NCBI GenBank assembly: GCA_934167825.1
Contig: CAKPLY010000002.1
Location: 105,900 to 169,899, forward strand
Length of the DNA stretch: 64,000 nt
Source of the DNA: an uncultured Bacilli bacterium
GTDB lineage: Bacteria; Bacillota_I; Bacilli_A; RF39; UBA660
Direction: 5' to 3'
This document shows, piece by piece, positions 1-64,000 of the stretch. How positions within the stretch are numbered: the stretch's first letter is position 1; each line of letters opens with the position of its first letter. A model generated the notes under the pieces. It saw nothing but the letters and a program-made list of their open reading frames with translations. It made no database searches and was not told the origin of the DNA. The position numbers and the translations under genes were made by a program.

Positions 1-2
1 CA

Positions 3-1073
3 GAAATAGGTACTGAAAAGGTTATTAAAGACCACTCTACTATTGGTATTGTAGTTACTACTGATGGTACTATTGGAGATATTCCAAGAAGTGAATATGT
101 TGAGGCAGAAGAAACCGTTGTAAATGAACTTAAGAGTATCGGTAAACCTTATATTGTTATATTAAATAGTGTACATCCTAATTTACCAGAGACTGAAAAG
201 TTATGTGAAAAGTTAAAAGAAAGTTATGATGTACCCGTTATTCCTATTAATGTTGAAGCAATGCAGGAAAGGGATATGTATAATATTTTAAAGGAAGCAT
301 TATATGAATTTCCTGTTGTACAGGTTAAGGTTAATATGCCAGAATGGGTTGCTATATTAAATCCTGACCACTACTTAAAAATGCACTATATTGAAAAGAT
401 TAAGGAATGTGTTGTAGAGGTTAATAAGATTAAAGATGTAGATAATATTACTAGCCATTTTAGTGAGGATGAATATATATCTAGAGCATATTTATCTAAT
501 GTAGATACTGGTACTGGCGAGATTACAATTAATTTAGAGTCTCCTAGTGAATTATATAATAAAGTGCTTAATGAAATTATTGGGGTAGATATTACTTCGA
601 AAGCAAATTTACTTTCTATTTTCCAGGAATTTAATGTTGCAAAGCATGAATATGACCAAATTAAAGGGGCACTTAAAATGGTAAAACAAACAGGTTATGG
701 AATTGCTACTCCAACTTTGGAAGATATGAAACTTGAGACACCTGAGGTTATTAAACAAGGTAGTAGATATGGTGTTAAATTAAAAGCAAAAGCACCTTCA
801 ATACATATGATTAAGGTTGATGTAGAAAGTAGTTTTGAACCAATAATTGGTAGTGAACTTCAAAGTAAAGAACTAATTGAACACTTAACTAAAGACAATA
901 ATAATGATATTTGGAAGAGCGAAATTTTTGGAAGAAGTTTAGATGTTATTGTTCAAGAAGGTATACAAGCAAAACTATCTATGATGCCTGACACTGTTAG
1001 ATATAAATTAGAGCAAACATTAACTAAGGTTATAAATAAAGGTGCTAATAATATGATTGCTATTGTTTTATAA
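3..1073 (+). CDS. spoIVA: Stage IV sporulation protein A, C-terminal ~355 aa; 5' end is outside the window
   Basis: Frame 3 is open from base 3 (EIGTEKVIKDHSTIGIVVTTDGTIGDIPR...GKPYIVILNS...) and continuous with the listed 261..1073 ORF. The sequence recalls the SpoIVA ATPase family. Confidence 0.8.
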   Translation, partial: EIGTEKVIKDHSTIGIVVTTDGTIGDIPRSEYVEAEETVVNELKSIGKPYIVILNSVHPNLPETEKLCEKLKESYDVPVIPINVEAMQERDMYNILKEALYEFPVVQVKVNMPEWVAILNPDHYLKMHYIEKIKECVVEVNKIKDVDNITSHFSEDEYISRAYLSNVDTGTGEITINLESPSELYNKVLNEIIGVDITSKANLLSIFQEFNVAKHEYDQIKGALKMVKQTGYGIATPTLEDMKLETPEVIKQGSRYGVKLKAKAPSIHMIKVDVESSFEPIIGSELQSKELIEHLTKDNNNDIWKSEIFGRSLDVIVQEGIQAKLSMMPDTVRYKLEQTLTKVINKGANNMIAIVL

Positions 1074-1187
1074 GATTATATAAGTACTATAACAACACGT
1101 AAAAGTAGATTTATTCTATTTTTATTTGAATAATGTTGTAGTACTTTTTTTATTTATTTGTTATAATTGATTTGGTGATGGAATAGA

Positions 1188-2285
1188 ATGATTAAATATA
1201 AAAATTTATATGCACTAGAATTTTTTGATGATAAGATAGATAATAAAAATAATTTAAACAGTTATAATTTATGTAATAATTTTTTAAATGTTGAAGTTAG
1301 AATTATTACTTTTTGCACTTTTGATAAGAGGGGAGAGTTTTGTTTAAGAGATAAAATAAGAGTTAGAGCATCATATAACTATAAGGATTATACTAAATAT
1401 AATGTTAATGATGAAGTTATTATAAGAATTAACGATGATAATATGCTTGATTTAAGTAATACTAAAATTGGTGGTAATACTCTTATTATAGGTAAGGGTA
1501 TAATAGATAAGATAAATAATGATATTATAGATATTAAACCCACTGGAGTATATGTACATAATTCTTCATATAAATATTTTAATGAAAAAGGTATAAATAT
1601 TAAAGATTATTTTACAAGTTATAATGATTTATATAGATTATTTGATGTTAATAGTAATGATAGCGTTAATATAGATAGATATAATAAATATACTAACTAT
1701 TATGATGGTATATTTAGTATTAGTTATAATTATTGGTATCTTACTTTAGAAAATTATGATTTAAACATGAAGAAAGAAAATGAATTTTATAATAGTTCTA
1801 ATAAGTTATCTGCAGTTTTGGCATCTAGTTCTTTTATAAATAAGATAAATAGTTTATTAAAAAAGAATAAGATATCTTCATGTAATGCATATATAAGATA
1901 TAAAAATACTGAGTTTGATATGTTAATTGTAGATAAAAATACTGAGGATAGTGTTATATATGAAGATAAGGTAGTTAAGGGGATTATTGAACTTAAGACT
2001 GCTGGATTATTTTTTAATAGCAAAGATAGAGAAGTTTTGTTAAATTCTTTTATCAAAAGATATGTTAAATATAATAAAAATTTTTTATACATATCATTAC
2101 ATGAAAGATATTATCCAAATGACACAAATAGGGTTAATTTTTATAAAGAATATATTGATTGTGAAAAGAAATATACTGATGCTTATTCTCTATTTATTAC
2201 TTTATCTAATTCTTCGAATAAATTTATTATACCTAGAAAGTATATTAGTATTTTAGATGTAGTTGACTTGATTGATAGTTTTTAA
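1188..2285 (+). CDS. Hypothetical protein, N/K/Y-rich; C-terminal half has a possible PD-(D/E)xK-like motif (FDMLIVD...GIIELKT)
   Basis: 365-aa ORF with no long competing ORF. The motif reading is tentative. Confidence 0.45.
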   Translation: MIKYKNLYALEFFDDKIDNKNNLNSYNLCNNFLNVEVRIITFCTFDKRGEFCLRDKIRVRASYNYKDYTKYNVNDEVIIRINDDNMLDLSNTKIGGNTLIIGKGIIDKINNDIIDIKPTGVYVHNSSYKYFNEKGINIKDYFTSYNDLYRLFDVNSNDSVNIDRYNKYTNYYDGIFSISYNYWYLTLENYDLNMKKENEFYNSSNKLSAVLASSSFINKINSLLKKNKISSCNAYIRYKNTEFDMLIVDKNTEDSVIYEDKVVKGIIELKTAGLFFNSKDREVLLNSFIKRYVKYNKNFLYISLHERYYPNDTNRVNFYKEYIDCEKKYTDAYSLFITLSNSSNKFIIPRKYISILDVVDLIDSF

Positions 2286-2443
2286 ACAATTCTTAATTAC
2301 ATATATGTTAATTATAATAAATTAATTTGGAAAAATACTTTAAAACTCTTGATTTTATTGTAATTTCATGATATCTTTAATATGTAAGTATAGATAAGAT
2401 ACTTACAATAAATTATTTAGATATTAGATGGAGGTAATAAGAA

Positions 2444-2716
2444 ATGACAAAAGCTGAATTAGTACAATTTATAGCAGAAAATGCTGATTTAACAAAAGCT
2501 GATGCTACTAGAGCATTAGACGCAGTAGTGGAAGGAATCACTAACGGTCTTAAAAAAGAAGGAAAAGTTACATTAGTTGGATTTGGTACTTTCACTGCTA
2601 AAAAGAGAGAGGCAAGAGAGGGAAGAAATCCTCAAACTGGAGAAACTGTTAAAATTGCTGCTCGTGTAGTTCCTGGATTTAAAGCTGGAAACAAATTAAA
2701 AGACGCATTAAACTAA
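2444..2716 (+). CDS. hup: DNA-binding protein HU
   Basis: 90 aa, MTKAELV...FGTF...REGRNPQTGE...PGFKAG, typical HU/IHF fold sequence. RBS GGAGG lies upstream. Confidence 0.95.
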   Translation: MTKAELVQFIAENADLTKADATRALDAVVEGITNGLKKEGKVTLVGFGTFTAKKREAREGRNPQTGETVKIAARVVPGFKAGNKLKDALN

Positions 2717-2720
2717 TAAG

Positions 2721-2750
2721 AAAACACTTCATAACGAAGTGTTTTTATTT
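2721..2750. terminator. Bidirectional rho-independent terminator between hup and the convergent ORF
   Basis: aaaacacttc-ataac-gaagtgtttt: 10-bp stem, A-run on one side and T-run on the other. Confidence 0.75.
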
Positions 2751-3380
2751 TACTCTTTTTAATACTTTACCATTTTTACCTATTGCATAGTAATAACTTC
2801 CGTTTTTAGTAGCGTACGCTTCAGTGATATCACAATGTATTTTATCTTTTATTTCAAGTAACATATTTATTTTTGATTCAATATCTTTGTCGCTTGTACT
2901 TCCATATACTCCTAAAACTACTGAGTTTGGTAGGTAATTATATAATTCATCCCAGTTTCTTATGTCTTTTTTAGAATATGGATTTTGAGTAACATATGTT
3001 AATGCAGTAATGCTTGTTAAATCTATTGGATGTGATGTTGGCGTAAATAGTACTAATGGTCTATCTCCTTGTACTATAAGTCTTCCTTTGATTAATAGAT
3101 TGTGGCATTCTTCTTTATCTAAATATGGGGTAATTCTAGACATTCTATTGTTAGTTGTTATACTATCATATTTACCTTTTCCTATTTCTACTGTACTAGG
3201 TTCATTTGCTAGTTGTATATCAAATGCAGATAAAAAAGCTATGTAATTGTTACTTATTAGTTTTCTTTCGTTTATCCATTCAGTAAATTCTTGTATAAAT
3301 AGTTCACTTTTTATGTCTGGATTCTTGATATTTTTTGATGTAATAAATTCTTTGATTAATAAAACTATATATTGTTCCAT
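2745..3380 (-). CDS. Hypothetical protein (211 aa), downstream of the XRE/S24 repressor on the same strand
   Basis: Long ORF with RBS GGAGG (rc of cctcc at ~3386). No family recognised. Confidence 0.5.
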   Translation of the reverse strand: MEQYIVLLIKEFITSKNIKNPDIKSELFIQEFTEWINERKLISNNYIAFLSAFDIQLANEPSTVEIGKGKYDSITTNNRMSRITPYLDKEECHNLLIKGRLIVQGDRPLVLFTPTSHPIDLTSITALTYVTQNPYSKKDIRNWDELYNYLPNSVVLGVYGSTSDKDIESKINMLLEIKDKIHCDITEAYATKNGSYYYAIGKNGKVLKRVK

Positions 3381-3495
3381 AATTACCTCCCTTTCAACGA
3401 TTTAATATTTTAGCATATCTTATATTATTTGTAAAGAGATTTTTATGGCTATTTTGTATTAAAAAAATATAGATAGATAATTGTTCTCTATATTT

Positions 3496-4161
3496 TTATT
3501 TTATTTCTCTATATACTGCAGTTACTTTTCCTAGTATCATTTCATTTGAAATTATATTTACGTTTATTGTTTGATATTTAGGATTTAATGCTTGTAGGAT
3601 TAATCCTTTGGGATAGCGATATAATCTACGTACTGATAAGATACCACTTTTTATGGCAATTACTATATCATCACCATTGTTATATTCTTTTTCTTTTTTA
3701 AAGTATATTTTATCTCCCTTAGTGTATACTGGTGACATTGAATCATCAAGTAGTTTTATTGATAATTCACTAGTAGTATTTACTGGTTCGTAAGTGGCGT
3801 TTTTATATGAATTAATAATCTTTTCACTTTGTGAAGTTAAGTTTTTGTCGTTTCTTAAGTTAGATATATATTCTTTGATAAATTTTTTCTCAAACATATC
3901 TTTTTCTTTTTTACTCATGGGAATTTCTTCGAATAATTCAGGTGATACATTAAAAATTCTACAAATTTCAAAAAAGATATCATATGGTATGTTTAAGCTT
4001 CCTGTTTCATATTTATGTAATGTTTGTCTGTTTTTTGTATGATTTAAGGCTTTTGATAAGTCTTCGAATGAATAATTATACTTTTGTCTAGATTCTTTTA
4101 ATATTTGACAGACAAAGGGTTTTAATTCTTCACTTACTAAATCCTGTTTTGTTGTTCTCAT
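3496..4161 (-). CDS. XRE-family HTH repressor fused to an S24 (LexA/CI-like) peptidase domain
   Basis: N-terminal HTH (SFEDLSKALNHTKNRQTLHKYETG). C-terminal LDDSMSP...GDDIVIA...GKV resembles the S24 Ser/Lys self-cleavage domain. Confidence 0.7.
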   Translation of the reverse strand: MRTTKQDLVSEELKPFVCQILKESRQKYNYSFEDLSKALNHTKNRQTLHKYETGSLNIPYDIFFEICRIFNVSPELFEEIPMSKKEKDMFEKKFIKEYISNLRNDKNLTSQSEKIINSYKNATYEPVNTTSELSIKLLDDSMSPVYTKGDKIYFKKEKEYNNGDDIVIAIKSGILSVRRLYRYPKGLILQALNPKYQTINVNIISNEMILGKVTAVYREIK

Positions 4162-4176
4162 AATTTACTTCCTTTC

Positions 4177-4836
4177 TTAATCTATTTCATTAACACTGTA
4201 GATTAGTGATGTTCCTAAAAGTGATATTATTAATTTTAGTATGTATCTTATTACTATTAATTCTATTAAGTTAATAAATGGAATTTTAAATAGATAAGAT
4301 ATTAAACAGAATATTGTTGAGTCTATTAATTCTAATATTATTGATGTTAAGGTATTTGATAACCATATTTTATTTTTTATTATTCTAATATTATGATATA
4401 CTACTGATGTTAAATATGCACTTAGTATTAATGACGCTACTGCTGATAGGTATGTTCTACTATTTAAATTAAATACTTCATTATAACTTACACTTAGTTT
4501 TTTATTAATATTACTTACTTGTAATAGAGAGGATGTTTCAAGCAATATATATGTTATTATACTGGTAAATGTAATTAATAACAAGATGTTTTTTATTTCT
4601 TCGGGTCCTTTTTTTTGTATTAATATTTTGGTAATTAATATAATTATTGAACTTATTATGAAAGAATAGTTTATATTCAAGTTAAATATCATTATTTCTT
4701 TATTAGAGAATATGCCTACTAATAAAGTTAGTATTATTAATAACATGTATAGTCCTTCATATTTGTTTTTCTTATATGAATAATAGATTACTAGAAATAG
4801 TATAATTAACTCTATAAATAATAAAAGTATGTTCAT
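4177..4836 (-). CDS. Polytopic membrane protein, paralogue of the upstream gene (shared ...DS(T/V)IF(C/N)L(I/F)(S/A)YLFK... motif)
   Basis: 219 aa, about 6 hydrophobic segments. Start overlaps the upstream stop (ATGA). Possible VUT/DUF165-type transporter, unverified. Confidence 0.55.
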   Translation of the reverse strand: MNILLLFIELIILFLVIYYSYKKNKYEGLYMLLIILTLLVGIFSNKEIMIFNLNINYSFIISSIIILITKILIQKKGPEEIKNILLLITFTSIITYILLETSSLLQVSNINKKLSVSYNEVFNLNSRTYLSAVASLILSAYLTSVVYHNIRIIKNKIWLSNTLTSIILELIDSTIFCLISYLFKIPFINLIELIVIRYILKLIISLLGTSLIYSVNEID

Positions 4837-5507
4837 ATTTTCACCTTCTTATTATCTATTTGTTTTGATATGATGTATGAATATATTGTTGTTAGTAAAA
4901 TCTTTATTAAATAATTTGATAATATTAGTAGTATTATATTTGATAATTTAATTTTAAATAGGTATGCAAATAGATTAAATATTACAGAATCTACCATTAA
5001 TATTGTAAGAGATGAAATAATAATATTATTTTGTATATTTAATTTAAGTTCTTTAATACTATTATATACTAGGTATGTAAGTAGTTGTAAGATAGCTAAA
5101 AGAATAGGGTATATTAATAGTATTTTATAGTTATCTATTATCATATATTTTATATTTATAGATACTACATCTGTTACTACAGGGATATATAAAGAACCAA
5201 ATAACAGTAATACTCCTACTAATAAGTTGTATTTAAAGATGTTTTTTACTATTTTTATAAATTCTTCTTTTGTAGTTTTTTCTATTATTAGATATGTTAA
5301 TGTTAGAAATAATGTTTCTATTACTATGTTTGCACTTAAGTTTATAGATGCTAGTTTTATTATTTTAAAAGACATTAAATATCCTAAAATACTATATATT
5401 AAATATATATATCTATAATTTTTTTTGTCTAACATATAAAGTGAGATATACATAAAGAATATACTTAACACTATTAATAATATAAATATTAATAAGTTCA
5501 TGTTCAC
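4833..5507 (-). CDS. Polytopic membrane protein, paralogue of 4177..4836
   Basis: 224 aa, multiple TM segments, RBS GAAGGTG upstream. Confidence 0.55.
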   Translation of the reverse strand: MNMNLLIFILLIVLSIFFMYISLYMLDKKNYRYIYLIYSILGYLMSFKIIKLASINLSANIVIETLFLTLTYLIIEKTTKEEFIKIVKNIFKYNLLVGVLLLFGSLYIPVVTDVVSINIKYMIIDNYKILLIYPILLAILQLLTYLVYNSIKELKLNIQNNIIISSLTILMVDSVIFNLFAYLFKIKLSNIILLILSNYLIKILLTTIYSYIISKQIDNKKVKI

Positions 5508-5708
5508 ACCTTCTTACTCTTAAATATATTGTATCAAATTTCTTGGGAAAAGTCTATTGATGTGGGGAAAAAATATAATAAAATTAGTAATTTTTGATTG
5601 TTTTTTTATTTAGGTATATAGGCATAATAAATATCTACCATTTTGTCTGGTAGATTATTTAATTATTTTATTATAAATGTTATATTTGAATAAAAGTATA
5701 AATATATT

Positions 5709-5948
5709 TTAATTAATATCATCAAATAATTGTCTTATATCTATTTCAAGTGCATCTGCAAATTTACCAATTGTTTCTAATAGTGGTGTTTTATCTATTG
5801 ATAAGCATTCTAAATCTCTTACGTACCCATGTGTAAGTCCTGTTAAATCTGCTAATTCTTGTAGTGTATATTTTCTCATTAAACGATATTTTCTTATATT
5901 TTTTCTAACCATAATTGATAATTGTTCTTTTGAGTATCTACTATTCAA
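5709..5948 (-). CDS. XRE-family HTH transcriptional regulator
   Basis: 79 aa, YTLQELADLTGLTHGYVRDLE is a typical Cro/CI HTH. Divergent from 6051..6674. Confidence 0.75.
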   Translation of the reverse strand: MNSRYSKEQLSIMVRKNIRKYRLMRKYTLQELADLTGLTHGYVRDLECLSIDKTPLLETIGKFADALEIDIRQLFDDIN

Positions 5949-6050
5949 AGTGTATCACTCACTTTCTTTTTAAATTATTTCACAAAATATAAAAAAAATA
6001 TGTCGCCTGTGTGAAGTTTTTATGATATAATTATAATTGGAAGGAGGCAA

Positions 6051-6674
6051 ATGCTTATGAAAACTAAGAAATGTAAACATTGTAACGAAGAAATTGCTAA
6101 AAATGCTAAAATATGTCCTAAGTGTGGAGGTAAACTTGGAATGCCTACTTGGGTAAAGATTTTAATAATTGTTGCTATTATATTCTTTTGTGTAGTTGGA
6201 TGTGTTAATGGTTGTTCAAATGCTGTTAATGATGCTGTTGATAGTACAAAAAATTCATATAAGGATATAAATGGTAAAACTTCTTTTAACGTGAATGAAT
6301 CATTCCAAAATTCATATGAAAAAATTACAATGACAGAAGTAAATACAGATTTTCGTGATTATAGTGAATTTTTAAGTCCTGCGGATGGTAAGAAGGTTGT
6401 TATGTTAAAGTTTGAAGTAGAAAACGTTAATAATGATAATGATGAACTTTATGTAAGTAGTTTAAACTTTAATGCATATGCTGATGGTATTGCTGTAGAA
6501 TCTTTCTATTGTGGTAATGATAATTATAATGATTTATCTGCGACTATTGGAAAAGGAAAAAAGGCAATTGGTTATATTTTCTATGAAGTACCTGTTAATG
6601 CACAAAAAATTACAGTTGAATATAATGCTAATTTTTGGTCAGATGGAACAAATATTGAGTTTATAGTTAAATAA
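6051..6674 (+). CDS. Zinc-ribbon / single-TM protein with extracellular DUF4352-like beta domain
   Basis: CKHC...CPKC zinc ribbon, one TM segment, then KVVMLKFEVENVNN...GYIFYEVP, a pattern typical of DUF4352. Confidence 0.55.
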   Translation: MLMKTKKCKHCNEEIAKNAKICPKCGGKLGMPTWVKILIIVAIIFFCVVGCVNGCSNAVNDAVDSTKNSYKDINGKTSFNVNESFQNSYEKITMTEVNTDFRDYSEFLSPADGKKVVMLKFEVENVNNDNDELYVSSLNFNAYADGIAVESFYCGNDNYNDLSATIGKGKKAIGYIFYEVPVNAQKITVEYNANFWSDGTNIEFIVK

Positions 6675-6771
6675 TACATATCTAAAGTAAGGAAATTTAA
6701 TTTTCCTTTTTATTTTTTTGTTATTTATTCTATGTTTATGATATAATATATTATCAAGGAAGTGAATTATT

Positions 6772-7257
6772 ATGGGAAATAGGGAAGATTTAGTTGTTAA
6801 ATATGCAATATTGGGATTAAAAGATGGTATAGACAAAGATATATGTGGTTATGTTATATCTAAGTGTTATGTTATGGAAGAAGATACTATTTTTAATAAT
6901 GGTATAGATAAGATTTACAGTGTATTTTTTCCGTATGTAGATTTTTCTTATGAAAGAAGAAGTTTAGAGGAAGATTACTATGATATTAATAGTCCACTTC
7001 ATGTTGTTAGTAAATTATTTGATAGTTATGATGATGCTGTTATTGAAAAGAAATTAAATAATGCTTTATTAAAGAACAAGATATTACTTAACAATTATTT
7101 TAATGGAGATAGTGATGAATTAGATATTAATAATATTGTTTATAATAATTTTAAGAAATGTGATTCTTATGAAAAATATATATTAGATAATACTAAAGAT
7201 ATGAGAGTATCTTATAATAATAAATCTTTATATTTAAAGAAAAAAAGCACTAACTAA
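6772..7257 (+). CDS. Hypothetical protein (161 aa)
   Basis: ORF with RBS AAGGAAG upstream. No family recognised. Confidence 0.4.
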   Translation: MGNREDLVVKYAILGLKDGIDKDICGYVISKCYVMEEDTIFNNGIDKIYSVFFPYVDFSYERRSLEEDYYDINSPLHVVSKLFDSYDDAVIEKKLNNALLKNKILLNNYFNGDSDELDINNIVYNNFKKCDSYEKYILDNTKDMRVSYNNKSLYLKKKSTN

Positions 7258-8321
7258 TGTTGTTGATGCTTTTTATTTATTAACATATCATAGAATGCTT
7301 CAAGTCTTGTATCTAGTCCTGTTTCGTTATACTCTTCATCAAAACTAAAATATATTATTGGTATTTCTTCGTCATTAGATATTTTATTCATAATAGAAAT
7401 TGCATTTATTTCTGGAGTGCAACCAAAACTTTTTATATGAACTATACCGTCATATTTTTCTTTAGAAAGTTTTTTTGTTAGATAAACACTTTCTGTACCA
7501 TCTGCCCCTAAATGATATTTTATATATTTTTTGCATTTTCTAATATGATTATGTAATGTAAACTTCTTAGTTAATAAAAGATATGTAAGACAAGTTTTTC
7601 TATATACTGATATTTTTTTGTCTATTAATTTTTGTTCTATAAAACTACTACTATAAGGTTCCATTAGAGAGAATAATTCTCCAATTAAACCTACTTTTAG
7701 ATAGTTTTTAGGTTTTTCTATATCAATATTTTTTAGTGTTTTATAATATTTAATGTTTATTTTTAAGATTTTATATGTGTTTAAGGGGGTTAATAACTCT
7801 TTAAGATATGTAGCATGTATTTTTTTAAATGTGCCTTTTTCTTTTTCAAATGCCATATTTAAACGAAGGTAATTTTCAAATTTATCTAATAATAAAATCA
7901 TTAGAAAGGCATTAAATAAGTAGTATATAAAATTTAGATAATTTATTTTATTGTTATATTTTTTTGCAAATTTATATACTTTTTTTAAAGATAAGTGATT
8001 ATTATTCATTAAATTTACAAATTCAAACTCATATCCTTGATCTTTTAAGATTTGTTCTTGAAGTGGAGCATAATAACCATATCTACATCCTCCCCCTGAT
8101 TGTACTAATATATTTGCACCATTATTTAGTGATTCAATGAAATTACCTAGATTATATTTAAATGGTGAACAAACATAAGTAGGTGAATATTTACTACCAA
8201 GATTTATAGTTTCTTTAGTTATTTTTTTAGGTATTAGAACTTCTTGTTTAGTTAATTTTTTTAGTAAATAGTTAAATACTACATAATATGAGCCTATATG
8301 TGGAAATGATATTTTATTCAT
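7254..8321 (-). CDS. 2-hydroxyacyl-CoA dehydratase-related / DUF2229-like protein
   Basis: Motifs CSPFKYNLG, GGGCRYGYY and KSFGCTPE recall the BcrAD_BadFG-associated dehydratase D-component family. Overlaps the upstream paralogue by 8 nt. Confidence 0.5.
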   Translation of the reverse strand: MNKISFPHIGSYYVVFNYLLKKLTKQEVLIPKKITKETINLGSKYSPTYVCSPFKYNLGNFIESLNNGANILVQSGGGCRYGYYAPLQEQILKDQGYEFEFVNLMNNNHLSLKKVYKFAKKYNNKINYLNFIYYLFNAFLMILLLDKFENYLRLNMAFEKEKGTFKKIHATYLKELLTPLNTYKILKINIKYYKTLKNIDIEKPKNYLKVGLIGELFSLMEPYSSSFIEQKLIDKKISVYRKTCLTYLLLTKKFTLHNHIRKCKKYIKYHLGADGTESVYLTKKLSKEKYDGIVHIKSFGCTPEINAISIMNKISNDEEIPIIYFSFDEEYNETGLDTRLEAFYDMLINKKHQQH

Positions 8322-9228
8322 TGCTTTTCCTTTCTTTTAGCATATCTATAAAACTTTCTAATCTTGTTTCTATTCCTATCATTGAATTATTATTATCTAT
8401 TATTAGATTTAGATTTGGTTTATTTATCTTTCTTATTGCGAGTTCATTTACTAAACTATCTATTCCACATGGAAAGGATGATATAAATATTATACCGTCA
8501 TATATTTCTTTGTAGTAATTTACTGCTCCTAATAATTCTTTTTGATATAGAAAATATAATTCTTTAGATAAATCATTAGCGTATTCTAGACTTATTTTAT
8601 GTAGTAATTTATCTGCGTATATTAACTCAATGTCATTATCATATAGATATTTTATTATGTCGTTAGATAAATATTTATCATATAGTATGTATGGATGAGA
8701 TACTAGTAATATTTTAATTTTATTACTGTTAATTTTTTTTAGTTCTTTAGTGTGATTTATATAGTTATTTTGTTTATCTTTCTTTTTTGCAAGTATGTAA
8801 CTATATATTATTTTAAAGATATTTTTTGTTAGTTTTAAACCCATTTTTAAAAATCCAAAGAATTCATATTTAAATTTGGTTACATCAATGTTATAGTCAA
8901 GTATATTTATATCAAATAAGTTTTTTACTATGTCATATGTTCCATTAAATTTTACACATACTTTTTTACCTTTACCATAGTTATCTATTCTTGGTATTAA
9001 GATATAGTCACATTTATCTACTAGAGATGCTACATGCCCAAGATATATTTTAGATGCTAGGCAAGATTCATCTACTGAATATGATTCTCCAAGGGACACT
9101 ATATATGAAGTGGTTTCTTTACTTAGTATGATGTGACAATTTAGGTTTTCAAAAAATGTTTTCCATAATATGTAATATCTATAATATAAGAATGCTCGTG
9201 GTATACCTATTTTAATTTTCTTTGACAT
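8314..9228 (-). CDS. 2-hydroxyacyl-CoA dehydratase-related / DUF2229-like protein (partner of 7254..8321)
   Basis: IGIPRAFLYY..., DESCLASK and SSFPCGIDS motifs, same family flavour. Confidence 0.5.
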   Translation of the reverse strand: MSKKIKIGIPRAFLYYRYYILWKTFFENLNCHIILSKETTSYIVSLGESYSVDESCLASKIYLGHVASLVDKCDYILIPRIDNYGKGKKVCVKFNGTYDIVKNLFDINILDYNIDVTKFKYEFFGFLKMGLKLTKNIFKIIYSYILAKKKDKQNNYINHTKELKKINSNKIKILLVSHPYILYDKYLSNDIIKYLYDNDIELIYADKLLHKISLEYANDLSKELYFLYQKELLGAVNYYKEIYDGIIFISSFPCGIDSLVNELAIRKINKPNLNLIIDNNNSMIGIETRLESFIDMLKERKSNE

Positions 9229-9275
9229 TAATTATTCACCCGTTTAAAGTATATGTAATGTTTTAAAAAAAAGAA

Positions 9276-9719
9276 CTATTCTTCATCTAGTTCTTCTTCA
9301 TCTACAATTGTTAAATCTGATAAATCATCATCTTCATAGTCATCATCTAAATCGTCTAAATCATCTGGTTCTGCATCTCTTTCTTCTTCATTTTCTATTT
9401 CTTCTAGAGACTCATATTCATCAATTTCATCATCTTTTTCTTCATAGATATCATCCATATCTATTTTTACCTTATGATTTTGTTTTAAATCCCAGTTTCC
9501 ATCACTAAGCAAGATAAAATCTTTTGATGTTGTTAGAGATTCAAAAAAATCTGCAATTTTATCTTGATATTCTGCTTCGCTTAATCCTAGTAAGTTACAT
9601 ACTTCTCTAAATAAGTCTGCAGTATTTTTAGTTGTCTTATTTTCTTCTAAATATAATTTTGCTATTTTTGTATAAGACATTAATTCTAATTCTTCTTTTG
9701 TCATTTTACTTAATTTCAT
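9276..9719 (-). CDS. rpoE: RNA polymerase delta subunit
   Basis: N-terminal HARE-HTH-like domain (YTKIAKLYLEE...FFESLTTSKDFILLSDGNWDLK) followed by a long D/E-rich acidic tail, as in Firmicute RpoE. Confidence 0.8.
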   Translation of the reverse strand: MKLSKMTKEELELMSYTKIAKLYLEENKTTKNTADLFREVCNLLGLSEAEYQDKIADFFESLTTSKDFILLSDGNWDLKQNHKVKIDMDDIYEEKDDEIDEYESLEEIENEEERDAEPDDLDDLDDDYEDDDLSDLTIVDEEELDEE

Positions 9720-9729
9720 AATTTTCCTC

Positions 9730-11211
9730 CTACGAAACTCTTGGTATTATTCCTATTAAATCAAGAGAGTTATTTATTACTATATTAATTGCTAATAGTA
9801 AATTTAAATTTTCTAATGTGTATGAATTATCTTCAGTTATTATATCATAATTTAGTAAATATTCATTAGTAAGACTTGATAATTCATATATATAATTTGC
9901 AATATTATATGGTTTATACTTCAATGTCGAAGTTTTTACTACTTCTCTAAAATCACATAATTTATTTAAGATATCATATGCAAGATCATTATTAATATTA
10001 TTATATTTTTCTACTTTAGATATTTTATTTGGATATGTAGATAATATTTCATATATTTTTTTATATGTGTTTTCTATAAAGTTATAATTGTTTATACTTG
10101 TATTACTTAATGTTATATTATATCTTATTTCATTTATATCTTCTTTATTATTATCTATATTATTTAAAATATCTATGCTTCTTATTTCTAATTTACTTAT
10201 ATCATACTCTAATAATTTTAATACAGGTCTTATAATACTAGCATATTCATTATTATAACATATATCTATTACTCCATCATAGTATTTATTAAATTTATCT
10301 ATATAATATGTAAGTAATATTAAGAAATTTGAATATGTACCATCATTATTTACTAGTACTTTGTCTTTAGTATCCTTTAATATTGTAGTTTTTAGATATA
10401 GTTTATCTTCATCAAAATATGTATATCCTGTCTTATTTAGTTTATTTAGTACACCATCTATTATTTCATTATTATTTATATTATCTATACATATGTAGTT
10501 ATTAAAGTTAATTCTGTAGGCATCTAGATGCTTTTTTAATTTATCTATGATTATTGAAGTGCTTTCTTTTTTAAAGTATTCTATATTTTCATATTGTTTT
10601 CTAGTGTTATATAGTTTATATATATATGATGCTATTTCATACGATAGAGTATTACTATTAGTATAATTATTTATACATAGTGTTTTATATTCTTCTTGAA
10701 CACTAAGTGCAATACTATCTATTTCATTTTGTGTATCTATTATATATAATTCTTTTGTTACTATACTGTTACTATTTTTTAATAGTCTTGCAAAATTATC
10801 TATATATATTATACTGTAAAAGTCTTCGTTAGATAAATTAATAATACTTGATAACTTAATACTTAGGTTTATTTTTTTGTTGTTACATATATTGTTTTTA
10901 CCATAGTTTATATTTTCTTCGATTATTTCTTTTAGTTCTTGTAATAGAAAGTGTTTATCTATTGTTAGTTTCATTATGCCAGGATATAATATTTCTATGT
11001 TTTCTATCATATCTGTTTTTATATTGTTTTTTATTATGTTTGCTATTTCTTCAGGTTTCTTATGAAGTGTTTTTACTAAAGTTATAGCAACATTTGTTTC
11101 GTATGTATAATTATTTATATCTTTTGTAATAGTAAAATCTTCGATAGATACATTTAATGATGTTTGTATAGAATCTTTTATTATTATTTTAAGTTTATCT
11201 TTTATACGCAT
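9730..11211 (-). CDS. Arginyl-tRNA synthetase-like protein lacking HIGH and KMSK signatures (possible pseudo-synthetase)
   Basis: N-terminal Add-1-like region (PEEIANII...ILYPGIMKL). C-terminal DALR-like region (YNIANYIYELSS...LLLAINIVINNSLDLIGI). Core blocks are YIIDTQNEIDSIALSV and VLVNNDGTYSNF. There is no HxGH and no KMSK. Sits after a ywiB-like gene, as argS does in Bacillus. Confidence 0.55.
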   Translation of the reverse strand: MRIKDKLKIIIKDSIQTSLNVSIEDFTITKDINNYTYETNVAITLVKTLHKKPEEIANIIKNNIKTDMIENIEILYPGIMKLTIDKHFLLQELKEIIEENINYGKNNICNNKKINLSIKLSSIINLSNEDFYSIIYIDNFARLLKNSNSIVTKELYIIDTQNEIDSIALSVQEEYKTLCINNYTNSNTLSYEIASYIYKLYNTRKQYENIEYFKKESTSIIIDKLKKHLDAYRINFNNYICIDNINNNEIIDGVLNKLNKTGYTYFDEDKLYLKTTILKDTKDKVLVNNDGTYSNFLILLTYYIDKFNKYYDGVIDICYNNEYASIIRPVLKLLEYDISKLEIRSIDILNNIDNNKEDINEIRYNITLSNTSINNYNFIENTYKKIYEILSTYPNKISKVEKYNNINNDLAYDILNKLCDFREVVKTSTLKYKPYNIANYIYELSSLTNEYLLNYDIITEDNSYTLENLNLLLAINIVINNSLDLIGIIPRVS

Positions 11212-11606
11212 TAAATTCCTCCAATAGTAACTTTATATTCATAAATATTATCATTATCACTTACTTTATATTTTATATATATTTTTTCTGGTATTTCATT
11301 ATTATAAATAATACTCATATCTATTGTTTCTATTGGTATATCTAAACATAAGTTATTTTCTTTTAAATAGTATGAAGATAATTTTGTTTTACCTTTATTA
11401 AATAGCATACCATGTTTAAAGATTTCATTTTCTCTAGTTAATAGTAATGTATCATCTTTTATATATATAGTGTGTGTGATATTGTCTTTATTATATGTTA
11501 TTTTATTTTTATTGATTATACAATATTCATTTATTGGATTAGTACTTTTTTCTGTTATATTTTTTATATTTCCTTGTATTTTCTTTTTTATTTTTTTCAC
11601 CACCAA
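11211..11606 (-). CDS. DUF1934 (YwiB-like) beta-barrel protein
   Basis: 131 aa, position immediately upstream of the argS-like gene. Call rests on size and synteny. TTG/GTG start. Confidence 0.45.
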   Translation of the reverse strand: MVVKKIKKKIQGNIKNITEKSTNPINEYCIINKNKITYNKDNITHTIYIKDDTLLLTRENEIFKHGMLFNKGKTKLSSYYLKENNLCLDIPIETIDMSIIYNNEIPEKIYIKYKVSDNDNIYEYKVTIGGI

Positions 11607-11719
11607 ACATTTCGGTAGTAATTATATCACACTTTCTAGAAAAATAAAACTTATATTTAATATTTTTTTGTAAATAATACAAATAGAAATTATTTTTGGT
11701 ATTTAAAGGTGGGAAATAT

Positions 11720-13696
11720 ATGAAGATTTTAAAGAAGCTTTTGATATTCTTGTTACTTAGCATTTGTTTTTTTATATTGTTCCATGTAGGATTATTTGTA
11801 TATTGCAAGTTAACTCCTAAAATGGATATTAATAAAGCACAGTCTTATTATTTATATGATAATAAGGGTAATTTAATATTTGATAATAATGATGAATGGG
11901 CAAGTTTAGATAATATTAGTAGTAATTTAATTAATGCCACAATATATACTGAAGATAAATATTTTTATCAACATGTGGGATTTGATTATTTAAGGATAAG
12001 TAAGGCTATTGTTAATAATATCATAACAAGAAGTAAAAGTGAAGGTGCTTCTACAATTACGCAACAGTATGCAAGAAATTTATTTTTGAATTTTGATAAG
12101 ACATGGAAGAGAAAGATTGATGAGGCATTATTGGCTTTTGAACTGGAGACACATTATAGTAAGAATGAGATACTTGAGGGATATTTAAATACTATAAATT
12201 ATGGGGGTGTGTTTGGTATTGAGAATGCTAGTAAATATTATTTTAATAAGTCTTCGAATGATTTAAGTTTAGCAGAGGCTTCAATGCTTGCAGGTATTCC
12301 ACAGTCTCCAAGTAACAATAATCCTCTTAAAAATATGGATAAGGCAAAGAAGAGACAATATGTTGTTTTACTTTGTATGAAGAATAATGGTGTTATTAGT
12401 GATGATGAACTTAATGAGGCCTATAATACAGAATTGGTTTTTGAAAATGAAAAAAAGGACAATGAAGTAAAGTCTTTGTTATATTATAGAGATGCTGTTA
12501 TTAGTGAACTTAATGGTATTAGTCAGGTACCTAATTCTCTTATTGAAACAGGAGGATTAAAGATATATACTACTTTGGATATTTTGGCACAGAAAGAGTT
12601 AGAAAAAAGTTTTAATACTTATATGAGTGATAAGGATATTGAGGGTGCTGGGGTAATGATTGAACCTAGTACTGGAGATGTTCTTGCATTAATTGGGGGA
12701 AAGAATTATAATGTTAGTCAGTTTAATAGAGCAACAAATTCTAGAAGACAGGTTGGTTCTACGATGAAGCCTCTTTTATACTATTCTGCTTTAGAAAGTG
12801 GGTTTACTTCATCTTCAACTTTTACTAGTGAACAAACTACATTTACTTTTTCTAATAATAAAACATATAGTCCTAAAAATTATAATGATACTTATGCTAA
12901 TGGACCTATTACTATGGGTGCAGCAATTGCTTACTCAGACAATATTTATGCTGTTAAAACACATTTATTTCTTGGAGAACAAAGTTTAGTTAATATGGCT
13001 AATAGACTTGGTATAAATGAAGAGATACAACCAGTAGCATCTTTGGCACTTGGTACTGAGGAGATTAACTTGATTGAAATGGTTAGCGCGTATGCTTCTT
13101 TTGCTAATTTGGGATATAAGGTTAAGGGGCATTTTATAGATAGAATAGAGGATAGCAAGGGAAATATAATATATAAATACAAACATGATGAAGAACTTAT
13201 ATTAAATCCTAGTTTAGTATTTATTTTAAATGAGATGCTTACTTATACATATGATAAAGATTTTATTAGTTATAATTATCCTACAGTTATTAGTTTGCTT
13301 CCTAAGATTACTAATAGATATTCTATAAAGACAGGTACTACTAATACTGATATGTGGATTATGGGCTATAACAAAAATGTAGTTTTGGGTATTTGGACTG
13401 GGTTTGATGACAATAGGGATATTGATAGTTCGTATGGTGGTGTGCATAAAAATATATGGATTGATACAATGGAAGGTTATTTGAAAGATAGGGATAATAA
13501 ATGGTATTCTATTCCTAGTAATGTTGTTGGGGTTCTTGTTAATCCTATTACTGGGGAAGTTGCTAATCAAAATACGGAGAAGAGTAAGTTATTTTATTAT
13601 TTAAAGGGAACAGAACCTACATATAATTTAAATAAGGATATGGAAAGTGTTTTTAAACAGGATGAGATATCTAGTACATTAGAAAATGAGGAATAA
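11720..13696 (+). CDS. Class A penicillin-binding protein (glycosyltransferase + transpeptidase)
   Basis: GT51 motifs EDKYFYQHVGFD and GASTITQQ. Transpeptidase motifs STMKP (SxxK), SDN and KTGTT. ATG at 11720 has RBS AAAGGTGGG; the track ORF starts at TTG 11696. Confidence 0.9.
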   Translation: MKILKKLLIFLLLSICFFILFHVGLFVYCKLTPKMDINKAQSYYLYDNKGNLIFDNNDEWASLDNISSNLINATIYTEDKYFYQHVGFDYLRISKAIVNNIITRSKSEGASTITQQYARNLFLNFDKTWKRKIDEALLAFELETHYSKNEILEGYLNTINYGGVFGIENASKYYFNKSSNDLSLAEASMLAGIPQSPSNNNPLKNMDKAKKRQYVVLLCMKNNGVISDDELNEAYNTELVFENEKKDNEVKSLLYYRDAVISELNGISQVPNSLIETGGLKIYTTLDILAQKELEKSFNTYMSDKDIEGAGVMIEPSTGDVLALIGGKNYNVSQFNRATNSRRQVGSTMKPLLYYSALESGFTSSSTFTSEQTTFTFSNNKTYSPKNYNDTYANGPITMGAAIAYSDNIYAVKTHLFLGEQSLVNMANRLGINEEIQPVASLALGTEEINLIEMVSAYASFANLGYKVKGHFIDRIEDSKGNIIYKYKHDEELILNPSLVFILNEMLTYTYDKDFISYNYPTVISLLPKITNRYSIKTGTTNTDMWIMGYNKNVVLGIWTGFDDNRDIDSSYGGVHKNIWIDTMEGYLKDRDNKWYSIPSNVVGVLVNPITGEVANQNTEKSKLFYYLKGTEPTYNLNKDMESVFKQDEISSTLENEE

Positions 13697-13751
13697 AAAA
13701 ACTATTAGTTTATAACTTTTTAGGTAGGTTATAAATTAGTAGTTATTTTTG

Positions 13752-15398
13752 TTATTTTAAAATTTTAATTGACATTTCATAGTCGTTAGCGTTGTCTTTT
13801 TCTTCAAGAGTTATTTTGTATCCACTGTTTTCTAATAATGGTATTAGGTTTCTTATCATATTTACTGCTGGTATAACGTCTACTTTTACCGCAGGTTGTA
13901 TGCTTTGTTCGTTATTAATTGGTCCTGTTGGTATATTAAATTCTGGAATTGGATTTGGTTGTGATACTGGCTCTTGTGGTGTTGGTTCTGGCATTACAGG
14001 ACTAGTTGGCATACTAAACTCTGGTAGCGGTGAAACTTGTGGCTGTTGTGCCATTTCTTGTTGAGGCGCTACTTCGGGTTGTGGCATTGATGGAACTGGT
14101 GGAATATTAAATTCTGGAACTGGATTTGGTTGTGGTGCTGGTTCTTGTGGTGTAAGTTCAGGCATTACAGGACTTGTTGGCATACTATATTCTGGAAGTG
14201 GTGAAACTTGTGGTTGTTGTACCATTTCTTGTTGAGGCACTACTTCTGGTTGTGGCATTGATGGAACTGGTGGAATATTAAATTCTGGAACTGGATTTGG
14301 TTGTGATACTGAATCTTGTGGTGTAAGTTCAGGCATTACAGGACTTGTTGGCATACTAAATTCAGGAAGCGGTGAAACTTGTGGTTGGTGTACCATTTCT
14401 TGTTGAGGTGCTACTTCGGGTTGTGACATTGATGGAACTGTTGTAGATATATTATTAGTATTATTTTCTACAGGAACTTCAAAATTTAGTGGTTGTTCTT
14501 CTAATGATGGGAAAAATGCAGAAGGTGAGGGTTCTACAACTTTATTACCTATAATTGCAGATGGCTCACTAGTTGCATACATTTCTTGTTTAGGTTGTTC
14601 CTTTAATAAATTGTTATATTGGTTAAAATTAAATTGGTTATTATTATCCATAGTTTTATTCTCCTTTTTATTCTTTTTTACTTCTTGTTCTTCTAGAAAA
14701 TCTATTTTATTTAATTCTTTTAATTTTACTTTATCTTGATTTTCTAACTCTTTATCTTTTAGTGATTCTTGTTCTTCTTCTTGTTTTATTAAATCATTAA
14801 AACTTACTTCTTTTTTATTTACTATTTCTTCAAGTGATTTTACTGTTAGTCTTTCTTTTAATATTCTTTCTAAAAGTAATGATTGTTCTTCTTTTGGTAC
14901 TTTTGTTAAAATTTTTGCGTGTCCTAAAGATATTTTTTTTCTTAATAGGGAGTCTTCTACTAAAGGGGTTAGTTTTAATAATTCTAGTTTGTTTTTTATA
15001 TCTTTTTCATTTGTATTTAGTTTACTAGATAATTTTTTTATTGTCATTTTATCTAATAATTTACTATATATTTTTGCTTCTTCTAGGGGAGTTAATGAAT
15101 TTTCATTTTCTAATAATGACAATATTATTGCATCTTCTTTTGATAAATCTAATACTACTGATGGTACATCTTTAATATATAATTTTTTTGCAACTCTATA
15201 CCTTTTTTCACCATCAATTAGTTCATAGTCATTATTATCTTTTCTTAGTGTTAATGGTTTTATAAATCCATATTTTTTTATAGAAAATGATAAGTTATCT
15301 AAGTCTTTTTTATCAATATATACTCTTGGTTGATATGAGTTTGATTTAATTTTATCTATGTTTATATATTTGATATTTATATATTCATTCATAATCAA
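13752..15398 (-). CDS. Divergent ParB/Noc-family protein with Pro/Gln-rich triple-repeat linker
   Basis: ParB N-domain (SYQPR...ELIDGEKRYRVAKK), HTH (...NKLELLKLTP...ISLGHAKIL), E/K-rich segment, 3 x 57-aa P/Q repeats, short C-terminal domain. Occupies the noc position next to rsmG. Confidence 0.8.
   Translation of the reverse strand: MIMNEYINIKYINIDKIKSNSYQPRVYIDKKDLDNLSFSIKKYGFIKPLTLRKDNNDYELIDGEKRYRVAKKLYIKDVPSVVLDLSKEDAIILSLLENENSLTPLEEAKIYSKLLDKMTIKKLSSKLNTNEKDIKNKLELLKLTPLVEDSLLRKKISLGHAKILTKVPKEEQSLLLERILKERLTVKSLEEIVNKKEVSFNDLIKQEEEQESLKDKELENQDKVKLKELNKIDFLEEQEVKKNKKENKTMDNNNQFNFNQYNNLLKEQPKQEMYATSEPSAIIGNKVVEPSPSAFFPSLEEQPLNFEVPVENNTNNISTTVPSMSQPEVAPQQEMVHQPQVSPLPEFSMPTSPVMPELTPQDSVSQPNPVPEFNIPPVPSMPQPEVVPQQEMVQQPQVSPLPEYSMPTSPVMPELTPQEPAPQPNPVPEFNIPPVPSMPQPEVAPQQEMAQQPQVSPLPEFSMPTSPVMPEPTPQEPVSQPNPIPEFNIPTGPINNEQSIQPAVKVDVIPAVNMIRNLIPLLENSGYKITLEEKDNANDYEMSIKILK
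13933..14445. repeat. Three tandem 171-bp (57-codon) in-frame repeats inside the ParB-like gene
   Basis: The unit starting atattaaattctggaa... recurs at 13933, 14104 and 14275 (period exactly 171 bp), with high identity by eye. Confidence 0.9.
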
Positions 15399-15529
15399 CC
15401 TCTTTTCTATTCTATATATATGATACTATAAAATTAATTCTTTTTCAAGAAATTAATAGTAAATATTTTAAAATATATGATAAATAGTAAAGATAGAAAA
15501 AAATCTTATGTTTGTTATTTTACATAAGA

Positions 15530-16231
15530 TTATATATCTTTCTTTTTTATTTCATTATATCTTCTTGGATATATAGGGTTTGTTTTAGATTCTTTTTTAT
15601 ACATTATAAGTGTTCTTAAACTGTTTTCTTTTGGTAGATAGAATTTAATTTCATTTTCTTTTGTTATAGATAGTTTTTTATAGTAATTATCAATATTTGT
15701 TATTTCGTTATCAATATTTGATTTCATTGCTATATAGTGACCATTTACTTTTACTAAAGGAATAGAATATTCAAGTAAATGTTTTATGGGGGCAACTGCA
15801 CGAGATGTCACTATATCAAATATTTCTCTATTAGTTTTTGAATAATCTTCTGCACGAGCATTTATTATTATCAAGTTGTTTAGATTTAATTTTTCTTTTA
15901 CTATGTTTAAGAAATTACACTTCTTTTTATTTGATTCTACTAGAGTTACTTTGAGATTTGGAAAGACTATTTTAAGTACTAATCCAGGAAAACCCGCTCC
16001 TGTACCTATATCGCATATACTTTCATCATCTAATTTAATAACTTTATATAGTGTTAGACTATCATAAAAATGCTTTAAATATACATCTTCGAGGATAGTA
16101 ATTCCTGTCAAGTTATATTTTTTATTTTCTTCGATTAATATTTTATAATATGTTTCTAGTTGTTCTTCCATGGTTGGTGTTAGAGTAATTCCTAGTTTTA
16201 TTACTTCTTTATTAAATTCTTCTTTATTCAT
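15530..16231 (-). CDS. rsmG: 16S rRNA (guanine527-N7)-methyltransferase
   Basis: GidB family, SAM motif DIGTGAGFPG. Synteny next to mnmG. Confidence 0.9.
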   Translation of the reverse strand: MNKEEFNKEVIKLGITLTPTMEEQLETYYKILIEENKKYNLTGITILEDVYLKHFYDSLTLYKVIKLDDESICDIGTGAGFPGLVLKIVFPNLKVTLVESNKKKCNFLNIVKEKLNLNNLIIINARAEDYSKTNREIFDIVTSRAVAPIKHLLEYSIPLVKVNGHYIAMKSNIDNEITNIDNYYKKLSITKENEIKFYLPKENSLRTLIMYKKESKTNPIYPRRYNEIKKKDI

Positions 16232-18095
16232 TATAATACTTCCTTAAATATACCATTAAAATAGATATGTCTGAGGGATTTACACCACTTATTCTTAGTG
16301 CTTGTCCTATAGAAGTCGGCCTAATTTTTTGTAATTTTTGTCTTGCTTCTGTTGCTAAATTAGGTACTTTATCATAATCTATATCAAATGGTATTTGTTT
16401 TAATTCATTTTTTAGCATTTTACTTGCTTCTTTTTCTACTTTTACTATATATCCTTCATATTTTATTGATATTTCTACTTGTTCAATGACATCTTTTGGA
16501 TAGTCAATTTTTATGATATCTAATTTTGTTAGTATATCAATTGTTATTTCATTTCTTTTTAATAGGTCATATAATTTAATACCATCTTTTAGTAATGGAG
16601 TAGGGATTGTTTCTAACTTTTCATTTATCTCATTTGTTGGAGTTATTTTTGTTTCTTTTAAATAGTTAGTTAATTTTTCAATTTGATGTTTCTTTTCTAC
16701 AAATTTATTGTATCTTTCTTCATCGATAAGTCCAACTTTATAGCCATAATCTCTTAGTCTTATATCTGCATTATCGTCTCTTAATAACAATCTATATTCT
16801 GCACGAGATGTTAACATCCTATAAGGTTCTGTTGTTCCTTTTGTTACTAAATCATCAATTAGTACCCCGATATATGCTTCGTTTCTTTTTAGTATTAAAG
16901 GCTTTTTATTTCTTAATTTTAATGATGCATTTATACCCGCGATTAATCCTTGTGCTGCTGCTTCTTCATAGCCACTTGTTCCGTTTATTTGACCTGCTGT
17001 AAATAAATTTTCCAATATCTTTGTTTCTAAAGATAGTTTTATTTGAGTAGGATAGATAGCATCGTATTCAATCGCATAAGCGTATCTTAAAATTTCAGCG
17101 TTTTCTAATCCTGGTAGTGAATGAACCATTAGTTCTTGTATGTCTTTTGGCATACTAGTAGAAAATCCTTGAATATATATATCATCATAATATTTACTTT
17201 CTGGTTCTAAAAATAATTGATGTCTTTCTTTATCTTTAAAACGAACTATTTTATCTTCAATTGATGGGCAATATCTCGGTCCTATTCCTGTAATATCATC
17301 TAATCCGCCATACATACTTGATTTATTTAGATTATCTAATATAATTTTATGGGTTAGGGGAGTTGTGTATATTAAATAACAAGGTTCTTGATTATTGACA
17401 TCATAAATAGGTTTGATATCATGAGAGAAAGTATATGGTGTTTCATCTCCGTATTCTATTTTGGTTTTGGTAAAGTCTATGGTATCTCTTTTTATTCTTG
17501 GAGGTGTTCCTGTTTTTAATCTTAATATTTCAAAACCATAACTTTTAAGTTTATTTGATAAGTGCATAGATGGTCTTTCTCCATGTGGGCCACTTCTTGT
17601 TCTTGTACTTCCTATTAATATATCTGATTTTAAATATGTACCTGTAGTTAATATTACAATATCACTTTCTATTTTTGTAGTGTCTTCTAAAACTACACCT
17701 TTTACTTTTTTATCTTCTACAATTAAATCTTCTACTAAGGCAATTTTTATTTCTAGATTCTTTGTATTTTCTAGTGTATGCACCATTTCTTTAGGATATG
17801 TTACTTTATCTGCTTGTGCTCTTAGACTTCTTACTGCTGGTCCTTTTGACGAATTAAGCATTTTCATTTGAATTAAAGTTTTATCTGCATTTATACCCAT
17901 TTCACCACCTAAGGCATCTATTTCTCTTACTATTATACCTTTGGCAGATCCTCCAATTGAGGGATTACAAGGCATTGTAGCAATATTATCATAATTTCCT
18001 GTTATAAGTAGAGTTTTATGTCCTAATCTTGCACTTGCAAGGGCTGCTTCACATCCTGCGTGGCCTGCACCTACTACTATTATTTCGTATTTCAT
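16224..18095 (-). CDS. mnmG: tRNA uridine 5-carboxymethylaminomethyl modification enzyme
   Basis: YEIIVVGAGHAGCEAALA FAD motif. Full-length GidA-like sequence, 623 aa. Confidence 0.97.
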   Translation of the reverse strand: MKYEIIVVGAGHAGCEAALASARLGHKTLLITGNYDNIATMPCNPSIGGSAKGIIVREIDALGGEMGINADKTLIQMKMLNSSKGPAVRSLRAQADKVTYPKEMVHTLENTKNLEIKIALVEDLIVEDKKVKGVVLEDTTKIESDIVILTTGTYLKSDILIGSTRTRSGPHGERPSMHLSNKLKSYGFEILRLKTGTPPRIKRDTIDFTKTKIEYGDETPYTFSHDIKPIYDVNNQEPCYLIYTTPLTHKIILDNLNKSSMYGGLDDITGIGPRYCPSIEDKIVRFKDKERHQLFLEPESKYYDDIYIQGFSTSMPKDIQELMVHSLPGLENAEILRYAYAIEYDAIYPTQIKLSLETKILENLFTAGQINGTSGYEEAAAQGLIAGINASLKLRNKKPLILKRNEAYIGVLIDDLVTKGTTEPYRMLTSRAEYRLLLRDDNADIRLRDYGYKVGLIDEERYNKFVEKKHQIEKLTNYLKETKITPTNEINEKLETIPTPLLKDGIKLYDLLKRNEITIDILTKLDIIKIDYPKDVIEQVEISIKYEGYIVKVEKEASKMLKNELKQIPFDIDYDKVPNLATEARQKLQKIRPTSIGQALRISGVNPSDISILMVYLRKYYNE

Positions 18096-18110
18096 ATTTT
18101 CACTTCTTTT

Positions 18111-19460
18111 CTATTTACCTAGACAAAATCTACTAAATAATTCATCTAATAGTTCATCTGTATATGTTTCTCCAATTATTTCTCCTAGTTTTTCCCATGA
18201 CTCTTTTAATTCTAATTCTACTATATCAATTGGGTCATTATTTTCTATGTTTGTTATAGCATTATTTATGTTATTTAATGATTCTTTTAATAAAGCTATA
18301 TCTCTTGCATTTGAGAAATATGTAAAGTCTTTTGATACTAATTTATCTAGGTTAAATAATTCTTTTATTTTATTTATAATTAAGGTAGCATTTCTATTTA
18401 ATAGACTTACTTTTATTACTTCTTCATTGATATTTGTTAAATCTATTTTTGTATCTAAGTCTATTTTGTTTAGTACTACGATATGTGGTTTATTTTTTAT
18501 TTTGTTATATAATTCAATATCTTCTTTAGAAAACGTTTCATTATTGTTTAATAGGAATATTATTAAATCTGCTTTGTCTATTATTTCATAGGATTTTTCT
18601 ACTCCAATTTGTTCTACAATATTATCTGTTTTTCTTATTCCTGCAGTATCTATTATATTTAGCATTATTCCATTTATAGTTATTGTTCCTTCTACGATAT
18701 CTCTTGTTGTTCCTTCTATATCTGTTACTATTGCTTTATTTTCTTCTAGTAGGCTATTTAATAAACTACTTTTTCCTACGTTTGGTCTTCCTATTATTCC
18801 TACATTTATTCCTTCATTAATTATTTTTCCATCGTTTGATTCTTTAATTATATTAATTAGTTTGTTTTTTATGTTATTTATTTCTGAAAGTATTTTTTCA
18901 TTCGTTAATACTTCGATATCTTCATATTCTGGATAGTCTATATTTACTTCGATATTTGATATAATTTGTATTAAATCGTTTCTTAATTTCTTTATAAGTG
19001 ATGAATTTTTACCGTTTAGTTCGTTTATAGACATTTTCCTAGATGCCTCAGTTTTAGAAGATATTAGGTTCATTATTCCATCTGCTTCTACTAAATCAAT
19101 TCTTCCATTTAAAAATGCTCTTTTGGTAAATTCTCCTGGTTCAGCAAGTCTTGCACCGTTTATTAATGTTAATTCTAATACTTTATTTGTTGTTGATATT
19201 CCACCATGACAGTTTATTTCTACAATGTTTTCTTTTGTATACGTTTTTGGTGCTTTCATTATGCTTACTAATACTTCATCTATTATTTCATCTTTATCTA
19301 CTATGTATCCATAATGAATTGTATGTGATGACACTTTTGTTAAATTTTTACCTTTGAATATTTTATTTACTATATTTATGCTATCTTCACCACTTAATCT
19401 AATTATTGAAATTGCTCCTACACCTAAAGCAGTAGATATTGCTACTATTGTATCGTCCAT
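18111..19460 (-). CDS. mnmE: tRNA modification GTPase
   Basis: GRPNVGKSSLLN G1 motif, DTAG, NKID, C-terminal CLGK. Confidence 0.95.
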   Translation of the reverse strand: MDDTIVAISTALGVGAISIIRLSGEDSINIVNKIFKGKNLTKVSSHTIHYGYIVDKDEIIDEVLVSIMKAPKTYTKENIVEINCHGGISTTNKVLELTLINGARLAEPGEFTKRAFLNGRIDLVEADGIMNLISSKTEASRKMSINELNGKNSSLIKKLRNDLIQIISNIEVNIDYPEYEDIEVLTNEKILSEINNIKNKLINIIKESNDGKIINEGINVGIIGRPNVGKSSLLNSLLEENKAIVTDIEGTTRDIVEGTITINGIMLNIIDTAGIRKTDNIVEQIGVEKSYEIIDKADLIIFLLNNNETFSKEDIELYNKIKNKPHIVVLNKIDLDTKIDLTNINEEVIKVSLLNRNATLIINKIKELFNLDKLVSKDFTYFSNARDIALLKESLNNINNAITNIENNDPIDIVELELKESWEKLGEIIGETYTDELLDELFSRFCLGK

Positions 19461-19519
19461 ATTATATGCCTCCCTTTTTTCGTTTATATTTTATCATATT
19501 AGAAGAAAAAAAGAAAGAA

Positions 19520-20134
19520 TTATTTAATTTCTTCTTTTAATTTTATTACTACACATCTATTAGGTTCTTCTCCAACGCTTTCAGTATATACATATTTGTC
19601 ATCTGCAAGAACACTATGAACTATTCTTCTTTCATAAGAATTCATGCTATCCATAGTTACTTCTATTTTTGTTTTTGCTACTTCTCTTGCTGTTTTTTTG
19701 GCAAGATATTCTATGTTCTTAACTCTTTTTTCTTTATAGTTTTCTACATCTAGAATTACTTTTATTTTTTCATCTAATTCACTAGATAACATTTGTCTTA
19801 TTACTGTTTGTAGTGCTCCAATAGTTCTTCCATTTTTTCCTATTAATATTGCATTATTGTTTGAAAATATTTTAATATTAATTGTTTTATCTCTTCTTCT
19901 TATTTCAAATTTTGCATCTATTGGCATTAATTTTAATATTTCACTTAGTGTTTCTTTTATGTAATTTTGTATATCATTTAATGTTGTTACTTCAAGGGAT
20001 GCTGATTTTTTTAAAAGTCCAGATTTAACTTCACTATTTAATATTATTAAATCTTCTTCATTAACATTTAGTTCTGTTAAGGCTTTTTCTTTTAATTCTT
20101 CTAGAGTTTTTCCTTCAAATAAATATTTTTTCAT
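19520..20134 (-). CDS. jag: Jag/KhpB RNA-binding protein (KH + R3H)
   Basis: IGKNGRTIGALQ (KH) and ERRIVHSVL (R3H). Synteny after yidC. Confidence 0.85.
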   Translation of the reverse strand: MKKYLFEGKTLEELKEKALTELNVNEEDLIILNSEVKSGLLKKSASLEVTTLNDIQNYIKETLSEILKLMPIDAKFEIRRRDKTINIKIFSNNNAILIGKNGRTIGALQTVIRQMLSSELDEKIKVILDVENYKEKRVKNIEYLAKKTAREVAKTKIEVTMDSMNSYERRIVHSVLADDKYVYTESVGEEPNRCVVIKLKEEIK

Positions 20135-20136
20135 TA

Positions 20137-21057
20137 CTACTTCTTCCTTTCAACTATGATGTTTTGGATTATTGTAAATAAACTTGATGCTATCCAATAC
20201 AATCCTAATGCTGTTGGTAATGAGAAAGATGCAATTGCTATTAATGCAAGCATAAAGTATAATGTAAATTTCATTTGTCCACCCTGAGCAGATAATGATT
20301 GATCTTTAAGTGTTTTTCTAAATGAGAAGTATGTTGTACCTAAAATTAATACTAGAAGTAGAATATACCAATAATTTCCTAATTCTATTCCTTTTAATAC
20401 TGTTGTTCCCATTTGGAAAACTAGAAATTTATTTTCGAATATTGCTGGCGTTCTATTAATTGCTTCTAGAAAAGCAAATAGAAGTGGTAGTTGAATTATT
20501 GCAAGTAAACATCCTGATACTGGATTAATTTTATATTTTTGATATATCATCATCATTTCTTGTGCTTTTCTTTGTTGATCTTCAGTTGTATCTTTTCCAG
20601 AATACTTTTTTTCTAATTTTTCTAGTTCAGGTTGTGCTTTTTTCATCATTTCTGATTGTAGCGCTGTTTTTTTAGTTACTGGTATTAATGCACATCTTAT
20701 TAATAAACATGTTATTATTATTGCAAGACCATTACTATTTACTAATGCTCCTATTTTTAGAATTACCCATGCTAATGGTTTTACAAATAAACTTGTCCAT
20801 AATCCTTCATATGTTGTTATTGGTGTAAAATTTTTACATTCAGGTAATTTGGAAATATCAACATTGTTTTCTTCATAGATTTTTAACATTTTTTCATCTG
20901 TTGGTTTACAAATTATATTTTCTGTTACAGATTGTCCTGTTTCTTCGTTTTTTACAATTTGTTTGTCTTCGTTTTTTAAGTTTTTTGTACATCCAGTTAA
21001 TAGAAATACACTCATTAATATTATTAATAATTTTTTATTTTTCATTTTGTTCTCCAA
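20137..21057 (-). CDS. yidC: Membrane protein insertase YidC/SpoIIIJ (lipoprotein type)
   Basis: Lipobox LLTGC, multiple TM segments. Synteny rnpA-yidC-jag. Confidence 0.9.
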   Translation of the reverse strand: MENKMKNKKLLIILMSVFLLTGCTKNLKNEDKQIVKNEETGQSVTENIICKPTDEKMLKIYEENNVDISKLPECKNFTPITTYEGLWTSLFVKPLAWVILKIGALVNSNGLAIIITCLLIRCALIPVTKKTALQSEMMKKAQPELEKLEKKYSGKDTTEDQQRKAQEMMMIYQKYKINPVSGCLLAIIQLPLLFAFLEAINRTPAIFENKFLVFQMGTTVLKGIELGNYWYILLLVLILGTTYFSFRKTLKDQSLSAQGGQMKFTLYFMLALIAIASFSLPTALGLYWIASSLFTIIQNIIVERKK

Positions 21058-21370
21058 TCTTTTTAAATAAGTTGATTAATTCTTGTTCTTTTTCTTTGTA
21101 GTCAAGATTTAATATCTCTTTTCTTATTATTATAACATAATTATAACCATCTTGTATATAGTTTTTATTATTATCTATAATATTTTTTATTTGTCTTTTG
21201 TTTTTATTTCTAGTAACGGCATTTCCTATTTTCTTTGGTATTGAAATTCCATATTGTGTTTTATCATTTTTAGTATAAAATAGGGAATAGTACTTATTTT
21301 TTAACTTATTATTTTTATTTATTACTTTTGTAAAATCATTACTTTTTTTTATTATTTCTTTCTTTTTCAT
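21035..21370 (-). CDS. rnpA: Ribonuclease P protein component
   Basis: 111 aa, basic, GISIPKKIGNAVTRNKNKRQIK resembles the RNR motif region. Follows rpmH. Confidence 0.85.
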   Translation of the reverse strand: MKKKEIIKKSNDFTKVINKNNKLKNKYYSLFYTKNDKTQYGISIPKKIGNAVTRNKNKRQIKNIIDNNKNYIQDGYNYVIIIRKEILNLDYKEKEQELINLFKKIGEQNEK

Positions 21371-21455
21371 AAGTCACTTCCATCCTTATTATATATATAA
21401 GCATAGTTTTAGTCAAGATATATAGACAAAAAAAACCACATATTGTGGATTTATT

Positions 21456-21578
21456 TTAAGCACATAATTTTTTTCTTTTTTTTGCTCTTCTTTTATTTAA
21501 AACCTTACCTTCGATACGTGCAAAAAATCCATGTTTCTTTGCTCTTCTTCTTTTATTTGGTTGATAAGTTCTTTTCAT
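21456..21578 (-). CDS. rpmH: 50S ribosomal protein L34 (40 aa; below the ORF-track cutoff)
   Basis: Manual translation gives MKRTYQPNKRRRAKKHGFFARIEGKVLNKRRAKKRKKLCA*. RBS GGAGGTG upstream. A hairpin ccaca-atat-tgtgg lies downstream. Confidence 0.85.
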   Translation of the reverse strand: MKRTYQPNKRRRAKKHGFFARIEGKVLNKRRAKKRKKLCA

Positions 21579-21714
21579 ATATATAACACCTCCAAAGTTA
21601 AATGCTACTTTATTATATATGTTTAATTTTAATATGTCAATATTTTTTTGAGTTTTTACTTTATTTTTTTTTATTATTTTGTTATAATTATCTTAATAGA
21701 ATAGAGGGATTGTT

Positions 21715-23475
21715 ATGTTTAAGGAAATAACTGCAATTAGTAAAAATTACGCAATTGTTAAGATTTCTAAAGGAATTAATGAGGATATACTTAATTTAAA
21801 TGCTATATTTGAAGAACGTAATAAAAAGATACTAGGAGAAATTGAAGAAATTATTGATGATACTGTTAAGATAAGCTTTTTAGGAGAGTTTATTGACGGA
21901 AAATTTTATAGTGGGATTATTAGAAAACCTAGTTTAACTTCCAATGTTAGATTAATTAATACAGATGAGTTAAATGAACTTGTTGGGGTTAATGATAGAT
22001 ATTCGATGATGCTTGGTTTATCTCCTTTATATAATAATTATCCTATTAGAATTAATATAGATAGAATGTTTAGTAACCATAGTGCTATTTTTGGAAATAC
22101 TGGTTCTGGTAAAACTTTTGGTGTTGCAAGACTTGTACAAAATTTATTTACTATGAAAGATAAAATACCTTTTAATAGTAATTTCTTTATTTTTAATAAT
22201 ACAAGTGAATATGATAATGCTTTTAATAGTATAAATAAGTATAATCCTAATTTTAATTATAAACTATATTCTACAAGTGAAGAAAACGGTAATAATTTAA
22301 TTAAACTTCCTTTATGGTTGTTAAATGTTGATGATTATGCAAATTTACTTGATGCAACACAGTATTCACAACTTACTGTTATTGAGAAAATGTTAAGTTT
22401 AGTATCTGTTTTTGCTAGAAATGATGAAATGTCTCATAAATATAAGAATCATTTAATTGCTAAGGCTATATTATCAGTAATGTATTCTAATCAAATGCCA
22501 GCAAGAATGAGAGATCAAATTTTTACAATTGTAGAAGATTGCCATACTCCTGAACTTAATTTAGATTACGAAGTACCTGGGGTAGGATATACAAGACAAT
22601 TTAGAAAATGTTTTGAACTTGATAGTCAAGGACAGTTTGTCGAAAGAATATTAATAGTGGAGTATATAGAAAAATTTATTGATAATGATACTAAATGGAA
22701 TGAAGATTATGTGCCAACTTATTTTACTTTGGATGACTTAGAGATTGCACTTAACTTTGCATTAATTAGTGAAGGACTTTTACTTAATGAAAAGTCTTAT
22801 GCTGAAGGAATTGCTTTGAAGGTTAAACTTCATACTCTTAATAATAGTTCTAATGCTAAATTTTTTAGCTATCCAAGTTATTGTAATACTGCTCAATTTA
22901 TTTCTAATATTATACTTATAAATAATAATAAGCGTGCTCAAATAATTAATTTTGTACTTGAGGATATAGATGATAGATTTGCTAAGGCTATTGTTAAGGT
23001 TTATTCTAGAATTTTATTTAGATTTACTAAATCAATGGTAAATAGAGGTTCTATGCCTATACATATAATGTTAGAAGAAGCACATAGATATGTTCAAAAA
23101 GATTTAGATAATGAAATACTCGGATATAATATATTTGAGAGAATTGCTAAAGAAGGAAGAAAGTTTGGATTAGTTTTAGACCTTATTACTCAAAGACCTA
23201 CAGAGTTATCAGAAACAGTAATATCTCAATGTAGTAATTTCTTAATTTTTAAGATTAATCATCCTACTGATTTGGATTATATTAGAAAAATGGTTCCTAA
23301 TATAAGTGCAGATGTTATTGAAAAACAAAAGTCTTTGCAATCAGGTACTTGTGTTGCTTTTGGACCGATGATGAAGATTCCTATGATTGTAAAAATGGAA
23401 CTTCCTAATCCAGAACCACAAAGTGCTAATGCTGCTATTTATAAAAATTGGATGATAGAATGGAATAGTAATTAA
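21715..23475 (+). CDS. HerA/DUF87-type P-loop ATPase
   Basis: N-terminal barrel-like region, Walker A GNTGSGKTF, Walker B-like IHIMLEEAHRY, and GRKFGLVLDLITQRP typical of HerA/FtsK-like ATPases. Confidence 0.7.
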   Translation: MFKEITAISKNYAIVKISKGINEDILNLNAIFEERNKKILGEIEEIIDDTVKISFLGEFIDGKFYSGIIRKPSLTSNVRLINTDELNELVGVNDRYSMMLGLSPLYNNYPIRINIDRMFSNHSAIFGNTGSGKTFGVARLVQNLFTMKDKIPFNSNFFIFNNTSEYDNAFNSINKYNPNFNYKLYSTSEENGNNLIKLPLWLLNVDDYANLLDATQYSQLTVIEKMLSLVSVFARNDEMSHKYKNHLIAKAILSVMYSNQMPARMRDQIFTIVEDCHTPELNLDYEVPGVGYTRQFRKCFELDSQGQFVERILIVEYIEKFIDNDTKWNEDYVPTYFTLDDLEIALNFALISEGLLLNEKSYAEGIALKVKLHTLNNSSNAKFFSYPSYCNTAQFISNIILINNNKRAQIINFVLEDIDDRFAKAIVKVYSRILFRFTKSMVNRGSMPIHIMLEEAHRYVQKDLDNEILGYNIFERIAKEGRKFGLVLDLITQRPTELSETVISQCSNFLIFKINHPTDLDYIRKMVPNISADVIEKQKSLQSGTCVAFGPMMKIPMIVKMELPNPEPQSANAAIYKNWMIEWNSN

Positions 23476-23516
23476 GTTTACTATTTTATTTTTTTAAATG
23501 GTTATCAACAAGAGAC

Positions 23517-23755
23517 TGTGGATAACTTTTGAGTTTTCCACAGACTTTTCCACAGTTTATCCACAGGTTAAACACTTATAAAATAAGGAAAAAATTGACT
23601 TTTCCACAGGTAACACCAAAAAATCAACAAAATTTGCTTTCTGTGGAAAACTTTTTCCACAGGTTAGTAAACTGTGGAAACTGTGGATAACTATAACAAA
23701 TCCTTGGAAAATAAGGGTTAAATAATAAAAGTTTTCCACAGGTTGCTGTGGATAA
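23517..23755. promoter_or_regulatory. oriC part 1: cluster of 11 DnaA boxes upstream of dnaA
   Basis: Perfect TTATCCACA/TGTGGATAA at 23517, 23557, 23682 and 23747. One-mismatch TTTTCCACA/TGTGGAAAA at 23534, 23546, 23600, 23642, 23653 and 23732. TGTGGAAAC at 23673. Confidence 0.9.
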
Positions 23756-23885
23756 GTGCCTTTTTATAACTAATTTGTTATGTAAAAATGGAGAATAAAA
23801 ATTTTAGTTAATTTCTTGTTAATTAATATAGACAAATTCTTTTTTTGTGCTAAAATAAATGTATGTAGTTAGGAGGAGTATATTT

Positions 23886-25256
23886 ATGGATACAAATTTG
23901 TTATGGAAAAACTTTTTAGAAAAAATGAAAGAACAAATTTCTTCATTATCATATACAACATGGTTTAAAGATACTAGATTATATAGTATTGAAGACTCCA
24001 CTGCTACTATTATTGTTCCTTATGGGTTACATAAAAAGCATATAATGGAAAATTATAAAGAAGAAATGGAAAGTATATTTAACGAAATTACTGGAACTAA
24101 TTTTAATTTAGTTTTTAAAGAAGAAGCTGAAGTCAATAATGATAATAATAAAATTAGTAATGTAATAGACGTTAATGATAGTGTTTCTTTAGGAGTTCCA
24201 AGACAAAGTTTAGATGAAGCAAATTTAAAACCAGAATATACTTTTGATACATTTATTGTAGGAGATTCAAATAGATTTGCTTTTACTGCCGCAAGAGCAG
24301 TTGCAGAGCAACCTGGAAAAGCTTATAATCCTTTGTTTTTATATAGTAAAAGTGGACTTGGAAAAACTCACTTGATGCAATCTATTGGTAATTATATACT
24401 TAAAAATTCAAATAAAAGAGTTTTATATGTTTCTAGTGATAATTTTGTTAATGATTATATTAATGCTGTTAGAACTGAAGGGAAAAATAATGTTGAAAAA
24501 ATTGATGATTTTAAAAATAAGTATAGAAATATTGATGTTTTAATTATTGATGATATACAATTTTTAGGAAATGCAACAAAAGGACAAGAAGAATTTTTCC
24601 ATACTTTTAATGAATTATATAATTCTAATAAACAAATTATTATTGCATCCGATAGGTCCGTTGATGATTTAAAAATGCTTGAAAATAGACTTCTTACTCG
24701 TTTTAATTGGGGACTTACTGCTAATATTACACCACCTGATTTTGACCTTAGAATAAGTATAATAAAAAGGAAAATTGCACATCAAGAAAGTGCTGAAGAT
24801 GTACCCAAAGATGTTATTGAGTATATTGCAAATAATTATGATTCTGATATAAGACAATTAGAAGGTGCAATAACTAGAGTATTTGCATATGCTACAATGT
24901 TTAATCATGGAGTGGTAACTTTAAATGTTGCGATTGACTCACTAAAAGACCAATTAAGTGATAAAAGTGTCTATAAAAATGATATACATAGGATACAAAG
25001 AGTAGTATGTGATTATTATAAAATAAATATTGATGATTTAAAAGGTAAAAAAAGAAGTAAGGATGTTAATTATCCAAGACAAATTGCAATTTATTTATGT
25101 AGAGAGTTAACTACTGAGTCTTACCCTAAAATCGGAACGTATTTTGGAGGAAGAGATCATTCAACGGTCATAAATGCATATCAAAAAATTGAAACAGATT
25201 TGAAAAATAATGATCAACTTGCAGTTGTAATTGCAGAACTTAAGAAAAATTTATAA
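23886..25256 (+). CDS. dnaA: Chromosomal replication initiator protein DnaA
   Basis: MDTNLLWKNFLE..., Walker A GLGKTHL, IDDIQFL, C-terminal DNA-binding HTH (FGGRDHSTV). ATG 23886 has RBS AGGAGGAG. Confidence 0.97.
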   Translation: MDTNLLWKNFLEKMKEQISSLSYTTWFKDTRLYSIEDSTATIIVPYGLHKKHIMENYKEEMESIFNEITGTNFNLVFKEEAEVNNDNNKISNVIDVNDSVSLGVPRQSLDEANLKPEYTFDTFIVGDSNRFAFTAARAVAEQPGKAYNPLFLYSKSGLGKTHLMQSIGNYILKNSNKRVLYVSSDNFVNDYINAVRTEGKNNVEKIDDFKNKYRNIDVLIIDDIQFLGNATKGQEEFFHTFNELYNSNKQIIIASDRSVDDLKMLENRLLTRFNWGLTANITPPDFDLRISIIKRKIAHQESAEDVPKDVIEYIANNYDSDIRQLEGAITRVFAYATMFNHGVVTLNVAIDSLKDQLSDKSVYKNDIHRIQRVVCDYYKINIDDLKGKKRSKDVNYPRQIAIYLCRELTTESYPKIGTYFGGRDHSTVINAYQKIETDLKNNDQLAVVIAELKKNL

Positions 25257-25264
25257 ATTTAGGT

Positions 25265-25365
25265 TGTGGATAACCTGTGGATAACTTTTGAGTTTTCCAC
25301 AGGGGCTGTGGAAAAAATTAACCTTATTTTACAAGGGATTAGGTGAGTTTTCCACAGTTTCCACA
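25265..25365. promoter_or_regulatory. oriC part 2: six DnaA boxes between dnaA and dnaN
   Basis: TGTGGATAA at 25265 and 25276, TTTTCCACA at 25293 and 25348, TGTGGAAAA at 25307, GTTTCCACA at 25357. Confidence 0.85.
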
Positions 25366-25366
25366 G

Positions 25367-25418
25367 TATAATAATAATAATAATATATATATAATAATAA
25401 ATTAAATAAAAAAATATG
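25367..25418. promoter_or_regulatory. Candidate DNA unwinding element: 52 bp of pure A/T with a (TAA)n-periodic start
   Basis: tataataataataataatatatatataataataaattaaataaaaaaatat begins immediately after the last DnaA box. Confidence 0.6.
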
Positions 25419-25434
25419 GAAAGAAGGAAGAAAA

Positions 25435-26550
25435 ATGAAATTTGTTATTAAAAGAGATATTCTATTAGAAAATTTAAATCATACTTCTAAAGCAATATCA
25501 TCAAGAAATTTAATTCCTATTTTGTCTGGAATTAAATTTGAATTAAATGAAAAGGGATTATATTTATATGCTAGTGATACAGATATATCTATTAAGTCTT
25601 TTATACCTAAAGAGAAAATAGTTTCTGTTGTTGAATATGGTAGTATTGTAATTGGAGGTAAGTATATTGTTGAAATAGTTAGAAAACTTCCTGATACAGA
25701 TATTACAATTGAAGTATTAGACGGATATAAAATGCTTATTAGTACAAGTAATACAGAATTTAACCTTAATGGTATTAATCCAAATGAATTTCCAAATTTG
25801 GATATGGAAGTTACAAAAGAACCTATTATTATGAAAACTTCTTTATTTAAGAATATTATTAATCAAACTTTTTTTGCGACTTCTCAAAATGAATCTAGAC
25901 CTATTTTAACTGGTATTAATTTTAAAATTGTTGGTAATAGTCTAGAAGTTATTGCAACAGATAGTTATAGATTGTCTAAAAAGCATATTGATTTAGATGT
26001 TAACTTAAATGAAGAAGTGAATATTGTTATACCAGGTAAAAATTTGTTGGAATTATCGAAAATTTTAACAGATGATGATGATAATTTAGAAATGCATATT
26101 TTTAATAATAAGATTTTATTTGTTTATAATGATATTATGTTTTTATCTAGATTACTTAGTGGTACATATCCTGCTACTTCTTCTATTATACCAACAGAAT
26201 TTAGTACTGTAGTAAAATGTAAATATTATGATTTGTATAATATGATTGATAGAGCATCATTACTTACTAGTGATAGGGAAAAAAATACTATTAAGTTAGA
26301 ATTAACTAAAAATGAATTAAAAATCAGTTCAAACTCTCCAGAAATTGGATATGTTGAAGAAAAAATCAGTGTAGAAAATGATAGTGATTTATCTATTTCA
26401 TTTAGTTCTAAATACATGGCTGAAGCTATTAGAAGTTTTAATCAAGATGAAGTATCTTTATGTCTTAATAATGATAGTAGCCCTATTGTAGTTAAATCTA
26501 GTGGTGATGAGTCTTTAGTACAATTAGTTTTACCTATAAAAACTTATTAA
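25435..26550 (+). CDS. dnaN: DNA polymerase III beta sliding clamp
   Basis: 371 aa, MKFVIKRDILLENL..., ESRPILTGINF, ATDSYRL. Confidence 0.95.
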   Translation: MKFVIKRDILLENLNHTSKAISSRNLIPILSGIKFELNEKGLYLYASDTDISIKSFIPKEKIVSVVEYGSIVIGGKYIVEIVRKLPDTDITIEVLDGYKMLISTSNTEFNLNGINPNEFPNLDMEVTKEPIIMKTSLFKNIINQTFFATSQNESRPILTGINFKIVGNSLEVIATDSYRLSKKHIDLDVNLNEEVNIVIPGKNLLELSKILTDDDDNLEMHIFNNKILFVYNDIMFLSRLLSGTYPATSSIIPTEFSTVVKCKYYDLYNMIDRASLLTSDREKNTIKLELTKNELKISSNSPEIGYVEEKISVENDSDLSISFSSKYMAEAIRSFNQDEVSLCLNNDSSPIVVKSSGDESLVQLVLPIKTY

Positions 26551-26577
26551 AATTATTTTTTAGAATCAGAAAAGATG

Positions 26578-26605
26578 GATTTTAAGCTTAAAATCTGTTT
26601 TTTTT
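26578..26605 (+). terminator. Rho-independent terminator after dnaN
   Basis: gattttaag/cttaaaatc palindromic stem followed by a T8 run. Confidence 0.7.
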
Positions 26606-26681
26606 GCTGTTTTTCGACAAAAAGCGGCATGGATCGACAAATATATATGTTTTAATATTTCACTCGAAAGGGGGCAAAAAA

Positions 26682-27137
26682 ATGACCAATGAATACATTA
26701 TTAATTCAATGACTTTAATGTTAAAGTATATTGATGAGACAAAAACTCTTGTGTATGAAGACGATAGAGAAATTATTGTTGATTTAAATATTTTTGATAT
26801 TGTATCAGGTAGTTGTTATTTTTATGGAAGTACTTATAGTGGTAGAATATTATATAGTAAGTCAGTTTTAAAAACTAATATTAAAGTTCCTATATTTATT
26901 GATTATTTAAATGATATAATTTTATTTCCTACTAAATCTTATAAAAATAAAGATTGTATTTGGATTATTTATAATAATGTAAAAAAATTTGAAAAATATA
27001 AATATGGTTCTAAAATATGTTTTAAAAACAATAAAGAATTTTTTACACCAACATCTTATGAAATTATAGATAGACAAATTTATAATTGTTTAAGATTAGA
27101 AAAAGAAAATAGATTTAAGAAAAATATAAGTATATAA
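26682..27137 (+). CDS. ComK-family protein
   Basis: SCYFYGSTYSGR...KVPIFI...IILFPTKS...DCIWI matches the conserved ComK pattern (C..(F/Y)G.S..GR...K.PI...FPT.S...W). ATG 26682 has RBS AAAGGGGG. Confidence 0.6.
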   Translation: MTNEYIINSMTLMLKYIDETKTLVYEDDREIIVDLNIFDIVSGSCYFYGSTYSGRILYSKSVLKTNIKVPIFIDYLNDIILFPTKSYKNKDCIWIIYNNVKKFEKYKYGSKICFKNNKEFFTPTSYEIIDRQIYNCLRLEKENRFKKNISI

Positions 27138-27220
27138 GTTTTTAGTTTTTGTTAAGGAATGAGAAAGTGCTTATTTTCTTTGGAAATTTTACTCTTTTTC
27201 TTCCTTTTTTTTGTAAAAAG

Positions 27221-27229
27221 TGGTATAAT
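27221..27229 (+). promoter_or_regulatory. Extended -10 element (TGgTATAAT) upstream of recF
   Basis: tggtataat lies 64 nt before the recF ATG. No good -35. Confidence 0.35.
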
Positions 27230-27292
27230 TTATGTATAGGGATACATTATTTGAAATTAGGTGAAAAAAATGGGTATAAAAATGCTGTTTAA

Positions 27293-28423
27293 ATGGAATT
27301 AGTAAAAATTAACTTAACAAATTTTAGAAATTATGATAAGTTAGAATTGAATTTTGATAAAAAAAATACTATCTTTATAGGAGATAATGCCCAAGGTAAA
27401 ACAAACATACTTGAAAGTATTTATTTTCTTAGTCTTACAAAATCATTTTTGAATGTTAAAGATTGTAATTTAATTAAATTTAATACTTTATATACTAAAA
27501 TTAGTGGTGTTGTAAGTGATAGAGAAAAAGATACTAAGTTAGAAGTTTTAGTAAATAACAAAGAAAAAAAAGTAAAAATAGATAATACTGAAATTATTAA
27601 ATTAAGTAATTATATTTCTAAATTTAATGTTGTAATTTTTAGTCCTGATAATGTTAGACTATTGAAAGAATCACCTAATTATCGAAGAAAGTATCTTAAT
27701 ATTCAAATAAGTCAACTTTATAATAAGTATTTGATTATACTTAGTGAATTTAATAAGATTTTAAAGCAAAGAAATGAATATTTAAAAACAGTTTTAAGTA
27801 GAAATAAAATTGATGATATTTATTTAGATATTTTAAATAGAAAGTATGCTACACTTGCTGTTGAAGTTTATTTGTATAGAAATAATTTAATAAATAAGAT
27901 AAATGAACAAATAGATAATATTTATTTTAATATTACTGGATTTGATGGTTTAAAATTAAAATTTATTTCTAATATTGATTATTATAATGATAAAAGTGAA
28001 ATGATAGAACATTTTTATGAAAAATTAGGTAAGAATTTAAAAAAAGATTTGATTTATAAAATGACTTTATTAGGTCCTCAAAGAGATGACTTTTGTTTTT
28101 TACTTCAAGGTAATAATTTATTGCAATTTGGTTCTCAAGGACAAATAAGATGTGCTATTTTAGCACTTAAGTTTTGTGAAGTAAATATCTTTAGTGAGGT
28201 ACTTGAAACAAAGCCAGTTGTTTTATTAGATGATATTTTTAGTGAATTAGATATTAAAAAACGTAATAATGTTATTGATTTCTTAAATAAAGATTATCAA
28301 ACAATTATAACTACTACGGATTTAAGCAATGTTAGCAATGAAATATTAAAAAATTCAAATATATATATGGTTGAAAATGGAAATATTATTATGCAAGATG
28401 AAGGGAATGATATGAATGAATAA
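27293..28423 (+). CDS. recF: DNA replication and repair protein RecF
   Basis: LTNFRNY, Walker [23 protein letters not shown]. Confidence 0.93.
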
Positions 28424-30347
28424 TGAAAGTAATAACCATTATGATGCTTCCGATATACAAGTTTTGGAAGGATTAGAGGCTGTAAGAAAAAGACCTGGAA
28501 TGTATATAGGTACTACTGATGTTAAAGGATTGCATCATTTAGTATGGGAGATTGTAGATAATTCAATTGATGAAGCATTAGCAGGTTATTGTAAAAATAT
28601 TGATGTTATTATAAATGAAGATAACTCTATTACTGTTAAAGATGATGGAAGAGGTATTCCAGTAGATATACACCCTAAAACTAAATTGTCTACTGTAGAG
28701 ACAGTTTATACTGTACTTCATGCTGGTGGAAAATTTGGTGGTGGAGGATATAAAGTAAGTGGAGGATTACATGGTGTTGGTGCATCCGTTGTTAATGCTC
28801 TTAGTAAATGGGTTGAAGTAAAAGTATATAAGAATTCTAAAATATATTATATAAGATTTGAAAATGGTGGACATACTGTTGAACCACTTAAAGTTATTGG
28901 AGAATGTGAGGAAAATAGGACAGGTACTGTTGTAACTTTTAAGCCAGATCCTGAGATATTTGATACTGATATTTATGATTATGAAACTCTTAAGGTAAGA
29001 ATTCGTGAACTTGCATTTTTAAATAAAGGGTTATGTATAACTTTAAGAGATGATAGAGATGAAGAGGATACAACTGGAGAAAAATTTTTGTATGAAGGCG
29101 GAATTAGTGAATATGTTAAATTTATTAATCATGGTAAAACACCTATTCACGATGATATAATACATTTATCAGGTGAAGAAGAAGGTGTATTCTTTGAAGT
29201 TGCAATGCAATATAATACAAGTTATAATGACAATATTTATTCCTTTGTTAATAATATTAATACACATGATGGTGGAACACATGAAGAAGGTGTACGTAGA
29301 GCACTTACTCGTGTAATAAATAATTATGCAAGAAAGAATAATATTTTAAAGGAAAAAGATGATTCTTTAACTGGCGATGATGTTAAGGAAGGTTTAACTA
29401 TGATTATTTCTTGTAAACATCCTAATCCTCAATTTGAAGGACAAACAAAAGGTAGATTAGGTAATTCAGAAGTTAGAAAACTTGCTGATAGTGTATTTTC
29501 ACAAGGATTTGAAAGATTTTTATTAGAACATCCTGAAGACGCAAAAATTATTGTTAATAAGGCATTATTAGCGTGTAGAGCAAGAAATGCTGCTAGAAAA
29601 GCAAGAGAAATAACAAGAAAAAGTGATTTAGTATCTACTAATACATGGGGAAAACTTACAGATTGTAAGAGTAAAGATCCTGAAGTGTCAGAAATATTTA
29701 TAGTCGAGGGAGACAGTGCTGGTGGGTCTGCTAAAAAAGGTAGAGATTCTATGACACAAGCAATATTACCACTTAGAGGTAAAATATTGAATGTAGAAAA
29801 AGCAAGACTTGATAAAGCATTATCAAATGAAGAAATAAGAACTATTATTACTGCTTTTGGAACAGGAATTGGTGAAGAATTTGATTTATCAAAATTAAGG
29901 TATCATAAAATAATTATAATGACCGATGCTGATGTTGATGGATCACATATTAGAGTTTTATTACTAACTTTATTTTATAGATTTTTTAAGCCGATTGTAG
30001 AAGCGGGACACGTATATGCAGCACAACCTCCTTTATTTAGAATAATGCATGGTAAAACAAGAAAATATGTATTAGATGAAAAAGAAAAAGATGCTTATTT
30101 ATCATCTCTTCCTGAAAATGTTAGAAATCGTGCTGAAATTGCGAGAATGAAAGGTCTTGGTGAAATGGATGCTGCTGAACTTAATGAAACAACTATGGAT
30201 ATAAATAAACGTATTTTAAGAAAAATTACTGTTGATGATTGTGTTGCAGCAGATAAAATCTTTGAAAAATTAATGGGTGATGAAGTAGAACCTAGACGTT
30301 TATTTATTGAGGAAAATGCTAGATTTGTTGAAAATCTTGATATTTAA
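28416..30347 (+). CDS. gyrB: DNA gyrase subunit B
   Basis: [49 protein letters not shown]. Confidence 0.98.
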
Positions 30348-30358
30348 AGGAGGCAACT

Positions 30359-32929
30359 ATGGATAATGAATTAAATAATGAAATAAATAATACTGACAAT
30401 AATATAAGTAATGATATAAATGATTCTTTAGTTAAAGATAATGAAATAAATGATGAGGAAGTAAATAATTTTGGTGGTTCTTTTCATGAAAGAGATAGCT
30501 TAGCAGAAAATAATATTGTAGAAGAGGTTAAAAGGTCATTTTTAGACTATTCTATGAGCGTAATTACCTCTCGTGCTATTCCAGACTTAAGAGATGGTTT
30601 AAAGCCTGTACACAGACGTATTTTGTGGAGTATGTTTAATTCTGGATACACACCAGATAAACCACATAGAAAATCTGCAAAAACAGTTGGTGAGGTTATG
30701 GGTAATTATCATCCTCATGGTGATTCATCAATTTACGAAGCAATGGTAAGAATGGCACAAGATTTTAACCAAAGATATATTTTGATTGATGGACATGGAA
30801 ATTTTGGTAATATTGAGGGAGACGGCGCTGCTGCAATGCGTTATACCGAGTCAAGATTATCAAAACTATCTTTAGAACTTCTTAGAGATATAAGAAAAGA
30901 TACTGTAGACATGGGTAAAAACTTTGATGAAACTTTAGATGAACCTGTCGTTTTACCTAGTAGATTTCCAAATATCTTAGTTAATGGTACAATGGGTATT
31001 GCTGTTGGTATGGCAACAAATATTCCACCTCATAATTTAGGTGAAGTAATTGATGGTTGTGTTGCTTATATTGATAATCCTGATATTGATACTTTAGGTT
31101 TGATGCGATACATTAAGGGACCTGATTTTCCTACTGGTGGGATTATATTAGGAAATTCAGGTATTAAAAAAGCTTATGATACAGGGCGCGGTTCAATTAC
31201 TATAAGAAGTAGGGCAACTATTGAGGAACATAATAATCATAGTCAAATTATTATTACTGAAGTTCCTTATGGTGTAAATACTATGGAACTTAAAAATAAG
31301 GTTGCAGAATTAGTTAGGGATAAAGTTATAGAAGGTATATCTGATTACCATACTGATTTAAAAGATGGTGTAAAAATTACTATAACTCTTAAACGTGAAG
31401 CAAATGCTCAAGTAGTTTTAAATAATTTATATAAACATACTAATTTTCAAATAAGTTATGGTATTATTTTCTTGATGATAGATAATGGTACTCCAAGAAC
31501 ATTAGGATTAAAGGATATAATTTCAAAATATATAGACTATCAAAGAGAAGTTATTATTAGAAGAACTAAATTTGATTTAAATAAAGACGAAAAGAGAGTT
31601 CATATATTAGAAGGTTATAAAATTGCACAAGATAATATTGATGAAGTAATTAGTATTATTAAAAATGCGGAAAGTGATATTGTTGCAAAAGAGCAATTAA
31701 TGGCTAGATTTGGATTTAGTGAGATACAAACAGATGCTATATTAGAATTGAAATTACGTAGATTAACTGGTTTAGAAAGAGAAAAAATTGAGGCTGAATT
31801 GGCAATGTTATTAAAAGAAATAGAAGAACTTAAATCAATTCTAGCTGATGGTCAAAAGGTTTTAAATATAATTAAAGAAGAATTACTTGAAATAAAAGGT
31901 AAATTTGCTGATGAAAGAAGAACTTCTATTGATATGACTGCTATTGATTATATCGAGGACGAATCTTTAATTCCAGTAGAGGATATAGTTATTACTTTAA
32001 CAAATAAGGGATATATCAAGAGATTAAAGGCTGATACTTATAGAACGCAAAATAGAGGCGGTATGGGTATTAAAGGTATGTCTACAAATGAAGAGGATTT
32101 CGTTGAGCATATAATTAATTCTACTACGCATGATTATATATTTATGTTTACAAATAAGGGAAAGGTATACCGTATAAAAGGTTACGAAATACCTGAATAT
32201 AGTAGACAATCTAAAGGTTTACCTGTGATTAATCTTCTAAACTTAGAAAAAGATGAAAAAATAACATCTTTATTAAAGGTTTTAAAAGATGATGATAATA
32301 AATATTTAATATTTGCTACTAAGAGTGGTTTAATAAAACGTACTGATATTACAGAATTTGATAATATTAGAACTAATGGAAAGAAATTTATTACTTTAAA
32401 AGGTGATGATGAGTTAGTTTCTGTTAAGAAAACTACTGGAGAAAACGACATTTTAATGGCTTCTTCTAAAGGAAGAGTTGTTAGATTTAATGAAAATTGT
32501 ATTAGAGTTATGGGACGTTCTGCAGCTGGTGTTAGAGGTATTAACTTAGGTGATGGACATTTGGTTGGTATGGAGATTGCCGTTCCAAATATTGATGTTT
32601 TAGTTGTTACTGAAAAGGGATATGGAAAGAAAACTCCTATCGATGAGTATAGAATTACTAATCGTGGTGGTAAAGGTGTAAAAACATTAAATATAACTGA
32701 GAAAAATGGTAATTTAGTATCTTTAAAAACTGTTACAGATGTTAATGATTTGATGATTATAACTAATATTGGTATTGTTATTAGGTTATCTATTGAAAAA
32801 ATTTCTTCGATGAGTAGAGTTACACAAGGAGTTAAACTTATTAATTTGAAAAATGAACAATTTGTAAGTTCTACAGCAATTATTAACAAAAATGAAGAAG
32901 AATTTAAAGATTTAGAGGAAGAAAATTAA
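30359..32929 (+). CDS. gyrA: DNA gyrase subunit A (with ~45-aa N/D-rich N-terminal extension)
   Basis: DGLKPVHRR, HPHGD, AAAMRYTE (catalytic Tyr), C-terminal beta-pinwheel repeats. Strong RBS AAAGGAGG. Confidence 0.98.
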   Translation: MDNELNNEINNTDNNISNDINDSLVKDNEINDEEVNNFGGSFHERDSLAENNIVEEVKRSFLDYSMSVITSRAIPDLRDGLKPVHRRILWSMFNSGYTPDKPHRKSAKTVGEVMGNYHPHGDSSIYEAMVRMAQDFNQRYILIDGHGNFGNIEGDGAAAMRYTESRLSKLSLELLRDIRKDTVDMGKNFDETLDEPVVLPSRFPNILVNGTMGIAVGMATNIPPHNLGEVIDGCVAYIDNPDIDTLGLMRYIKGPDFPTGGIILGNSGIKKAYDTGRGSITIRSRATIEEHNNHSQIIITEVPYGVNTMELKNKVAELVRDKVIEGISDYHTDLKDGVKITITLKREANAQVVLNNLYKHTNFQISYGIIFLMIDNGTPRTLGLKDIISKYIDYQREVIIRRTKFDLNKDEKRVHILEGYKIAQDNIDEVISIIKNAESDIVAKEQLMARFGFSEIQTDAILELKLRRLTGLEREKIEAELAMLLKEIEELKSILADGQKVLNIIKEELLEIKGKFADERRTSIDMTAIDYIEDESLIPVEDIVITLTNKGYIKRLKADTYRTQNRGGMGIKGMSTNEEDFVEHIINSTTHDYIFMFTNKGKVYRIKGYEIPEYSRQSKGLPVINLLNLEKDEKITSLLKVLKDDDNKYLIFATKSGLIKRTDITEFDNIRTNGKKFITLKGDDELVSVKKTTGENDILMASSKGRVVRFNENCIRVMGRSAAGVRGINLGDGHLVGMEIAVPNIDVLVVTEKGYGKKTPIDEYRITNRGGKGVKTLNITEKNGNLVSLKTVTDVNDLMIITNIGIVIRLSIEKISSMSRVTQGVKLINLKNEQFVSSTAIINKNEEEFKDLEEEN

Positions 32930-32940
32930 TAAAAAGTTGA

Positions 32941-32970
32941 TGAAAACGTGAAAAAAGCGTTTTCATTTTT
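32941..32970 (+). terminator. Rho-independent terminator after gyrA
   Basis: tgaaaacg-tgaaaaaag-cgttttca followed by a T-run. Confidence 0.75.
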
Positions 32971-33055
32971 ATTTTCCCTTGTAATTACATACGCATACAT
33001 TTGTTTGCATGTTGATAACTTTTTTGAATATAGAAATAAATTGTAAATTTATTTT

Positions 33056-33073
33056 ATGTTCCACGTGGAACAT
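33056..33073. promoter_or_regulatory. parS: parS-type site 1
   Basis: Exact 18-mer. Perfect palindrome extends to 28 bp (33051-33078). Confidence 0.85.
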
Positions 33074-33311
33074 AAAATGTTATAATAATTTATGTTTGTG
33101 TTTTATATTTATAATGTTTAAAAGTTTCTTATCTATTTATATAATTTTATCCTGTTGATAAACGTAATATAATTAGTATTATTTTTAAATACATAATCTG
33201 TTGATAGAATAATTTTATTATTTATGATAGGTAAGTAATATATATTTATATAAATTATATGAAGTATTTTTTGATATTAATTACAATATTGAATATTTCT
33301 TTTATAAAATA

Positions 33312-33329
33312 ATGTTCCACGTGGAACAT
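33312..33329. promoter_or_regulatory. parS: parS-type site 2
   Basis: Exact 18-mer with no arm extension. Left boundary of duplication copy A. Confidence 0.85.
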
Positions 33330-33479
33330 AAACAATGGATGTTTATATACAAATATTAAAGCAGTATAATATTTATAGATTATATTTTTTAATAATTCTT
33401 ATAGTTTATTGCTTATTATTTTGTGTATAATAGTTTTATTTGAATACATTAATAATGATGTTTTTGCGTTTTTTATGTC

Positions 33480-33497
33480 ATGTTCCACGTGGAACAT
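33480..33497. promoter_or_regulatory. parS: parS-type site 3
   Basis: Exact 18-mer. Perfect palindrome extends to 38 bp (33470-33507). Confidence 0.85.
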
Positions 33498-33719
33498 GAC
33501 ATAAAAATAAATTTTAATTAAATGTATTTAAGTGATTTAAAAAAAAGAGTTATATTTATTTGTTTAAATTAATATTAATATCATTATTATAGAGCGTTAT
33601 TTTATAATAAATTATTATTATTTTTTTATAAATCGTTGTTTTGATATTATTTTATTAGTAACTGTTAAGAATCTTACTTACGAAAAAATTACATCATTTA
33701 ATTTTTATTTGTCATATTC

Positions 33720-33737
33720 ATGTTCCACGTGGAACAT
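33720..33737. promoter_or_regulatory. parS: parS-type site 4
   Basis: Exact 18-mer. Perfect palindrome extends to 30 bp (33714-33743). Confidence 0.85.
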
Positions 33738-33836
33738 GAATATAGATATATATATAATATTATTTTTAATTAATATTTATTTAATATATGTTTAATTATT
33801 ATTATTTTGTTGTATTTTTTGTATTGATGATTTTTT

Positions 33837-33854
33837 ATGTTCCACGTGGAACAT
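33837..33854. promoter_or_regulatory. parS: parS-type site 5
   Basis: Exact 18-mer. Perfect palindrome extends to 30 bp (33831-33860). Confidence 0.85.
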
Positions 33855-33973
33855 AAAAAAATACTTTAGTTAAGTTTGATTTTGTTAATAAATTTATTTA
33901 ACAAATTTATAACTTATATTTTTCATTAAATTGTTATTATATATTATTTATTATTACTTTTTTGTATATATAT

Positions 33974-33991
33974 ATGTTCCACGTGGAACAT
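33974..33991. promoter_or_regulatory. parS: parS-type site 6
   Basis: Exact 18-mer. Its right flank gacataaaaa equals the right arm of site 3. Confidence 0.85.
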
Positions 33992-34130
33992 GACATAAAA
34001 ATCTTTTGTATGTTAAAATGATTTTTATATTGATAAAATTGTTATTTATATAATATAGAGTACATATTTAGATTATTTTTTTAAGTTAAACTAAAATTTT
34101 TTTGTTGTATTATTTTATTAAATTTTATTT

Positions 34131-34148
34131 ATGTTCCACGTGGAACAT
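34131..34148. promoter_or_regulatory. parS: parS-type site 7
   Basis: Exact 18-mer. Perfect palindrome extends to 30 bp (34125-34154). Left boundary of duplication copy B. Confidence 0.85.
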
Positions 34149-34298
34149 AAATAATGGATGTTTATATACAAATATTAAAGCAGTATAATATTTATAGATT
34201 ATAATTTTTAATAATTCTTATAGTTTGTTGCTTATTATTTTGTGTATAATATTTTTATTTAAATATATTAATAATGATATTTTTATGTTTTTTATGTC

Positions 34299-34316
34299 AT
34301 GTTCCACGTGGAACAT
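34299..34316. promoter_or_regulatory. parS: parS-type site 8
   Basis: Exact 18-mer (22-bp palindrome, 34297-34318). Left flank equals the site 3 arm and right flank equals the site 4 arm, so it is a hybrid. Confidence 0.85.
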
Positions 34317-34432
34317 GAATATGAATATATATGATATTATTTTTAATTAGTATTTATTTAATATGTGTTCAATTATTATTATTTTTTTATATACTCAAAT
34401 CTGTTGTTATATATTTTTATTGGTGTTTTTCT

Positions 34433-34450
34433 ATGTTCCACGTGGAACAT
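34433..34450. promoter_or_regulatory. parS: parS-type site 9
   Basis: Exact 18-mer. Perfect palindrome extends to 32 bp (34426-34457). Confidence 0.85.
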
Positions 34451-34678
34451 AGAAAAAATACTTTAATTAAGTTTAATTTTGTTAATAAATTTATTTAACA
34501 AATTTATAACTTATATTTTTCGTTAAATTGTTATTATATATTATTTATCATTGCTTTTTTGTATATATATATTAAATATTAGTTATTACTGTGTTTGAGT
34601 ATATTGTATTGATTTAGAAAATACTTATTTAACTGTTTTGTAATAACGATTTAAAAAGATGTGCATATATTTTATTTC

Positions 34679-34696
34679 ATGTTCCACGTGGAACAT
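34679..34696. promoter_or_regulatory. parS: parS-type site 10
   Basis: Exact 18-mer. Perfect palindrome extends to 38 bp (34669-34706). Confidence 0.85.
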
Positions 34697-34843
34697 GAAA
34701 TAAAAATTTATATAAAATATTGATTATTTATAAAATATATTGTATTATTAATATGCAACATTAATGTTAGAACCAGGTCAGGAATGGAAATTAGCAGCCT
34801 TAATAACCTCTTAATGTGTGCATTTTTTTTATTTATAATTATT

Positions 34844-34861
34844 ATGTTCCACGTGGAACAT
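34844..34861. promoter_or_regulatory. parS: parS-type site 11
   Basis: Exact 18-mer, ending 18 nt before the tadA ATG. Confidence 0.85.
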
Positions 34862-34879
34862 GGAAAGAGTAGTAGATTT

Positions 34880-35293
34880 ATGAATATTGAATTTTTTAAA
34901 AAAACAATTGAACTTGCTGAAAAAGCCTGTTTTGAAAATGAAGTTCCTGTTGGTGCAGTAGTTGTTAAAGATAATAAAATTATTGGTTGTGGATATAATA
35001 AAAAAGAGCAAACTAAAGATCCTACAATGCATGCTGAATTTATTGCAATTCGCGAGGCATGCAATTTTATTGGTGATTGGAGACTAGATGATTGTGATTT
35101 ATATGTAACATTAAAACCGTGTATGATGTGTTGTGGATTAGTTGTTGAAACACGTATTAGAAATGTATATTATATTTTAGATAAGTGCGAACAATCGTAC
35201 GATAATAAACACCATATTTTACAAGACTTTACGTTAAAAAAGTACTATTTAAATTTATTACAAAATTTTTTTAAGAAATTGAGAAATAAATGA
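34880..35293 (+). CDS. tadA: tRNA-specific adenosine deaminase
   Basis: HAEFIAIREA and PCMMCCG zinc motifs. ATG 34880 has RBS GGAAAGAG. The track ORF start at 34784 would read through parS site 11 and is rejected. Confidence 0.85.
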   Translation: MNIEFFKKTIELAEKACFENEVPVGAVVVKDNKIIGCGYNKKEQTKDPTMHAEFIAIREACNFIGDWRLDDCDLYVTLKPCMMCCGLVVETRIRNVYYILDKCEQSYDNKHHILQDFTLKKYYLNLLQNFFKKLRNK

Positions 35294-35330
35294 TTTTTTG
35301 TGCTATAATAGTAGTATGTGGGAGGTGTTT

Positions 35331-37028
35331 ATGCGTTATTTAGCTTTATATAGAAAATATAGACCCGAAAATTTTGATGATGTTGTTGGTCAAAGTAAAG
35401 TAGTAAATGTTATTAAAAATGAAATATCTAATAATAGAATTTCACATGCTTACTTATTTTCAGGACCTCGTGGTACTGGAAAAACTACAACTGCAAAAAT
35501 TATTGCAAAAATGGTTAATTGTGAAAACTTAGTTGATGGTGAGTGCTGTAATAAATGTTCTAATTGTATGAATTTTAAAAATAATAATGATATTGTAGAA
35601 ATTGATGCTGCATCTAATAACGGTGTTGATGAGATTAGAGAATTAAGAGATAAAATTAACTTAGTTCCAAGTAATAGCAAATATAAAGTTTATATAATTG
35701 ATGAGGTACATATGCTTACAACACAGGCATTTAACGCTTTATTAAAAACTTTGGAAGAACCACCTGCGCATGTCATATTTATTTTGGCTACCACAGAGTT
35801 ACATAAGGTTCCTTTAACTGTTTCTTCGAGATGTCAAAAATTTCAGTTTTCTAAAATATCAAATGATGAAATTGTATTACGACTTAAAACTATATTAGAA
35901 AAAGAGAATATGGTTATTGATGATGATGTCTTAAGTGAAATTGCAAGATTATCTGATGGTGGTATGAGAGATGCCATTAATATGTTAGATCAATTAATTG
36001 CTTATAAAGGTGCTGACATAAAATTAAATGATGTTTATGAGATTGGTGGTTATGTTTCTTACATTGATTTATATAATTTTATAAACTATATTTATAATAA
36101 TGATATATCTAATATTGTTAATTTTATAGAGAATATTGATAATAAAGGTAAGAGTATTTCTAAATTTATTGAAGAATTAATTGTTTTTCTTAAGGATATT
36201 TTATTAAAGAAAAATGCAAATATTGACTGTGAAATTAAAGAGAAAGAGTCAAAAATAGTAGAACTTTCTTCAATTATAGATGAGAGTTGTATTTATGATA
36301 TGATATATATATATAATGATACTATTAACAATATAAAGAACTCTAATAATTCAGTAATTTTATTTGTAATAAGTACTTTAAAAATAATAGATAGAGATTT
36401 TAAGAAAAAGAATGATGATGCTGATTTAATTAAATATAATAGCATTCATAATTGTGGTGATTATAATAAAAATAGCGACGTTAGTTTTAAACAGGAGAAT
36501 TTAGAACAGGTAAGTAGTGATGTTGATGCTGATTTTAACAAATGTTTGGTTACTAAAGAAATTGAAGATAAAGTTAACATTAGAATTAACAATACATTTG
36601 TTTATGCTAATAAAAATGAATTGAATGAAATGAAAAAAATATGGATTAAAATTAATGACTATTTGTTAGATAAAAACTATTCTTTAAATTGTGGAATATT
36701 AAAGGATTGTTCTGTTGTGGCAGTTGGTGATAAATACTTAATTTTAACTTCAAAATATGAAACTACTGTTAATAAAATTAACTTAAAAATGGAAAATATA
36801 GAAAAAACATTAAGTTCTATATTTAATAAAAATTACTATATTGTTGCATTAACAGAGGATAGATGGAATAAAGAAAAAAAACAATATGCTATAAATATTA
36901 AAAATGGCAAGAAATATATTTTTGCTGAATATAATAAAAGTAATCTAACTGATGAGAAGAAGAATCCTGTTGATGAACTTATAGATATTGTTGGGGAAGA
37001 TTTGGTTGAAATAAAAAAGAGAGGATGA
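35331..37028 (+). CDS. dnaX: DNA polymerase III subunit gamma/tau
   Basis: LYRKYRP..F.DVVGQ, GPRGTGKTT, zinc module CENLVDGECCNKCSNC, IIDEVHML, SRCQKF. ATG 35331 has RBS GGGAGGTG. Confidence 0.95.
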   Translation: MRYLALYRKYRPENFDDVVGQSKVVNVIKNEISNNRISHAYLFSGPRGTGKTTTAKIIAKMVNCENLVDGECCNKCSNCMNFKNNNDIVEIDAASNNGVDEIRELRDKINLVPSNSKYKVYIIDEVHMLTTQAFNALLKTLEEPPAHVIFILATTELHKVPLTVSSRCQKFQFSKISNDEIVLRLKTILEKENMVIDDDVLSEIARLSDGGMRDAINMLDQLIAYKGADIKLNDVYEIGGYVSYIDLYNFINYIYNNDISNIVNFIENIDNKGKSISKFIEELIVFLKDILLKKNANIDCEIKEKESKIVELSSIIDESCIYDMIYIYNDTINNIKNSNNSVILFVISTLKIIDRDFKKKNDDADLIKYNSIHNCGDYNKNSDVSFKQENLEQVSSDVDADFNKCLVTKEIEDKVNIRINNTFVYANKNELNEMKKIWIKINDYLLDKNYSLNCGILKDCSVVAVGDKYLILTSKYETTVNKINLKMENIEKTLSSIFNKNYYIVALTEDRWNKEKKQYAINIKNGKKYIFAEYNKSNLTDEKKNPVDELIDIVGEDLVEIKKRG

Positions 37029-37034
37029 TAGAAT

Positions 37035-37334
37035 ATGAATATGCAAGCTTTAATGAAACAAGCGCAAAAAATGCAAAAAGAGTTATTACAAACTCAAAGT
37101 GAATTAGAAAATAATAAGTATGAAGGTAATTCTTCATTTGTTAATGTTGTTGTTAATGGAAAAAAAGAAGTTTTATCTATAAAAATAAATGCTGATGAAG
37201 ATATAAAGAAAGATGAAATGGATTTATTAGAAGACATGGTACTTGTTGCAGTTAATGATGCTTTAAAGAAAGCGGAAAATGATAAAGAAAAGAAACTTAG
37301 CAAGTATGGCAATAGTTTAACTGGATTGATGTAA
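37035..37334 (+). CDS. ybaB: Nucleoid-associated protein YbaB/EbfC
   Basis: 99 aa, MQALMKQAQKMQ... Synteny dnaX-ybaB-recR. Confidence 0.9.
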   Translation: MNMQALMKQAQKMQKELLQTQSELENNKYEGNSSFVNVVVNGKKEVLSIKINADEDIKKDEMDLLEDMVLVAVNDALKKAENDKEKKLSKYGNSLTGLM

Positions 37335-37335
37335 T

Positions 37336-37932
37336 ATGTATCCTGATAGTATTAAAAATTTAATTGATAGTTTAAAAAAACTTCCTGGTATTGGAGAAAA
37401 GAGTGCTGAAAGGCTTGCATTTTCTATTATAAACTTTGATAAAGATTCACTAACTTTTTTTGCTGACTCTTTATTAGCTGTTAGAGACAAAATAAGAAGA
37501 TGTAGTGTATGCAATTATGTTTCTGATGGTGATTTGTGTAAAATTTGTTCTAATGAAAATAGAAATAAAAATATAGTTTTTGTTGTAGAAAAAGCAAAAG
37601 ATGTTATTTCATTTGAAAAACTAGGAGTTTATAAAGGAGTATACCACGTTCTAGATGGTTTGATCTCACCACTTGATGGTATAAATCCTGAAGATATAAA
37701 TTTAAAAAGTTTAATTGATAGAATAGATAATGAAAATATTACTGAAGTTATTTTAGCATTAAAACCAAGTATTGAAGGGGAAACTACTACACAATATATA
37801 AAAAGAATTTTAAGTAATAAAAGTGTTAAAATAAGTAAAATTGCTACAGGTATACCTATTGGTACTGATATGGAATATATAGATTCTTTAACATTAGAAA
37901 TGTCTTTGGAAGAAAGAAAGTTAATTTCATAA
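37336..37932 (+). CDS. recR: Recombination protein RecR
   Basis: LPGIGEKSAERLAF, C4 zinc finger CSVCNYVSDGDLCKIC, Toprim domain. Confidence 0.95.
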   Translation: MYPDSIKNLIDSLKKLPGIGEKSAERLAFSIINFDKDSLTFFADSLLAVRDKIRRCSVCNYVSDGDLCKICSNENRNKNIVFVVEKAKDVISFEKLGVYKGVYHVLDGLISPLDGINPEDINLKSLIDRIDNENITEVILALKPSIEGETTTQYIKRILSNKSVKISKIATGIPIGTDMEYIDSLTLEMSLEERKLIS

Positions 37933-37971
37933 AGAATAAAAGTTTATCATACTTTTATTATGAGGTATGAT

Positions 37972-38160
37972 ATGAAATTTATTAAAAAGATTATAAAGAG
38001 ATTAATTTTTTCTTTCTTTCTATTGTATGGATATAATAATATTTTAATGCCTATTAATATGGATATACCTATTAATATTTATACTGTTTTACTTATTACT
38101 ATTTTTGGTATTCCTATTTTAGTTATGTTTGTTTTAATAAAAATTATATTCTTTATTTAG
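37972..38160 (+). CDS. Small membrane protein, possibly BofA-like
   Basis: About 62 aa, two TM segments, IFGIPILVMFVL resembles the BofA LG(I/L)PG segment. Position after recR as in Bacillus (recR-yaaL-bofA). Confidence 0.35.
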   Translation: MKFIKKIIKRLIFSFFLLYGYNNILMPINMDIPINIYTVLLITIFGIPILVMFVLIKIIFFI

Positions 38161-38171
38161 GAGTGATTAAT

Positions 38172-39116
38172 ATGCTTGATAAATATAAAGATAGTCAAAA
38201 TGTTGTTTATAGTTTATTAAAAAATGCTATAAATAACGATAAGTTATCACATGCTTATTTGTTTGATGTAAATAATAATCCTTATGCTATGGATATTATT
38301 TTGTCTTTTGTTAAGGAAATTTTCTGTTTAAATAAAAATAGTGAAGAACAAGATATTATTTGTAAAAGAATTGACGATGGTAATTTTCTTGAACTTAAAA
38401 TTATTAATCCAGATGGCTTGGTTATAAAAAAAGAACAATTAAGCGATTTACAAGAAGAGTATAGTATGTCTTCTATTGAGTCTGATAGGAGAATATATAT
38501 AATTAATAATTGTGAAAGAATGAATTTACAAGCGGCTAATTCTATTTTAAAATTTTTAGAAGAACCTTTACCTAATATAATTGCCATTTTGGTTACTAAT
38601 AATATTAATAATGTTTTAAAGACTATAATATCTAGATGTCAAGTTTTATTTTTAAAAAAAGAAAATATTGTTTTCACAGATAATAGTTTTAGAAATTTTG
38701 CGTCAATAATTACAAACGGAAGTTCTATTGATGATTTTGTTAATAATGAAAAAAATAAGTTGTTATTTGATAATACTATAAGTTTTATTGAATATTTGGA
38801 AAATAATAAGAGTTATACAATTGTATATATTAAAACAAAAATGTATGATATTTTTAAAGATAGAATTGATAATTTGTTTGCTATTGATATTATGATTAAT
38901 TTTTATTATGACTTATTAAGATTTAAGGTAAGTGGACAAGCTTATATATTTAATGAATATGATTATTTGATAAATAAATTTTCTTATATGAATGTTGATA
39001 AGATAATTTTACGTTTAGAAACTTTACTTGATGTGAAAAAAATGTTATTATCAAATGTAAATATAAATTTAGTTTTAGATTATTTAATAATACAATTTGA
39101 AAGGAGTTGCTCTTAA
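38172..39116 (+). CDS. holB: DNA polymerase III delta' subunit
   Basis: LSHAYLF, IINNCERMN..AANSILKFLEEP, SRCQ. ATG 38172 has RBS AGGAG. Confidence 0.85.
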   Translation: MLDKYKDSQNVVYSLLKNAINNDKLSHAYLFDVNNNPYAMDIILSFVKEIFCLNKNSEEQDIICKRIDDGNFLELKIINPDGLVIKKEQLSDLQEEYSMSSIESDRRIYIINNCERMNLQAANSILKFLEEPLPNIIAILVTNNINNVLKTIISRCQVLFLKKENIVFTDNSFRNFASIITNGSSIDDFVNNEKNKLLFDNTISFIEYLENNKSYTIVYIKTKMYDIFKDRIDNLFAIDIMINFYYDLLRFKVSGQAYIFNEYDYLINKFSYMNVDKIILRLETLLDVKKMLLSNVNINLVLDYLIIQFERSCS

Positions 39117-39117
39117 A

Positions 39118-39885
39118 ATGATAGTTGGTGTTAAGTTTAATGATAAAGGAAAAAAATATTATTTTGATGGTGGTGATATTCCATTAAAAGAGAATTATAC
39201 TGTTATTGTTGAAACTGAGAAGGGATTGCAATTTGGTACTATTGTTAGTGTTAATGATAATTATAATGATAAAAATATAAAAAAAATAATTAGGAAATCT
39301 AATAAGAGGGATTATTTACAACATCTTAATAATATCAAGGATGCAAAATATGCTTTAGAAAAATGTAGGGAATTAGTATTAAAGAATAAAATGAATATGA
39401 CTGTTATGGATGCTAATTATACTTTTGACCGTAGTCAATTGATTTTTAGATTTATTGCAGATGAAAGAATTGATTTTAGACAATTAGCAAAAGATTTAGG
39501 TTCTATATTTAAAACAAGAATTGAATTAAGGCAGGTTGGAATTAGAGATAAAGCAAAAGAAATTGGTGGATTTGGTCCTTGTGGAAGAAAGATGTGTTGT
39601 TGTTCTTTTTTAAATGAGTTTGATAGTGTATCTATTAATATGGCAAAAAATCAAAATATATCGTTAAGTCCTCAAAAAATAAATGGTACTTGTGGAAGAT
39701 TACTTTGTTGTTTAAAATATGAGGATTCTAATTATACTGAGTGTAAAAAAGGATTACCTGAGTTAGGTAAGAGAATTAAAAATGGTGATGTAGAAGGAAG
39801 AGTAGTTGGGGTTGATATATTAAATAGAACATACAAGGTTTTAACAGATTTAAATGAAATTATTGAAATAGAATTGGATAAATAA
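39118..39885 (+). CDS. ricT: PSP1-domain protein (YaaT/RicT)
   Basis: VGVKF...KKYYF, Cys cluster GPCGRKMCCCSFL...CGRLLCCLKYE. Synteny after holB. Confidence 0.85.
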   Translation: MIVGVKFNDKGKKYYFDGGDIPLKENYTVIVETEKGLQFGTIVSVNDNYNDKNIKKIIRKSNKRDYLQHLNNIKDAKYALEKCRELVLKNKMNMTVMDANYTFDRSQLIFRFIADERIDFRQLAKDLGSIFKTRIELRQVGIRDKAKEIGGFGPCGRKMCCCSFLNEFDSVSINMAKNQNISLSPQKINGTCGRLLCCLKYEDSNYTECKKGLPELGKRIKNGDVEGRVVGVDILNRTYKVLTDLNEIIEIELDK

Positions 39886-39886
39886 A

Positions 39887-40609
39887 ATGGAAGTAAAAAA
39901 TAGATTATTGAATTTTAAAGATATGTATATATATCAAAATGATGAATGGTTTAATTTTTCAATGGACTCTGTATTGCTTGCCAATTTTGTTAGTATAAAT
40001 TTAAGCGATAAGAAAATAATTGATTTTTGTACTGGTAATGCTCCTGTTCCTATGTTACTTAGTTATAAAACAAAAGCAAATATTATTGGAGTGGAATTAC
40101 AAGAAGAAATATATAAATTGGCAATAAAATCTGTTTATGAAAATAGTCTTGATAATAGAATTAATATTATTAATGAGGATGTTAAAAATTTAAAAAATGT
40201 ATTTGAATTTGAAAGTTTTGACGTTGTTACATGTAATCCGCCTTTTTTTAAAACAAAAAATATTCTTTTACAAAATAAAAATTTAATAAAAAATAAAGCA
40301 AGACATGAAACTACAATTAGTTTAGAAGATGTTGTAAAAAATGCTAGTTATTTACTTAAAAATGGTAAGAGATTTGCTATGGTTCATAGACCTGATAGAT
40401 TTGTTGAAATAATGGATTTATTAAGAAAGTATAATTTTGAACCCAAAAGAGTTAAGTTGTGTTATCCTAAAAAGGGAAGAGATGCCAATGTTTTACTAAT
40501 AGAAAGTATTAAAAATGGAAAACCATGTTTATTTTTTGAGGAACCATTATATGTACATAATGATGATGGTAGTTATACTTTAGAAGTTAAAGAAATGTTT
40601 GAGGAGTGA
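39887..40609 (+). CDS. tRNA (adenine-N6)-methyltransferase-like SAM methyltransferase (YabB/TrmN6 family)
   Basis: CNPPFF catalytic motif plus synteny. Confidence 0.75.
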   Translation: MEVKNRLLNFKDMYIYQNDEWFNFSMDSVLLANFVSINLSDKKIIDFCTGNAPVPMLLSYKTKANIIGVELQEEIYKLAIKSVYENSLDNRINIINEDVKNLKNVFEFESFDVVTCNPPFFKTKNILLQNKNLIKNKARHETTISLEDVVKNASYLLKNGKRFAMVHRPDRFVEIMDLLRKYNFEPKRVKLCYPKKGRDANVLLIESIKNGKPCLFFEEPLYVHNDDGSYTLEVKEMFEE

Positions 40610-40614
40610 GAAGT

Positions 40615-41454
40615 ATGTGGCAAAATAGTTATGATAATAGTTCAACTTTGTATTTAATTCCTACACCGATAGGTAATTTAGAAGATATGACAATTAGATC
40701 TATTAATATATTAAAATTAGTAGATGTGATCTTTTGTGAAGATACAAGAGTAACACTTTTGTTACTTAATCATTTTGAAATAAAGAAAAAAGTAATTGCT
40801 TTACATGAACATAATGAGGAAACTGCTAAAGAAAAAGTTTTGGAATATTTGAAAAATGGTAGTAGTGTTGCTATAGTAACTGATAGGGGAACACCGATAA
40901 TTAGTGATCCAGGATATAAAACTGTTAAATATGTTTCTAGTCTTGGATATAATGTTGTTGCTTTACCTGGTGCAAATGCTTTTGTTCCAGCATTAATTGT
41001 ATCTGGTATTGAACCTGCACCATTTGTTTTTTATGGTTTCTTGAACAGTAAGGATAGTAAAAGAAAGCAAGAGTTAGAAAAATTAAAATTTTGTAGATAC
41101 ACTATGATATTTTATGAAGCACCACATAGAATAAAAAGAACAATGGAAGAAATGTATGAAACATTTGGTGATAGAGAAGTTAGTTTATCTAGGGAGATAT
41201 CTAAAAAATATGAAAGTGTATATAGAGGGGTGATATCTAACCTTTTACCAACACTGGATGATATTAAGGGGGAGTTTGTTATTGTTGTTTCACCATTTAA
41301 AGATGAAAATGTTATAGTGGAAGAGGTTAGTTTAAAAGATAATGTTTCTTTATATGTTGAAAATGGTATGGATGTTATGGATGCAATTAAAAGAGTTGCT
41401 AAGGAGCGTAATATTGCGAAAAATGAAGTGTATAAGGAATATCATAGGAGGTAA
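40615..41454 (+). CDS. rsmI: 16S rRNA (cytidine1402-2'-O)-methyltransferase
   Basis: LYLIPTPIGNLEDMT, CEDTR, DRGTPIISDPG. Confidence 0.9.
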   Translation: MWQNSYDNSSTLYLIPTPIGNLEDMTIRSINILKLVDVIFCEDTRVTLLLLNHFEIKKKVIALHEHNEETAKEKVLEYLKNGSSVAIVTDRGTPIISDPGYKTVKYVSSLGYNVVALPGANAFVPALIVSGIEPAPFVFYGFLNSKDSKRKQELEKLKFCRYTMIFYEAPHRIKRTMEEMYETFGDREVSLSREISKKYESVYRGVISNLLPTLDDIKGEFVIVVSPFKDENVIVEEVSLKDNVSLYVENGMDVMDAIKRVAKERNIAKNEVYKEYHRR

Positions 41455-41460
41455 TATTTG

Positions 41461-42021
41461 ATGAAGTTAATTGTGGGACTTGGTAATCCTGGTAATGAAT
41501 ATGTAAATACTAGACATAATATAGGATATAGTTTGTTGGACTATATATGTTCTAACAAAAAAATATTATTTAATAACGAAAAATTTAATGCTTTGTATGC
41601 AGAATATAATACTTGTAATGATAAAATTATTATGATTAAGCCTACTACTTATATGAATTTATCGGGTAAAGCTGTGAAAAAATATATGGATTTTTATAAG
41701 ATTGATAGTAATGATATTCTTGTTGTTCAAGATGATTTAGACATGGAACTTGGTAAAATTAAATTTGTATACAATAGTTCTTCTGGTGGACATAATGGTA
41801 TTAAAGACATTGAAAAATTTATTAATACAAAAGAGTATTTGAGACTTAAAATTGGGATCTCTAAAGATAAAGGCAAAGATACTAAAGATTATGTGTTAGG
41901 TAAATTTGATGATAATGAATTAATTATACTTAATGAGAGTTATAAAAAATTAGTTAATTTATTAGATGATTTTGATGTTATGAATAGAAATCAGTTAATG
42001 TGTAAATATAATAATAAGTAA
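41461..42021 (+). CDS. pth: Peptidyl-tRNA hydrolase
   Basis: KLIVGLGNPG..Y..TRHNIG, GGHNGIKDI. Confidence 0.93.
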   Translation: MKLIVGLGNPGNEYVNTRHNIGYSLLDYICSNKKILFNNEKFNALYAEYNTCNDKIIMIKPTTYMNLSGKAVKKYMDFYKIDSNDILVVQDDLDMELGKIKFVYNSSSGGHNGIKDIEKFINTKEYLRLKIGISKDKGKDTKDYVLGKFDDNELIILNESYKKLVNLLDDFDVMNRNQLMCKYNNK

Positions 42022-42064
42022 AGATACAATTTAGTATCTTTTTGGTGGTTATCGAGGTGGTTAT

Positions 42065-45000
42065 ATGAATATATTTGATAATATGTTTAAAATTAATGAC
42101 AAATACAATTATAGTGTTAGTGGTTTAACTAAGGAATTGAATGCATTATACATATATAATAATTTTATTAAACAAAATAAGAATATTATTGTTGTAGTTA
42201 ATTCTATTTTTGAGGGAAATGATTTATATAATAGAATTTTAAATTATACAAAGAATGTACTTTTTTTTCCAATGGATGATTTTATTACTAGTGAAGCAAT
42301 TGCTATTAGCCCTGAATTCAAAACAGAGAGAATAAATACTATAAATAAGTTGTTAAATGATAATAGATATATAGTTATTACAAACTTAATGGGATATTTA
42401 AGATATTTACCTAAAGAAAACGTTTGGAAAGATAAAATAATATCTATTAGTAAAGATATTGATATTAATAGAGATAAACTAATAGAAGATTTACATAATA
42501 TAGGATATGAAAAAGAAACAATTGTTACTGAGACAGGTAAGTATGCAGTAAGAGGATATGTTATTGATGTTTTCCCTATAGGAAATGAAAATCCAATTAG
42601 AATAGAATTTTGGGGTGATACTGTAGATTCTATAAAATATTTTGATGTAGATACGCAACTTACTAATTTAGAGATAAATAATATTAATATTTATCCTTAT
42701 ACTGAGTTTTTAATTGATAATATGAATGATGATGTTATAAGAAAACAAAAATATTTAAAGTATTATTCTAATGATATTACTAATATATGTGGATATTTAG
42801 ACGATTATATATGTTTTTGGTATGATTATAACCAGATTATGACTAGTTATAAGTTACTTAGGGAAACTATATTTGAGTATGATAATAATAATGAGAGTAG
42901 TATAAAAACAGATTATATGTATGATATTAAAGATATATTTGTTAAGAATGAAGTATATTTAATGAATATAGATAATATTTTAAGTGATATAAAGTTAGAT
43001 TTTAAAGAAGATTATGTTTCATATAATATAGATAATTTTGAGGGTAATTTAGAATTGTTTAAGAAAGAATTGGAGAAGTTTTTAATAAAGAAGAAGACTA
43101 TTATTTTATGTATAGATAATCAAAGTACTTTAAAAAATATTGTTAATTATATGGATATTGATAAGTTAATTGTTACTAATATAAATGATATAGTTTTAAA
43201 TAGTGTTAATATTATTAATTATTCTATAGGTAATGGATATATATTTAATGATTACGTTGTTATATCTAATAATGATATTTTTAAGATAAGCAAAAAGAGT
43301 AATTATAAGAGTAAATTTAAACTTTCTAGTAGGTTATCTAGTATTTCAAATATAAATAAGGGTGATTATATTGTTCATGAAATGCATGGTATAGGGATAT
43401 ACGATTCAATTGTCACTTTGACTAAGAATGGGTTAAAGAAAGATTATATTAAACTTATTTATGCAGATGGAGATGTATTATATGTTCCTGTAGAAAAGAT
43501 TGATAGAATTAGTAAATTCGTTGGTAAAGAAGCAAGTAATATGAAACTTAATAAGTTAAATACTGATGAATGGACTAAAAAGAAAAATAAGGTTAAGAGT
43601 AGATTAAACGATATAGCAGGAGATTTAATAAAAGTAAGTGCAGAAAGAGAAATGATGAAAGGTTTTGCATTTAGCGAAGATGATGAGAACCAAGTTTTGT
43701 TTGATAGTGAATTTGAATATACAGAAACTACTGACCAGTTAAAAGCAATTAACTCTATAAAGAATGAAATGGAAAGAAGTAAACCAATGGATATGCTTTT
43801 ATGTGGTGATGTAGGATATGGTAAGACTGAAGTTGCATTTAGGGCAATGTTTAAGGCAGTAAATGATGGCAAGCAAGTTGCTTATTTATGTCCTACTACT
43901 ATACTTTCTAGTCAACAATATAAGAGTGCATTAAGTAGATTTAAAAATTTTCCTATAAATATTGCGCTTCTTAATAGATTTGTTCCTTATGAAAAACAAA
44001 AGTGCATTATTCAAGATGTTAATGATGGTAAAATAGATATTTTATTTGGTACACATAGAATTTTAAATGATGCGATTAAATTTAAAAATTTGGGACTTTT
44101 AGTTATTGATGAGGAACAAAGATTTGGAGTTACTCATAAAGAAAAGATTAAGAAATTTAAGTCTAATATAGATGTTCTTACTTTATCTGCTACACCAATA
44201 CCTAGAACATTGCAGATGAGTATGTCTGGTATTAGAAGTCTTAGTTTAATTGAAACTCCACCATTAGAAAGATTACCTATTCAAACTTATGTTTTGCCAG
44301 AAAATGATAGTGTAGTAAAGGATGCTATATATAAAGAACTATCTAGGAATGGACAAATATTTATTCTATATAACCGAGTAGAAACTATACAGAATAAGCT
44401 CGATGAATTACAGAAACTTGTTCCTGAGGCTAGTATAAAAATCGCACACGGTCAAATGAGTAGAACTGAGTTAGAGGATGTAATGTTTGAGTTTATTAAT
44501 CATGAGTTTGATATTTTACTTTGTACTACAATAATAGAAACTGGAATAGATATTGCAAATGTAAATACTTTAATTATTTTTGATTCTGATAGATTTGGAC
44601 TTTCTCAGTTATATCAAATTCGTGGTAGAATAGGTAGAAGTGATAGGGTTGGTTATGCATATTTGATGTATGATAATAAGAAGGAACTTAATGATATAGC
44701 TGTTAAAAGATTATCTACGATAAAAGAATTTACTGAACTTGGTAGTGGATTTAAGATTGCTATGAGGGATTTATCTATACGTGGTGCAGGTGATATTTTA
44801 GGTAGTGAACAATCTGGATATATAGATTCTATTGGTATTGATCTTTATTTAAAGATGTTAAAAGAAGCTGTTGATAAACTTAAAGGTAATTATGTTAATG
44901 ATAAAGAAAATGATTCTAATAAACCTATTATTGAAGTTGAAACTCATATTAGTAATGATTATGTAAGTGATGATGATTTAAAAATTGAGATACATAAAAA

Positions 45001-45373
45001 AATTAATGAGATAGATGGAATTAATAAGTTAATTGATGTTAAGAGTGAATTAGAAGACAGATTTGGTAAGATTAGTAAAGAAATGGAACTATATATGTAT
45101 GAAGAATGGTTAGAGAAACTTGCTGATAGATTGGAAATTAAAACCATTAAACAAACCAATACATTAATTGAACTTGAAATGTCTAGTGATATGTCTAAAA
45201 GGATAGATGGAGAGAAACTATTTTATACTGCATATGAGATTTCTAGTAATTTTAAGTTGAAACTTATTGAAGGAAAAATACATATTATTTTAAATCTTGT
45301 TAATTTAGAGAAACATAATGTATTTTATTTAATAGATTTATTTAATAAGATAATCGACGATAATAATATTTAA
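42065..45373 (+). CDS. mfd: Transcription-repair coupling factor
   Basis: 1102 aa, CarD-like GDYIVHEMHGIG, helicase motifs GDVGYGKTEV, DEEQRFG, SATPIPRT, QLYQIRGRIGRS. Confidence 0.96.
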   Translation: MNIFDNMFKINDKYNYSVSGLTKELNALYIYNNFIKQNKNIIVVVNSIFEGNDLYNRILNYTKNVLFFPMDDFITSEAIAISPEFKTERINTINKLLNDNRYIVITNLMGYLRYLPKENVWKDKIISISKDIDINRDKLIEDLHNIGYEKETIVTETGKYAVRGYVIDVFPIGNENPIRIEFWGDTVDSIKYFDVDTQLTNLEINNINIYPYTEFLIDNMNDDVIRKQKYLKYYSNDITNICGYLDDYICFWYDYNQIMTSYKLLRETIFEYDNNNESSIKTDYMYDIKDIFVKNEVYLMNIDNILSDIKLDFKEDYVSYNIDNFEGNLELFKKELEKFLIKKKTIILCIDNQSTLKNIVNYMDIDKLIVTNINDIVLNSVNIINYSIGNGYIFNDYVVISNNDIFKISKKSNYKSKFKLSSRLSSISNINKGDYIVHEMHGIGIYDSIVTLTKNGLKKDYIKLIYADGDVLYVPVEKIDRISKFVGKEASNMKLNKLNTDEWTKKKNKVKSRLNDIAGDLIKVSAEREMMKGFAFSEDDENQVLFDSEFEYTETTDQLKAINSIKNEMERSKPMDMLLCGDVGYGKTEVAFRAMFKAVNDGKQVAYLCPTTILSSQQYKSALSRFKNFPINIALLNRFVPYEKQKCIIQDVNDGKIDILFGTHRILNDAIKFKNLGLLVIDEEQRFGVTHKEKIKKFKSNIDVLTLSATPIPRTLQMSMSGIRSLSLIETPPLERLPIQTYVLPENDSVVKDAIYKELSRNGQIFILYNRVETIQNKLDELQKLVPEASIKIAHGQMSRTELEDVMFEFINHEFDILLCTTIIETGIDIANVNTLIIFDSDRFGLSQLYQIRGRIGRSDRVGYAYLMYDNKKELNDIAVKRLSTIKEFTELGSGFKIAMRDLSIRGAGDILGSEQSGYIDSIGIDLYLKMLKEAVDKLKGNYVNDKENDSNKPIIEVETHISNDYVSDDDLKIEIHKKINEIDGINKLIDVKSELEDRFGKISKEMELYMYEEWLEKLADRLEIKTIKQTNTLIELEMSSDMSKRIDGEKLFYTAYEISSNFKLKLIEGKIHIILNLVNLEKHNVFYLIDLFNKIIDDNNI

Positions 45374-45393
45374 AAGAAAAAGTTAGTCATTTG

Positions 45394-45900
45394 TTATAAT
45401 GTGCTAACTTCTTTTTGCTTTTTTTCGTATGCTTCTTTACATTTCTTTATTAATTCAATAGCTTCTGTTTTATTATGATAATTTAGAACTTCAACTTTTA
45501 TGTTTTGTAATACTTTGTAATTTTCAAAGAAATTTTTTATTTCATTTAAGGTAAATTCATTTAAATCATCAATTTCATTTATATCTTGATTTCTTGGATC
45601 TACATCTACAACAGATATTATTTTATAATCGTCATATCCATTGTCTATCATATGTAAATATCCAATTATTCTTGATGGGACAATACATCCTGGAAATGTT
45701 TGTTCGCTTGATATAACTAATATATCTAATGGGTCACCGTCTGGAGACAAAGTGTTTCTTATATAGCCATATTCTGCGGGATAAGTCATAGCTGAATATA
45801 AGACTCTATCTAATTTGATATCTTTTGTTTTTTCATCAATTTCAAACTTATTTTTTGTTTTCATTGGAATTTCTATTATGGCATTTTCTACGTGTTTCAT
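45394..45900 (-). CDS. ppa: Inorganic pyrophosphatase (family I)
   Basis: IEIP...KFE(I)D, YPAEYGYI..T...DGDPLDILV. Alternative GTG start at 45912. Confidence 0.88.
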   Translation of the reverse strand: MKHVENAIIEIPMKTKNKFEIDEKTKDIKLDRVLYSAMTYPAEYGYIRNTLSPDGDPLDILVISSEQTFPGCIVPSRIIGYLHMIDNGYDDYKIISVVDVDPRNQDINEIDDLNEFTLNEIKNFFENYKVLQNIKVEVLNYHNKTEAIELIKKCKEAYEKKQKEVSTL

Positions 45901-46002
45901 TTTTATCACCACTTTAAGTATAAATAAAAAAGATTAAATAGTCAATTAGAATGAATAAATTTTACATTAATTAACAAAATAATATTGAAAGGTAGGTATT
46001 AT

Positions 46003-46533
46003 ATGAAAACAACAGGTGTAGTTAGAAAAATTGATGAACTTGGAAGAATTGTTATTCCAAAGGAAATAAGAAAAAATTTAAGAATTAAAAGTGGTGATAA
46101 TTTAGAAATATTTTTAGAGGGAGATAATATATTACTTAAGAAATATTCACAAATAGAGACGTTAGAAAATGTTACAGAGAATTATGTAGAGAGTTTTAAT
46201 CAGGTTATGAAACATAATATTATTGTCACTGATAGAGATAAAGTAGTTGCAATAAGTGGTAGCTTAAAAAAGAAGTATTTGGGAAAACCTATTAGTGAAT
46301 TTACAAATAGGTCAATAGAAAGACGAGATAGTTTTGTAGAGAGACAAAAGAAGAGTGTTAGTTTTATTGAAAATGAAGATGAGATATGTTATTATTCTTT
46401 TAGTTCAATAGTTAATAATGGTGATGCAATAGGGGCGGTTATTATTTTATCTACTGAAATACCTATTACTGATAGTGAAGAAAAGATGGCTGTTATTTTA
46501 TCTAGAATACTTAGTAAACATTTTATTGATTAG
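46003..46533 (+). CDS. spoVT: Stage V sporulation regulator SpoVT (AbrB-type SpoVT/AbrB domain + GAF-like C-terminus)
   Basis: TGVVRKIDELGRIVIPKEIRKNLRI..GD.LEIF. Length and position after mfd as in Bacillus. Confidence 0.85.
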   Translation: MKTTGVVRKIDELGRIVIPKEIRKNLRIKSGDNLEIFLEGDNILLKKYSQIETLENVTENYVESFNQVMKHNIIVTDRDKVVAISGSLKKKYLGKPISEFTNRSIERRDSFVERQKKSVSFIENEDEICYYSFSSIVNNGDAIGAVIILSTEIPITDSEEKMAVILSRILSKHFID

Positions 46534-46637
46534 TTATACTTAAAAGATTATAATTATTTGATATTATATTCTTTTTTTGTTTTTCTTGACTTTTTATTAC
46601 TTATTATATATAATAATATGCAATTTTGGAGGGGATT

Positions 46638-47393
46638 ATGGTATTTAATAAGAAAAATGATTTTGATATGTTTTTGAAGAAAGAATATATTAGAGAGATT
46701 GGTAGTGGGTCACAAGGAATATGTTATTATAATTTTAAAACTAAGGATGTATATAAGATTTTTTATCAATATTTTGATGATGATGAAGATTTTTATATAG
46801 AATATACAAGTGAAGAATTTATGAGATTTAGTAATATGATAAATGATACATATGTTTTTGCTAATGATGTTATTATTGTTGAAGATAAGATTGTGGGATA
46901 TGTAACTAATTATGTTATGGGTAAATTACTTTCTTCGATCAATCCTTTATATGTTAATTTAGATAAATTATCTTTATGTACTAATAAAGTATTTGATGAC
47001 AATGAAAAACTAGCATTAAATGGTGTTAGAACTCATGATGTTTTATATAATATTATGTATGGTAGAAATGGATTTAAGATTATAGATTTTGTAGAATATA
47101 GTTTTAGTAATGCAAGTTATGAGAAAATAAAAAGAAGTAATGATAGAAACTTTAATGAAGGGGTTATGAAATTTTTAGTGGATGGTTATTTTGATGAATT
47201 TGTGTTAAGTAACGAAGTATTAAAAAATATGTATTTAGATAATGATACTAACGTAAATGAATTTATTGTAACATTTAAAAAAATTTTAAGTGAGTATATG
47301 TCATGTAATGTTGATAAATTATGTAATGCAAAGAAATGTTTAAATAAGAAACTTATTAATAAAGATTATGAAAGAAGTTATAATTTAAGATAA
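46638..47393 (+). CDS. Protein-kinase-like fold protein
   Basis: Gly-loop IGSGSQGICYY with VYKIF Lys, HDVLYNIMY (HxDxxxxN-like) and IIDF (DFG-like). RBS GGAGGGG before ATG 46638. Confidence 0.5.
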   Translation: MVFNKKNDFDMFLKKEYIREIGSGSQGICYYNFKTKDVYKIFYQYFDDDEDFYIEYTSEEFMRFSNMINDTYVFANDVIIVEDKIVGYVTNYVMGKLLSSINPLYVNLDKLSLCTNKVFDDNEKLALNGVRTHDVLYNIMYGRNGFKIIDFVEYSFSNASYEKIKRSNDRNFNEGVMKFLVDGYFDEFVLSNEVLKNMYLDNDTNVNEFIVTFKKILSEYMSCNVDKLCNAKKCLNKKLINKDYERSYNLR

Positions 47394-47399
47394 TTTAGG

Positions 47400-47428
47400 T
47401 TGATTATGATATTAAATTGTGATATAAT
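47400..47428 (+). promoter_or_regulatory. SigA-type promoter for the T-box/dut/metG unit
   Basis: TTGATT -35, 17-nt spacer, extended -10 TGaTATAAT. Confidence 0.6.
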
Positions 47429-47434
47429 CTAATA

Positions 47435-47665
47435 AAAAGAAAAGATTATGAAGAAAAAGAGTAATAATTTAGTAGTTTATAGAGAGTCTATGATTGGTGG
47501 AAATAGATAATGAAATTTTATTATAGATGGTTTTTGGAATTGTTTAATGGATAAGATTAAAACGAATAAGCGCGTTATAGCTATTAAGATATAATTAATG
47601 TTATATAAAATAAGGTGGTACCACGATTATTCGTCCTTTGGTTTCATCTTATTTTTTTTAGGAGT
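47435..47665 (+). promoter_or_regulatory. T-box riboswitch leader with putative Met (AUG) specifier
   Basis: Stem I elements AGAGAG (47481) and GGTGGAAA (47497). AUG followed by A at 47510-47513. T-box sequence AAGGTGGTACCACG (47612-47625). U-run before the RBS. Confidence 0.7.
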
Positions 47666-47673
47666 GATAGATT

Positions 47674-48174
47674 ATGAGAAAATTTGAGATTGTTAGTAGG
47701 AGACAATTTGATAGTGATTTTAATGGTTATAATACTGAATATAATGATATTATGCTACCTAAAAGAAACACTAAATATTCGGCTGGATATGATTTTTATA
47801 TTCCTTTTGATATAGTGATTAAGCCTAATCAAGTTGTTAAAATTCCTACGGGTATTAAAGTACTTCTTAATAATGACGAATTTTTGGGTATGTATATACG
47901 CAGTAGTTTGGGATTTAAGTATAATTTACGGATGTGTAATCAAGTTGGAATTATAGATAGTGATTACTATAATAATATTAGTAATGAGGGGCATATATTT
48001 GTTAAGATTAAGAATGAGGGACAAGAAGATGTTGTTTTAAAAAAGAATGATAGATATGTTCAAGGAATTATACAAAAATATTATATAGTAGATGATGAAG
48101 ATAATGAATACTATGATAAAAGAATAGGTGGGTTTGGTAGTACAAATAAAGGAGAAGATAATAATGAAAGATAA
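47674..48174 (+). CDS. dut: Trimeric dUTPase
   Basis: LPKRNTKYSAGYDF, IRSSLG, GIIDSDYY, RIGGFGSTNKG motifs. Confidence 0.85.
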   Translation: MRKFEIVSRRQFDSDFNGYNTEYNDIMLPKRNTKYSAGYDFYIPFDIVIKPNQVVKIPTGIKVLLNNDEFLGMYIRSSLGFKYNLRMCNQVGIIDSDYYNNISNEGHIFVKIKNEGQEDVVLKKNDRYVQGIIQKYYIVDDEDNEYYDKRIGGFGSTNKGEDNNER

Positions 48175-49702
48175 ATTTTATATTAGTACAGCGATAGCAT
48201 ATGCATCAAGTAAACCGCATATTGGTAATACTTATGAAATAGTTTTAGCAGATGTCATTGCAAGATACAAAAGATTATGTGGATATGATGTTTATTTTCA
48301 AACTGGTACAGATGAACATGGTGAGAAAATAGAATTAAAAGCAAAGGAAGCAGGAATTAATCCACAAGAATATGTTGATGAGAAAAGTGATGAAATTAAA
48401 AGAATATGGGATGTAATGAATACAAGTTATGATAGATTTGTTAGAACAACTGACCCAAAACACAAAGAAATAGTACAAGAAATATTTAAGAAATTATATG
48501 AACAAAAAGATATATATTTAGGTACTTATACTGGGCTTTATTGTACTCCTTGTGAATCATTTTGGACTGAGAGTCAGCTTGTTGATGGAAAGTGTCCTGA
48601 TTGTGGTAGAGAGGTAAAAGAGGCAAGTGAGGAAGCTTATTTCTTTAAAATGAGTAAATATTCTAAATGGTTAGAAGATTATATTAATAATAATCCTTCG
48701 TTTATTGAACCTGAATCTAGAAAGAATGAAATAATGAATAACTTTATTAAACCTGGATTACAAGATTTATGTGTATCTAGAACTAGTTTTAAATGGGGAG
48801 TTCCTGTTTCATTTAATGAAGGTCATGTTGTGTATGTTTGGATTGATGCTTTATCTAATTATATTACTTTTTTGGGCTATAATCCTAATGGTGAATCTAG
48901 TGATGAATTTAAAAAATATTGGCCTTGTGATATACATTTAATAGGTAAAGATATATTAAGATTTCATACTATTTATTGGCCTATTATGCTTCATGCTTTA
49001 GGACTTGAACTTCCTAAAAAGGTATTTGGACATCCTTGGTTATTGTTTGGTAGTGACAAAATGAGTAAGAGCAAAGGAAATATTGTTTATGCAGATGATT
49101 TGGTTGATAAGTATGGTGTTGATGCAGTTAGATTTTATATGATTCATGAGATTCCTTTTGGGCAAGATGGTAGTTATACTGAAGATTTACTTATTGATAC
49201 TATAAATTCTAATTTAGCAAATGTTTTAGGAAATTTAGTTAATAGAACTATCGGTATGTCTAATAAATATTTTGATGGTATTGTTGTGAATAAAAATGTT
49301 AGTGAAGATATTGATAATGACTTTATAAATGATATATTAAGTGTTAAAGATAAAGTTGAAGAGAATATTAATAAATATCGTGTTGCGGATTCTTTAGAAA
49401 ATATAATTGATGGGTACCGTAGATGTAATAAATATATTGATGATACAATGCCTTGGGTATTAGTAAAAGATGATACAAAGAAGGATAGATTAAGTACAGT
49501 TTTATATAATTTGGTGGAAGCAATTAGAATTATTACTGTTTTATTACAACCTTATTTACCTGATACTTCAAAAAATATATTTAAACAAATAAATACTGAT
49601 AAGGTAAGTTATGATTCAATAAGTGAATTTGGTAGTTATATTAGTGGTACTAAGTTAAATATTCCTGAAATATTATTTAAGCGTATTGAACAAGAAAAGT
49701 AA
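48164..49702 (+). CDS. metG: Methionyl-tRNA synthetase (short form, no C-terminal tRNA-binding domain)
   Basis: KPHIGN (HIGH), zinc knuckle CPDCG, KMSKSKGN. ATG 48164 has RBS AAAGGAGAAG. Overlaps the dut end by 11 nt. Confidence 0.95.
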   Translation: MKDKFYISTAIAYASSKPHIGNTYEIVLADVIARYKRLCGYDVYFQTGTDEHGEKIELKAKEAGINPQEYVDEKSDEIKRIWDVMNTSYDRFVRTTDPKHKEIVQEIFKKLYEQKDIYLGTYTGLYCTPCESFWTESQLVDGKCPDCGREVKEASEEAYFFKMSKYSKWLEDYINNNPSFIEPESRKNEIMNNFIKPGLQDLCVSRTSFKWGVPVSFNEGHVVYVWIDALSNYITFLGYNPNGESSDEFKKYWPCDIHLIGKDILRFHTIYWPIMLHALGLELPKKVFGHPWLLFGSDKMSKSKGNIVYADDLVDKYGVDAVRFYMIHEIPFGQDGSYTEDLLIDTINSNLANVLGNLVNRTIGMSNKYFDGIVVNKNVSEDIDNDFINDILSVKDKVEENINKYRVADSLENIIDGYRRCNKYIDDTMPWVLVKDDTKKDRLSTVLYNLVEAIRIITVLLQPYLPDTSKNIFKQINTDKVSYDSISEFGSYISGTKLNIPEILFKRIEQEK

Positions 49703-49716
49703 TTTAAGATATAAAA

Positions 49717-49750
49717 AGATTTACATTGTTAATGGTGTAAGTCTTTTTTT
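49717..49750 (+). terminator. Rho-independent terminator after metG
   Basis: agatttaca...tgtaagtct stem (one G-U pair) followed by T7. Confidence 0.7.
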
Positions 49751-49837
49751 GCTGTAAAATAAATGTCAATATTTGTCATAATTAGATATTGTTATTTACA
49801 AGTCTATTTTTATTTGCTATTATTGATTTAAGCGGTA

Positions 49838-50035
49838 TTGCAGTATTGTTTTAAGAAAGGAATAAGAGCAATGCTAAAGAGAATATATTGTTATAAATAT
49901 GTTTTTGTAGTAATAATTACTGTTTGTTTATTTATTTATTTTTATAGAAATAATTTTACTGTAGGTGATGTTTTATATTTATTTATAGTGGAATGTTTTT
50001 TTATAAGACAGGCAATTAGTTTACGCATTAAATAG
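49838..50035 (+). CDS. Small hypothetical membrane peptide (weak call)
   Basis: 65-aa ORF with one hydrophobic segment, no clear RBS. Confidence 0.2.
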   Translation: MQYCFKKGIRAMLKRIYCYKYVFVVIITVCLFIYFYRNNFTVGDVLYLFIVECFFIRQAISLRIK

Positions 50036-50051
50036 AAGAAGAGGTGTACAT

Positions 50052-50804
50052 ATGATTACTGATATTCATTGTCATTTAGATTTGGATTATTATGATGATT
50101 TAGATTCTATATTAGAAAATGCCAAAAATAATGATGTTGGTAAACTTATTTATAATGGTACAAATATTTATAATAATAAGTATGTACTTGATATTATTAG
50201 TAAATATGATAATGTTTATGGGGCGATTGGGTTTCATCCTACTGAATTAGATGAGGTTAAAGAAAGTGATTATGAGTTTTTAGAAAGAGAAATTCAAAAT
50301 AAAAAAATAGTTGCTATTGGAGAAATTGGACTTGATTATCATTATCCAGATACTGATAAGGAATTACAAAAGAGACATTTTATTAGACAATTAGAACTTG
50401 CGAAGAAGTATGATATACCTGTAATTATACATTCAAGAGACGCGATACAAGATACTTATGATTTAGTTAAGAAGTATAAAGTTAGGGGAGTTCTTCATTG
50501 TTATAGTGGTAGTGTAGAGATGGCAAGAGAGTTTATTAAACTTGGTATATATATTTCTATTGGTGGAGTAGTAACATTTAATAATGCTAAAAATGTCATT
50601 GATGTAATAAAAGATATTGATTTATCATACTTATTAGTAGAGACAGATAGTCCTTATTTGACTCCAGAACCTTATAGGGGAAAAAGAAATGAACCTGCGT
50701 ATGTTATATATGTCGTAAAAAAAATAGCACAAATTAGGGAGATAGATATTAATAAGTTAAAGAATATACTTAGTAGTAACGTTTTTCACCTATTTGACAT
50801 TTAA
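50052..50804 (+). CDS. tatD: TatD-family metal-dependent DNase/hydrolase
   Basis: DIHCHLD, GEIGLDYHY, IHSRDA, VETDSPYL. Confidence 0.92.
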   Translation: MITDIHCHLDLDYYDDLDSILENAKNNDVGKLIYNGTNIYNNKYVLDIISKYDNVYGAIGFHPTELDEVKESDYEFLEREIQNKKIVAIGEIGLDYHYPDTDKELQKRHFIRQLELAKKYDIPVIIHSRDAIQDTYDLVKKYKVRGVLHCYSGSVEMAREFIKLGIYISIGGVVTFNNAKNVIDVIKDIDLSYLLVETDSPYLTPEPYRGKRNEPAYVIYVVKKIAQIREIDINKLKNILSSNVFHLFDI

Positions 50805-50855
50805 TAAAAAAAATGGTAGAATTATTTTAGTGATAAAATAATAGAGGTGGATTTT

Positions 50856-51446
50856 ATGAAGAAAATAGTACCTAAGATACTAATAGTTTCTTTACAAATT
50901 ATAATAGGTGCTTTATTTTTAATAATAAAAGTTAATTGTGAAAAAGATATTAAATATACAGTAAATAGTAATAAATTAGATAAGTTAAGTCAATTTGTTT
51001 ATAGTGAAAAGGAAAAATCTATACTAGATTATGATACAATTAGTACTTATATTGGCAGTTTAACTGGTTATGGACCTGATTGTTATGGATGTGGAAATTA
51101 TCGTACTAATAAAGTTTCTACTTCTTCGGGATATCATATTGCAAATATAGTGGATGGTGTTATTCAAAGTGCTTTTACTATAACATATGATGATTATGAG
51201 TATGGAGAAGTTAGAATTCTTGCTGCAGATAGAACTATTCCTTATAAATCTATTGTAAGAGTTAGTGCTCCTGGTATGGAACCTTTTTTGGGAGTCGTAC
51301 TAGATAGAGGTAGTACTGTTGGTATATCTAATTGTAGTAGTAAGAATGGATGTTTAACTACTTTTGATTTACTTTATCCTACCGAAAAGGAAGCAAATGG
51401 TAAAATAAATAATGTTATTTTTGATATATTAAGAGTGGGTGAATAA
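50856..51446 (+). CDS. Secreted/anchored 3D-domain-like cell-wall protein (YabE position)
   Basis: N-terminal TM/signal segment. GYGPDCYGCG...VLDRGS...FDLL resembles the 3D (MltA-like) domain. Synteny tatD-yabE-ksgA. Confidence 0.5.
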   Translation: MKKIVPKILIVSLQIIIGALFLIIKVNCEKDIKYTVNSNKLDKLSQFVYSEKEKSILDYDTISTYIGSLTGYGPDCYGCGNYRTNKVSTSSGYHIANIVDGVIQSAFTITYDDYEYGEVRILAADRTIPYKSIVRVSAPGMEPFLGVVLDRGSTVGISNCSSKNGCLTTFDLLYPTEKEANGKINNVIFDILRVGE

Positions 51447-51515
51447 CTCATTTTTTTAATTTATTGTTGACTTTTAATGTTTAATATTATTTAATATATT
51501 TAAGGATGTGTAATT

Positions 51516-52310
51516 ATGTTAGAAAATTTTGAATATAAGAAATCATTAGGGCAGAATTTTATTAATGATCAGAATATAATAGATAAGATTGTTAAAGTTG
51601 CTGGAGTAGATAAAGATACTTTAGTTATTGAGATAGGGCCAGGAGCAGGTGTGTTGTCTAGTAAGATTATACCATTATCTAAGTATTCTATATTATATGA
51701 AATAGATACAAGGTTAGAGGAAATATTAGATTATAACTTATGCAAGTATGATAATTACAAAATTATATTTAATGATTTTCTTTGTGAAGATGTTTCTTTA
51801 GAAGTTAAAAAATATGATTATAAGAAGTTATATGTAGTTGCTAATTTGCCTTATTATATTACTACTCCCATAATATGTAAGATTACTGAAGAGTTAAATG
51901 TAGATAAAGTTGTTATTATGATACAAAAAGAGGTTGCAGATAGATTATGTGCTAAAGTTAATAGTAAAGATTATGGATATATTAGTGCATATTTAAATTA
52001 TTTTTATGATATTAAAAAAGAGTTTTTGGTATCAAGAAAATGTTTTACTCCATCTCCAAAAGTAGATAGTATGGTTATATCACTTAATAGAATAGATAGA
52101 GATAACAAAGTTAATAATATTAAATTACTAAATAGGATTTTAAAAGATAGTTTTAAGTATAAAAGAAAAAATTTAAAGAATAATTTAAAGGGTTATGATT
52201 TGAAGAAAATAGAAAGTATATTAGAAAAACATAAACTTAATATAACTTGTCGTGCTGAGAATATTAATATCGATGTTTTTGTTGATATAGCAAATGAACT
52301 AGATAAATAG
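51516..52310 (+). CDS. rsmA: 16S rRNA (adenine1518/1519-N6)-dimethyltransferase
   Basis: KSLGQNFI, EIGPGAGVL, ANLPYYITTPI. Confidence 0.93.
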   Translation: MLENFEYKKSLGQNFINDQNIIDKIVKVAGVDKDTLVIEIGPGAGVLSSKIIPLSKYSILYEIDTRLEEILDYNLCKYDNYKIIFNDFLCEDVSLEVKKYDYKKLYVVANLPYYITTPIICKITEELNVDKVVIMIQKEVADRLCAKVNSKDYGYISAYLNYFYDIKKEFLVSRKCFTPSPKVDSMVISLNRIDRDNKVNNIKLLNRILKDSFKYKRKNLKNNLKGYDLKKIESILEKHKLNITCRAENINIDVFVDIANELDK

Positions 52311-52352
52311 TTCTTTTTCTTTTTTTATTACATATATTGTATTGGTGATATT

Positions 52353-53114
52353 GTGTATAGAATAGGGAATTTAGTTACTAGAAAGTCATATAATAATGAT
52401 ATTATATTCAAGATTGTTGATATAGTAGAAGATAATTATATATTACAAGGTTATTTTGTTAGACTATATGCTGATGCTAAAGAAGAAGATTTAAATTTAG
52501 TAAATGGTGATGTTACTAATGATTTTGAACCTGATATTAATGAATATAGAACTTTAGATAGAAATGAATATTTTTATTTACCTGGCAAAATTTTGCATTT
52601 GGATGGAGATAGGGATTATTTAAATAAGTGTATGGAATTTTATAAAAAAAATAAGATTAAAGCATTTGGTTTTTATATGAAAGAAGAGAATTTTGCAGAT
52701 AATATTGGTGATTTGTTAGATAAATATAATCCTGATATATTAGTTCTTACTGGTCATGATGCTTATTTTAGAAAGAAAAGAGGAAATCAGGGGTATAAGA
52801 ATACAAGTAGTTTTGTTAATGCTGTAAAAGAAGCAAGAAAGTATGAAAAATCGCAAGATAAACTTATTATTATATCTGGTGCATGTCAATCTAATTATGA
52901 AGAACTTATTACATCGGGATCTAATTTTGCTTCAAGTCCTAAAAAAGTTAATATTCATGCACTTGATCCTGCGATAGTTGCTACTATGGTTGCATTTTCT
53001 AATAAAAATAATGATATAGATTTAATAAAAATACTTAATAGTACTAAATATAAAAGTGATGGAATTGGAGGAATTATAACAAAAGGTACAATGTATGTTG
53101 GTTATCCAAGATAA
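52353..53114 (+). CDS. yabG: Sporulation-specific protease YabG
   Basis: ILHLDGD, PDILVLTGHDAY, IISGACQS. Synteny ksgA-yabG-veg. Confidence 0.85.
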   Translation: MYRIGNLVTRKSYNNDIIFKIVDIVEDNYILQGYFVRLYADAKEEDLNLVNGDVTNDFEPDINEYRTLDRNEYFYLPGKILHLDGDRDYLNKCMEFYKKNKIKAFGFYMKEENFADNIGDLLDKYNPDILVLTGHDAYFRKKRGNQGYKNTSSFVNAVKEARKYEKSQDKLIIISGACQSNYEELITSGSNFASSPKKVNIHALDPAIVATMVAFSNKNNDIDLIKILNSTKYKSDGIGGIITKGTMYVGYPR

Positions 53115-53124
53115 AGGGGGAATT

Positions 53125-53346
53125 ATGACACTTAAGAATATTAAGCAGTTAGTGTTAAAAAATATTGATAAAGAAGTTAAGGTGATATATAATGGTTCTA
53201 GAAATAAAAGGGAAGAATATTTTGGTACAATAAAAGAGGTCTATAATTACATATTTATTGTTAAGTTAGATACTGATGAAGTAAAAAGTTTTAGTTATAG
53301 TGATGTGCTAACAAATACAGTTCAAATTTTTTTTGGTAAAATATGA
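53125..53346 (+). CDS. veg: Veg protein
   Basis: LKNIKQ...GRNKREEYFGTIKEVY..IF.V......SFSYSDVLT pattern. RBS AAAGGGGG. Confidence 0.85.
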   Translation: MTLKNIKQLVLKNIDKEVKVIYNGSRNKREEYFGTIKEVYNYIFIVKLDTDEVKSFSYSDVLTNTVQIFFGKI

Positions 53347-53423
53347 GAAAACACTTGATTTTTAATATAATTTAATATACAATGATATTAGAAATATTGT
53401 TTCTAGAAGGAGAGTTAAAGTAC

Positions 53424-53699
53424 ATGAAAATAACTAAGGTTAAAGTTGACACAAAAGAAAAAGAAAATTCTAAGATGAAAGGTATAGCATCAGTAACTTT
53501 AGATGATTGCTTTGTTGTTAAAGGAATAAGAATTCTTGAAGGAGATAATGGTCTATTTATAGCAATGCCAAGTAGAAAAGTAATTACAGAAAATGGTGAA
53601 GAACATAAAGATGTTGCTCATCCAATAAATGCTGAAACTCGTCAAATGTTTACTGACGCGATTTTGGAAGAATATAATAATCAAGTTAATAATAAATAA
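53424..53699 (+). CDS. spoVG: Septation/sporulation regulator SpoVG
   Basis: MKITKVKV...[33 protein letters not shown]...DVAHPIN. Confidence 0.93.
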
Positions 53700-53768
53700 A
53701 CTCCTTAGTGAGTTTTTTTTGTATATAATAAAAATCTTTTGCATATATTTTTTTAGGAGGACAAGTAT

Positions 53769-54062
53769 ATGGACAAGACAAAAGAAATGGAAAATACATT
53801 TAATCATGGAATAACAATTTCAGAAAGAAAGAGTATACAAGTTACAGGAGTTAAAAAGATTGAAAGTTTTGATAATGAGGAGTTTTTTATGGAGACTACA
53901 CTAGGGTATTTAGTTATAAAAGGAAGTAGTTTAGAAATAATTAAACTTGATACTTACCAAGGTAATGTTTCTATTAAGGGTAAAATAGATAGTATGACTT
54001 ATATTGAAGATAATATAAAAAAAGATAAAGAAAGTTCATTAATTAATAAGTTGTTTAAATAA
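53769..54062 (+). CDS. yabP: Sporulation protein YabP
   Basis: ISERKSIQVTGVKKIESFDNEEF...LVIKGSSLEI. RBS AGGAGG. Confidence 0.85.
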   Translation: MDKTKEMENTFNHGITISERKSIQVTGVKKIESFDNEEFFMETTLGYLVIKGSSLEIIKLDTYQGNVSIKGKIDSMTYIEDNIKKDKESSLINKLFK

Positions 54063-54349
54063 TGAAATTAGATGTTCAAATATATTCTTTATTGTTTTCT
54101 TTTTTCTTTGGAGTAATATTTTATCTTTTTTTACTGATGCTGTATAAGTATTTGTTTAATAAAAAAATTTTTGTTAGAATAATTAGTTCAATTTTCTTTT
54201 CTCTTTTCTTTTCAATTTTATATTTTTTTATACTTTTAATGATAAATAGTGGTATTTTACATATATATTTCTTTGTTTTGTTTACTTTTGGATATATATT
54301 ATGTAAACTAATTATTAAGAAAATATTTGTAAAAAAACATCTACCGTGA
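54062..54349 (+). CDS. yabQ: Spore cortex biosynthesis membrane protein YabQ
   Basis: 95 aa, 3 TM segments, TAATG overlap with yabP, plus synteny. Confidence 0.75.
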   Translation: MKLDVQIYSLLFSFFFGVIFYLFLLMLYKYLFNKKIFVRIISSIFFSLFFSILYFFILLMINSGILHIYFFVLFTFGYILCKLIIKKIFVKKHLP

Positions 54350-54382
54350 TATAATGTATGTAGTATAAGGTAGGTGATTGAT

Positions 54383-54703
54383 ATGGCAAAGAAAGTTGTT
54401 AAAAAAAGGGTTAAATTTAAAAGAAAAATTAGACTATTTTTAGCATTTGTTTTTTTTGGAAGTATTGCATCATTACTAAGTTATAAATTCTTTTATAATA
54501 TAAAACAAATACAGGGAATGAATAATGAAATGGATTCTCTTAATGATGAGTTAGTTAAATTAGATGAAGAGAAGAAAGTTTTAGAAGCTGATATACAAAA
54601 ATTAAAAGATCCTACATATATTGCTCGTTATGCAAGAGAAAAGTATTTATATTCAAAAGATGGGGAATTAATTATTAGACTTCCTGATGATGAGGATGAA
54701 TAA
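54383..54703 (+). CDS. divIC: Septum formation initiator (DivIC/FtsB family)
   Basis: Basic N-terminus, TM segment, coiled coil, DPTYIARYAREKY. Confidence 0.8.
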   Translation: MAKKVVKKRVKFKRKIRLFLAFVFFGSIASLLSYKFFYNIKQIQGMNNEMDSLNDELVKLDEEKKVLEADIQKLKDPTYIARYAREKYLYSKDGELIIRLPDDEDE

Positions 54704-54717
54704 AAAGAACTAGATTT

Positions 54718-56634
54718 TTAGTTCTTTTTTTCGTCTTTCTTTTTTGTTTTCTTTTCTTTTGGTTGCTCTTTAGTGTTATCTAGAGTTTCTTTAGTTTCAT
54801 CTTTAGGTAAATGTTTGTGTTCTACTAGATAATCTATTTGTTCTTTTGTTATTGTTTCTTCTTCAAGTAAAGTTTCTGCGATTAGTTTTAATAAGTCTTT
54901 GTTTTCATTAATAATTTTTTTAGTTTTTTCATAACAAGAATTTATTATACTACGCATTTCTTCATCTATTTCATGTGCAACTGTATCAGATATGTTTCTA
55001 TTTTTTGTATAATCTCTTCCTAAGAAGGTATTTGCGGATGGTTCTTCAAGCATCATTGGTCCTAAGTTACTCATACCGTATTCTGTTACCATACTTCTTG
55101 CAATTTTGGTTGCTTTTTTAAAGTCATCATGTGCACCTGTTGTTATTTCATTAAATGTTATTTCTTCTGCTACACGTCCTCCAAGAAGTCCACAAATTGA
55201 TTCTAGTAATTCTTTTTTTGTGTAATTAAATGCTTCTTCTTTTGGTGTCATCATTGTATATCCACCAGCATTTCCTCTTGGTATTATTGTAATTTTTTGA
55301 ACATCATTAGCACCATCTAATTTTAAACCTAATACTGCGTGTCCTGCTTCATGGTATGCAACTAATTTCTTTTCTTTGTCTGTATATTTTTTAGTTACTT
55401 TTGCTGGTCCCATTAGGACTCTGTCTGTTGCTTCATCTATTTCTTCCATTGTAATTTTTTTCTTATTTCTTCTTACTGCTAAAAGTGCTGCTTCGTTAAG
55501 TAAATTTTCTAGATCTGCACCAGAAAATCCTGGAGTTCTTTTTGCTAGATATTCTAGTGTTATACTTTCATCAAGTACTTTGTTTTTTGCGTGTACTTTT
55601 AATATTTCTATTCTAGCATTTTTATCTGGAAGTGCTACTGTTACTTGTCTGTCAAATCTTCCTGGTCTTAATAAAGCAGGATCTAAAACATCAGGCCTAT
55701 TTGTTGCTGCAATTATTATTATTCCTTCGTTTGCACCGAATCCATCCATTTCTGTAAGTAATTGATTTAGTGTTTGTTCTCTTTCATCATGTCCACCACC
55801 AAGTCCTGTTCCTCTTTGTCTACCAACGGCATCTATTTCATCAATAAATATTAAACATGGTGCATTCATCTTAGCTTGTTTAAACATATCTCTTACACGA
55901 GATGCTCCAATACCTACAAATAATTCTACAAAGTCAGATCCGCTTATGTAGTAAAATGGTACATTTGCTTCTCCAGCTACTGCTCTTGCTAGTAATGTTT
56001 TACCTGTTCCTGGAGGTCCTACAAGAAGTATTCCTTTTGGAATTCTTGCTCCCATACTTTGAAATTTTTTTGGATTTTTAAGAAAATCTATAAGTTCTTG
56101 CACTTCTTCTTTTTCTTCGGTTAATCCTGCTACATCTTTGAATGTTGTTTTTTTGTTGTCTTCCATTAATTTTGCACGACTTCTACCAAAATCCATAGAT
56201 TTATTGTTTCCACCAATTTGTCTTGTAAATATCCAAAATACTGCTCCTACTAAAAGTAGCATTGGTATTACTTCTACTGCTATTGTTAACCATTCTGATG
56301 CAGATGGATCATTTTGTATTTCTAATTTAAAATCATTTGTTTTTTCTGCTTCAACGATATTTGAAATAAATGATTCAGATATTGGTAAATATAAAATGAA
56401 TGATTCATTTTCTGCATATCCTTTTAACTTACCAGTAAGTTCATAGGTATTTGTTCTTATTCTTGGTACTATTGTTAATTCTGTTATTTTTCCATTATTT
56501 AAATCATTATTAAATTCATCTACTGTTAATTCATTTATTTTTGTATTAAATGTATTAAAGAAGATTAAACATGATATTATTATTACTAATAAAAATACAT
56601 ATGGAAATAAATTCTTTTTAGTTGTTTTATTCAT
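54718..56634 (-). CDS. ftsH: ATP-dependent zinc metalloprotease FtsH
   Basis: [31 protein letters not shown] zinc site. Confidence 0.97.
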
Positions 56635-56636
56635 CG

Positions 56637-57944
56637 TTATTCCTCCTTTTCATAGTACTTAAGTATTATATCATACTTTTCATCTTTTTTCTTATTAAAT
56701 TTTGATTTTTTTATATTTGGTATCCATAAAATGTTGTTTTTAGAATCTACTAGTAATGGATAGTCATTTCTTTTTGATATTGGTATTTTATTATTTATAA
56801 ATATATCTTTTACTTTTTTAGTACCATTTAATCCTAGTACTTCAATTTTATCTTTGTCTTTTTTGTTTCTTATATATAATGGAAATGTTACTTCATTTGT
56901 ATTTAATCTACATATATCGTTTCCATCTGTGTCGCTTTTGTCTATTATTTTAATGATATAATTGTTTCTTTCAAAGTGATTTTTGAATTCTATGTTATAT
57001 GGTTCTTCTTTTTTATTTGTATTAAATGTTAAAATATTGTATTCTTTTGTTACAGTTAAATTGTTTTTTAAATTTATTTTACAATTAGGTTTTTTGTTGT
57101 TAATTATATTTAGAATCCCTTTTATATTTTCTTCTTTAATTGTATTTGTTTTGTTATTATATATATCATTTATTATGTGATAGAGAATATGTTTTTTTAG
57201 AAATGGGTGTAGTGTGTTAAATTTATTTAAATCTAGTTTGTTATTTTTATATATTTCTTTCATATTTTTTTCTATTTCATAGTTTGCATAATTATTATAT
57301 TCTTCGAGTGTATTAGAATATCTTATGAATTTTTTGTGTACATTTTTATCTTCTTTTTTTAAAAGGGGTAATATATGTAGTCTTATTCTATTTCTTGTGT
57401 ATGTATCATCTTTATTGGTGTAATCTTCGAAAAACACAACATTATTATTCTTATTATAGTTTAATAGTTCATCTTTTGTGTAATCTAGAAAAGGTCTTAT
57501 TATATAGTAATTATTTTGTTTAGTTATTTTTTTCATACCTATATATCCATTTATGTTAGAACCTCTTATTATTTTCATTAATATTGTTTCTATTAGGTCA
57601 TCGGCATGATGTGCAAGAAATAGATAGTTACTGTTATATTTTTTTAATGTTTGTTCATAGAAGGCATATCTTTTGTCTCTTGCTTCCTTTTCAAAATTAT
57701 TTTCTGTATATTTTTTTATTTTCATACACTCAAATGGTATATTTTTTTCTTTACATATATTTCTTATGTATTCTTCTTCAACATCACTTTCTTTTCTTAC
57801 GTTATGATTTATATTTACTACGATTATTTTATCGTTATAATTATTTAACACGTAATGTAAAAGTGCCATGGAGTCTGCACCTCCAGATATTCCTAAAACG
57901 ATGGGACCAGAAATATTTAATTTATTAAAATCTATATTAAGCAT
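56637..57944 (-). CDS. tilS: tRNA(Ile)-lysidine synthase
   Basis: PP-loop GISGGADSMAL, LAHHADD. Immediately upstream of ftsH. Confidence 0.9.
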   Translation of the reverse strand: MLNIDFNKLNISGPIVLGISGGADSMALLHYVLNNYNDKIIVVNINHNVRKESDVEEEYIRNICKEKNIPFECMKIKKYTENNFEKEARDKRYAFYEQTLKKYNSNYLFLAHHADDLIETILMKIIRGSNINGYIGMKKITKQNNYYIIRPFLDYTKDELLNYNKNNNVVFFEDYTNKDDTYTRNRIRLHILPLLKKEDKNVHKKFIRYSNTLEEYNNYANYEIEKNMKEIYKNNKLDLNKFNTLHPFLKKHILYHIINDIYNNKTNTIKEENIKGILNIINNKKPNCKINLKNNLTVTKEYNILTFNTNKKEEPYNIEFKNHFERNNYIIKIIDKSDTDGNDICRLNTNEVTFPLYIRNKKDKDKIEVLGLNGTKKVKDIFINNKIPISKRNDYPLLVDSKNNILWIPNIKKSKFNKKKDEKYDIILKYYEKEE

Positions 57945-58118
57945 AATTCACCTTCTTTTGTATATTATTATAACATATTTATGGGTATTTTCAATTAATT
58001 TAATTATTTGACGGTTTAATTTCTTTTTTTAGGTTGATATGTTAATATATATAAAAATTTGTTATTTAGACTTTATTTTTTTGATAAAGTTTGTTAAAAT
58101 AGTTATAAGGAGTAGAAG

Positions 58119-58943
58119 GTGAATTTAGTGGGAAAAATTATTGCAGTAGTAAATCAAAAAGGTGGCGTTGGAAAAACTACCACAAGTATTAATTTATCTG
58201 CTTCTTTAGGAGTTCTTAAAAAAAAGGTTTTGCTTGTTGATTTGGACCCTCAAGGAAATGCAACAACAGGAGTAGGGATAGACAAGGGTGATATAGAAAG
58301 TAGTGTATATGAAGTATTAGTTATGAAAAGTTCAATAGAGGATGCTATTATTAAGACTAAAAGTAAGAATTTGAGTTTACTTCCAGCATATTTAAATTTA
58401 GCAGGAGTAGAAATGGAACTTATTGAACTAGAAAGAAAATTCAAGGATGAGGGAAAAAACTTTAATCGTGTTGTAAGACTAAAAGAAGAATTATGTAAGG
58501 TTAAAGATAATTATGATTATATTATTATAGATTGTCCACCATCTTTGGGTATTTTAACTACTAATGCTTTGGCGGCAGCAGATTCAGTGCTCATTCCTGT
58601 TCAATGTGAATATTTTGCACTAGAAGGAATTATGCAACTTATAAATACTGTTATGCTTGCACAAAAGAAAGTAAATCCTAAACTTGATATAGAAGGTGTA
58701 CTTCTTACTATGCTTACTTCAAATACTAATTTGGGACTTGAAGTAGTTGAAAGTATTAAGGGATTTTTTAAAGAAAGAGTATATAATACTATTATACCAA
58801 GATTAATTAGACTTGCAGAAGCTCCATCACATGGTAAACCAATTATAGAATATGAACCAAGAAGTAGGGGAACACTTGCATATCTAAATTTAGCAAAGGA
58901 GGTTATAGAAAGAAATGGAACAGAAGAAGAAAGCGTTGGGTAG
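58119..58943 (+). CDS. soj: Chromosome partitioning ATPase ParA/Soj
   Basis: Deviant Walker A NQKGGVGKTT, DLDPQGN, IIDCPPSLG. Confidence 0.95.
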   Translation: MNLVGKIIAVVNQKGGVGKTTTSINLSASLGVLKKKVLLVDLDPQGNATTGVGIDKGDIESSVYEVLVMKSSIEDAIIKTKSKNLSLLPAYLNLAGVEMELIELERKFKDEGKNFNRVVRLKEELCKVKDNYDYIIIDCPPSLGILTTNALAAADSVLIPVQCEYFALEGIMQLINTVMLAQKKVNPKLDIEGVLLTMLTSNTNLGLEVVESIKGFFKERVYNTIIPRLIRLAEAPSHGKPIIEYEPRSRGTLAYLNLAKEVIERNGTEEESVG

Positions 58944-59796
58944 AGGTTTAGAACAACTATTTAGTAGTGAAGTATTGGATTTTGACCAATTTGAAACTAA
59001 TATTATGGAAAATGTAAAAGATAATGACGTTAGAGAGTTGCCAATTACTGATATTAGACCTAATCCATATCAACCAAGAAAGAGTTTTAATGAAGAAGCA
59101 TTAAATGAACTTGCTGAGTCAATTAAAAATTATGGTGTTTTTCAGCCTATTATTGTTAAAAAAAGTATTAAAGGATATGATTTAATTGCAGGAGAAAGAA
59201 GACTTAGGGCATCAAAAATAGCAGGACTTGCAACAATACCTGCGATTATTAAAGATTTTTCAGATGAACAAATGAGAGAAATAGCACTTTTGGAAAACTT
59301 ACAAAGAGAGAATTTAACTCCAATAGAACTTGCTTGGGCATATAAAGGCATTATTGATACTTTACATATTAGACAAGAAGATTTAGCAGACAAAATAGGT
59401 AAGAGTAGGAGTCATGTTACTAATACACTTGGACTTTTAAGATTACCTGAAGAAATACAAAATCAAATACTTGAAAATAAAATTTCTATGGGTCATGCAA
59501 AAATTTTATCTAAAATTGATGATGACTATAAAGTAAAAGAATTTGCTGACAAAATAATTAATAATAATATTAGCGTTAGAGAACTTGAAGAGAAAGTACA
59601 AGATACTGATGTTAAAAAGAAAGTTCCTATAAATAGAAAGATTAAAGTTAGCGACTATGATTATATAGAAAGAGAACTTAGAGATATTTTGGATACTAAG
59701 GTTATTGTTAAGGACAAGAAACTAGAAATTTGTTTTGAAAATGGTAATGATTTAGATAGAATACTAGAAATAATGAACATAAAAATTGAAAAATAG
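58915..59796 (+). CDS. spo0J: Chromosome partitioning protein ParB/Spo0J (canonical)
   Basis: LGRGLEQL, PNPYQPR, GERRLRA arginine patch, ENLQRENLTPIE, HTH KSRSHVTNTLGLLRLP. Confidence 0.95.
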   Translation: MEQKKKALGRGLEQLFSSEVLDFDQFETNIMENVKDNDVRELPITDIRPNPYQPRKSFNEEALNELAESIKNYGVFQPIIVKKSIKGYDLIAGERRLRASKIAGLATIPAIIKDFSDEQMREIALLENLQRENLTPIELAWAYKGIIDTLHIRQEDLADKIGKSRSHVTNTLGLLRLPEEIQNQILENKISMGHAKILSKIDDDYKVKEFADKIINNNISVRELEEKVQDTDVKKKVPINRKIKVSDYDYIERELRDILDTKVIVKDKKLEICFENGNDLDRILEIMNIKIEK

Positions 59797-59835
59797 AAAT
59801 TTTGTGTTATAAAAATTAAATTATTTTAAATAAAG

Positions 59836-59861
59836 ATACTATATTTGTTATAGTATTTTTT
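59836..59861 (+). terminator. Rho-independent terminator after spo0J
   Basis: atactata-tttgt-tatagtat followed by T5. Confidence 0.7.
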
Positions 59862-60108
59862 GTGTAATAGATTAAAAAAGTTAATTAAGTTACGAAAAAA
59901 GCATGAAAAACGAAGTAGGTACACAAAATACTCTTTTTTATTCTTATTATGGTATGATTTTATTGTACGACATAACAGAAGGAAAAAAGCATTGGTGAAT
60001 TTAACTGCTATCTGTGATTGTATTGAAATTTTATAAGCCATGGTATAAAAGTAGGATACAATAATGTTGTAAAGAATTAAATTAGGAATGTGGAGGTGTA
60101 TTAATACA

Positions 60109-60327
60109 ATGAGTGGACATGTTAAATGGTTCAACAATGAAAAAGGTTACGGATTTATAGATTATACAGAAGGAGAAGATATCTTTGTTCATTATTCTGC
60201 TATTAAGCAAGAAGGTTATAAAAGTTTAGCTGAGGGTCAAAAAGTAGTATTTGATCTAATTGAAACTCCAAAAGGTCTTCAAGCAATTAATGTTGTTGCA
60301 ATAACTGAAGAAAAAGTTTATCAATAA
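60109..60327 (+). CDS. csp: Cold-shock protein (CspA family)
   Basis: [15 protein letters not shown] (RNP1), FVHYSAI (RNP2). Long ~250-nt upstream leader is typical of csp genes. Confidence 0.93.
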
Positions 60328-60336
60328 AGGCTATAT

Positions 60337-60376
60337 AAAAATACCACACTAATTTATGAGGTTGGTGGTATTTTTT
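60337..60376 (+). terminator. Rho-independent terminator after csp
   Basis: aaaataccac...gtggtatttt stem with a T-run. Confidence 0.7.
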
Positions 60377-60535
60377 ATTATAATAGATAATATAGATAAT
60401 GTTTTAGCAGAATGCTATGATTAAGATATATGTATGATATGACATTTAAAAATTGTTACTATTAAGTTTTTTGAATATGTAAATGGTAAAATAAAAACAC
60501 ACATACTAGTATTTAGGTGTGTGAGCACTAAATTT

Positions 60536-60813
60536 AATGGAGCAGTGACAGGCTATTAAAAAAAACAGAAACAAGTAATTTGTTAAATCAATCTATTAAT
60601 AGTACAACGTTTTTTCTATATTTTAATATAAATATTTATATTAATTTAAATTATTATTTATTTTCTTCTTATATTAATTCTTTATATTATTTTATATAAA
60701 TTTTCTATTTTCTTACAATATGTATAAAATGTTTGTAATAAGTAAGAAATGCATTTTTAAAAATAAAAGGATTAGATATATTTTAATCTAATCTTACTGA
60801 TAAATTGTAATTT
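60536..60813. repeat. Direct repeat R1 (~280 bp), diverged copy of 63091..63383
   Basis: Shared blocks: aatggagca.tgaca, agaaacaagtaatt..ttaaatcaatctattaatag, tattttaatataaatatttatatt, ttatattaattctttatatta, ctaatct.act.ataaattgtaattt. Confidence 0.75.
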
Positions 60814-61807
60814 ATTTTTTATTTATCCACTCGACTGTATCCTTTATTGTTTCTTTTATATTTCTATTTTTAAATCCTAACTTTTCTTTAGCTTTATCAT
60901 TACTAAAATTTGCGTTGGAAGATAGTGTATATAGTGAATACTTAGTAAAAATTGGAGTTTGTTTTTTAAAATTATAATATACTTCAAATAAAGGTGCTAC
61001 TAATTTTGCAATACCTATTGGTAATACAATTTTAATCTTTTCCCTTCCTTGTGCATTACAAATCAAATCACATAATTTTTTGATTGTTATATATCTATTT
61101 GATAAGATATAGCATTCACCTTTAGTACCATTTTCACATGCACTAATAACACCATCTGCAACATCTCTTACATCAACAAAATCATATCCACCTTTTACGC
61201 AAGCAAATAATTTGCCACTTGTAATTTCTTTTACTAATTGCGTTAAGTGACTATTGCCAAAATCATTTGGACCTATAATACCAGTTGGATGAATTATACA
61301 AGCATTAAGATTTTTATTTTTTACTGCATCAATTACATACTTAGCGGCTTCTGCTTTTGTTTTTGCATATAAACCCTTAACATTATCAGGGTCAAAATCA
61401 GTTGTCTCTGTTATTACTTCATTGTTAGGTTTTTCTGGAATTGCATGAACGCTATTAATATAGATAAGTTTTGCTTTTGACTCTATTACTTTATTTACTA
61501 TATTTTTTGTTCCATTAACATTAACATTATAAACAAGTGGATTGTATTTTGCTTTTATATATACTACTGCGGCACAATGAATTACAAAAACTTCTTTATC
61601 ATCAATATTTTCAAAAATTGATGATAAAGTTTCTTCTTTAGTTACATCACCATAGTATATTTTACATTTTAAGTTTTCTAGCGATTTAATGGATTCGCCA
61701 TTTAATACAAAAGCTCTAATTTCGCTATCAGCATTTTTTTCTAATTTTCTTATAATGTTATTTCCTAAAAAACCAGTTGCTCCTGTTATTATATAGATTT
61801 TTTTCAC
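60812..61807 (-). CDS. NAD(P)-dependent epimerase/dehydratase-family (extended SDR) oxidoreductase
   Basis: IYIITGATGFLGNNI Rossmann motif, YAKTK catalytic Tyr/Lys. GTG 61807 has RBS AAGGTGA. The ORF is open up to 61918. Confidence 0.8.
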   Translation of the reverse strand: MKKIYIITGATGFLGNNIIRKLEKNADSEIRAFVLNGESIKSLENLKCKIYYGDVTKEETLSSIFENIDDKEVFVIHCAAVVYIKAKYNPLVYNVNVNGTKNIVNKVIESKAKLIYINSVHAIPEKPNNEVITETTDFDPDNVKGLYAKTKAEAAKYVIDAVKNKNLNACIIHPTGIIGPNDFGNSHLTQLVKEITSGKLFACVKGGYDFVDVRDVADGVISACENGTKGECYILSNRYITIKKLCDLICNAQGREKIKIVLPIGIAKLVAPLFEVYYNFKKQTPIFTKYSLYTLSSNANFSNDKAKEKLGFKNRNIKETIKDTVEWINKK

Positions 61808-61960
61808 AATATTTATCACCTTACACTCCATTCTAAAAAATAAATCTAATATCTCTCTTATATAATTATACCACAGGTTTAAGATTATTTTTTTAAAAGC
61901 GCATAAAAAGAAAAACAAAATTTTTTAGAAAAGGAAAAGAGTTTAATTTTTCTTTAATAA

Positions 61961-62611
61961 TTAGTATTTTATTTTGGGTACAACTTTCCATTTGCCTTGT
62001 TTTAAATATGCATTATTATTTTTTATAATAGTAGTAATATTTCTTGTCGAATGTCTTTCTTTATATAACTCAAATATTTCTTTAACAACTTTGGTTTCAA
62101 TAGGTTCAATTTCTAAATGATCTGTTTCTTTGTTTCTTGTATATCCATATGGTGCTTTACTAGGATGGATATGTTACATAGCCATTTCTTCCAAAGCTCT
62201 TTTTGTTCTTGCTCCAATTTCTTTTCTTTCTCTTTGACCAAACACTAAATTCATTCCATAAATCATTTCACCATTAGCAGTACTTACATCAAATGGTTCA
62301 AGTATTAGTTCTAATTTAACATCATGTTCTTCTAAATAATTAAGTAGCCAAAATCCATCATAATTACTTCTTGTAAGTCTATCTACTTTAATAGCAACTA
62401 ATTTATCAATTTTCTTTGATTTAATGTCTTTTAATAATCTTTGCATTTCTGGTCTCATTAAATCTTTTCCTGAATGACCGGCATCATTATAAACATCAAT
62501 AATGTCATAGTTTTTCTTTTCACAATATTCTTTAATCATTCTAAGTTGTGAATCAATAGAATATCCATTATCTTTTTGGTCGTCAATTGAAATTCTAACA
62601 TAACTCCACAT
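61961..62611 (-). pseudogene. Large serine recombinase remnant: in-frame TAA at 62174-62176, truncated after ~70 further codons
   Basis: N-terminal resolvase domain YVRISIDDQ...VDRLTR... After the stop the same frame continues HIHPSKAPYGYTRN...VKEIFELY (recombinase domain), then ends at 61961. Confidence 0.8.
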
Positions 62612-62701
62612 CTCACAAAATCATCTCCTTTCTTTTTTTATTTGAAAGAAGTTATACTCTCGCTTGTTTGGCACTTTATAAGCAAAAAGTTAAGTGTGAA
62701 A

Positions 62702-62968
62702 TTACAATTTCTTTAAAATTTTACATATTTCTTGCAATGTATATTTTTCATTATGTTCTTTTATATAAAATTGCTTGTTAGATATTTCATTAACTTTGTA
62801 CTCATAAATAGTAAGTACTGTAGGAGATAATATTAAATATTCAGTAGGTTCAATAAACTTTAAGTTTGTGTTCTCGAGAATTTTAACTTTGCCATTTTTG
62901 GCTTTATAATCATAGCATTTAATAATATCAATAATAGTCGAGTGTTTCTATGTTTTAAAATTAAGCAT
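62702..62968 (-). pseudogene. Small gene (88 codons) with strong RBS and in-frame TAG at codon 7
   Basis: GGAAGGAGGA RBS, ATG at 62968, MLNFKT*KHSTIID...YTLQEICKILKKL*. Stop at 62948-62950, with the frame otherwise open. Confidence 0.55.
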
Positions 62969-63090
62969 TAAAAAATGTCCTCCTTCCTGTGATAAGAGAA
63001 CATCTATATATGTCTTCTAAGCTAACAGAGGGTTAGATTTTAGACATTAAAAAACTTACGACACCATAATAGGTTCGTAAGTTGTATTCA

Positions 63091-63383
63091 AATGGAGCAA
63101 TGACATGGGTCATTTGCGAAAAAATAGAAACAAGTAATTGATTAAATCAATCTATTAATAGCATAGCACATATTATATATTTTAATATAAATATTTATAT
63201 TCTTGTTATATTAATTCTTTATATTAACTTATTATATTATGTTAGACAAAACTTCTATCGTGGATTGAAATATCTTCTACCCTAGATGGAAATATTTTCT
63301 ACCCTAGACAAAAAATATAAATCTTATTCAAAATAAAAAGACTAGTTATATTTCAAACTAATCTCACTAATAAATTGTAATTT
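63091..63383. repeat. Direct repeat R2 (~290 bp), diverged copy of 60536..60813
   Basis: Same conserved blocks as R1. Carries an extra segment with the 12-bp direct repeat ttctaccctaga at 63275 and 63297. Confidence 0.75.
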
Positions 63384-63412
63384 GTAAAAATTATAATTAA
63401 ATAAAATTTACT

Positions 63413-63643
63413 CTAATCATCTTTAGAAATATACCAACCGTGTTTACGCTTAGGTAATTTGTTGGCACATTTGCTACCAATAGCATTTACATAATTATTG
63501 TATTTATTAGCAAGTTTCATGTGTTTTGTGCCTTCTTTTTCATAGAAACCAACTTTTTTAAGTTTACTAAACATTTTACCTGATTTTTTTCTTAACTTCT
63601 TTTCACTAGATAAATTTAAATAAATACTTCTAAATATTCCCAT
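63413..63643 (-). CDS. Small basic hypothetical protein (76 aa)
   Basis: ORF with RBS GGAGGGAA upstream. No family recognised with confidence. Confidence 0.4.
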   Translation of the reverse strand: MGIFRSIYLNLSSEKKLRKKSGKMFSKLKKVGFYEKEGTKHMKLANKYNNYVNAIGSKCANKLPKRKHGWYISKDD

Positions 63644-64000
63644 TTATATTTCCCTCCATAAATTACTATTTTTCTAACTAATTAATAAATTACTATTTAT
63701 CTGGCACTTCTATATATAATTATACCATCATTTTGGTAAATTTTATTACTAGATTAAGACATCCAAGATTCATCCAACGTTTTCTAATGTATATCCAACT
63801 GTTGGAAACCAATTATAATCTTGCTGTATTCATTGATATTATTTACTTTATTTTTAATTTCCGGTCTAATGCTTTCATCATTTTTTTCAATAGTAGTGGG
63901 TTTTAATTTAATATCTCTTTATGTTTCGTCTTTATATTCTTTTGTTAAAACGAAAGTTTTTGTTATTGTAGTTCAAATCATCACTTGAGTATTCATTTTC

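Follow-up and report, generated by a model that had tools for sequence, protein, structure and literature searches.

In Noc, the textbook CTP switch, binding to DNA is coupled to binding to the membrane, and this coupling requires an N-terminal amphipathic helix. The gene at the noc position of the DNA analysed here (a stretch of 64,000 nucleotides, hereafter the window) encodes a ParB-family protein that has no such helix and that carries a long linker with tandem repeats. Which branch of the family does this protein belong to, and what could its output be? The host genome is Bacilli-like, with 25% GC, the spore-former-like gene yabG and the RNAP delta subunit.

The gene lies 3′ of rsmG/gidB and is additional to a soj-spo0J pair elsewhere in the window. 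Its ORF would encode 548 aa if read from a TTG at 15398 (13752..15398, minus strand). Translation most likely starts at ATG 15392, since an AAGAGG stands 6 nt upstream of it (15399..15404, minus strand; anti-SD duplex dG -7.0) and MNEY opens all homologues. The resulting coding sequence (13752..15392, minus strand) comprises 546 aa plus stop and has the same sequence as a public protein (P0046).

Two folded domains make up most of the N-terminal half. Residues 8-98 (15099..15371, minus strand) are the ParB N-terminal CTPase-fold domain, which matches Pfam PF02195 with 77.2 bits (cutoff 26.3, E 1e-21), and residues 101-196 (14805..15092, minus strand) are a ParB-type HTH DNA-binding domain, which matches PF17762 with 70.3 bits (cutoff 22.6, E 1.7e-19). 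TIGR00180 scores 103.5 against a cutoff of 58.45. An E/K-rich segment follows (residues 197-247; 14652..14804, minus strand), predicted by AlphaFold2 to form a long helix to about residue 225, and then a conserved motif block (residues 248-307; 14472..14651, minus strand), three tandem 171-bp / 57-aa P/Q-rich repeats (residues 320-490; 13923..14435, minus strand) and a Noc-type C-terminal dimerisation domain (residues 505-546; 13755..13880, minus strand; pLDDT >90). AlphaFold2 models the N-terminal half with high confidence (pLDDT ~90, as in the CTPase-fold domain), and Foldseek returns Noc 7nfu as the top match to this model (E 2.5e-18), with ParB 6sdk at E 5e-17. By sequence, too, the best PDB matches are Noc 7ng0/7nfu. 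A preliminary description had proposed a second ParB/Noc-family protein next to rsmG with this domain order, and profile matches and predicted fold agree with it. The C-terminal end, which it likened to that of ParB, is the exception: it is specifically Noc-type and unlike that of the window Spo0J.

The linker between HTH and C-terminal domain is ~40 aa in B. subtilis Noc. Here it is about 300 aa, of which about 280 residues are predicted to be disordered; pLDDT is <50 over most of residues 231-500 (block means 41-59). The protein belongs to a small subfamily found only in metagenomes, in which the linker has grown to a disordered region of 100-450 aa. Within it, the motif block MDNNNQFNFNQYNNLLKEQ...FFPSLEEQPLNFEVP has 28 invariant columns (NFNQYNNLLKE...FFPSLEEQPLN). 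Compared with the sister clade, the block is 67% identical, and block and C-terminal domain stand at 65-67%, but ParB_N and HTH reach just 47-48%; in the N-terminal half, the members of the sister clade share 74% and 62% with one another. On these identities, it is in the window lineage alone that the CTPase and HTH half has changed at a faster pace. As far as the alignments go, the long linker is a family trait and the changes in CTP pocket and HTH are specific to the window lineage.

Among 1.84 billion representatives, a profile search detected the linker block in this family only, so no partner could be inferred by association. The 73-aa central block, used by itself as query in a word-index homology search, gave no match; a scan covering one genome for each GTDB species returned no member of the FFPSLEE clade, and a scan of JGI metagenomes yielded a single strain variant. 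The block itself, predicted to be disordered, was not docked onto the folded domains by AlphaFold2. Two candidate identities for it were rejected. The idea that FFPSLEE is a relocated Noc membrane helix came from a by-eye comparison with SRFFGLGE of that helix, and AlphaFold2 predicts no helix there. Resemblances of block or repeats to a beta-clamp-binding motif, an FtsZ C-terminal peptide or an SSB tail were superficial, with key positions variable or the order reversed.

The nucleotide pocket was compared by alignment to Noc 7nfu/7ng0, with the roles of pocket and specificity residues taken from PMC8367383, PMC8429893 and PMC7383237. Box II (P-motif 2) reads GEKRYR (residues 61-66; 15195..15212, minus strand), the first Arg of GERR being replaced by Lys, and Box III (P-motif 3) is reduced to a remnant, ENENS (residues 95-99; 15096..15110, minus strand), with a 2-residue deletion and Glu for the Arg of ENLQR. 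The sister clade has GERRYK at Box II and, for example in P0004, ENMQK at Box III, and the canonical window Spo0J reads GERRLRAS, ENLQRENL and SRSHVTNTLGLLRL. Most nucleotide-contacting residues are kept (Q21, R23, S37, G42, E62, R64, E95 and N96, with P22 within Q21-P22-R23), and only two are changed: the equivalent of R103 is K63, and that of R139 is lost with the 2-aa deletion. In C. crescentus ParB, R103A and R139A abolish CTP binding (PMC8367383). CTP binding may be retained here, since Lys for Arg in GERR is a conservative change. A close relative (P0002) additionally has R66I.

Specificity for the Noc binding site (NBS) resides in Q173, K179, K184 and R201, and position 173 is always R in parS binders (PMC7383237). 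The recognition segment NEKDIKNKLELLKL (residues 128-141; 14970..15011, minus strand) contributes E129, K135 and K140, and G157 stands further on, so that the tetrad reads E-K-K-G: Noc-like at 179 and 184, ParB-like at 201 and like neither at 173. Wider relatives have Q-K-[NSA]-R, and the equivalent of 173 is variable in the sister clade. H158 of the HTH is kept. Each substitution named in the preliminary description is thus present: GEKRYR for GERRLRA, ENENS for ENLQRE (with a 2-residue gap), the Noc-like K at the NTL/NKL position (179) and the E that replaces the R of KSRSH (173). The description had also allowed that alignment might show the CTP and specificity residues to be canonical; the alignment finds the R103 and R139 equivalents and the tetrad changed. 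Because of the R-to-K change in GERR, the lost arginine of ENLQR, the E-K-K-G tetrad and the faster N-terminal half, CTP switching in the window lineage is probably weakened or retuned, and its DNA target is probably neither canonical parS nor canonical NBS.

A second feature sits at the boundary of the linker block. A Shine-Dalgarno-like AGGAG (14661..14665, minus strand) lies 9 nt 5′ of ATG 14651, the codon of Met248. It matches the anti-SD better than any other site in the gene, with a duplex energy of -8.9, stronger than the -7.0 of the gene's own start. Across the family, the block begins with a conserved Met that has a conserved Shine-Dalgarno 5-9 nt ahead of it, and 8 of 11 lineages have no stronger anti-SD site anywhere in the gene; in the distant lineages L053 and L055 the Met was picked by eye. 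The site is built of rare G-ending codons (GAG makes up only 8% of Glu codons), and resampling of synonymous codons gave a combined p of ~6e-7, a value that overstates independence because the E/K segment around the site is purine-rich and the lineages share descent. Three predicted proteins that begin at the internal Met (P0174-P0176) were rejected as independent support: they may be truncation artefacts, since all three lie on short contigs and P0010 contains the whole of one of them. The conserved internal SD and ATG suggest internal initiation and a short isoform that would have no DNA-binding domains. This combination of an internal SD with the Met that opens the linker block appears to be new to this analysis. 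A literature search for long-linker Noc proteins or internal initiation in ParB/Noc found nothing relevant, and to our knowledge no isoform produced by internal initiation has been described for any ParB/Noc protein.

We favour, with a probability of roughly 60%, the reading that the noc-position protein represents a derived Noc subfamily that would combine a diverged DNA binder, a docking tether, an internal isoform and retuned CTP and DNA recognition. The alternative that survives best, though we consider it unlikely, is that the N-terminal half is decaying and that the selected product is mainly the block, the repeats and the dimerisation domain. The lower identity of the N-terminal half to the sister clade (47-48% against 65-67%) would fit this, as would the lost R139 equivalent, R63 changed to K, the R66I of P0002 and an E at the 173-equivalent, a position variable in the sister clade; the internal SD and ATG could yield the C-terminal part alone. 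However, the ORF is intact, the N-terminal half is nearly unchanged among the species' public variants and is modelled with high confidence, and the conserved contacts Q21, R23, S37, G42, E62, R64 and N96 are kept together with H158.

That the derived subfamily belongs to the Noc lineage is indicated first by synteny. In every relative with an identifiable upstream gene, the gene follows rsmG, either directly or past one small ORF, and in two lineages (L023 and L055) the order is rsmG, noc-position gene, parA, parB, DUF951, ychF. In a neighbour-joining tree of the N-terminal and HTH domains, built without bootstrap and with the window protein on a long branch, the family groups with Geobacillus Noc and apart from Spo0J/ParB, the relatives being 50-59% identical. 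The C-terminal 48 aa match positions 208-255 of the Noc model TIGR04285 (E 2e-4, the better of two matches listed), the C-termini of four relatives match TIGR04285 only, likewise at positions 208-255, and BLAST found no alignment between the C-termini of the noc-position protein and the window Spo0J. The whole protein scores 166.1 bits on TIGR04285, below the cutoff of 315, a score that does not discriminate Noc from Spo0J because the window Spo0J itself scores 235. By synteny, tree, predicted fold and C-terminal domain, the protein is best classed as a highly diverged Noc-lineage member, not a second Spo0J.

The N-terminus sets this member apart. Ahead of the ParB_N domain there are just 7 residues, Noc 7nfu aligns from residue 8 onward, which corresponds to Noc residue 27, and no in-frame start is available further upstream. 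The QPR motif lies at offset 18-22 in about 160 relatives. Since the protein has no N-terminal peptide, it lacks the Noc membrane helix as well as the ParA-binding LG[RK]GL. On their sequences, the relatives without the helix form a whole clade from uncultured low-GC Bacilli; records labelled 'Bacilli bacterium' and 'Clostridium sp. CAG:433' are among them.

A conventional Noc, in which CTP clamping at NBS frees an N-terminal amphipathic helix as in B. subtilis and the linker is a spacer, would account for the noc position, the Noc-type C-terminal domain, the Noc-like fold, the tree placement and the Noc-type Q-K-x-R tetrad of wider relatives. We think it decidedly improbable. With 7 residues ahead of ParB_N and an ORF that cannot be extended upstream, there is no N-terminal extension to hold the helix, and deletion of the 10-aa N-terminal membrane-targeting sequence abolishes the function of B. 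subtilis Noc (PMC8429893). The TIGR04285 score stays at 166 against 315, the window tetrad is E-K-K-G, and the linker block outconserves the ParB domains, unlike a passive spacer. NBS sites (ATTTCCCGGGAAAT, up to 2 mismatches) were not found in the 64-kb window, an absence that is uninformative because B. subtilis has one NBS per ~60 kb.

A second partition ParB, working with the window ParA at the parS array or at a second centromere, is more doubtful still. It could draw on the ParB_N and HTH_ParB matches, the ParB-like G at 201 and a parS array (ATGTTCCACGTGGAACAT) with 11 perfect sites, 18 kb from the noc-position gene. When up to 2 mismatches to parS were allowed and the hybrid TATTNCACGTGNAATA was included, a search of the window still yielded these 11 perfect sites and no others, and in an unbiased scan of the window for GC-containing palindromes of 12-16 bp only parS recurs, with no other candidate site. 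Against this role stand the missing N-terminal peptide and the absence of the ParA-binding motif ((L|F|I)G[KR]G(L|F|I)), unlike the window Spo0J (58915..59796), which carries LGRGL. No parA is adjacent to the noc-position gene in the window, E occupies position 173, where parS binders have an invariant R (PMC7383237), and tree and C-terminal domain both side with Noc.

The repeats were resolved by Tandem Repeats Finder as a period of 171 with 3.0 copies and 91% matches, free of indels (13925..14440). The in-frame units are 14265-14435, 14094-14264 and 13923-14093; the preliminary description had placed their starts at 13933, 14104 and 14275, which is the same array in a slightly shifted register. 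Number, unit length and period stand as first described, but near-identical here means ~90% identity: at the nucleotide level the units are 88-93% identical, with both synonymous and non-synonymous differences. Each carries PEF[SN][MI]P motifs. The suggestion of a repeat-expandable P/Q-rich tether holds in a survey of close relatives, where the copy number is 2 or 3, and other lineages have in-frame repeat arrays of independent origin. The array is real, since the copies differ, the identical protein is public and relatives have 2 or 3 copies. That the repeats or the long ORF are an artefact of assembly or annotation, a concern already raised in the preliminary description and one for which fragments that start inside the repeats (P0051 and P0053) do indicate that assemblies break there, has negligible probability: the units differ at 7-12% of nucleotides, synonymous sites included, the identical 546-aa protein occurs on 5 contigs from NCBI and ENA, other strains have either 3 copies with different substitutions or 2 copies, and the arrays of other lineages are independent.

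Under the derived-Noc reading, the protein would be a C-terminally dimerised DNA binder with a pair of DNA-binding heads, each on a very long, flexible tether. A putative partner, a membrane or division-machinery component, may dock on the invariant block and on the repeated PxFx[IVM]P motifs, and this docking would take the place of the missing amphipathic helix as the system's output. Initiation from the SD and ATG at Met248 would give a ~299-aa isoform with the motif block, the repeats and the C-terminal domain and no DNA-binding domains, which could pair with itself or with the full-length protein and thereby adjust valency. We advance the full scheme tentatively, at somewhat less than even odds: one ORF would give rise to a full-length Noc-lineage protein and a ~299-aa isoform, with block and repeats replacing the membrane helix as output and the isoform tuning it by heterodimerisation or competition.

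If these proteins still perform nucleoid occlusion, they need a different output from that of Noc, which would broaden the range of ParB-family switches. In this subfamily, a long disordered tether, with its invariant block and expandable repeats, stands where Noc has a short linker. The two-isoform design, if true, would be an undescribed way to build or regulate a nucleoid-occlusion-type system. The window lineage, with GEKR, the lost arginine of ENLQR and an unprecedented E-K-K-G tetrad, amounts to a natural experiment that could be useful for the rules of CTP binding and of parS/NBS discrimination.

The closest known system is Noc (YyaA) of B. subtilis and G. thermoleovorans (TIGR04285; PDB codes 7NFU, 7NG0, 7OL9 and 6Y93). 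It shares the position downstream of rsmG, with the genes of relatives sometimes upstream of soj-spo0J, as well as the CTPase fold and HTH, the Noc-type C-terminal domain, the lack of a ParA-binding motif and K at specificity positions 179 and 184. The window protein differs in that it falls below the TIGR04285 cutoff, has neither the amphipathic membrane-targeting helix nor alpha2, and has a long linker with an invariant block and tandem P/Q-rich repeats. Its tetrad is E-K-K-G instead of Q-K-K-R, it has GEKR for GERR and EN--E for ENLQR, and it has a probable internal start.

ParB/Spo0J (TIGR00180; PDB codes 6SDK, 1VZ0 and 4UMK) shares the order of CTPase fold, HTH, linker and C-terminal domain, and also G201, Q-P-R, the S/G of the C-motif and the GE-R residues. 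The window protein, in contrast, has no LG[RK]GL, is not encoded next to parA, has E for R173, has a C-terminal domain unrelated in sequence to that of the window Spo0J and lies outside the ParB clade in the tree.

Two further comparisons concern design. Long, low-complexity P/Q-rich flexible tethers whose length varies between species join a localisation or anchoring module to an interaction module in the bacterial division apparatus, as in the ZipA and FtsK linkers and the FtsZ C-terminal linker. The window tether has no homology to them; it lies inside a DNA-binding ParB-family dimer and carries PxFx[IVM]P motifs. In-frame pairs of proteins that arise by internal initiation include CheA-L/CheA-S, IF2 alpha/beta, ClpB 93/79, B. 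subtilis aspartokinase II alpha/beta and SafA/C30. The design suggested here from the gene sequence is like theirs: a conserved SD and ATG within the long ORF would yield a second, C-terminal product with the same oligomerisation domain as the full-length protein.

The open reading frame of the preliminary description is present on the minus strand at 13752..15398 in the ORF listing. The DNA of its start region reads AAGAGG-TTGATT-ATG-AAT-GAA, and since MNEY is the N-terminal start of every homologue, the true start is most likely the ATG at 15392, for a product of 546 aa. This window protein is identical to the public protein P0046, found in NCBI and ENA records on five contigs. A Pfam search finds ParB_N (residues 8-98, E 1e-21) and HTH_ParB (residues 101-196, E 1.7e-19), and no other domain. 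The motifs GEKRYR (61-66), ENENS (95-99) and NEKDIKNKLELLKL (128-141), which had been read by eye, are borne out on alignment, as is their contrast with the window's own canonical ParB, Spo0J (58915..59796), which reads LGRGL, GERRLRAS, ENLQRENL and SRSHVTNTLGLLRL. The initial observation of ORF, domains, repeats and motifs is confirmed.

The best matches among solved structures by sequence are Noc entries (7ng0/7nfu, E ~3e-30), ahead of those of ParB/Spo0J. The structure prediction and HMM searches which the preliminary description had suggested recover ParB_N, HTH_ParB and a Noc-type fold: the AlphaFold2 model, built on 123 sequences, displays pLDDT ~90 across residues 4-195, a helix spanning 184-225, low confidence over most of 231-500 (10-residue block means 41-59) and pLDDT >90 at 505-546, in the order helix-helix-strand-strand. 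Foldseek against the PDB returned Geobacillus thermoleovorans Noc first (E 2.5e-18) and B. subtilis ParB-CDP next. The whole-protein score on the Noc model TIGR04285 (166 bits, cutoff 315) is non-discriminating, because the window's Spo0J reaches 235 bits with it. As judged by profile matches, the C-terminus, unlike the whole-protein score, does discriminate between the two: the last 48 residues match TIGR04285 positions 208-255 (E 2e-4), the only other NCBIfam match being a weak, unrelated metalloprotease model (E 0.011), and four distant relatives have C-termini that match TIGR04285 alone, again at positions 208-255. The Spo0J match ends at position 210, and BLASTP of the window protein C-terminus against Spo0J gives no alignment. 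A distance tree computed without bootstrap for the N+HTH region places the family with Geobacillus Noc and separates it from Spo0J/ParB of the window, of the relatives' loci L023 and L055 and of H. pylori; within this tree the identity of relatives is 50-59% to Noc and 38-52% to these ParBs. The window protein forms a long branch adjoining P0004-P0010, the sister clade.

The window order is yidC, jag, mnmE, mnmG, rsmG, the window protein gene and then a convergent PBP1A, and all relatives with an identifiable upstream gene have rsmG there, adjacent or with one small unannotated ORF between. In the P0012 lineage, rsmG and the long Noc-like gene are separated by a 275-aa ORF without Pfam match (L020 7046..7873; L021/L022 4409..5236). 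In L023 and L055, parA, parB, DUF951 and ychF follow the Noc-like gene, which is the noc-soj-spo0J arrangement of Bacillus. In the window, soj (ParA, 58119..58943, +) adjoins spo0J, and the two have moved ~43 kb away from the noc-position gene; the canonical pair (58119..59796, +) lies on the far side of dnaA/dnaN/gyrBA.

The same window holds, downstream of gyrA, eleven perfect parS copies (TGTTCCACGTGGAACA) over ~1.8 kb of mostly non-coding DNA (33057..34860, +), against a chance expectation of 0.1. Every copy extends to at least ATGTTCCACGTGGAACAT, many to longer palindromes; spacing is 117-256 bp, and sub-blocks of 188 nt (95% identity) and 120 nt (96%) are duplicated. The array is plasmid-centromere-like, in the origin region of a chromosome. 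Between the tenth and eleventh copies lies a small SRP RNA (34747..34832, +; RF00169, 61 bits), the window's sole Rfam match at gathering threshold. A 493-aa ORF (9730..11211, -; 544 aa in L020) matches arginine-tRNA ligase models weakly (87 bits, cutoff 262) and also has a match to NrtL, an ArgS-related anticodon-binding model; it may encode an ArgS paralogue that is divergent or non-catalytic. Near the window end, a 145-aa ORF (62174..62611, -), whose sole match is a large serine recombinase N-terminal catalytic domain (CcrB/CcrC-like), is probably a truncated recombinase or mobile-element edge. A YabG sporulation peptidase homologue (52353..53114, +), scoring exactly the model cutoff, suggests an endospore former or descendant, despite 25% GC and a reduced-looking genome.

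Only seven residues precede ParB_N in the window protein, and its alignment to Noc 7nfu starts at Noc residue 27. Residues 1-26 of G. thermoleovorans Noc comprise the amphipathic helix α1 and α2, and deletion of a 10-residue membrane-targeting sequence from B. subtilis Noc abolishes membrane binding and function (PMC8429893). The window protein, unlike Noc, has no N-terminal peptide, nor do ~160 relatives in an N-terminal profile search (QPR at offset 18-22; two source names are 'Bacilli bacterium' and 'Clostridium sp. CAG:433').

The DNA-specificity tetrad is R173-T179-A184-G201 in ParB and Q-K-K-R in Noc; R173 is invariant among parS binders, Q173 reads adenine 1, R201 reads cytosine 6, and lysine is permissive at 179 or 184 (Jalal et al. 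2020, PMC7383237). The window protein has E-K-K-G in place of Noc's Q-K-K-R, the sister clade [Q/K/R/I]-K-[T/K/N]-[G/S] and wider relatives Q-K-[N/S/A]-R. No binding site for the window protein was identified within the window. In the alanine scan of C. crescentus ParB, R60A, R103A, R104A, N136A, R139A, S74A and G79S abolish CTP binding, while Q58A and E135A bind CTP without hydrolysis (PMC8367383). The window protein retains pocket residues Q21, R23, S37, G42, E62, R64, E95 and N96; K63 stands at the equivalent of R103, and a two-residue deletion places E97 where ENLQR has its arginine (R139). These changes are specific to the window's lineage, because the sister clade reads GERRYK and ENMQKQ and distant members GERR and EN[ILV]QR; the close relative P0002 additionally has R66I. 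Identity of the window protein to P0004-P0010, compared with that within P0004-P0010, is 47% and 74% for ParB_N, 48% and 62% for HTH, 67% and 74% for the central block (residues 248-307) and 65% and 65% for the C-terminal domain; by these values the N-terminal half has evolved faster.

Tandem Repeats Finder places the three 171-bp/57-aa repeats of the preliminary description at 13925..14440 (period 171, 3.0 copies, 91% matches, no indels), with in-frame units at residues 320-376, 377-433 and 434-490. An assembly artefact is rejected: the copies are non-identical (pairwise 88-93% at the nucleotide level, with 3-9 synonymous and 8-9 non-synonymous codon differences per pair), and the same 546-aa protein occurs in independent public records. 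Some database fragments begin within the repeats, so short-read assemblies break there, but the array does not arise from such breakage, and the repeats are genuine. The proposed survey of copy number finds two or three within the same 90% cluster (487, 497 and 499 aa; 546, 554 and 556 aa, with differing substitutions), and the syntenic relative L019 has two copies and the same neighbours. Distant relatives have their own in-frame arrays, unrelated to the window's, such as five units of ~41 aa in P0005.

The linker is more than a passive spacer. Its central block, which opens at Met248, has 28 positions invariant in the window protein and P0001-P0010 (M...NFNQYN.LLKE...M...P..I...P...FFPSLEEQPLN..VP), and is predicted by AlphaFold2 to be disordered despite this conservation. 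When 1.84 billion representative proteins were searched exhaustively with a profile of the block, there were eight true matches, none outside the family, which is therefore small, and the block offers no clue by association. Repeats of different lineages, dissimilar overall, have a common core P-x-F-x-[IVM]-P: PEFNIP and PEFSMP in the window protein, PQFEVP in P0005, P0006 and P0008, PTFEVP in P0009, PDFNIP in P0016 and PEFRMP in P0020. This core is far commoner than in shuffled linkers, copies within one protein being non-independent. We read the block and the cores as putative short linear docking motifs.

The Met opening the block is conserved family-wide as M[DN]N, and every lineage with readable DNA has an SD-like sequence 5-9 nt upstream of it: AGGAG in the window (9 nt to ATG), GGAGG in L048, L049 and L051 (8 nt) and L050 (5 nt), GAGGAGG in L023 (5 nt), AAGGAA in L020 and L054 (9 nt) and AGAGGG in L052 (9 nt). 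Several observations point to selection on this site. The residues encoded there vary by lineage (KKENKT, MEDEK, SEVEE, TEEN, MEEKN, NEEEN and others), and the GGAG uses rare G-ending codons (TCG-GAG, ACG-GAG, AAG-GAG); only 8% of Glu codons in these genes are GAG. Ranked by the energy of its duplex with the 3' end of 16S rRNA, the internal site is the gene's strongest in 8/11 lineages, and in 9/11 the internal ATG is the only one preceded by so strong a site, the block Met of L053 and L055 having been chosen by eye. In the window its ΔG is -8.9, against -7.0 for the gene's own start and a median of -7.35 for 22 gene starts. Synonymous-codon resampling with amino acids fixed gave a combined p of ~6e-7 over nine aligned-Met lineages, which are mutually related and purine-rich in this region. 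Within the window alone the pairing is not unique to this gene: parA contains AGGAG at 58403 (+) with an in-frame ATG 5 nt on, which serves as a control, since even one genome can contain such a pair by chance. The predicted proteins P0174-P0176 start at the block Met but come from short contigs, and do not count as independent support. We put at about 50% the probability that a ~299-aa isoform, comprising block, repeats and C-terminal domain, is also made.

The window protein is most likely a Noc-lineage dimer whose long flexible linkers tether the DNA-binding heads to the C-terminal dimerisation domain, probably accompanied by the head-less isoform, with nucleotide pocket and DNA specificity presumably retuned or weakened in the window's lineage. 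The two-isoform and docking model, if true, raises interest above moderate. A literature search found no description of a long-linker Noc or of internal initiation in ParB/Noc. Box III is commonly divergent in orphan ParBs, and Noc is taken as keeping the canonical architecture, in a 2025 survey of the ParB-CTPase fold (PMC12704722); here, output would run via linker motifs in place of the N-terminal membrane helix.

Follow-up and report, generated by a model that had tools for sequence, protein, structure and literature searches.

What kind of element occupies the spacer between gyrA and tadA in this genome of an uncultured Bacilli bacterium, where a single palindrome recurs many times close to the replication origin? 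Within the window (the whole stretch of DNA analysed, 64 kb in length), this spacer holds a compact array of 11 parS sites, and we propose, with a probability of roughly 0.85, that the tract is the chromosomal centromere of the bacterium, at which ParB is loaded.

An exact search of the 64-kb window returned 11 copies of ATGTTCCACGTGGAACAT at 33056–34861 (~1.8 kb), all between gyrA and tadA and equal in number to the zero-mismatch copies counted in a preliminary description of this DNA; no copy arose in 100 dinucleotide-preserving shuffles. Start-to-start spacings of 256, 168, 240, 117, 137, 157, 168, 134, 246, and 165 bp agree with the range of 117–256 bp given in that description, and the spacing is irregular, with TRF detecting no period that spans the sites of the window's array. 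All 11 sites match the 16-bp consensus TGTTNCACGTGNAACA exactly (11/11), which bears out the claim that their core is that of parS. When up to two mismatches were allowed, the window yielded no match to TGTTNCACGTGNAACA besides these 11, the chance expectation being 0.1 matches; neither ParB-family gene of the window therefore contains a site, and the reported absence of the motif from the rest of the 64 kb, spo0J included, extends to sequences with ≤2 mismatches. The sites are listed below without strand, the first coordinate of each being the start of the copy.

33056..33073: parS site 1; 28-bp palindrome, with 5 further palindromic bp on either side
33312..33329: parS site 2; without palindromic extension; opens the duplicated block
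33480..33497: parS site 3; centre of a 38-bp perfect palindrome, TTTTTATGTC-18-mer-GACATAAAAA
33720..33737: parS site 4; 30-bp palindrome
33837..33854: parS site 5; 30-bp palindrome
33974..33991: parS site 6; without extension; shares its right flank with site 3
34131..34148: parS site 7; 30-bp palindrome; duplicate of site 2
34299..34316: parS site 8; hybrid, flanked on the left as site 3 and on the right as site 4
34433..34450: parS site 9; 32-bp palindrome; corresponds to site 5 within the duplicated block
34679..34696: parS site 10; 36-bp palindrome; followed after 50 bp by the SRP RNA gene
34844..34861: parS site 11; without extension; lies 12 bp past the SRP RNA, and the start codon of tadA follows after 19 bp

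The tract that holds these sites is markedly AT-rich, with a GC content of 16–19% vs ~25% for the window, and lies in the gene order dnaA–dnaN–recF–gyrB–gyrA–array–ffs–tadA–dnaX, which is chromosomal. Its features and those of the nearby origin are the following.

32930..34879, no strand: gyrA–tadA intergenic tract holding the array; no ORF >55 aa
30359–32929: gyrA, left flank of the tract
34880–35293: tadA, right flank of the tract
32939..32967, + strand: intrinsic-terminator-like hairpin with T-run closing gyrA; left border of the array
34747..34832, + strand: small SRP RNA gene (ffs), lying between sites 10 and 11; identified with Rfam at 61 bits (gathering score 40)
23502..23755, no strand: left part of oriC, a cluster of DnaA boxes upstream of dnaA
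25265..25356, no strand: right part of oriC, a cluster of DnaA boxes between dnaA and dnaN

Earlier described as gene-free, the tract is so with respect to proteins, all ORFs being ≤55 aa, but not with respect to RNA, because the SRP RNA gene sits inside it. Two further Rfam matches in the tract, to mir-3910 and BSnc120, lay far under their gathering scores and were dismissed (gathering and E≤1 thresholds). The order gyrA, array, ffs recurs in all eight of the eight relatives scanned; the suggestion that the array takes the slot of an rRNA operon finds no support, since it is ffs, not rRNA, that follows it there. The origin-proximal position, on the other hand, is confirmed: DnaA-box clusters flank dnaA, and the cumulative GC skew turns upward near 21 kb. 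Given the coordinates of the two clusters, the array lies 7.7–11.4 kb from them, close to the 8–9.5 kb first estimated. A second origin within the tract was considered and rejected, as its four one-mismatch matches to the DnaA box fit the chance level for AT-rich DNA. A promoter scan of the tract gave 24 promoter-like sites vs 31.4 in shuffles, fewer than expected and hence uninformative.

The last two sites bracket the SRP RNA gene, and site 11 closely precedes the start codon of tadA, an arrangement that would suit operators for another regulator with a CACGTG core controlling ffs, tadA–dnaX, or gyrA. However, nine of the 11 have no promoter of a known gene nearby, conservation covers the full 16–18 bp and not just the CACGTG core, and a site number that varies from 2 to 18 across species is atypical of an operator. 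We therefore consider a regulatory role of this kind very unlikely.

Repeats of this density also raise the question of assembly. Among relatives' contigs ending ≤3 kb from gyrA, 14 of 22 break ≤150 bp from a site, and short Logan contigs of the same species begin within the array; in short-read MAGs, such arrays are frequent contig break points. Against an artefact, three contigs of this species, assembled independently from different metagenome samples, carry 11, 10+1, and 12 sites. One same-species assembly has identical spacing and 99.9% identity across 1950 bp, and the others are off by one ~160-bp unit. Furthermore, the spacers diverge enough from each other for assembly, and two HiFi-assembled chromosomes of relatives hold 9 and 6 sites. 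Because three independent same-species assemblies carry 10–12 sites, we regard the array as genuine; that it, or its copy number, was produced by misassembly of a repeat is extremely improbable.

The gyrA–tadA interval was compared across relatives, comprising the best 80 loci from uncultured gut Bacilli (best GyrA C-terminal identity 76%; the window's species not included). In these best 80 related genomes, all 370 core sites follow gyrA at a distance of ≤3 kb; 605 kb of sequence on the upstream side of that gene in the same relatives holds none, and neither does 453 kb around the parAB loci of 32 clade members. Within the complete-flank set, defined as the 58 loci whose sequence continues for ≥3 kb past gyrA, 47 carry at least three sites and five carry no site; the array is thus not indispensable at this position. 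In relative L169, which has no sites, a search for an alternative repeated palindrome found none, and a 734-aa ORF occupies the spacer. Sites have been kept and spacers have not: variation within the sites of relatives affects only two consensus N positions (C/T and G/A), and the segments alignable between species are 18–21 bp long and lie on the sites. Species of the clade have anywhere from 0 to 18 sites and strains of the window's species have 10–12, and the architecture in the clade extends from irregular 117–256-bp spacing through perfect 27–126-bp tandem repeats, as in relatives L135 (36 bp × 15.4 copies) and L168 (126 bp × 8.7 copies). Arrays of the tandem type have zero palindromic extension and keep the 16-mer. 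Reviews of ParABS systems list as open questions the clustering of parS sites and the variation in their number, given that a single site is often enough (PMC7333895); one fixed genomic slot in 80 relatives, in which number, spacing, and regularity vary and the site sequence is constant, provides a comparative series, and natural arrays of 1–18 sites provide material for in vitro clamp-loading tests.

Turning to the proteins that may act on the array, the window encodes a ParA and, as the preliminary description had it, two ParB-family proteins.

58119..58943, + strand: ParA/Soj ATPase, 274 aa; overlaps the parB start; ParA-family models (NCBIfam)
58915..59796, + strand: canonical ParB/Spo0J, 293 aa; 215 bits to B. 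subtilis Spo0J (PDB 6SDK); predicted binder of the array
13752..15398, − strand: divergent ParB/Noc-like paralogue, 548 aa; adjoins rsmG; ParB_N and HTH_ParB domains

The parA gene is directly upstream of parB, and the array occupies a position separate from this pair, 24 kb away. ParA is ~61% identical to B. subtilis Soj, a figure obtained with an approximate query sequence, and because of this the assignment rests on the NCBIfam models too. The 293-aa ParB has the N-terminal motif LGRGL, box II (GERRLRA), box III (ENLQRE), and a C-terminal dimerisation domain. Its helix-turn-helix contains a GKSR recognition helix and the conserved Gly of SMGHAK, and the parS-type residues R173 and G201 are therefore present. 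These two residues are reported to be absolutely conserved among parS-binding ParBs, with Q and R in their place in Noc (PMC7383237). At the DNA level, what distinguishes parS from Noc-binding sites is a G in the first and an A in the sixth position of the half-site (PMC7383237), and both discriminating bases occur in all copies (TG...CAC/GTG...CA). The consensus match, the parS-type bases, a ParA and a ParB with parS-type residues, and the clade-wide conservation of the sites together support their assignment as parS-type.

The 548-aa paralogue could instead be the main binder of the array and form a different complex with it, for example, a condensate through its long Pro/Gln-rich linker. 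It possesses ParB_N, HTH_ParB, and ParB-like C-terminal domains, and lies near the origin ~18 kb from the array; no Noc-binding-site-like motif (a ATTTCCCGGGAAAT-type palindrome) was found in the 64-kb window. However, it carries NTNE where ParB has GKSR and Noc has GKGQ; accordingly it lacks G170, K171, and S172, three residues that ParB and Noc alike conserve, and Glu replaces the base-contacting Arg/Gln (PMC7383237). Its boxes are degenerate (box II GEKRYR, box III without Arg), the positions of Noc's Q173/K179/K184/R201 are occupied by E/K/K/G, its score is 166 bits vs the Noc cutoff of 315, and a canonical ParB that fits the motif is also encoded. To judge from these residues, the paralogue is unlikely to bind the array, and we regard a complex built mainly upon it as improbable. 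An identity of the array as Noc-binding sites was likewise rejected: the motif is absent, and the paralogue falls below the Noc cutoff without the Noc residues.

For the centromere reading, the established ParABS model suggests a course of events in which dimers of the 293-aa ParB would recognise each 16-bp palindrome through the helix-turn-helix, bind CTP, close to a clamp, and slide onto the flanking DNA. Sliding would free the site for the next round of loading, so that eleven close sites within 1.8 kb would multiply the loading rate at one point, some 8–11 kb away from oriC. The resulting ParB–DNA complex would serve as cargo for ParA (58119–58943) and is probably an entry point for SMC. 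On sequence grounds, the array is most plausibly a dense ParB loading zone; the sites, their restriction to one locus, their conservation in the clade, the presence and intact motifs of ParA and ParB, and the proximity of the origin are observed, whereas ParB binding and clamp loading at the sites, and the participation of ParA or SMC, are inferred. What counts against the centromere reading is the 24-kb distance from parAB, unlike the situation in many dense arrays of other phyla.

The parS sites of B. subtilis are located mostly inside genes, with one in spo0J. The window resembles B. subtilis in consensus, protein family, and membership of the class Bacilli, and its ParB is most similar to Spo0J; it differs in that all sites detected in the 64 kb belong to one 1.8-kb non-coding array, with none in parB. 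A second point of reference is sopC of the F plasmid, where a 43-bp unit containing an inverted repeat for SopB binding occurs 12 times in tandem. Like sopC, the window's array packs many ParB-family binding palindromes into a short non-coding stretch; unlike sopC, it is irregular, chromosomal, composed of the chromosomal parS consensus, and not adjoining parAB. The proposed likeness to a plasmid-style iterated centromere therefore suits some relatives, with their 36-bp and 126-bp tandem arrays, but not the irregularly spaced array of the window.

The preliminary description had further held that the parS sites of chromosomes are as a rule dispersed across tens to hundreds of kb. In most bacteria, however, the sites are clustered, and scattering is a peculiarity of few lineages including Bacilli, with eight sites over about 0.75 Mb in B. 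subtilis (PMC8357415); Listeria has 20–23 sites (PMC7333895). The present locus corrects this B. subtilis-centred expectation for Bacilli. Myxococcus xanthus carries 22–24 parS sites in about 3 kb, and in gel shifts its ParB binds both a 3.12-kb fragment and a single site (PMC3899335, PMC3778016). The two clusters are alike in being dense, origin-proximal, and non-coding, and both consist of 16-bp parS palindromes that are nearly identical to one another; the M. xanthus consensus TGTTCCACGTGGAACG is one terminal base off the window's 16-mer (PMC3899335). In M. xanthus, whose 9-Mb genome is high in GC, the array is directly upstream of parAB and ~30 kb away from ori, whereas that of the window lies between gyrA and ffs in a genome of ~25% GC and its copies are identical over 18 bp. 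Additionally, a scan identified at least 10 loci from several other phyla with 11–17 perfect copies of the 16-mer in 0.9–2.2 kb, dense arrays being found in Acidobacteriota, Bdellovibrionota, Moraniibacteriota, Planctomycetota, and other Bacillota. A limited literature search found no description of dense perfect-parS arrays beyond Myxococcus. Among the loci of other phyla with at least six sites, 19 of 39 have arrays of the same 16-mer beside parA–parB, often in the order rsmG–array–parA–parB, whereas the window's array stands apart from parAB. The unusual nature of the array was thus overstated, and the locus is no new kind of system, since dense arrays have been described in Myxococcus and are found in many phyla.

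Many of the window's sites are embedded in longer palindromes: seven of the 11 lie in perfect palindromes of 28–38 bp, whose outer arms vary between sites, and the mean palindromic extension is 4.64 bp vs 1.39 ± 0.70 when right flanks are paired to other sites. Extensions specific to each site are not predicted by a pure ParB-binding model and count against our best explanation. They lend some weight to the idea that the 18-mers form the central part of a palindromic repeat that is structural or mobile in nature (REP/MITE-like, a cruciform, or a terminator hairpin) with an incidental likeness to parS, as does a consensus scan that lists two sites as terminator-like. Only those two of 11 sites pass this loose scan, because of T's beyond the A-run; the flanks read T-run, stem, A-run on both strands, and an intrinsic-terminator reading of the extended palindromes was rejected, as a T-run 5′ and an A-run 3′ of the stem are the reverse of a terminator. 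Nor is the element dispersed in the manner of REP sequences, with no copies elsewhere in the 64 kb, in the 605 kb upstream of gyrA, or in the 453 kb of parAB loci. The tandem arrays of relatives dispense with the extension and retain the 16-mer, site variation is confined to the N positions of the consensus, and the motif is linked to parAB across phyla; an incidental likeness is, in our judgement, highly improbable.

Internal duplication has also shaped the array. A block of ~0.66 kb with sites 2–5 is duplicated as sites 7–9, as traced by the repeat families D3 (offset 819), D6 (offset 577), and D5 (offset 597), and the 11 sites are thus not independent of one another.

33312..33975, no strand: source block of the segmental duplication; copy at ~34131–34572, without the spacer between sites 3 and 4

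Judging by its flanks, site 8 is the footprint of a crossover between two sites, with ~240 bp lost from the duplicate block. The array evolves through duplication and unequal crossover between its identical sites, and copy numbers differ by strain and species as a result. More tentatively, the clade may possess a centromere that is uncoupled from parAB, fixed in the gyrA–ffs spacer, and similar to a fast-evolving satellite, a view that we hold to be possible although doubtful; unequal crossover between identical sites would drive its turnover, and hairpin-templated repair would extend the palindromes outward. If it is true, the clade represents a natural experiment on parS clustering and on the number of sites needed. 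The clade in question comprises small-genome, uncultured gut Bacilli, and crossovers between sites alter copy number.

The sequence ATGTTCCACGTGGAACAT occurs as 11 exact copies at 33056–34861 of the window and did not occur in 100 shuffles. A search of the whole 64 kb for TGTTNCACGTGNAACA at up to 2 mismatches returned no matches beyond these 11 sites, which bears out the count, the restriction to this tract and, with spacings of 117–256 bp, the spacing range of the preliminary description. All 11 sites lie within 1.8 kb, in a tract of 16–19% GC (vs ~25% in the window) that contains no ORF of more than 55 aa. The tract had also been called gene-free; it is not, because the small SRP RNA gene (ffs) lies inside it and separates array sites 10 and 11, the latter located 12 bp past ffs and 19 bp ahead of the tadA start codon. 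Two DnaA-box clusters place the array 7.7–11.4 kb right of oriC.

23502–23755: DnaA-box cluster
25265–25356: DnaA-box cluster
30359–32929: gyrA, left neighbour of the array tract
34747–34832, + strand: small SRP RNA gene (ffs)
34880–35293: tadA, right neighbour of the array tract

We propose, with a probability of roughly 0.85, that the array is a chromosomal centromere at which ParB is loaded. Each site would serve as a nucleation point for canonical ParB, which would then form closed, CTP-bound clamps and slide away from it; with eleven sites in 1.8 kb, the array would offer a single high-flux loading point beside oriC, serving ParA-driven segregation and, probably, SMC loading. The steps past sequence recognition are borrowed from the established ParABS model and would apply here by analogy. 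Two ParB-family proteins are encoded in the window, together with a ParA.

58119–58943, + strand: ParA/Soj gene
58915–59796, + strand: canonical ParB, 293 aa, downstream of the ParA/Soj gene
13752–15398, − strand: ParB/Noc-like paralogue, 548 aa, adjoining rsmG

The canonical ParB has its closest match in B. subtilis Spo0J (215 bits, PDB 6SDK) and carries the LGRGL ParA-activating peptide, the motifs GERRLRA and ENLQRE, and the helix-turn-helix GKSR...N...SMGHAK. According to Jalal et al. (PMC7383237), ParBs that bind parS invariably have R173 and G201, with Q and R instead in Noc; the canonical ParB has R and G at these positions. The parA–parB pair lies 24 kb from the array, does not adjoin rsmG and, unlike B. 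subtilis spo0J, contains no parS. Binding of the array by the divergent paralogue is a disfavoured alternative: this protein has NTNE in its recognition helix where GKSR or GKGQ is expected, GEKRYR as box II and a box III without Arg, and it scores below the Noc cutoff. From its sequence, the paralogue is an unlikely binder of the array. Its linker of ~270 aa comprises three Pro/Gln-rich repeats of ~50–60 aa and is followed by a ParB-like C-terminal domain; it lacks the Noc-type N-terminal peptide.

Comparison of the gyrA–tadA interval in related genomes, as the preliminary description had suggested, supports a fixed position for the array. A search with the GyrA C-terminus yielded, as its best 80 loci, uncultured gut genomes at 59–76% identity to the query, labelled Bacilli, Tenericutes or Erysipelotrichaceae. 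Every one of the 370 GTTNCACGTGNAAC sites that these loci contain fell within 3 kb downstream of gyrA, with none in 605 kb upstream of gyrA and none further downstream. Among the 58 loci with complete flanks, 47 had at least three sites (maximum 18) and five had none; of the 22 contigs that are truncated, 14 stop within 150 bp of a site, and two HiFi chromosomes have 9 and 6 sites, respectively. In all eight relatives' loci scanned, gyrA is followed by the array and then by ffs, with no rRNA operon after the array, which leaves the proposed location in an rRNA-operon slot unsupported. No core site was found in 453 kb of parAB loci from 32 members of the clade (L208–L239). From these counts and the site-free parAB loci, detectable parS in the clade is therefore confined to the gyrA–ffs spacer and uncoupled from parAB. 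In one relative (L169), a 734-aa ORF (9300–11504) occupies this spacer in place of the array, and no parS core was found within 17 kb. Within-site variation among the relatives is restricted to the two N positions (C/T and G/A), the 18-mer mostly keeps its flanking A and T, and alignable stretches between species span 18–21 bp on the sites, with no conservation of the spacers. The sites might instead be a structural or mobile palindrome, or be bound by another CACGTG-binding regulator; we disfavour both and retain the ParB-loading centromere.

The array has itself been rearranged. A block of ~0.66 kb with sites 2–5 is duplicated as sites 7–9 (repeat families D3, offset 819; D6, offset 577; D5, offset 597) and, given this recurrence, the 11 sites are not mutually independent. 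The duplicate is missing the ~240 bp that separate sites 3 and 4. Site 8 is accordingly a hybrid, flanked on the left as site 3 is and on the right as site 4 is, the trace of a crossover between two 18-mers of identical sequence. Same-species contigs were found through the exact TadA protein, present on 18 contigs, and three long ones from different samples (L201–L203) reproduce the gyrA–tadA interval. One matches at 99.9% identity and shares all 11 sites and their spacings, another has 10 perfect sites and one variant, and the third has 12 sites, the site numbers differing by whole units of ~160 bp; parS copy number thus differs between strains of the species. The array interior is the start point of short same-species contigs. 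An assembly artefact, a concern of the preliminary description, is disfavoured, since reproduction across samples argues against it.

Longer perfect palindromes of 28–38 bp surround 7 of the 11 sites (e.g. 33470–33507 and 34670–34705, plus five others), with site-specific outer arms. The mean extension past the 18-mer is 4.64 bp in the window, vs 1.39 ± 0.70 when right flanks were dealt to other sites (2000 trials, maximum 4.09), and 2.02 vs 0.66 ± 0.05 in relatives (loci including L160, L162 and L141). Arrays of other phyla show weaker extension (1.75 vs 1.27 ± 0.05, counting from the 16-mer and shuffling within each locus). Our preferred reading is that repair by template switching would lengthen perfect palindromes outward, after which crossovers within the identical cores would shuffle half-flanks, a pattern seen at sites 6 and 8; selection favouring cruciforms is another possible cause. 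A role as terminators is ruled out, because the arms have a T-run 5′ and an A-run 3′ on both strands. Extension is absent from the relatives' regular tandem arrays, several of which reach the contig end, including those with periods of 36 bp (L135, 9066–9614, 15.4 copies by TRF) and 126 bp (L168, 3564–4660, 8.7 copies by TRF). Site positions suggest further periods of 27, 33, 46 and 63–64 bp (L133, L145, L148, L152, L161, L167). These strictly regular parS arrays resemble plasmid sopC-type centromeres.

The premise that dense parS arrays are rare fails, because they occur in other phyla and in Myxococcus xanthus. When one genome per species was scanned for pairs of perfect TGTTCCACGTGGAACA sites 125–155 bp apart, there were at least 120 matches, from many phyla. 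Among the matches listed, at least 10 loci carry 11–17 perfect copies within 0.9–2.2 kb; Moraniibacteriota, Bdellovibrionota, Acidobacteriota, Planctomycetota and other Bacillota have identical-16-mer arrays, with as many as 17 copies in 1.5 kb (dense-array loci include L101, L035, L077, L056, L080, L048 and L099); ParB was present within the 8 kb fetched in 19 of 39 loci with at least six sites; and the usual order is rsmG–array–parA–parB, as in Heliophilum fasciatum and a Lachnospiraceae MAG. In M. xanthus, ParB gel-shifts a 3.12-kb fragment with 22 parS sites of consensus TGTTCCACGTGGAACG (PMC3899335), and another study puts the number of sites upstream of parAB at 24 (PMC3778016), whereas the window array lies apart from parAB. 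The window array adds an instance to a known kind; it stands out in lying apart from parAB, in having copies that are all identical over 18 bp and in belonging to a Bacilli lineage. The number and clustering of parS sites is an open question (PMC7333895), on which the array and its relatives bear as a comparative series.

The minus-strand gene order is rsmG–mnmG–mnmE–jag–yidC–rnpA; next, on the plus strand, come HerA-like ATPase, dnaA, dnaN, ComK-family ORF, recF, gyrB, gyrA, array, ffs, tadA, dnaX, ybaB, recR. The HerA/DUF87-type ATPase gene (586 aa, 21715–23475, + strand) has rnpA on one side and, on the other, the DnaA-box cluster that precedes dnaA; it is an unusual occupant of the rnpA–dnaA interval. 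The ComK-family ORF (177 aa, 26604–27137, + strand) lies between dnaN and recF. The presence of SpoIVA and a BofA-like gene (window 261–1073, + strand; L201 9093–9281) suggests that this uncultured gut bacterium, which is small and very AT-rich, forms endospores.

What the first reader, a model, noticed from the sequence alone, without database searches (positions are those of the whole stretch)
33051..34706. parS cores sit inside longer perfect palindromes whose arms differ between sites yet stay symmetric
Palindrome extent beyond the 18-bp core:

| Site | Perfect palindrome | Coordinates |
|---|---|---|
| 1 | 28 bp | 33051-33078 |
| 3 | 38 bp | 33470-33507 |
| 4 | 30 bp | 33714-33743 |
| 5 | 30 bp | 33831-33860 |
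| 7 | 30 bp | 34125-34154 |
| 8 | 22 bp | 34297-34318 |
| 9 | 32 bp | 34426-34457 |
| 10 | 38 bp | 34669-34706 |

The arm sequences are site-specific: ttttatgtc, atattc, tttttt, ttattt, tttttct, ttttatttc.

The paralogous sites 5 and 9 differ by a change present in both arms: tttttt/aaaaaa versus tttttct/agaaaaa. So symmetry has been preserved or regenerated after divergence.

ParB needs only about 16 bp, so the extra symmetry points to one of three things:
- a palindrome-homogenising mechanism (hairpin- or cruciform-templated repair, or inverted duplication about the dyad)
- a structural role such as cruciform extrusion in AT-rich supercoiled DNA
- a second factor reading the arms
Basis: seen in the sequence. 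Interest (0 to 1): 0.7.

Follow-up and report, generated by a model that had tools for sequence, protein, structure and literature searches.

The report
Self-symmetrising arms around clustered parS sites
Eleven identical chromosome-partition (parS) sites near the replication origin of an uncultured gut bacterium mostly sit inside longer perfect palindromes whose arms differ from site to site, and strain comparisons show the two arms keep being re-matched to each other, most likely by a known replication copying error, not by a demonstrated function.

Summary
The 1.9-kb gyrA-tadA spacer, about 8-10 kb from oriC, holds 11 copies of ATGTTCCACGTGGAACAT. Eight lie in perfect palindromes of 22-38 bp. 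One correction: site 10 is 36 bp (34670-34705), not 38.

- **Not chance.** Arm symmetry totals 51 nt beyond the cores, against 9-16 under three composition nulls (P <= 1e-4).
- **Mirrored changes.** Ten strain-level arrays show changes at +-2, +-4 and +-5.
- **Polarised changes.** Seven changes raise complementarity and one lowers it. They include a templated +C insertion and a 3-substitution cluster.
- **Ghost palindromes.** Complementary half-arms of 12-14 nt are now split between sites or strains.
- **Source of asymmetry.** Asymmetric sites are chimeras made by recombination at the identical cores.
- **No sequence constraint.** Arm sequence is not conserved (19% divergence against 15% in the flanks). 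Only the symmetry persists.

A sequence-reading second factor is therefore unlikely. The best explanation is intra-palindrome templated copying (quasipalindrome template switching or hairpin-templated correction) seeded by the perfect core. Selection for cruciform or hairpin formation cannot be excluded. Some related lineages show the same arms. 118 isolated perfect parS sites in viral contigs do not.

This is a new variant of a known kind, of moderate interest.

The parts
33051..33078 (.). parS site 1: 28-bp perfect palindrome (core 33056-33073, arms ATTTT|AAAAT)
   Evidence: The same arms occur in 9 strains. They are broken in the divergent strain L246.
33312..33329 (.). parS site 2: core only (18 bp). 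It is a chimera of the LB left flank and the G1-type right flank AAACAATGGATG.
   Evidence: L006 and L007 have two separate sites here (aaaata|gaaatag and TTGTTT|AAACAA). The window site equals a deletion between their cores.
33470..33507 (.). parS site 3: 38-bp perfect palindrome (arms TTTTTATGTC|GACATAAAAA)
   Evidence: Invariant in 9 strains. DNA hairpin energy is -16.1 kcal/mol.
33714..33743 (.). parS site 4: 30-bp perfect palindrome (arms ATATTC|GAATAT)
   Evidence: Its left arm matches the right arm of site 8 for 8 nt.
33831..33860 (.). parS site 5: 30-bp perfect palindrome (arms TTTTTT|AAAAAA). It is a paralogue of site 9.
   Evidence: (repeat D4).
33974..33991 (.). parS site 6: core only. 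It is a chimera of an (AT)n left flank and a site-3-type right arm GACATAAAAAT.
34125..34154 (.). parS site 7: 30-bp perfect palindrome (arms TTATTT|AAATAA). Its allele in other strains is TCATTT|AAATGA and its paralogue is TTGTTT|AAACAA.
34297..34318 (.). parS site 8: 22-bp palindrome. It is a chimera of a site-3-type left arm and a site-4-type right arm. In L002, L003 and L248 a +C insertion in the right arm raises it to 30 bp.
34426..34457 (.). parS site 9: 32-bp perfect palindrome (arms TTTTTCT|AGAAAAA). L003 extends it to 34 bp by +8 A>C. L002 breaks it by -2 C>T.
34670..34705 (.). parS site 10: 36-bp perfect palindrome (arms TTTTATTTC|GAAATAAAA). The ancestral right arm is GAAATAATA, which gives 32 bp.
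   Evidence: The T allele is present in L246 and in paralogous flanks.
34844..34861 (.). parS site 11: core only. It is wedged between a TATAAT-like box and SRP RNA on the left and the tadA ribosome-binding region (GGAAAGAG) on the right.
   Evidence: Both flanks are invariant in all strains.
34553..34590 (.). Core-less remnant of a former site. An LF/LL-type left flank is joined through (AT)n to the RX right flank, which still adjoins a core in L002, L003 and L007.
   Evidence: inference from flank homology.
13752..15398 (-). ParB-family gene (548 aa), the only candidate parS-binding protein in the window
   Evidence: Pfam ParB_N and HTH_ParB. The NCBIfam best hit is Noc-like but below its cut-off.

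Best explanation
The sites are ordinary chromosomal parS sites, packed into an origin-proximal array in AT-rich non-coding DNA. The long, site-specific palindromic arms are most likely a mutational by-product.

Proposed mechanism:
1. The perfect, GC-centred 18-bp core lets a nascent strand, or an extruded hairpin, fold back on itself.
2. DNA synthesis or repair then briefly uses the opposite arm as template.
3. This copies a few to about 14 nt across the dyad, which is quasipalindrome template switching or hairpin-templated correction.
4. The copying extends the palindrome, repairs mismatches and spreads a new mutation from one arm to the other.

Two processes oppose it. Recombination or slippage between the identical cores shuffles left and right flanks and makes asymmetric chimeras. 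Long AT-armed palindromes also get deleted.

What is shown: the symmetry, the mirrored substitutions, the directional changes toward complementarity, and the chimeras. What is inferred: that the template is the opposite arm of the same site, that the event happens during replication (possibly helped by ParB acting as a roadblock), and that the arms have no function of their own.
For: - **Excess symmetry.** It far exceeds the composition nulls. Covariation is 0.238 against 0.153 in shuffles (0 of 500 reach it) and 0.10-0.15 with slid partners.
- **Mirrored allelic and paralogous changes** at +-2, +-4 and +-5. The TCATTT|AAATGA allele has no possible donor elsewhere in any array.
- **Polarised changes toward complementarity**, using L246 and paralogous flanks as outgroups:
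  - +8 T>A in site 10.
  - +8 A>C in L003 site 10.
  - A +C insertion turning GAAT into GACAT opposite TATGTC in L002.9, L003.9 and L248.7.
  - +2 A>T in the fresh deletion chimera L005.6.
  - A cluster aata>tttc opposite GAAAT in L002.2, L003.2 and L248.2.
  - LI -7 C>T and LI -9 A>T.
  - Only one clear change goes the other way: L002.10 -2 C>T.
- **Ghost palindromes.** The L246.9 left arm ATATAATCTATTTC is the exact reverse complement of the right flank GAAATAGATTATAT found at other sites and strains (14 nt, implying a 46-bp ancestor). A second case spans 12 nt.
- **Arm sequence is not conserved.** Divergence between L246 and L006 is 19% in the arms and 15% in the outer flanks.
- **Sites without arms are explained.** They are recombination chimeras, or the one site with both flanks constrained.
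- **Hairpin stability.** Extended hairpins fold at -11 to -16 kcal/mol; core-only hairpins at about -5.
- **The mechanism is established.** It makes quasipalindromes 'perfect or more perfect' (PMC7202029). Protein blocks on DNA stimulate it (PMC6357072). It expands inverted repeats at dimeric factor sites in yeast (PMC13100816).
- **Recurrence.** The phenomenon recurs in independent lineages with perfect cores: L010 (palindromes of 42, 36, 28 and 28 bp; P = 0.0014), L008, L014, and the sister genus L116/L117.
Against: - Selection for symmetry would produce the same mirrored and directional patterns. Sequence data cannot separate biased mutation from biased fixation.
- Several corrections are single, non-contiguous bases (LI -7 and -9 changed but -8 did not). 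That looks more like stepwise fixation or mismatch correction than one copying tract.
- Some events (the +C insertion, the tttc cluster) could instead be short ectopic conversions from a paralogous site that shares a flank and the core.
- Old asymmetric chimeras such as LL|RI persist in five strains, so re-symmetrisation is not fast.
- 118 isolated perfect TGTTCCACGTGGAACA sites in viral contigs show almost no extension: mean 0.7 nt, with one exception. A perfect core alone is therefore not sufficient, although many of those sites are probably in coding DNA.
- The arm that changed is the right one in 4 events and the left one in 3, so no clear replication-strand bias supports the model.
Confidence: 0.55

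Rival explanations
1. The extended palindromes are selected because hairpin or cruciform extrusion at parS has a function in AT-rich, negatively supercoiled origin-proximal DNA. Possible roles include helping ParB or SMC loading or marking the centromere. Under this view, compensatory substitutions are fixed by selection on stem integrity.
For: - Symmetry is maintained while arm sequence drifts. That is the classic signature of a structural constraint.
- Arms raise predicted hairpin stability from about -5 to -11 to -16 kcal/mol and bring stems to 13-17 bp.
- The feature recurs in several related lineages.
- Stepwise single-base corrections (LI -7, LI -9, then +8) fit compensatory evolution.
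Against: - No known ParB/parS system needs a cruciform (my own knowledge; the literature search found nothing).
- Three or four of the 10-12 sites in every strain lack arms and persist. One asymmetric chimera is shared by five strains.
- Relatives with equally dense arrays lack arms: L018, L023 and L049.
- The longest arms (12-14 nt) were not kept together in any sampled strain.
- Arm divergence is not lower than flank divergence, whereas compensatory evolution should slow it.
Confidence: 0.2
2. No intra-site templating is needed. The symmetry comes only from recombination among array members. The core is palindromic, so any two sites can pair in direct or inverted register. Inverted-register conversion or inversion between tandem duplicates (x|y)(x|y) gives (x|rc x). 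Short ectopic conversion tracts then spread symmetric arms from symmetric donors.
For: - The arrays are clearly mosaics of flank modules exchanged exactly at the cores, with segmental duplications of 577-819 bp.
- The +C insertion and the tttc cluster each have a paralogous donor sharing one flank plus the core.
- Long arms are seen in arrays and not at isolated sites.
Against: - The allele TCATTT|AAATGA and the L246 palindrome TAAAGTA|TACTTTA have no donor arm anywhere in the sampled arrays.
- Single-arm changes in L003.10, site 10 and L005.6 also have no paralogous donor.
- Inversion between duplicates would give arms as long as the shared flank (tens to hundreds of bp). Arms are 2-14 nt with no residual symmetry beyond them (columns 1-7 are near background).
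- No spacer was found convincingly in both orientations (the best inter-site inverted matches are 74-80% complementary over 38-59 nt and include the shared core).
Confidence: 0.15
3. ParB itself (here an unusual 548-aa homologue) or a second protein contacts DNA beyond the 16-18-bp core. Under this view the arms are an extended, degenerate recognition or shape element, with a T-tract on the 5' side and an A-tract on the 3' side.
For: - Left arms are strongly T-rich (39 T against 6 A in 51 nt, counted) and right arms A-rich, against the T-rich bias of the region.
- Position +-10 is Y/R at most sites.
- The ParB homologue is atypical.
Against: - Permuting right flanks among sites keeps any such consensus, yet gives only about 30% of the observed symmetry.
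- Arms differ in sequence between sites and include site-specific G:C pairs.
- Arm sequence evolves as fast as the flanks.
- Related lineages have arms with the opposite or a mixed A/T orientation.
- Armless sites persist.
Confidence: 0.05
4. The arm symmetry is a chance or composition effect of A/T homopolymer runs, or an assembly artefact.
For: The region is 83% A+T, and many arms are T-runs facing A-runs.
Against: - Three nulls are exceeded with P <= 1e-4.
- Arms contain mirrored G:C pairs.
- The same arms occur in independent assemblies from different studies and assemblers.
Confidence: 0.01

Closest known systems
Chromosomal parS centromere-like sites bound by ParB/Spo0J (consensus TGTTNCACGTGAAACA)
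   Same: The 16-bp core TGTTCCACGTGGAACA is identical to the functional perfect-palindrome sites parS2 and parS3 of Pseudomonas aeruginosa (PMC4368675). It is one base from the Bacillus-type consensus (PMC7022226). The sites are origin-proximal, and a ParB-family gene lies nearby.
   Different: - Eleven identical perfect sites are packed into 1.8 kb of non-coding DNA. They are not scattered, degenerate or mostly intragenic.
- Most carry 2-10 extra perfectly symmetric, site-specific base pairs per side.
- The ParB homologue is 548 aa with a P/Q-rich repeat linker, and no ParA is seen in the window.
Quasipalindrome-associated template-switch mutagenesis (Ripley model; E. coli thyA/lacZ QP reporters of the Lovett laboratory)
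   Same: Mutations make an imperfect inverted repeat 'perfect or more perfect' by copying the opposite arm (PMC7202029). They include templated indels and multi-base clusters. Proteins blocking the fork stimulate them (PMC6357072). The changes seen here are of exactly these kinds.
   Different: Here the process is inferred from natural polymorphism at a protein-binding centromere array, not measured in a reporter. No strand bias or exonuclease dependence could be tested. Selection has not been excluded.
Inverted-repeat expansion at binding sites of dimeric transcription factors by template switching in yeast promoters (PMC13100816)
   Same: A palindromic protein-binding site acts as a seed, and the inverted repeat grows outward and is homogenised.
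   Different: That work concerns eukaryotic promoters and single sites. Here a bacterial partition-site array shows many parallel, site-specific expansions, together with reshuffling by core-to-core recombination.
Template-switch origin and maintenance of RNA and miRNA hairpins (for example bioRxiv 10.1101/2023.04.19.537475, listed)
   Same: One-step creation of perfect stems and apparent compensatory substitutions without selection.
   Different: Nothing here indicates a functional RNA. The only Rfam matches to the palindromes are sub-threshold miRNA models, which reflect the hairpin shape alone.

Membership tests
Chromosomal parS (ParB/Spo0J binding site) | 16-bp inverted repeat matching TGTTNCACGTGAAACA | tested here: met
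   All 11 cores are TGTTCCACGTGGAACA. That is 15 of 16 to the consensus and identical to the experimentally bound P. aeruginosa parS2 and parS3.
Chromosomal parS (ParB/Spo0J binding site) | Location in the origin-proximal domain | tested here: met
   dnaA lies at 23859-25256, flanked by TTATCCACA clusters at 23517-23755 and 25265-25284. The array is 8-10 kb to the right, after dnaN-recF-gyrB-gyrA. GC skew is positive rightward from about 24 kb.
Chromosomal parS (ParB/Spo0J binding site) | A cognate ParB (and usually ParA) encoded by the genome | tested here: inconclusive
   There is one ParB_N + HTH_ParB protein at 13752-15398. Its best NCBIfam match is the Noc model at 166 bits, below the 315-bit cut-off. 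Its CTP motif reads GEKRYR. No ParA was found among the ORFs that were scanned, though not every ORF in the window was scanned. The rest of the genome was not available.
Chromosomal parS (ParB/Spo0J binding site) | Specific ParB binding and CTP-dependent spreading from the site | not testable with these tools
   Needs ChIP-seq or in-vitro binding.
Quasipalindrome template-switch hotspot | Inverted repeat able to form a stable intrastrand hairpin | tested here: met
   The core-only hairpin folds at about -5 kcal/mol. Extended sites fold at -10.8 to -16.1 kcal/mol, with z-scores of -5.4 to -6.5.
Quasipalindrome template-switch hotspot | Observed mutations increase arm complementarity and match the opposite arm, including indels and multi-base clusters | tested here: met
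   Seven polarised changes go toward complementarity and one goes away. They include a +C insertion and a 3-substitution cluster. Ghost arms of 12 and 14 nt were also found.
Quasipalindrome template-switch hotspot | Replication dependence, strand bias, suppression by 3' exonucleases | not testable with these tools
   The changed arm is the right one in 4 events and the left one in 3, so no bias is detectable. The genetics cannot be tested here.
Intrinsic (Rho-independent) terminator | GC-rich stem-loop followed directly by a U-tract | tested here: not met
   The T-runs lie 5' and the A-runs 3' of the core, and they pair with each other inside the stem. Only two of the extended palindromes and one core-only site are flagged by the loose scan, through unrelated downstream T-rich DNA. 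The real gyrA terminator is at 32939-32967.
Mobile palindromic repeat (MITE/REP-like) | Copies share the same terminal inverted repeats, often with target-site duplications | tested here: not met
   Only the 18-bp core is shared. Arms are site-specific, with 40 distinct left and 36 distinct right 24-nt flanks in 10 strains.
Functional cruciform-forming palindrome | Extrusion of a cruciform in supercoiled DNA with a biological consequence | not testable with these tools
   Only the sequence potential is shown: perfect 28-38-bp palindromes in DNA that is 83% A+T.

The most novel reading that the evidence does not exclude
The arms are not a by-product. In this AT-rich lineage the partition sites would be selected to extrude as cruciforms or hairpins, and that structure would be part of how the centromere array works, for instance in loading ParB or SMC or in pairing sites. 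This would make it a structure-dependent bacterial centromere, with palindrome symmetry and not sequence as the conserved feature.
Probability: 0.12. Interest if true: 0.85.

Novelty: new variant of a known kind. Interest (0 to 1): 0.5.

Why it matters
If the templated-copying reading is right, this array is a natural, multi-copy record of quasipalindrome template switching at a protein-bound site in a wild bacterial population. It shows extension, mismatch correction, apparent compensatory substitutions without selection, and decay by recombination, all side by side.

That carries two warnings. Covariation in a palindrome need not mean a functional structure. Tight protein-DNA complexes such as ParB-parS may also be mutational hotspots.

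If the arms are instead selected, they would point to an unrecognised structural requirement at bacterial centromeres.

Either way the array offers a simple experimental system: one 18-bp core, defined arms, and a clear read-out.

Tried and rejected
- **Genome-collection scan with DnaX.** The species' own reference genome and its name were not recovered.
- **Metagenome scan with TadA.** It gave only one close contig (L088, L004-like).
- **Exact-protein look-ups.** Many returned the same contigs. Short-read contigs break inside the array. The TadA homologue at 65% identity had only contigs of 1.5 kb or less, with no array.
- **Rfam.** The palindromes match only sub-threshold miRNA models, which I rejected as hairpin-shape artefacts.
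- **Terminator reading.** Rejected.
- **MITE/REP reading.** Rejected because the arms differ between copies.
- **Generic property of any perfect parS.** Rejected on 118 isolated sites. That sample is mostly of unknown coding status, so it is an imperfect control.
- **Replication-strand bias.** The first four polarised events were all in the right arm. Adding L246 as outgroup revealed three left-arm events, so I dropped the idea.
- **Inversions of spacers between sites.** I looked for them and found none convincing.
- **Literature.** The searches found no report of extended palindromes or cruciforms at parS.
Full report
**Context**

The window has 25% G+C and carries a classic Firmicute origin region:
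- dnaA at 23859-25256, flanked by TTATCCACA clusters
- dnaN
- a ComK homologue
- recF, gyrB and gyrA (gyrA ends at 32929)
- about 1.9 kb without ORFs
- tadA (34880-35293), dnaX, ybaB and recR

An SRP RNA gene lies at 34747-34832. The nearest DnaX relatives in the genome collection are uncultured Bacilli MAGs at about 43% identity. All close relatives come from gut metagenomes. A ParB-family gene lies at 13752-15398.

**The observation**

One search found 11 copies of ATGTTCCACGTGGAACAT between 33056 and 34861. There is no degenerate copy (up to 3 mismatches) anywhere else in the 64 kb.

Perfect palindromes around the cores measure 28, 18, 38, 30, 30, 18, 30, 22, 32, 36 and 18 bp.

The extension beyond the cores sums to 51 nt. 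The nulls give:

| Null | Result |
|---|---|
| Random centres in the same spacer | 0.6 nt per site |
| Right flanks permuted among sites | mean sum 15.6 (P = 1e-4) |
| Each 10-nt flank shuffled | mean sum 9.0 (0 of 20000 reach 51) |

The seven longest perfect palindromes in the window are all parS-centred. A/T runs therefore do not explain the symmetry.

**Strain comparison**

Exact-protein look-ups recovered the same locus from other metagenomes. The set is L001 (identical to the window), L002-L007, L088, L248 and a clearly more divergent strain, L246.

Arrays have 10-12 sites. They are mosaics: a limited set of left-flank and right-flank modules is recombined exactly at the cores.

The armless sites of the window are explained this way:
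- Site 2 equals a deletion between two neighbouring sites that are still separate in L006 and L007.
- Sites 6 and 8 are left/right chimeras.
- Site 11 has both flanks fixed by neighbouring functional elements (SRP RNA and a TATAAT-like box on the left, the tadA ribosome-binding region on the right).
- A core-less remnant of a further site lies at about 34553-34590.

**Symmetry is actively kept**

In the best-sampled family (site 7 and its paralogue), five distinct alleles differ at +-4 (A:T or G:C) and at +-5 (T:A or C:G). The changes always come as complementary pairs. Positions +-7 to +-12 are essentially unpaired.

L002 carries the half-changed state.

On 30 distinct sites, one search gives these covariation scores:

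| Condition | Covariation score |
|---|---|
| Observed | 0.238 |
| Shuffled | 0.153 (0 of 500 reach the observed value) |
| Partners slid by 1-3 columns | 0.10-0.15 |

With L246 and paralogous flanks as outgroups, seven derived changes raise complementarity:
1. Site 10, +8 T>A: arm of 7 nt becomes 9 nt.
2. L003 site 10, +8 A>C: 7 becomes 8.
3. A +C insertion in the right arm of the chimeric site 8 homologue in L002, L003 and L248 (GAAT becomes GACAT, opposite TATGTC): 2 becomes 6.
4. +2 A>T in the fresh deletion chimera L005.6: 1 becomes 5.
5. A three-substitution cluster, aata>tttc, opposite GAAAT in L002.2, L003.2 and L248.2.
6. LI -7 C>T.
7. LI -9 A>T.

Only one clear change lowers complementarity: L002.10, -2 C>T.

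For arms of about 7 nt, unbiased mutation should break symmetry roughly 20 times more often than it extends it (my own estimate).

**Ghost palindromes**

The left arm of L246.9, ATATAATCTATTTC, is the exact reverse complement of the right flank GAAATAGATTATAT. That flank sits at other sites in other strains. This implies a former 46-bp perfect palindrome whose halves were later separated. A second case spans 12 nt.

In L246 the site that is asymmetric in every other strain is a 32-bp palindrome, TAAAGTA|TACTTTA.

**What is not conserved**

Between L246 and L006 the inner 7 nt of the arms differ at 19% of positions and the outer flanks at 15%. Only the symmetry persists, not the arm sequence. 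This argues against a factor that reads arm sequence.

**Distribution**

- **Sister genus** (TadA 58% identical): it has the same 18-bp core in a 7-9-site array at the same locus, with arms such as GCTT|AAGC and ATATTC|GAATAT plus chimeras.
- **More distant uncultured Bacilli** with perfect TGTTTCACGTGAAACA cores: they also show long site-specific arms. L010 has palindromes of 42, 36, 28 and 28 bp (P = 0.0014). L008 and L014 show them too.
- **Arrays built of hybrid cores or tandem direct repeats** (L018, L023, L049): no long arms.
- **118 isolated perfect sites in viral contigs**: a mean extension of 0.7 nt, with one exception.

Long arms are therefore a property of some non-coding arrays, not of parS in general.

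**Mechanism**

The changes are of the kind defined for quasipalindrome template switching. In that process the polymerase stalls, the nascent strand folds back, and the opposite arm is copied, which makes the repeat 'perfect or more perfect' (PMC7202029). Protein blocks on DNA stimulate the process (PMC6357072). It has been shown to expand inverted repeats at dimeric factor sites in yeast (PMC13100816).

The core alone gives a hairpin of about -5 kcal/mol, which is enough to seed fold-back. Extended sites reach -11 to -16 kcal/mol.

I infer that this process, or the equivalent hairpin-templated correction, builds and repairs the arms. I also infer that core-to-core recombination and deletion of AT-armed palindromes undo them.

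Several things are not shown:
- That the template is the same site and not a paralogue. Some events have possible donors; others, such as TCATTT|AAATGA, have none.
- That ParB contributes.
- That the arms are functionless.

The changed arm is the right one in four events and the left one in three, so there is no usable strand-bias signal.

**Rivals**

- **Selection for cruciform or hairpin formation.** It predicts the same covariation and cannot be excluded. Against it: armless sites are tolerated for long periods, related arrays have no arms, the longest arms were lost, and arm divergence is not reduced.
- **Recombination among sites alone.** It cannot explain arm states that have no donor, and it would give much longer arms.
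- **Extended protein recognition.** It fails the permutation test and the conservation test.
- **Terminators, mobile repeats, chance and assembly error.** All rejected.

**Comparison and verdict**

The sites meet the sequence and position criteria for chromosomal parS. The core is identical to the experimentally bound P. aeruginosa parS2 and parS3. The cognate ParB is only tentatively identified.

The arm behaviour meets the sequence-level criteria of a quasipalindrome hotspot. The genetic criteria are untestable here. I found no report of such arms at parS.

I rate it as a new variant of a known kind, with interest 0.5.

Noticed in passing
window 34747-34832 (+): A bacterial small SRP RNA gene (RF00169, 61 bits, E = 1.5e-12) sits inside the 'non-coding' region, between parS sites 10 and 11. 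Site 11 therefore lies between the SRP RNA gene and tadA.
   Followed up: partly
window 13752-15398 (-): The ParB-family protein is 548 aa, about twice the usual length. ParB_N and HTH occupy the first 200 aa or so. Three tandem P/Q-rich repeats of about 50 aa follow, then a short C-terminal domain. The CTP-binding motif reads GEKRYR. The best NCBIfam hit is Noc, below its cut-off. The gene follows rsmG directly, with no ParA/Soj gene beside it.
   Followed up: partly
window ~34553-34590: This looks like a former parS site that has lost its core. A left flank homologous to that of site 6 (and to the LL flank of other strains) runs through (AT)n straight into the flank TAAATATTAGTTATTACT. In L002, L003 and L007 that flank adjoins a core. 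This is consistent with deletion of an AT-armed palindrome by slippage.
   Followed up: partly
window 33010-33018 and 33153-33161 (-): Two exact TTATCAACA motifs (DnaA-box-like, one mismatch from TTATCCACA) lie in the left part of the array region. The window holds 7 in total against 2 expected. The true TTATCCACA clusters flank dnaA at 23517-23755 and 25265-25284.
   Followed up: no
window 26604-27137 (+) and 21715-23475 (+): A ComK homologue lies between dnaN and recF. A HerA/DUF87-type ATPase (586 aa) lies immediately upstream of the dnaA-proximal DnaA boxes. Both are unusual neighbours for an origin region.
   Followed up: no
window 33312-33499 vs 34131-34318; 33856-33975 vs 34453-34572; 33748-33815 vs 34325-34392: There are segmental duplications inside the array (95%, 96% and 91% identity; offsets of 819, 597 and 577 bp). 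The array has grown by duplicating blocks of several sites plus spacers.
   Followed up: partly
L008, L010, L014, L018, L021, L023, L027, L028, L049, L068, L081 (about 0.1-1.5 kb upstream of the dnaX match); L116/L117 positions 2245-3670: Many uncultured low-GC Bacilli carry a parS array at the same place, upstream of tadA/dnaX. The two perfect core versions, TGTTTCACGTGAAACA and TGTTCCACGTGGAACA, differ by a mirrored pair at +-3. Hybrid cores occur in arrays built of 44-bp tandem direct repeats (L049).
   Followed up: partly
L182 position 9799 (IMG/VR contig 3300031746_003158): A lone 38-bp perfect palindrome, CCTGCAAATA-TGTTCCACGTGGAACA-TATTTGCAGG, occurs in a viral-collection contig with 33% G+C. 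It is the only long-armed case among 118 isolated sites.
   Followed up: no
L246 (whole array, positions ~960-2600): A divergent strain of the same species has 10 sites, all with flanks differing from the other nine arrays. Its intergenic region is shorter (1643 bp). It served here as an outgroup.
   Followed up: yes
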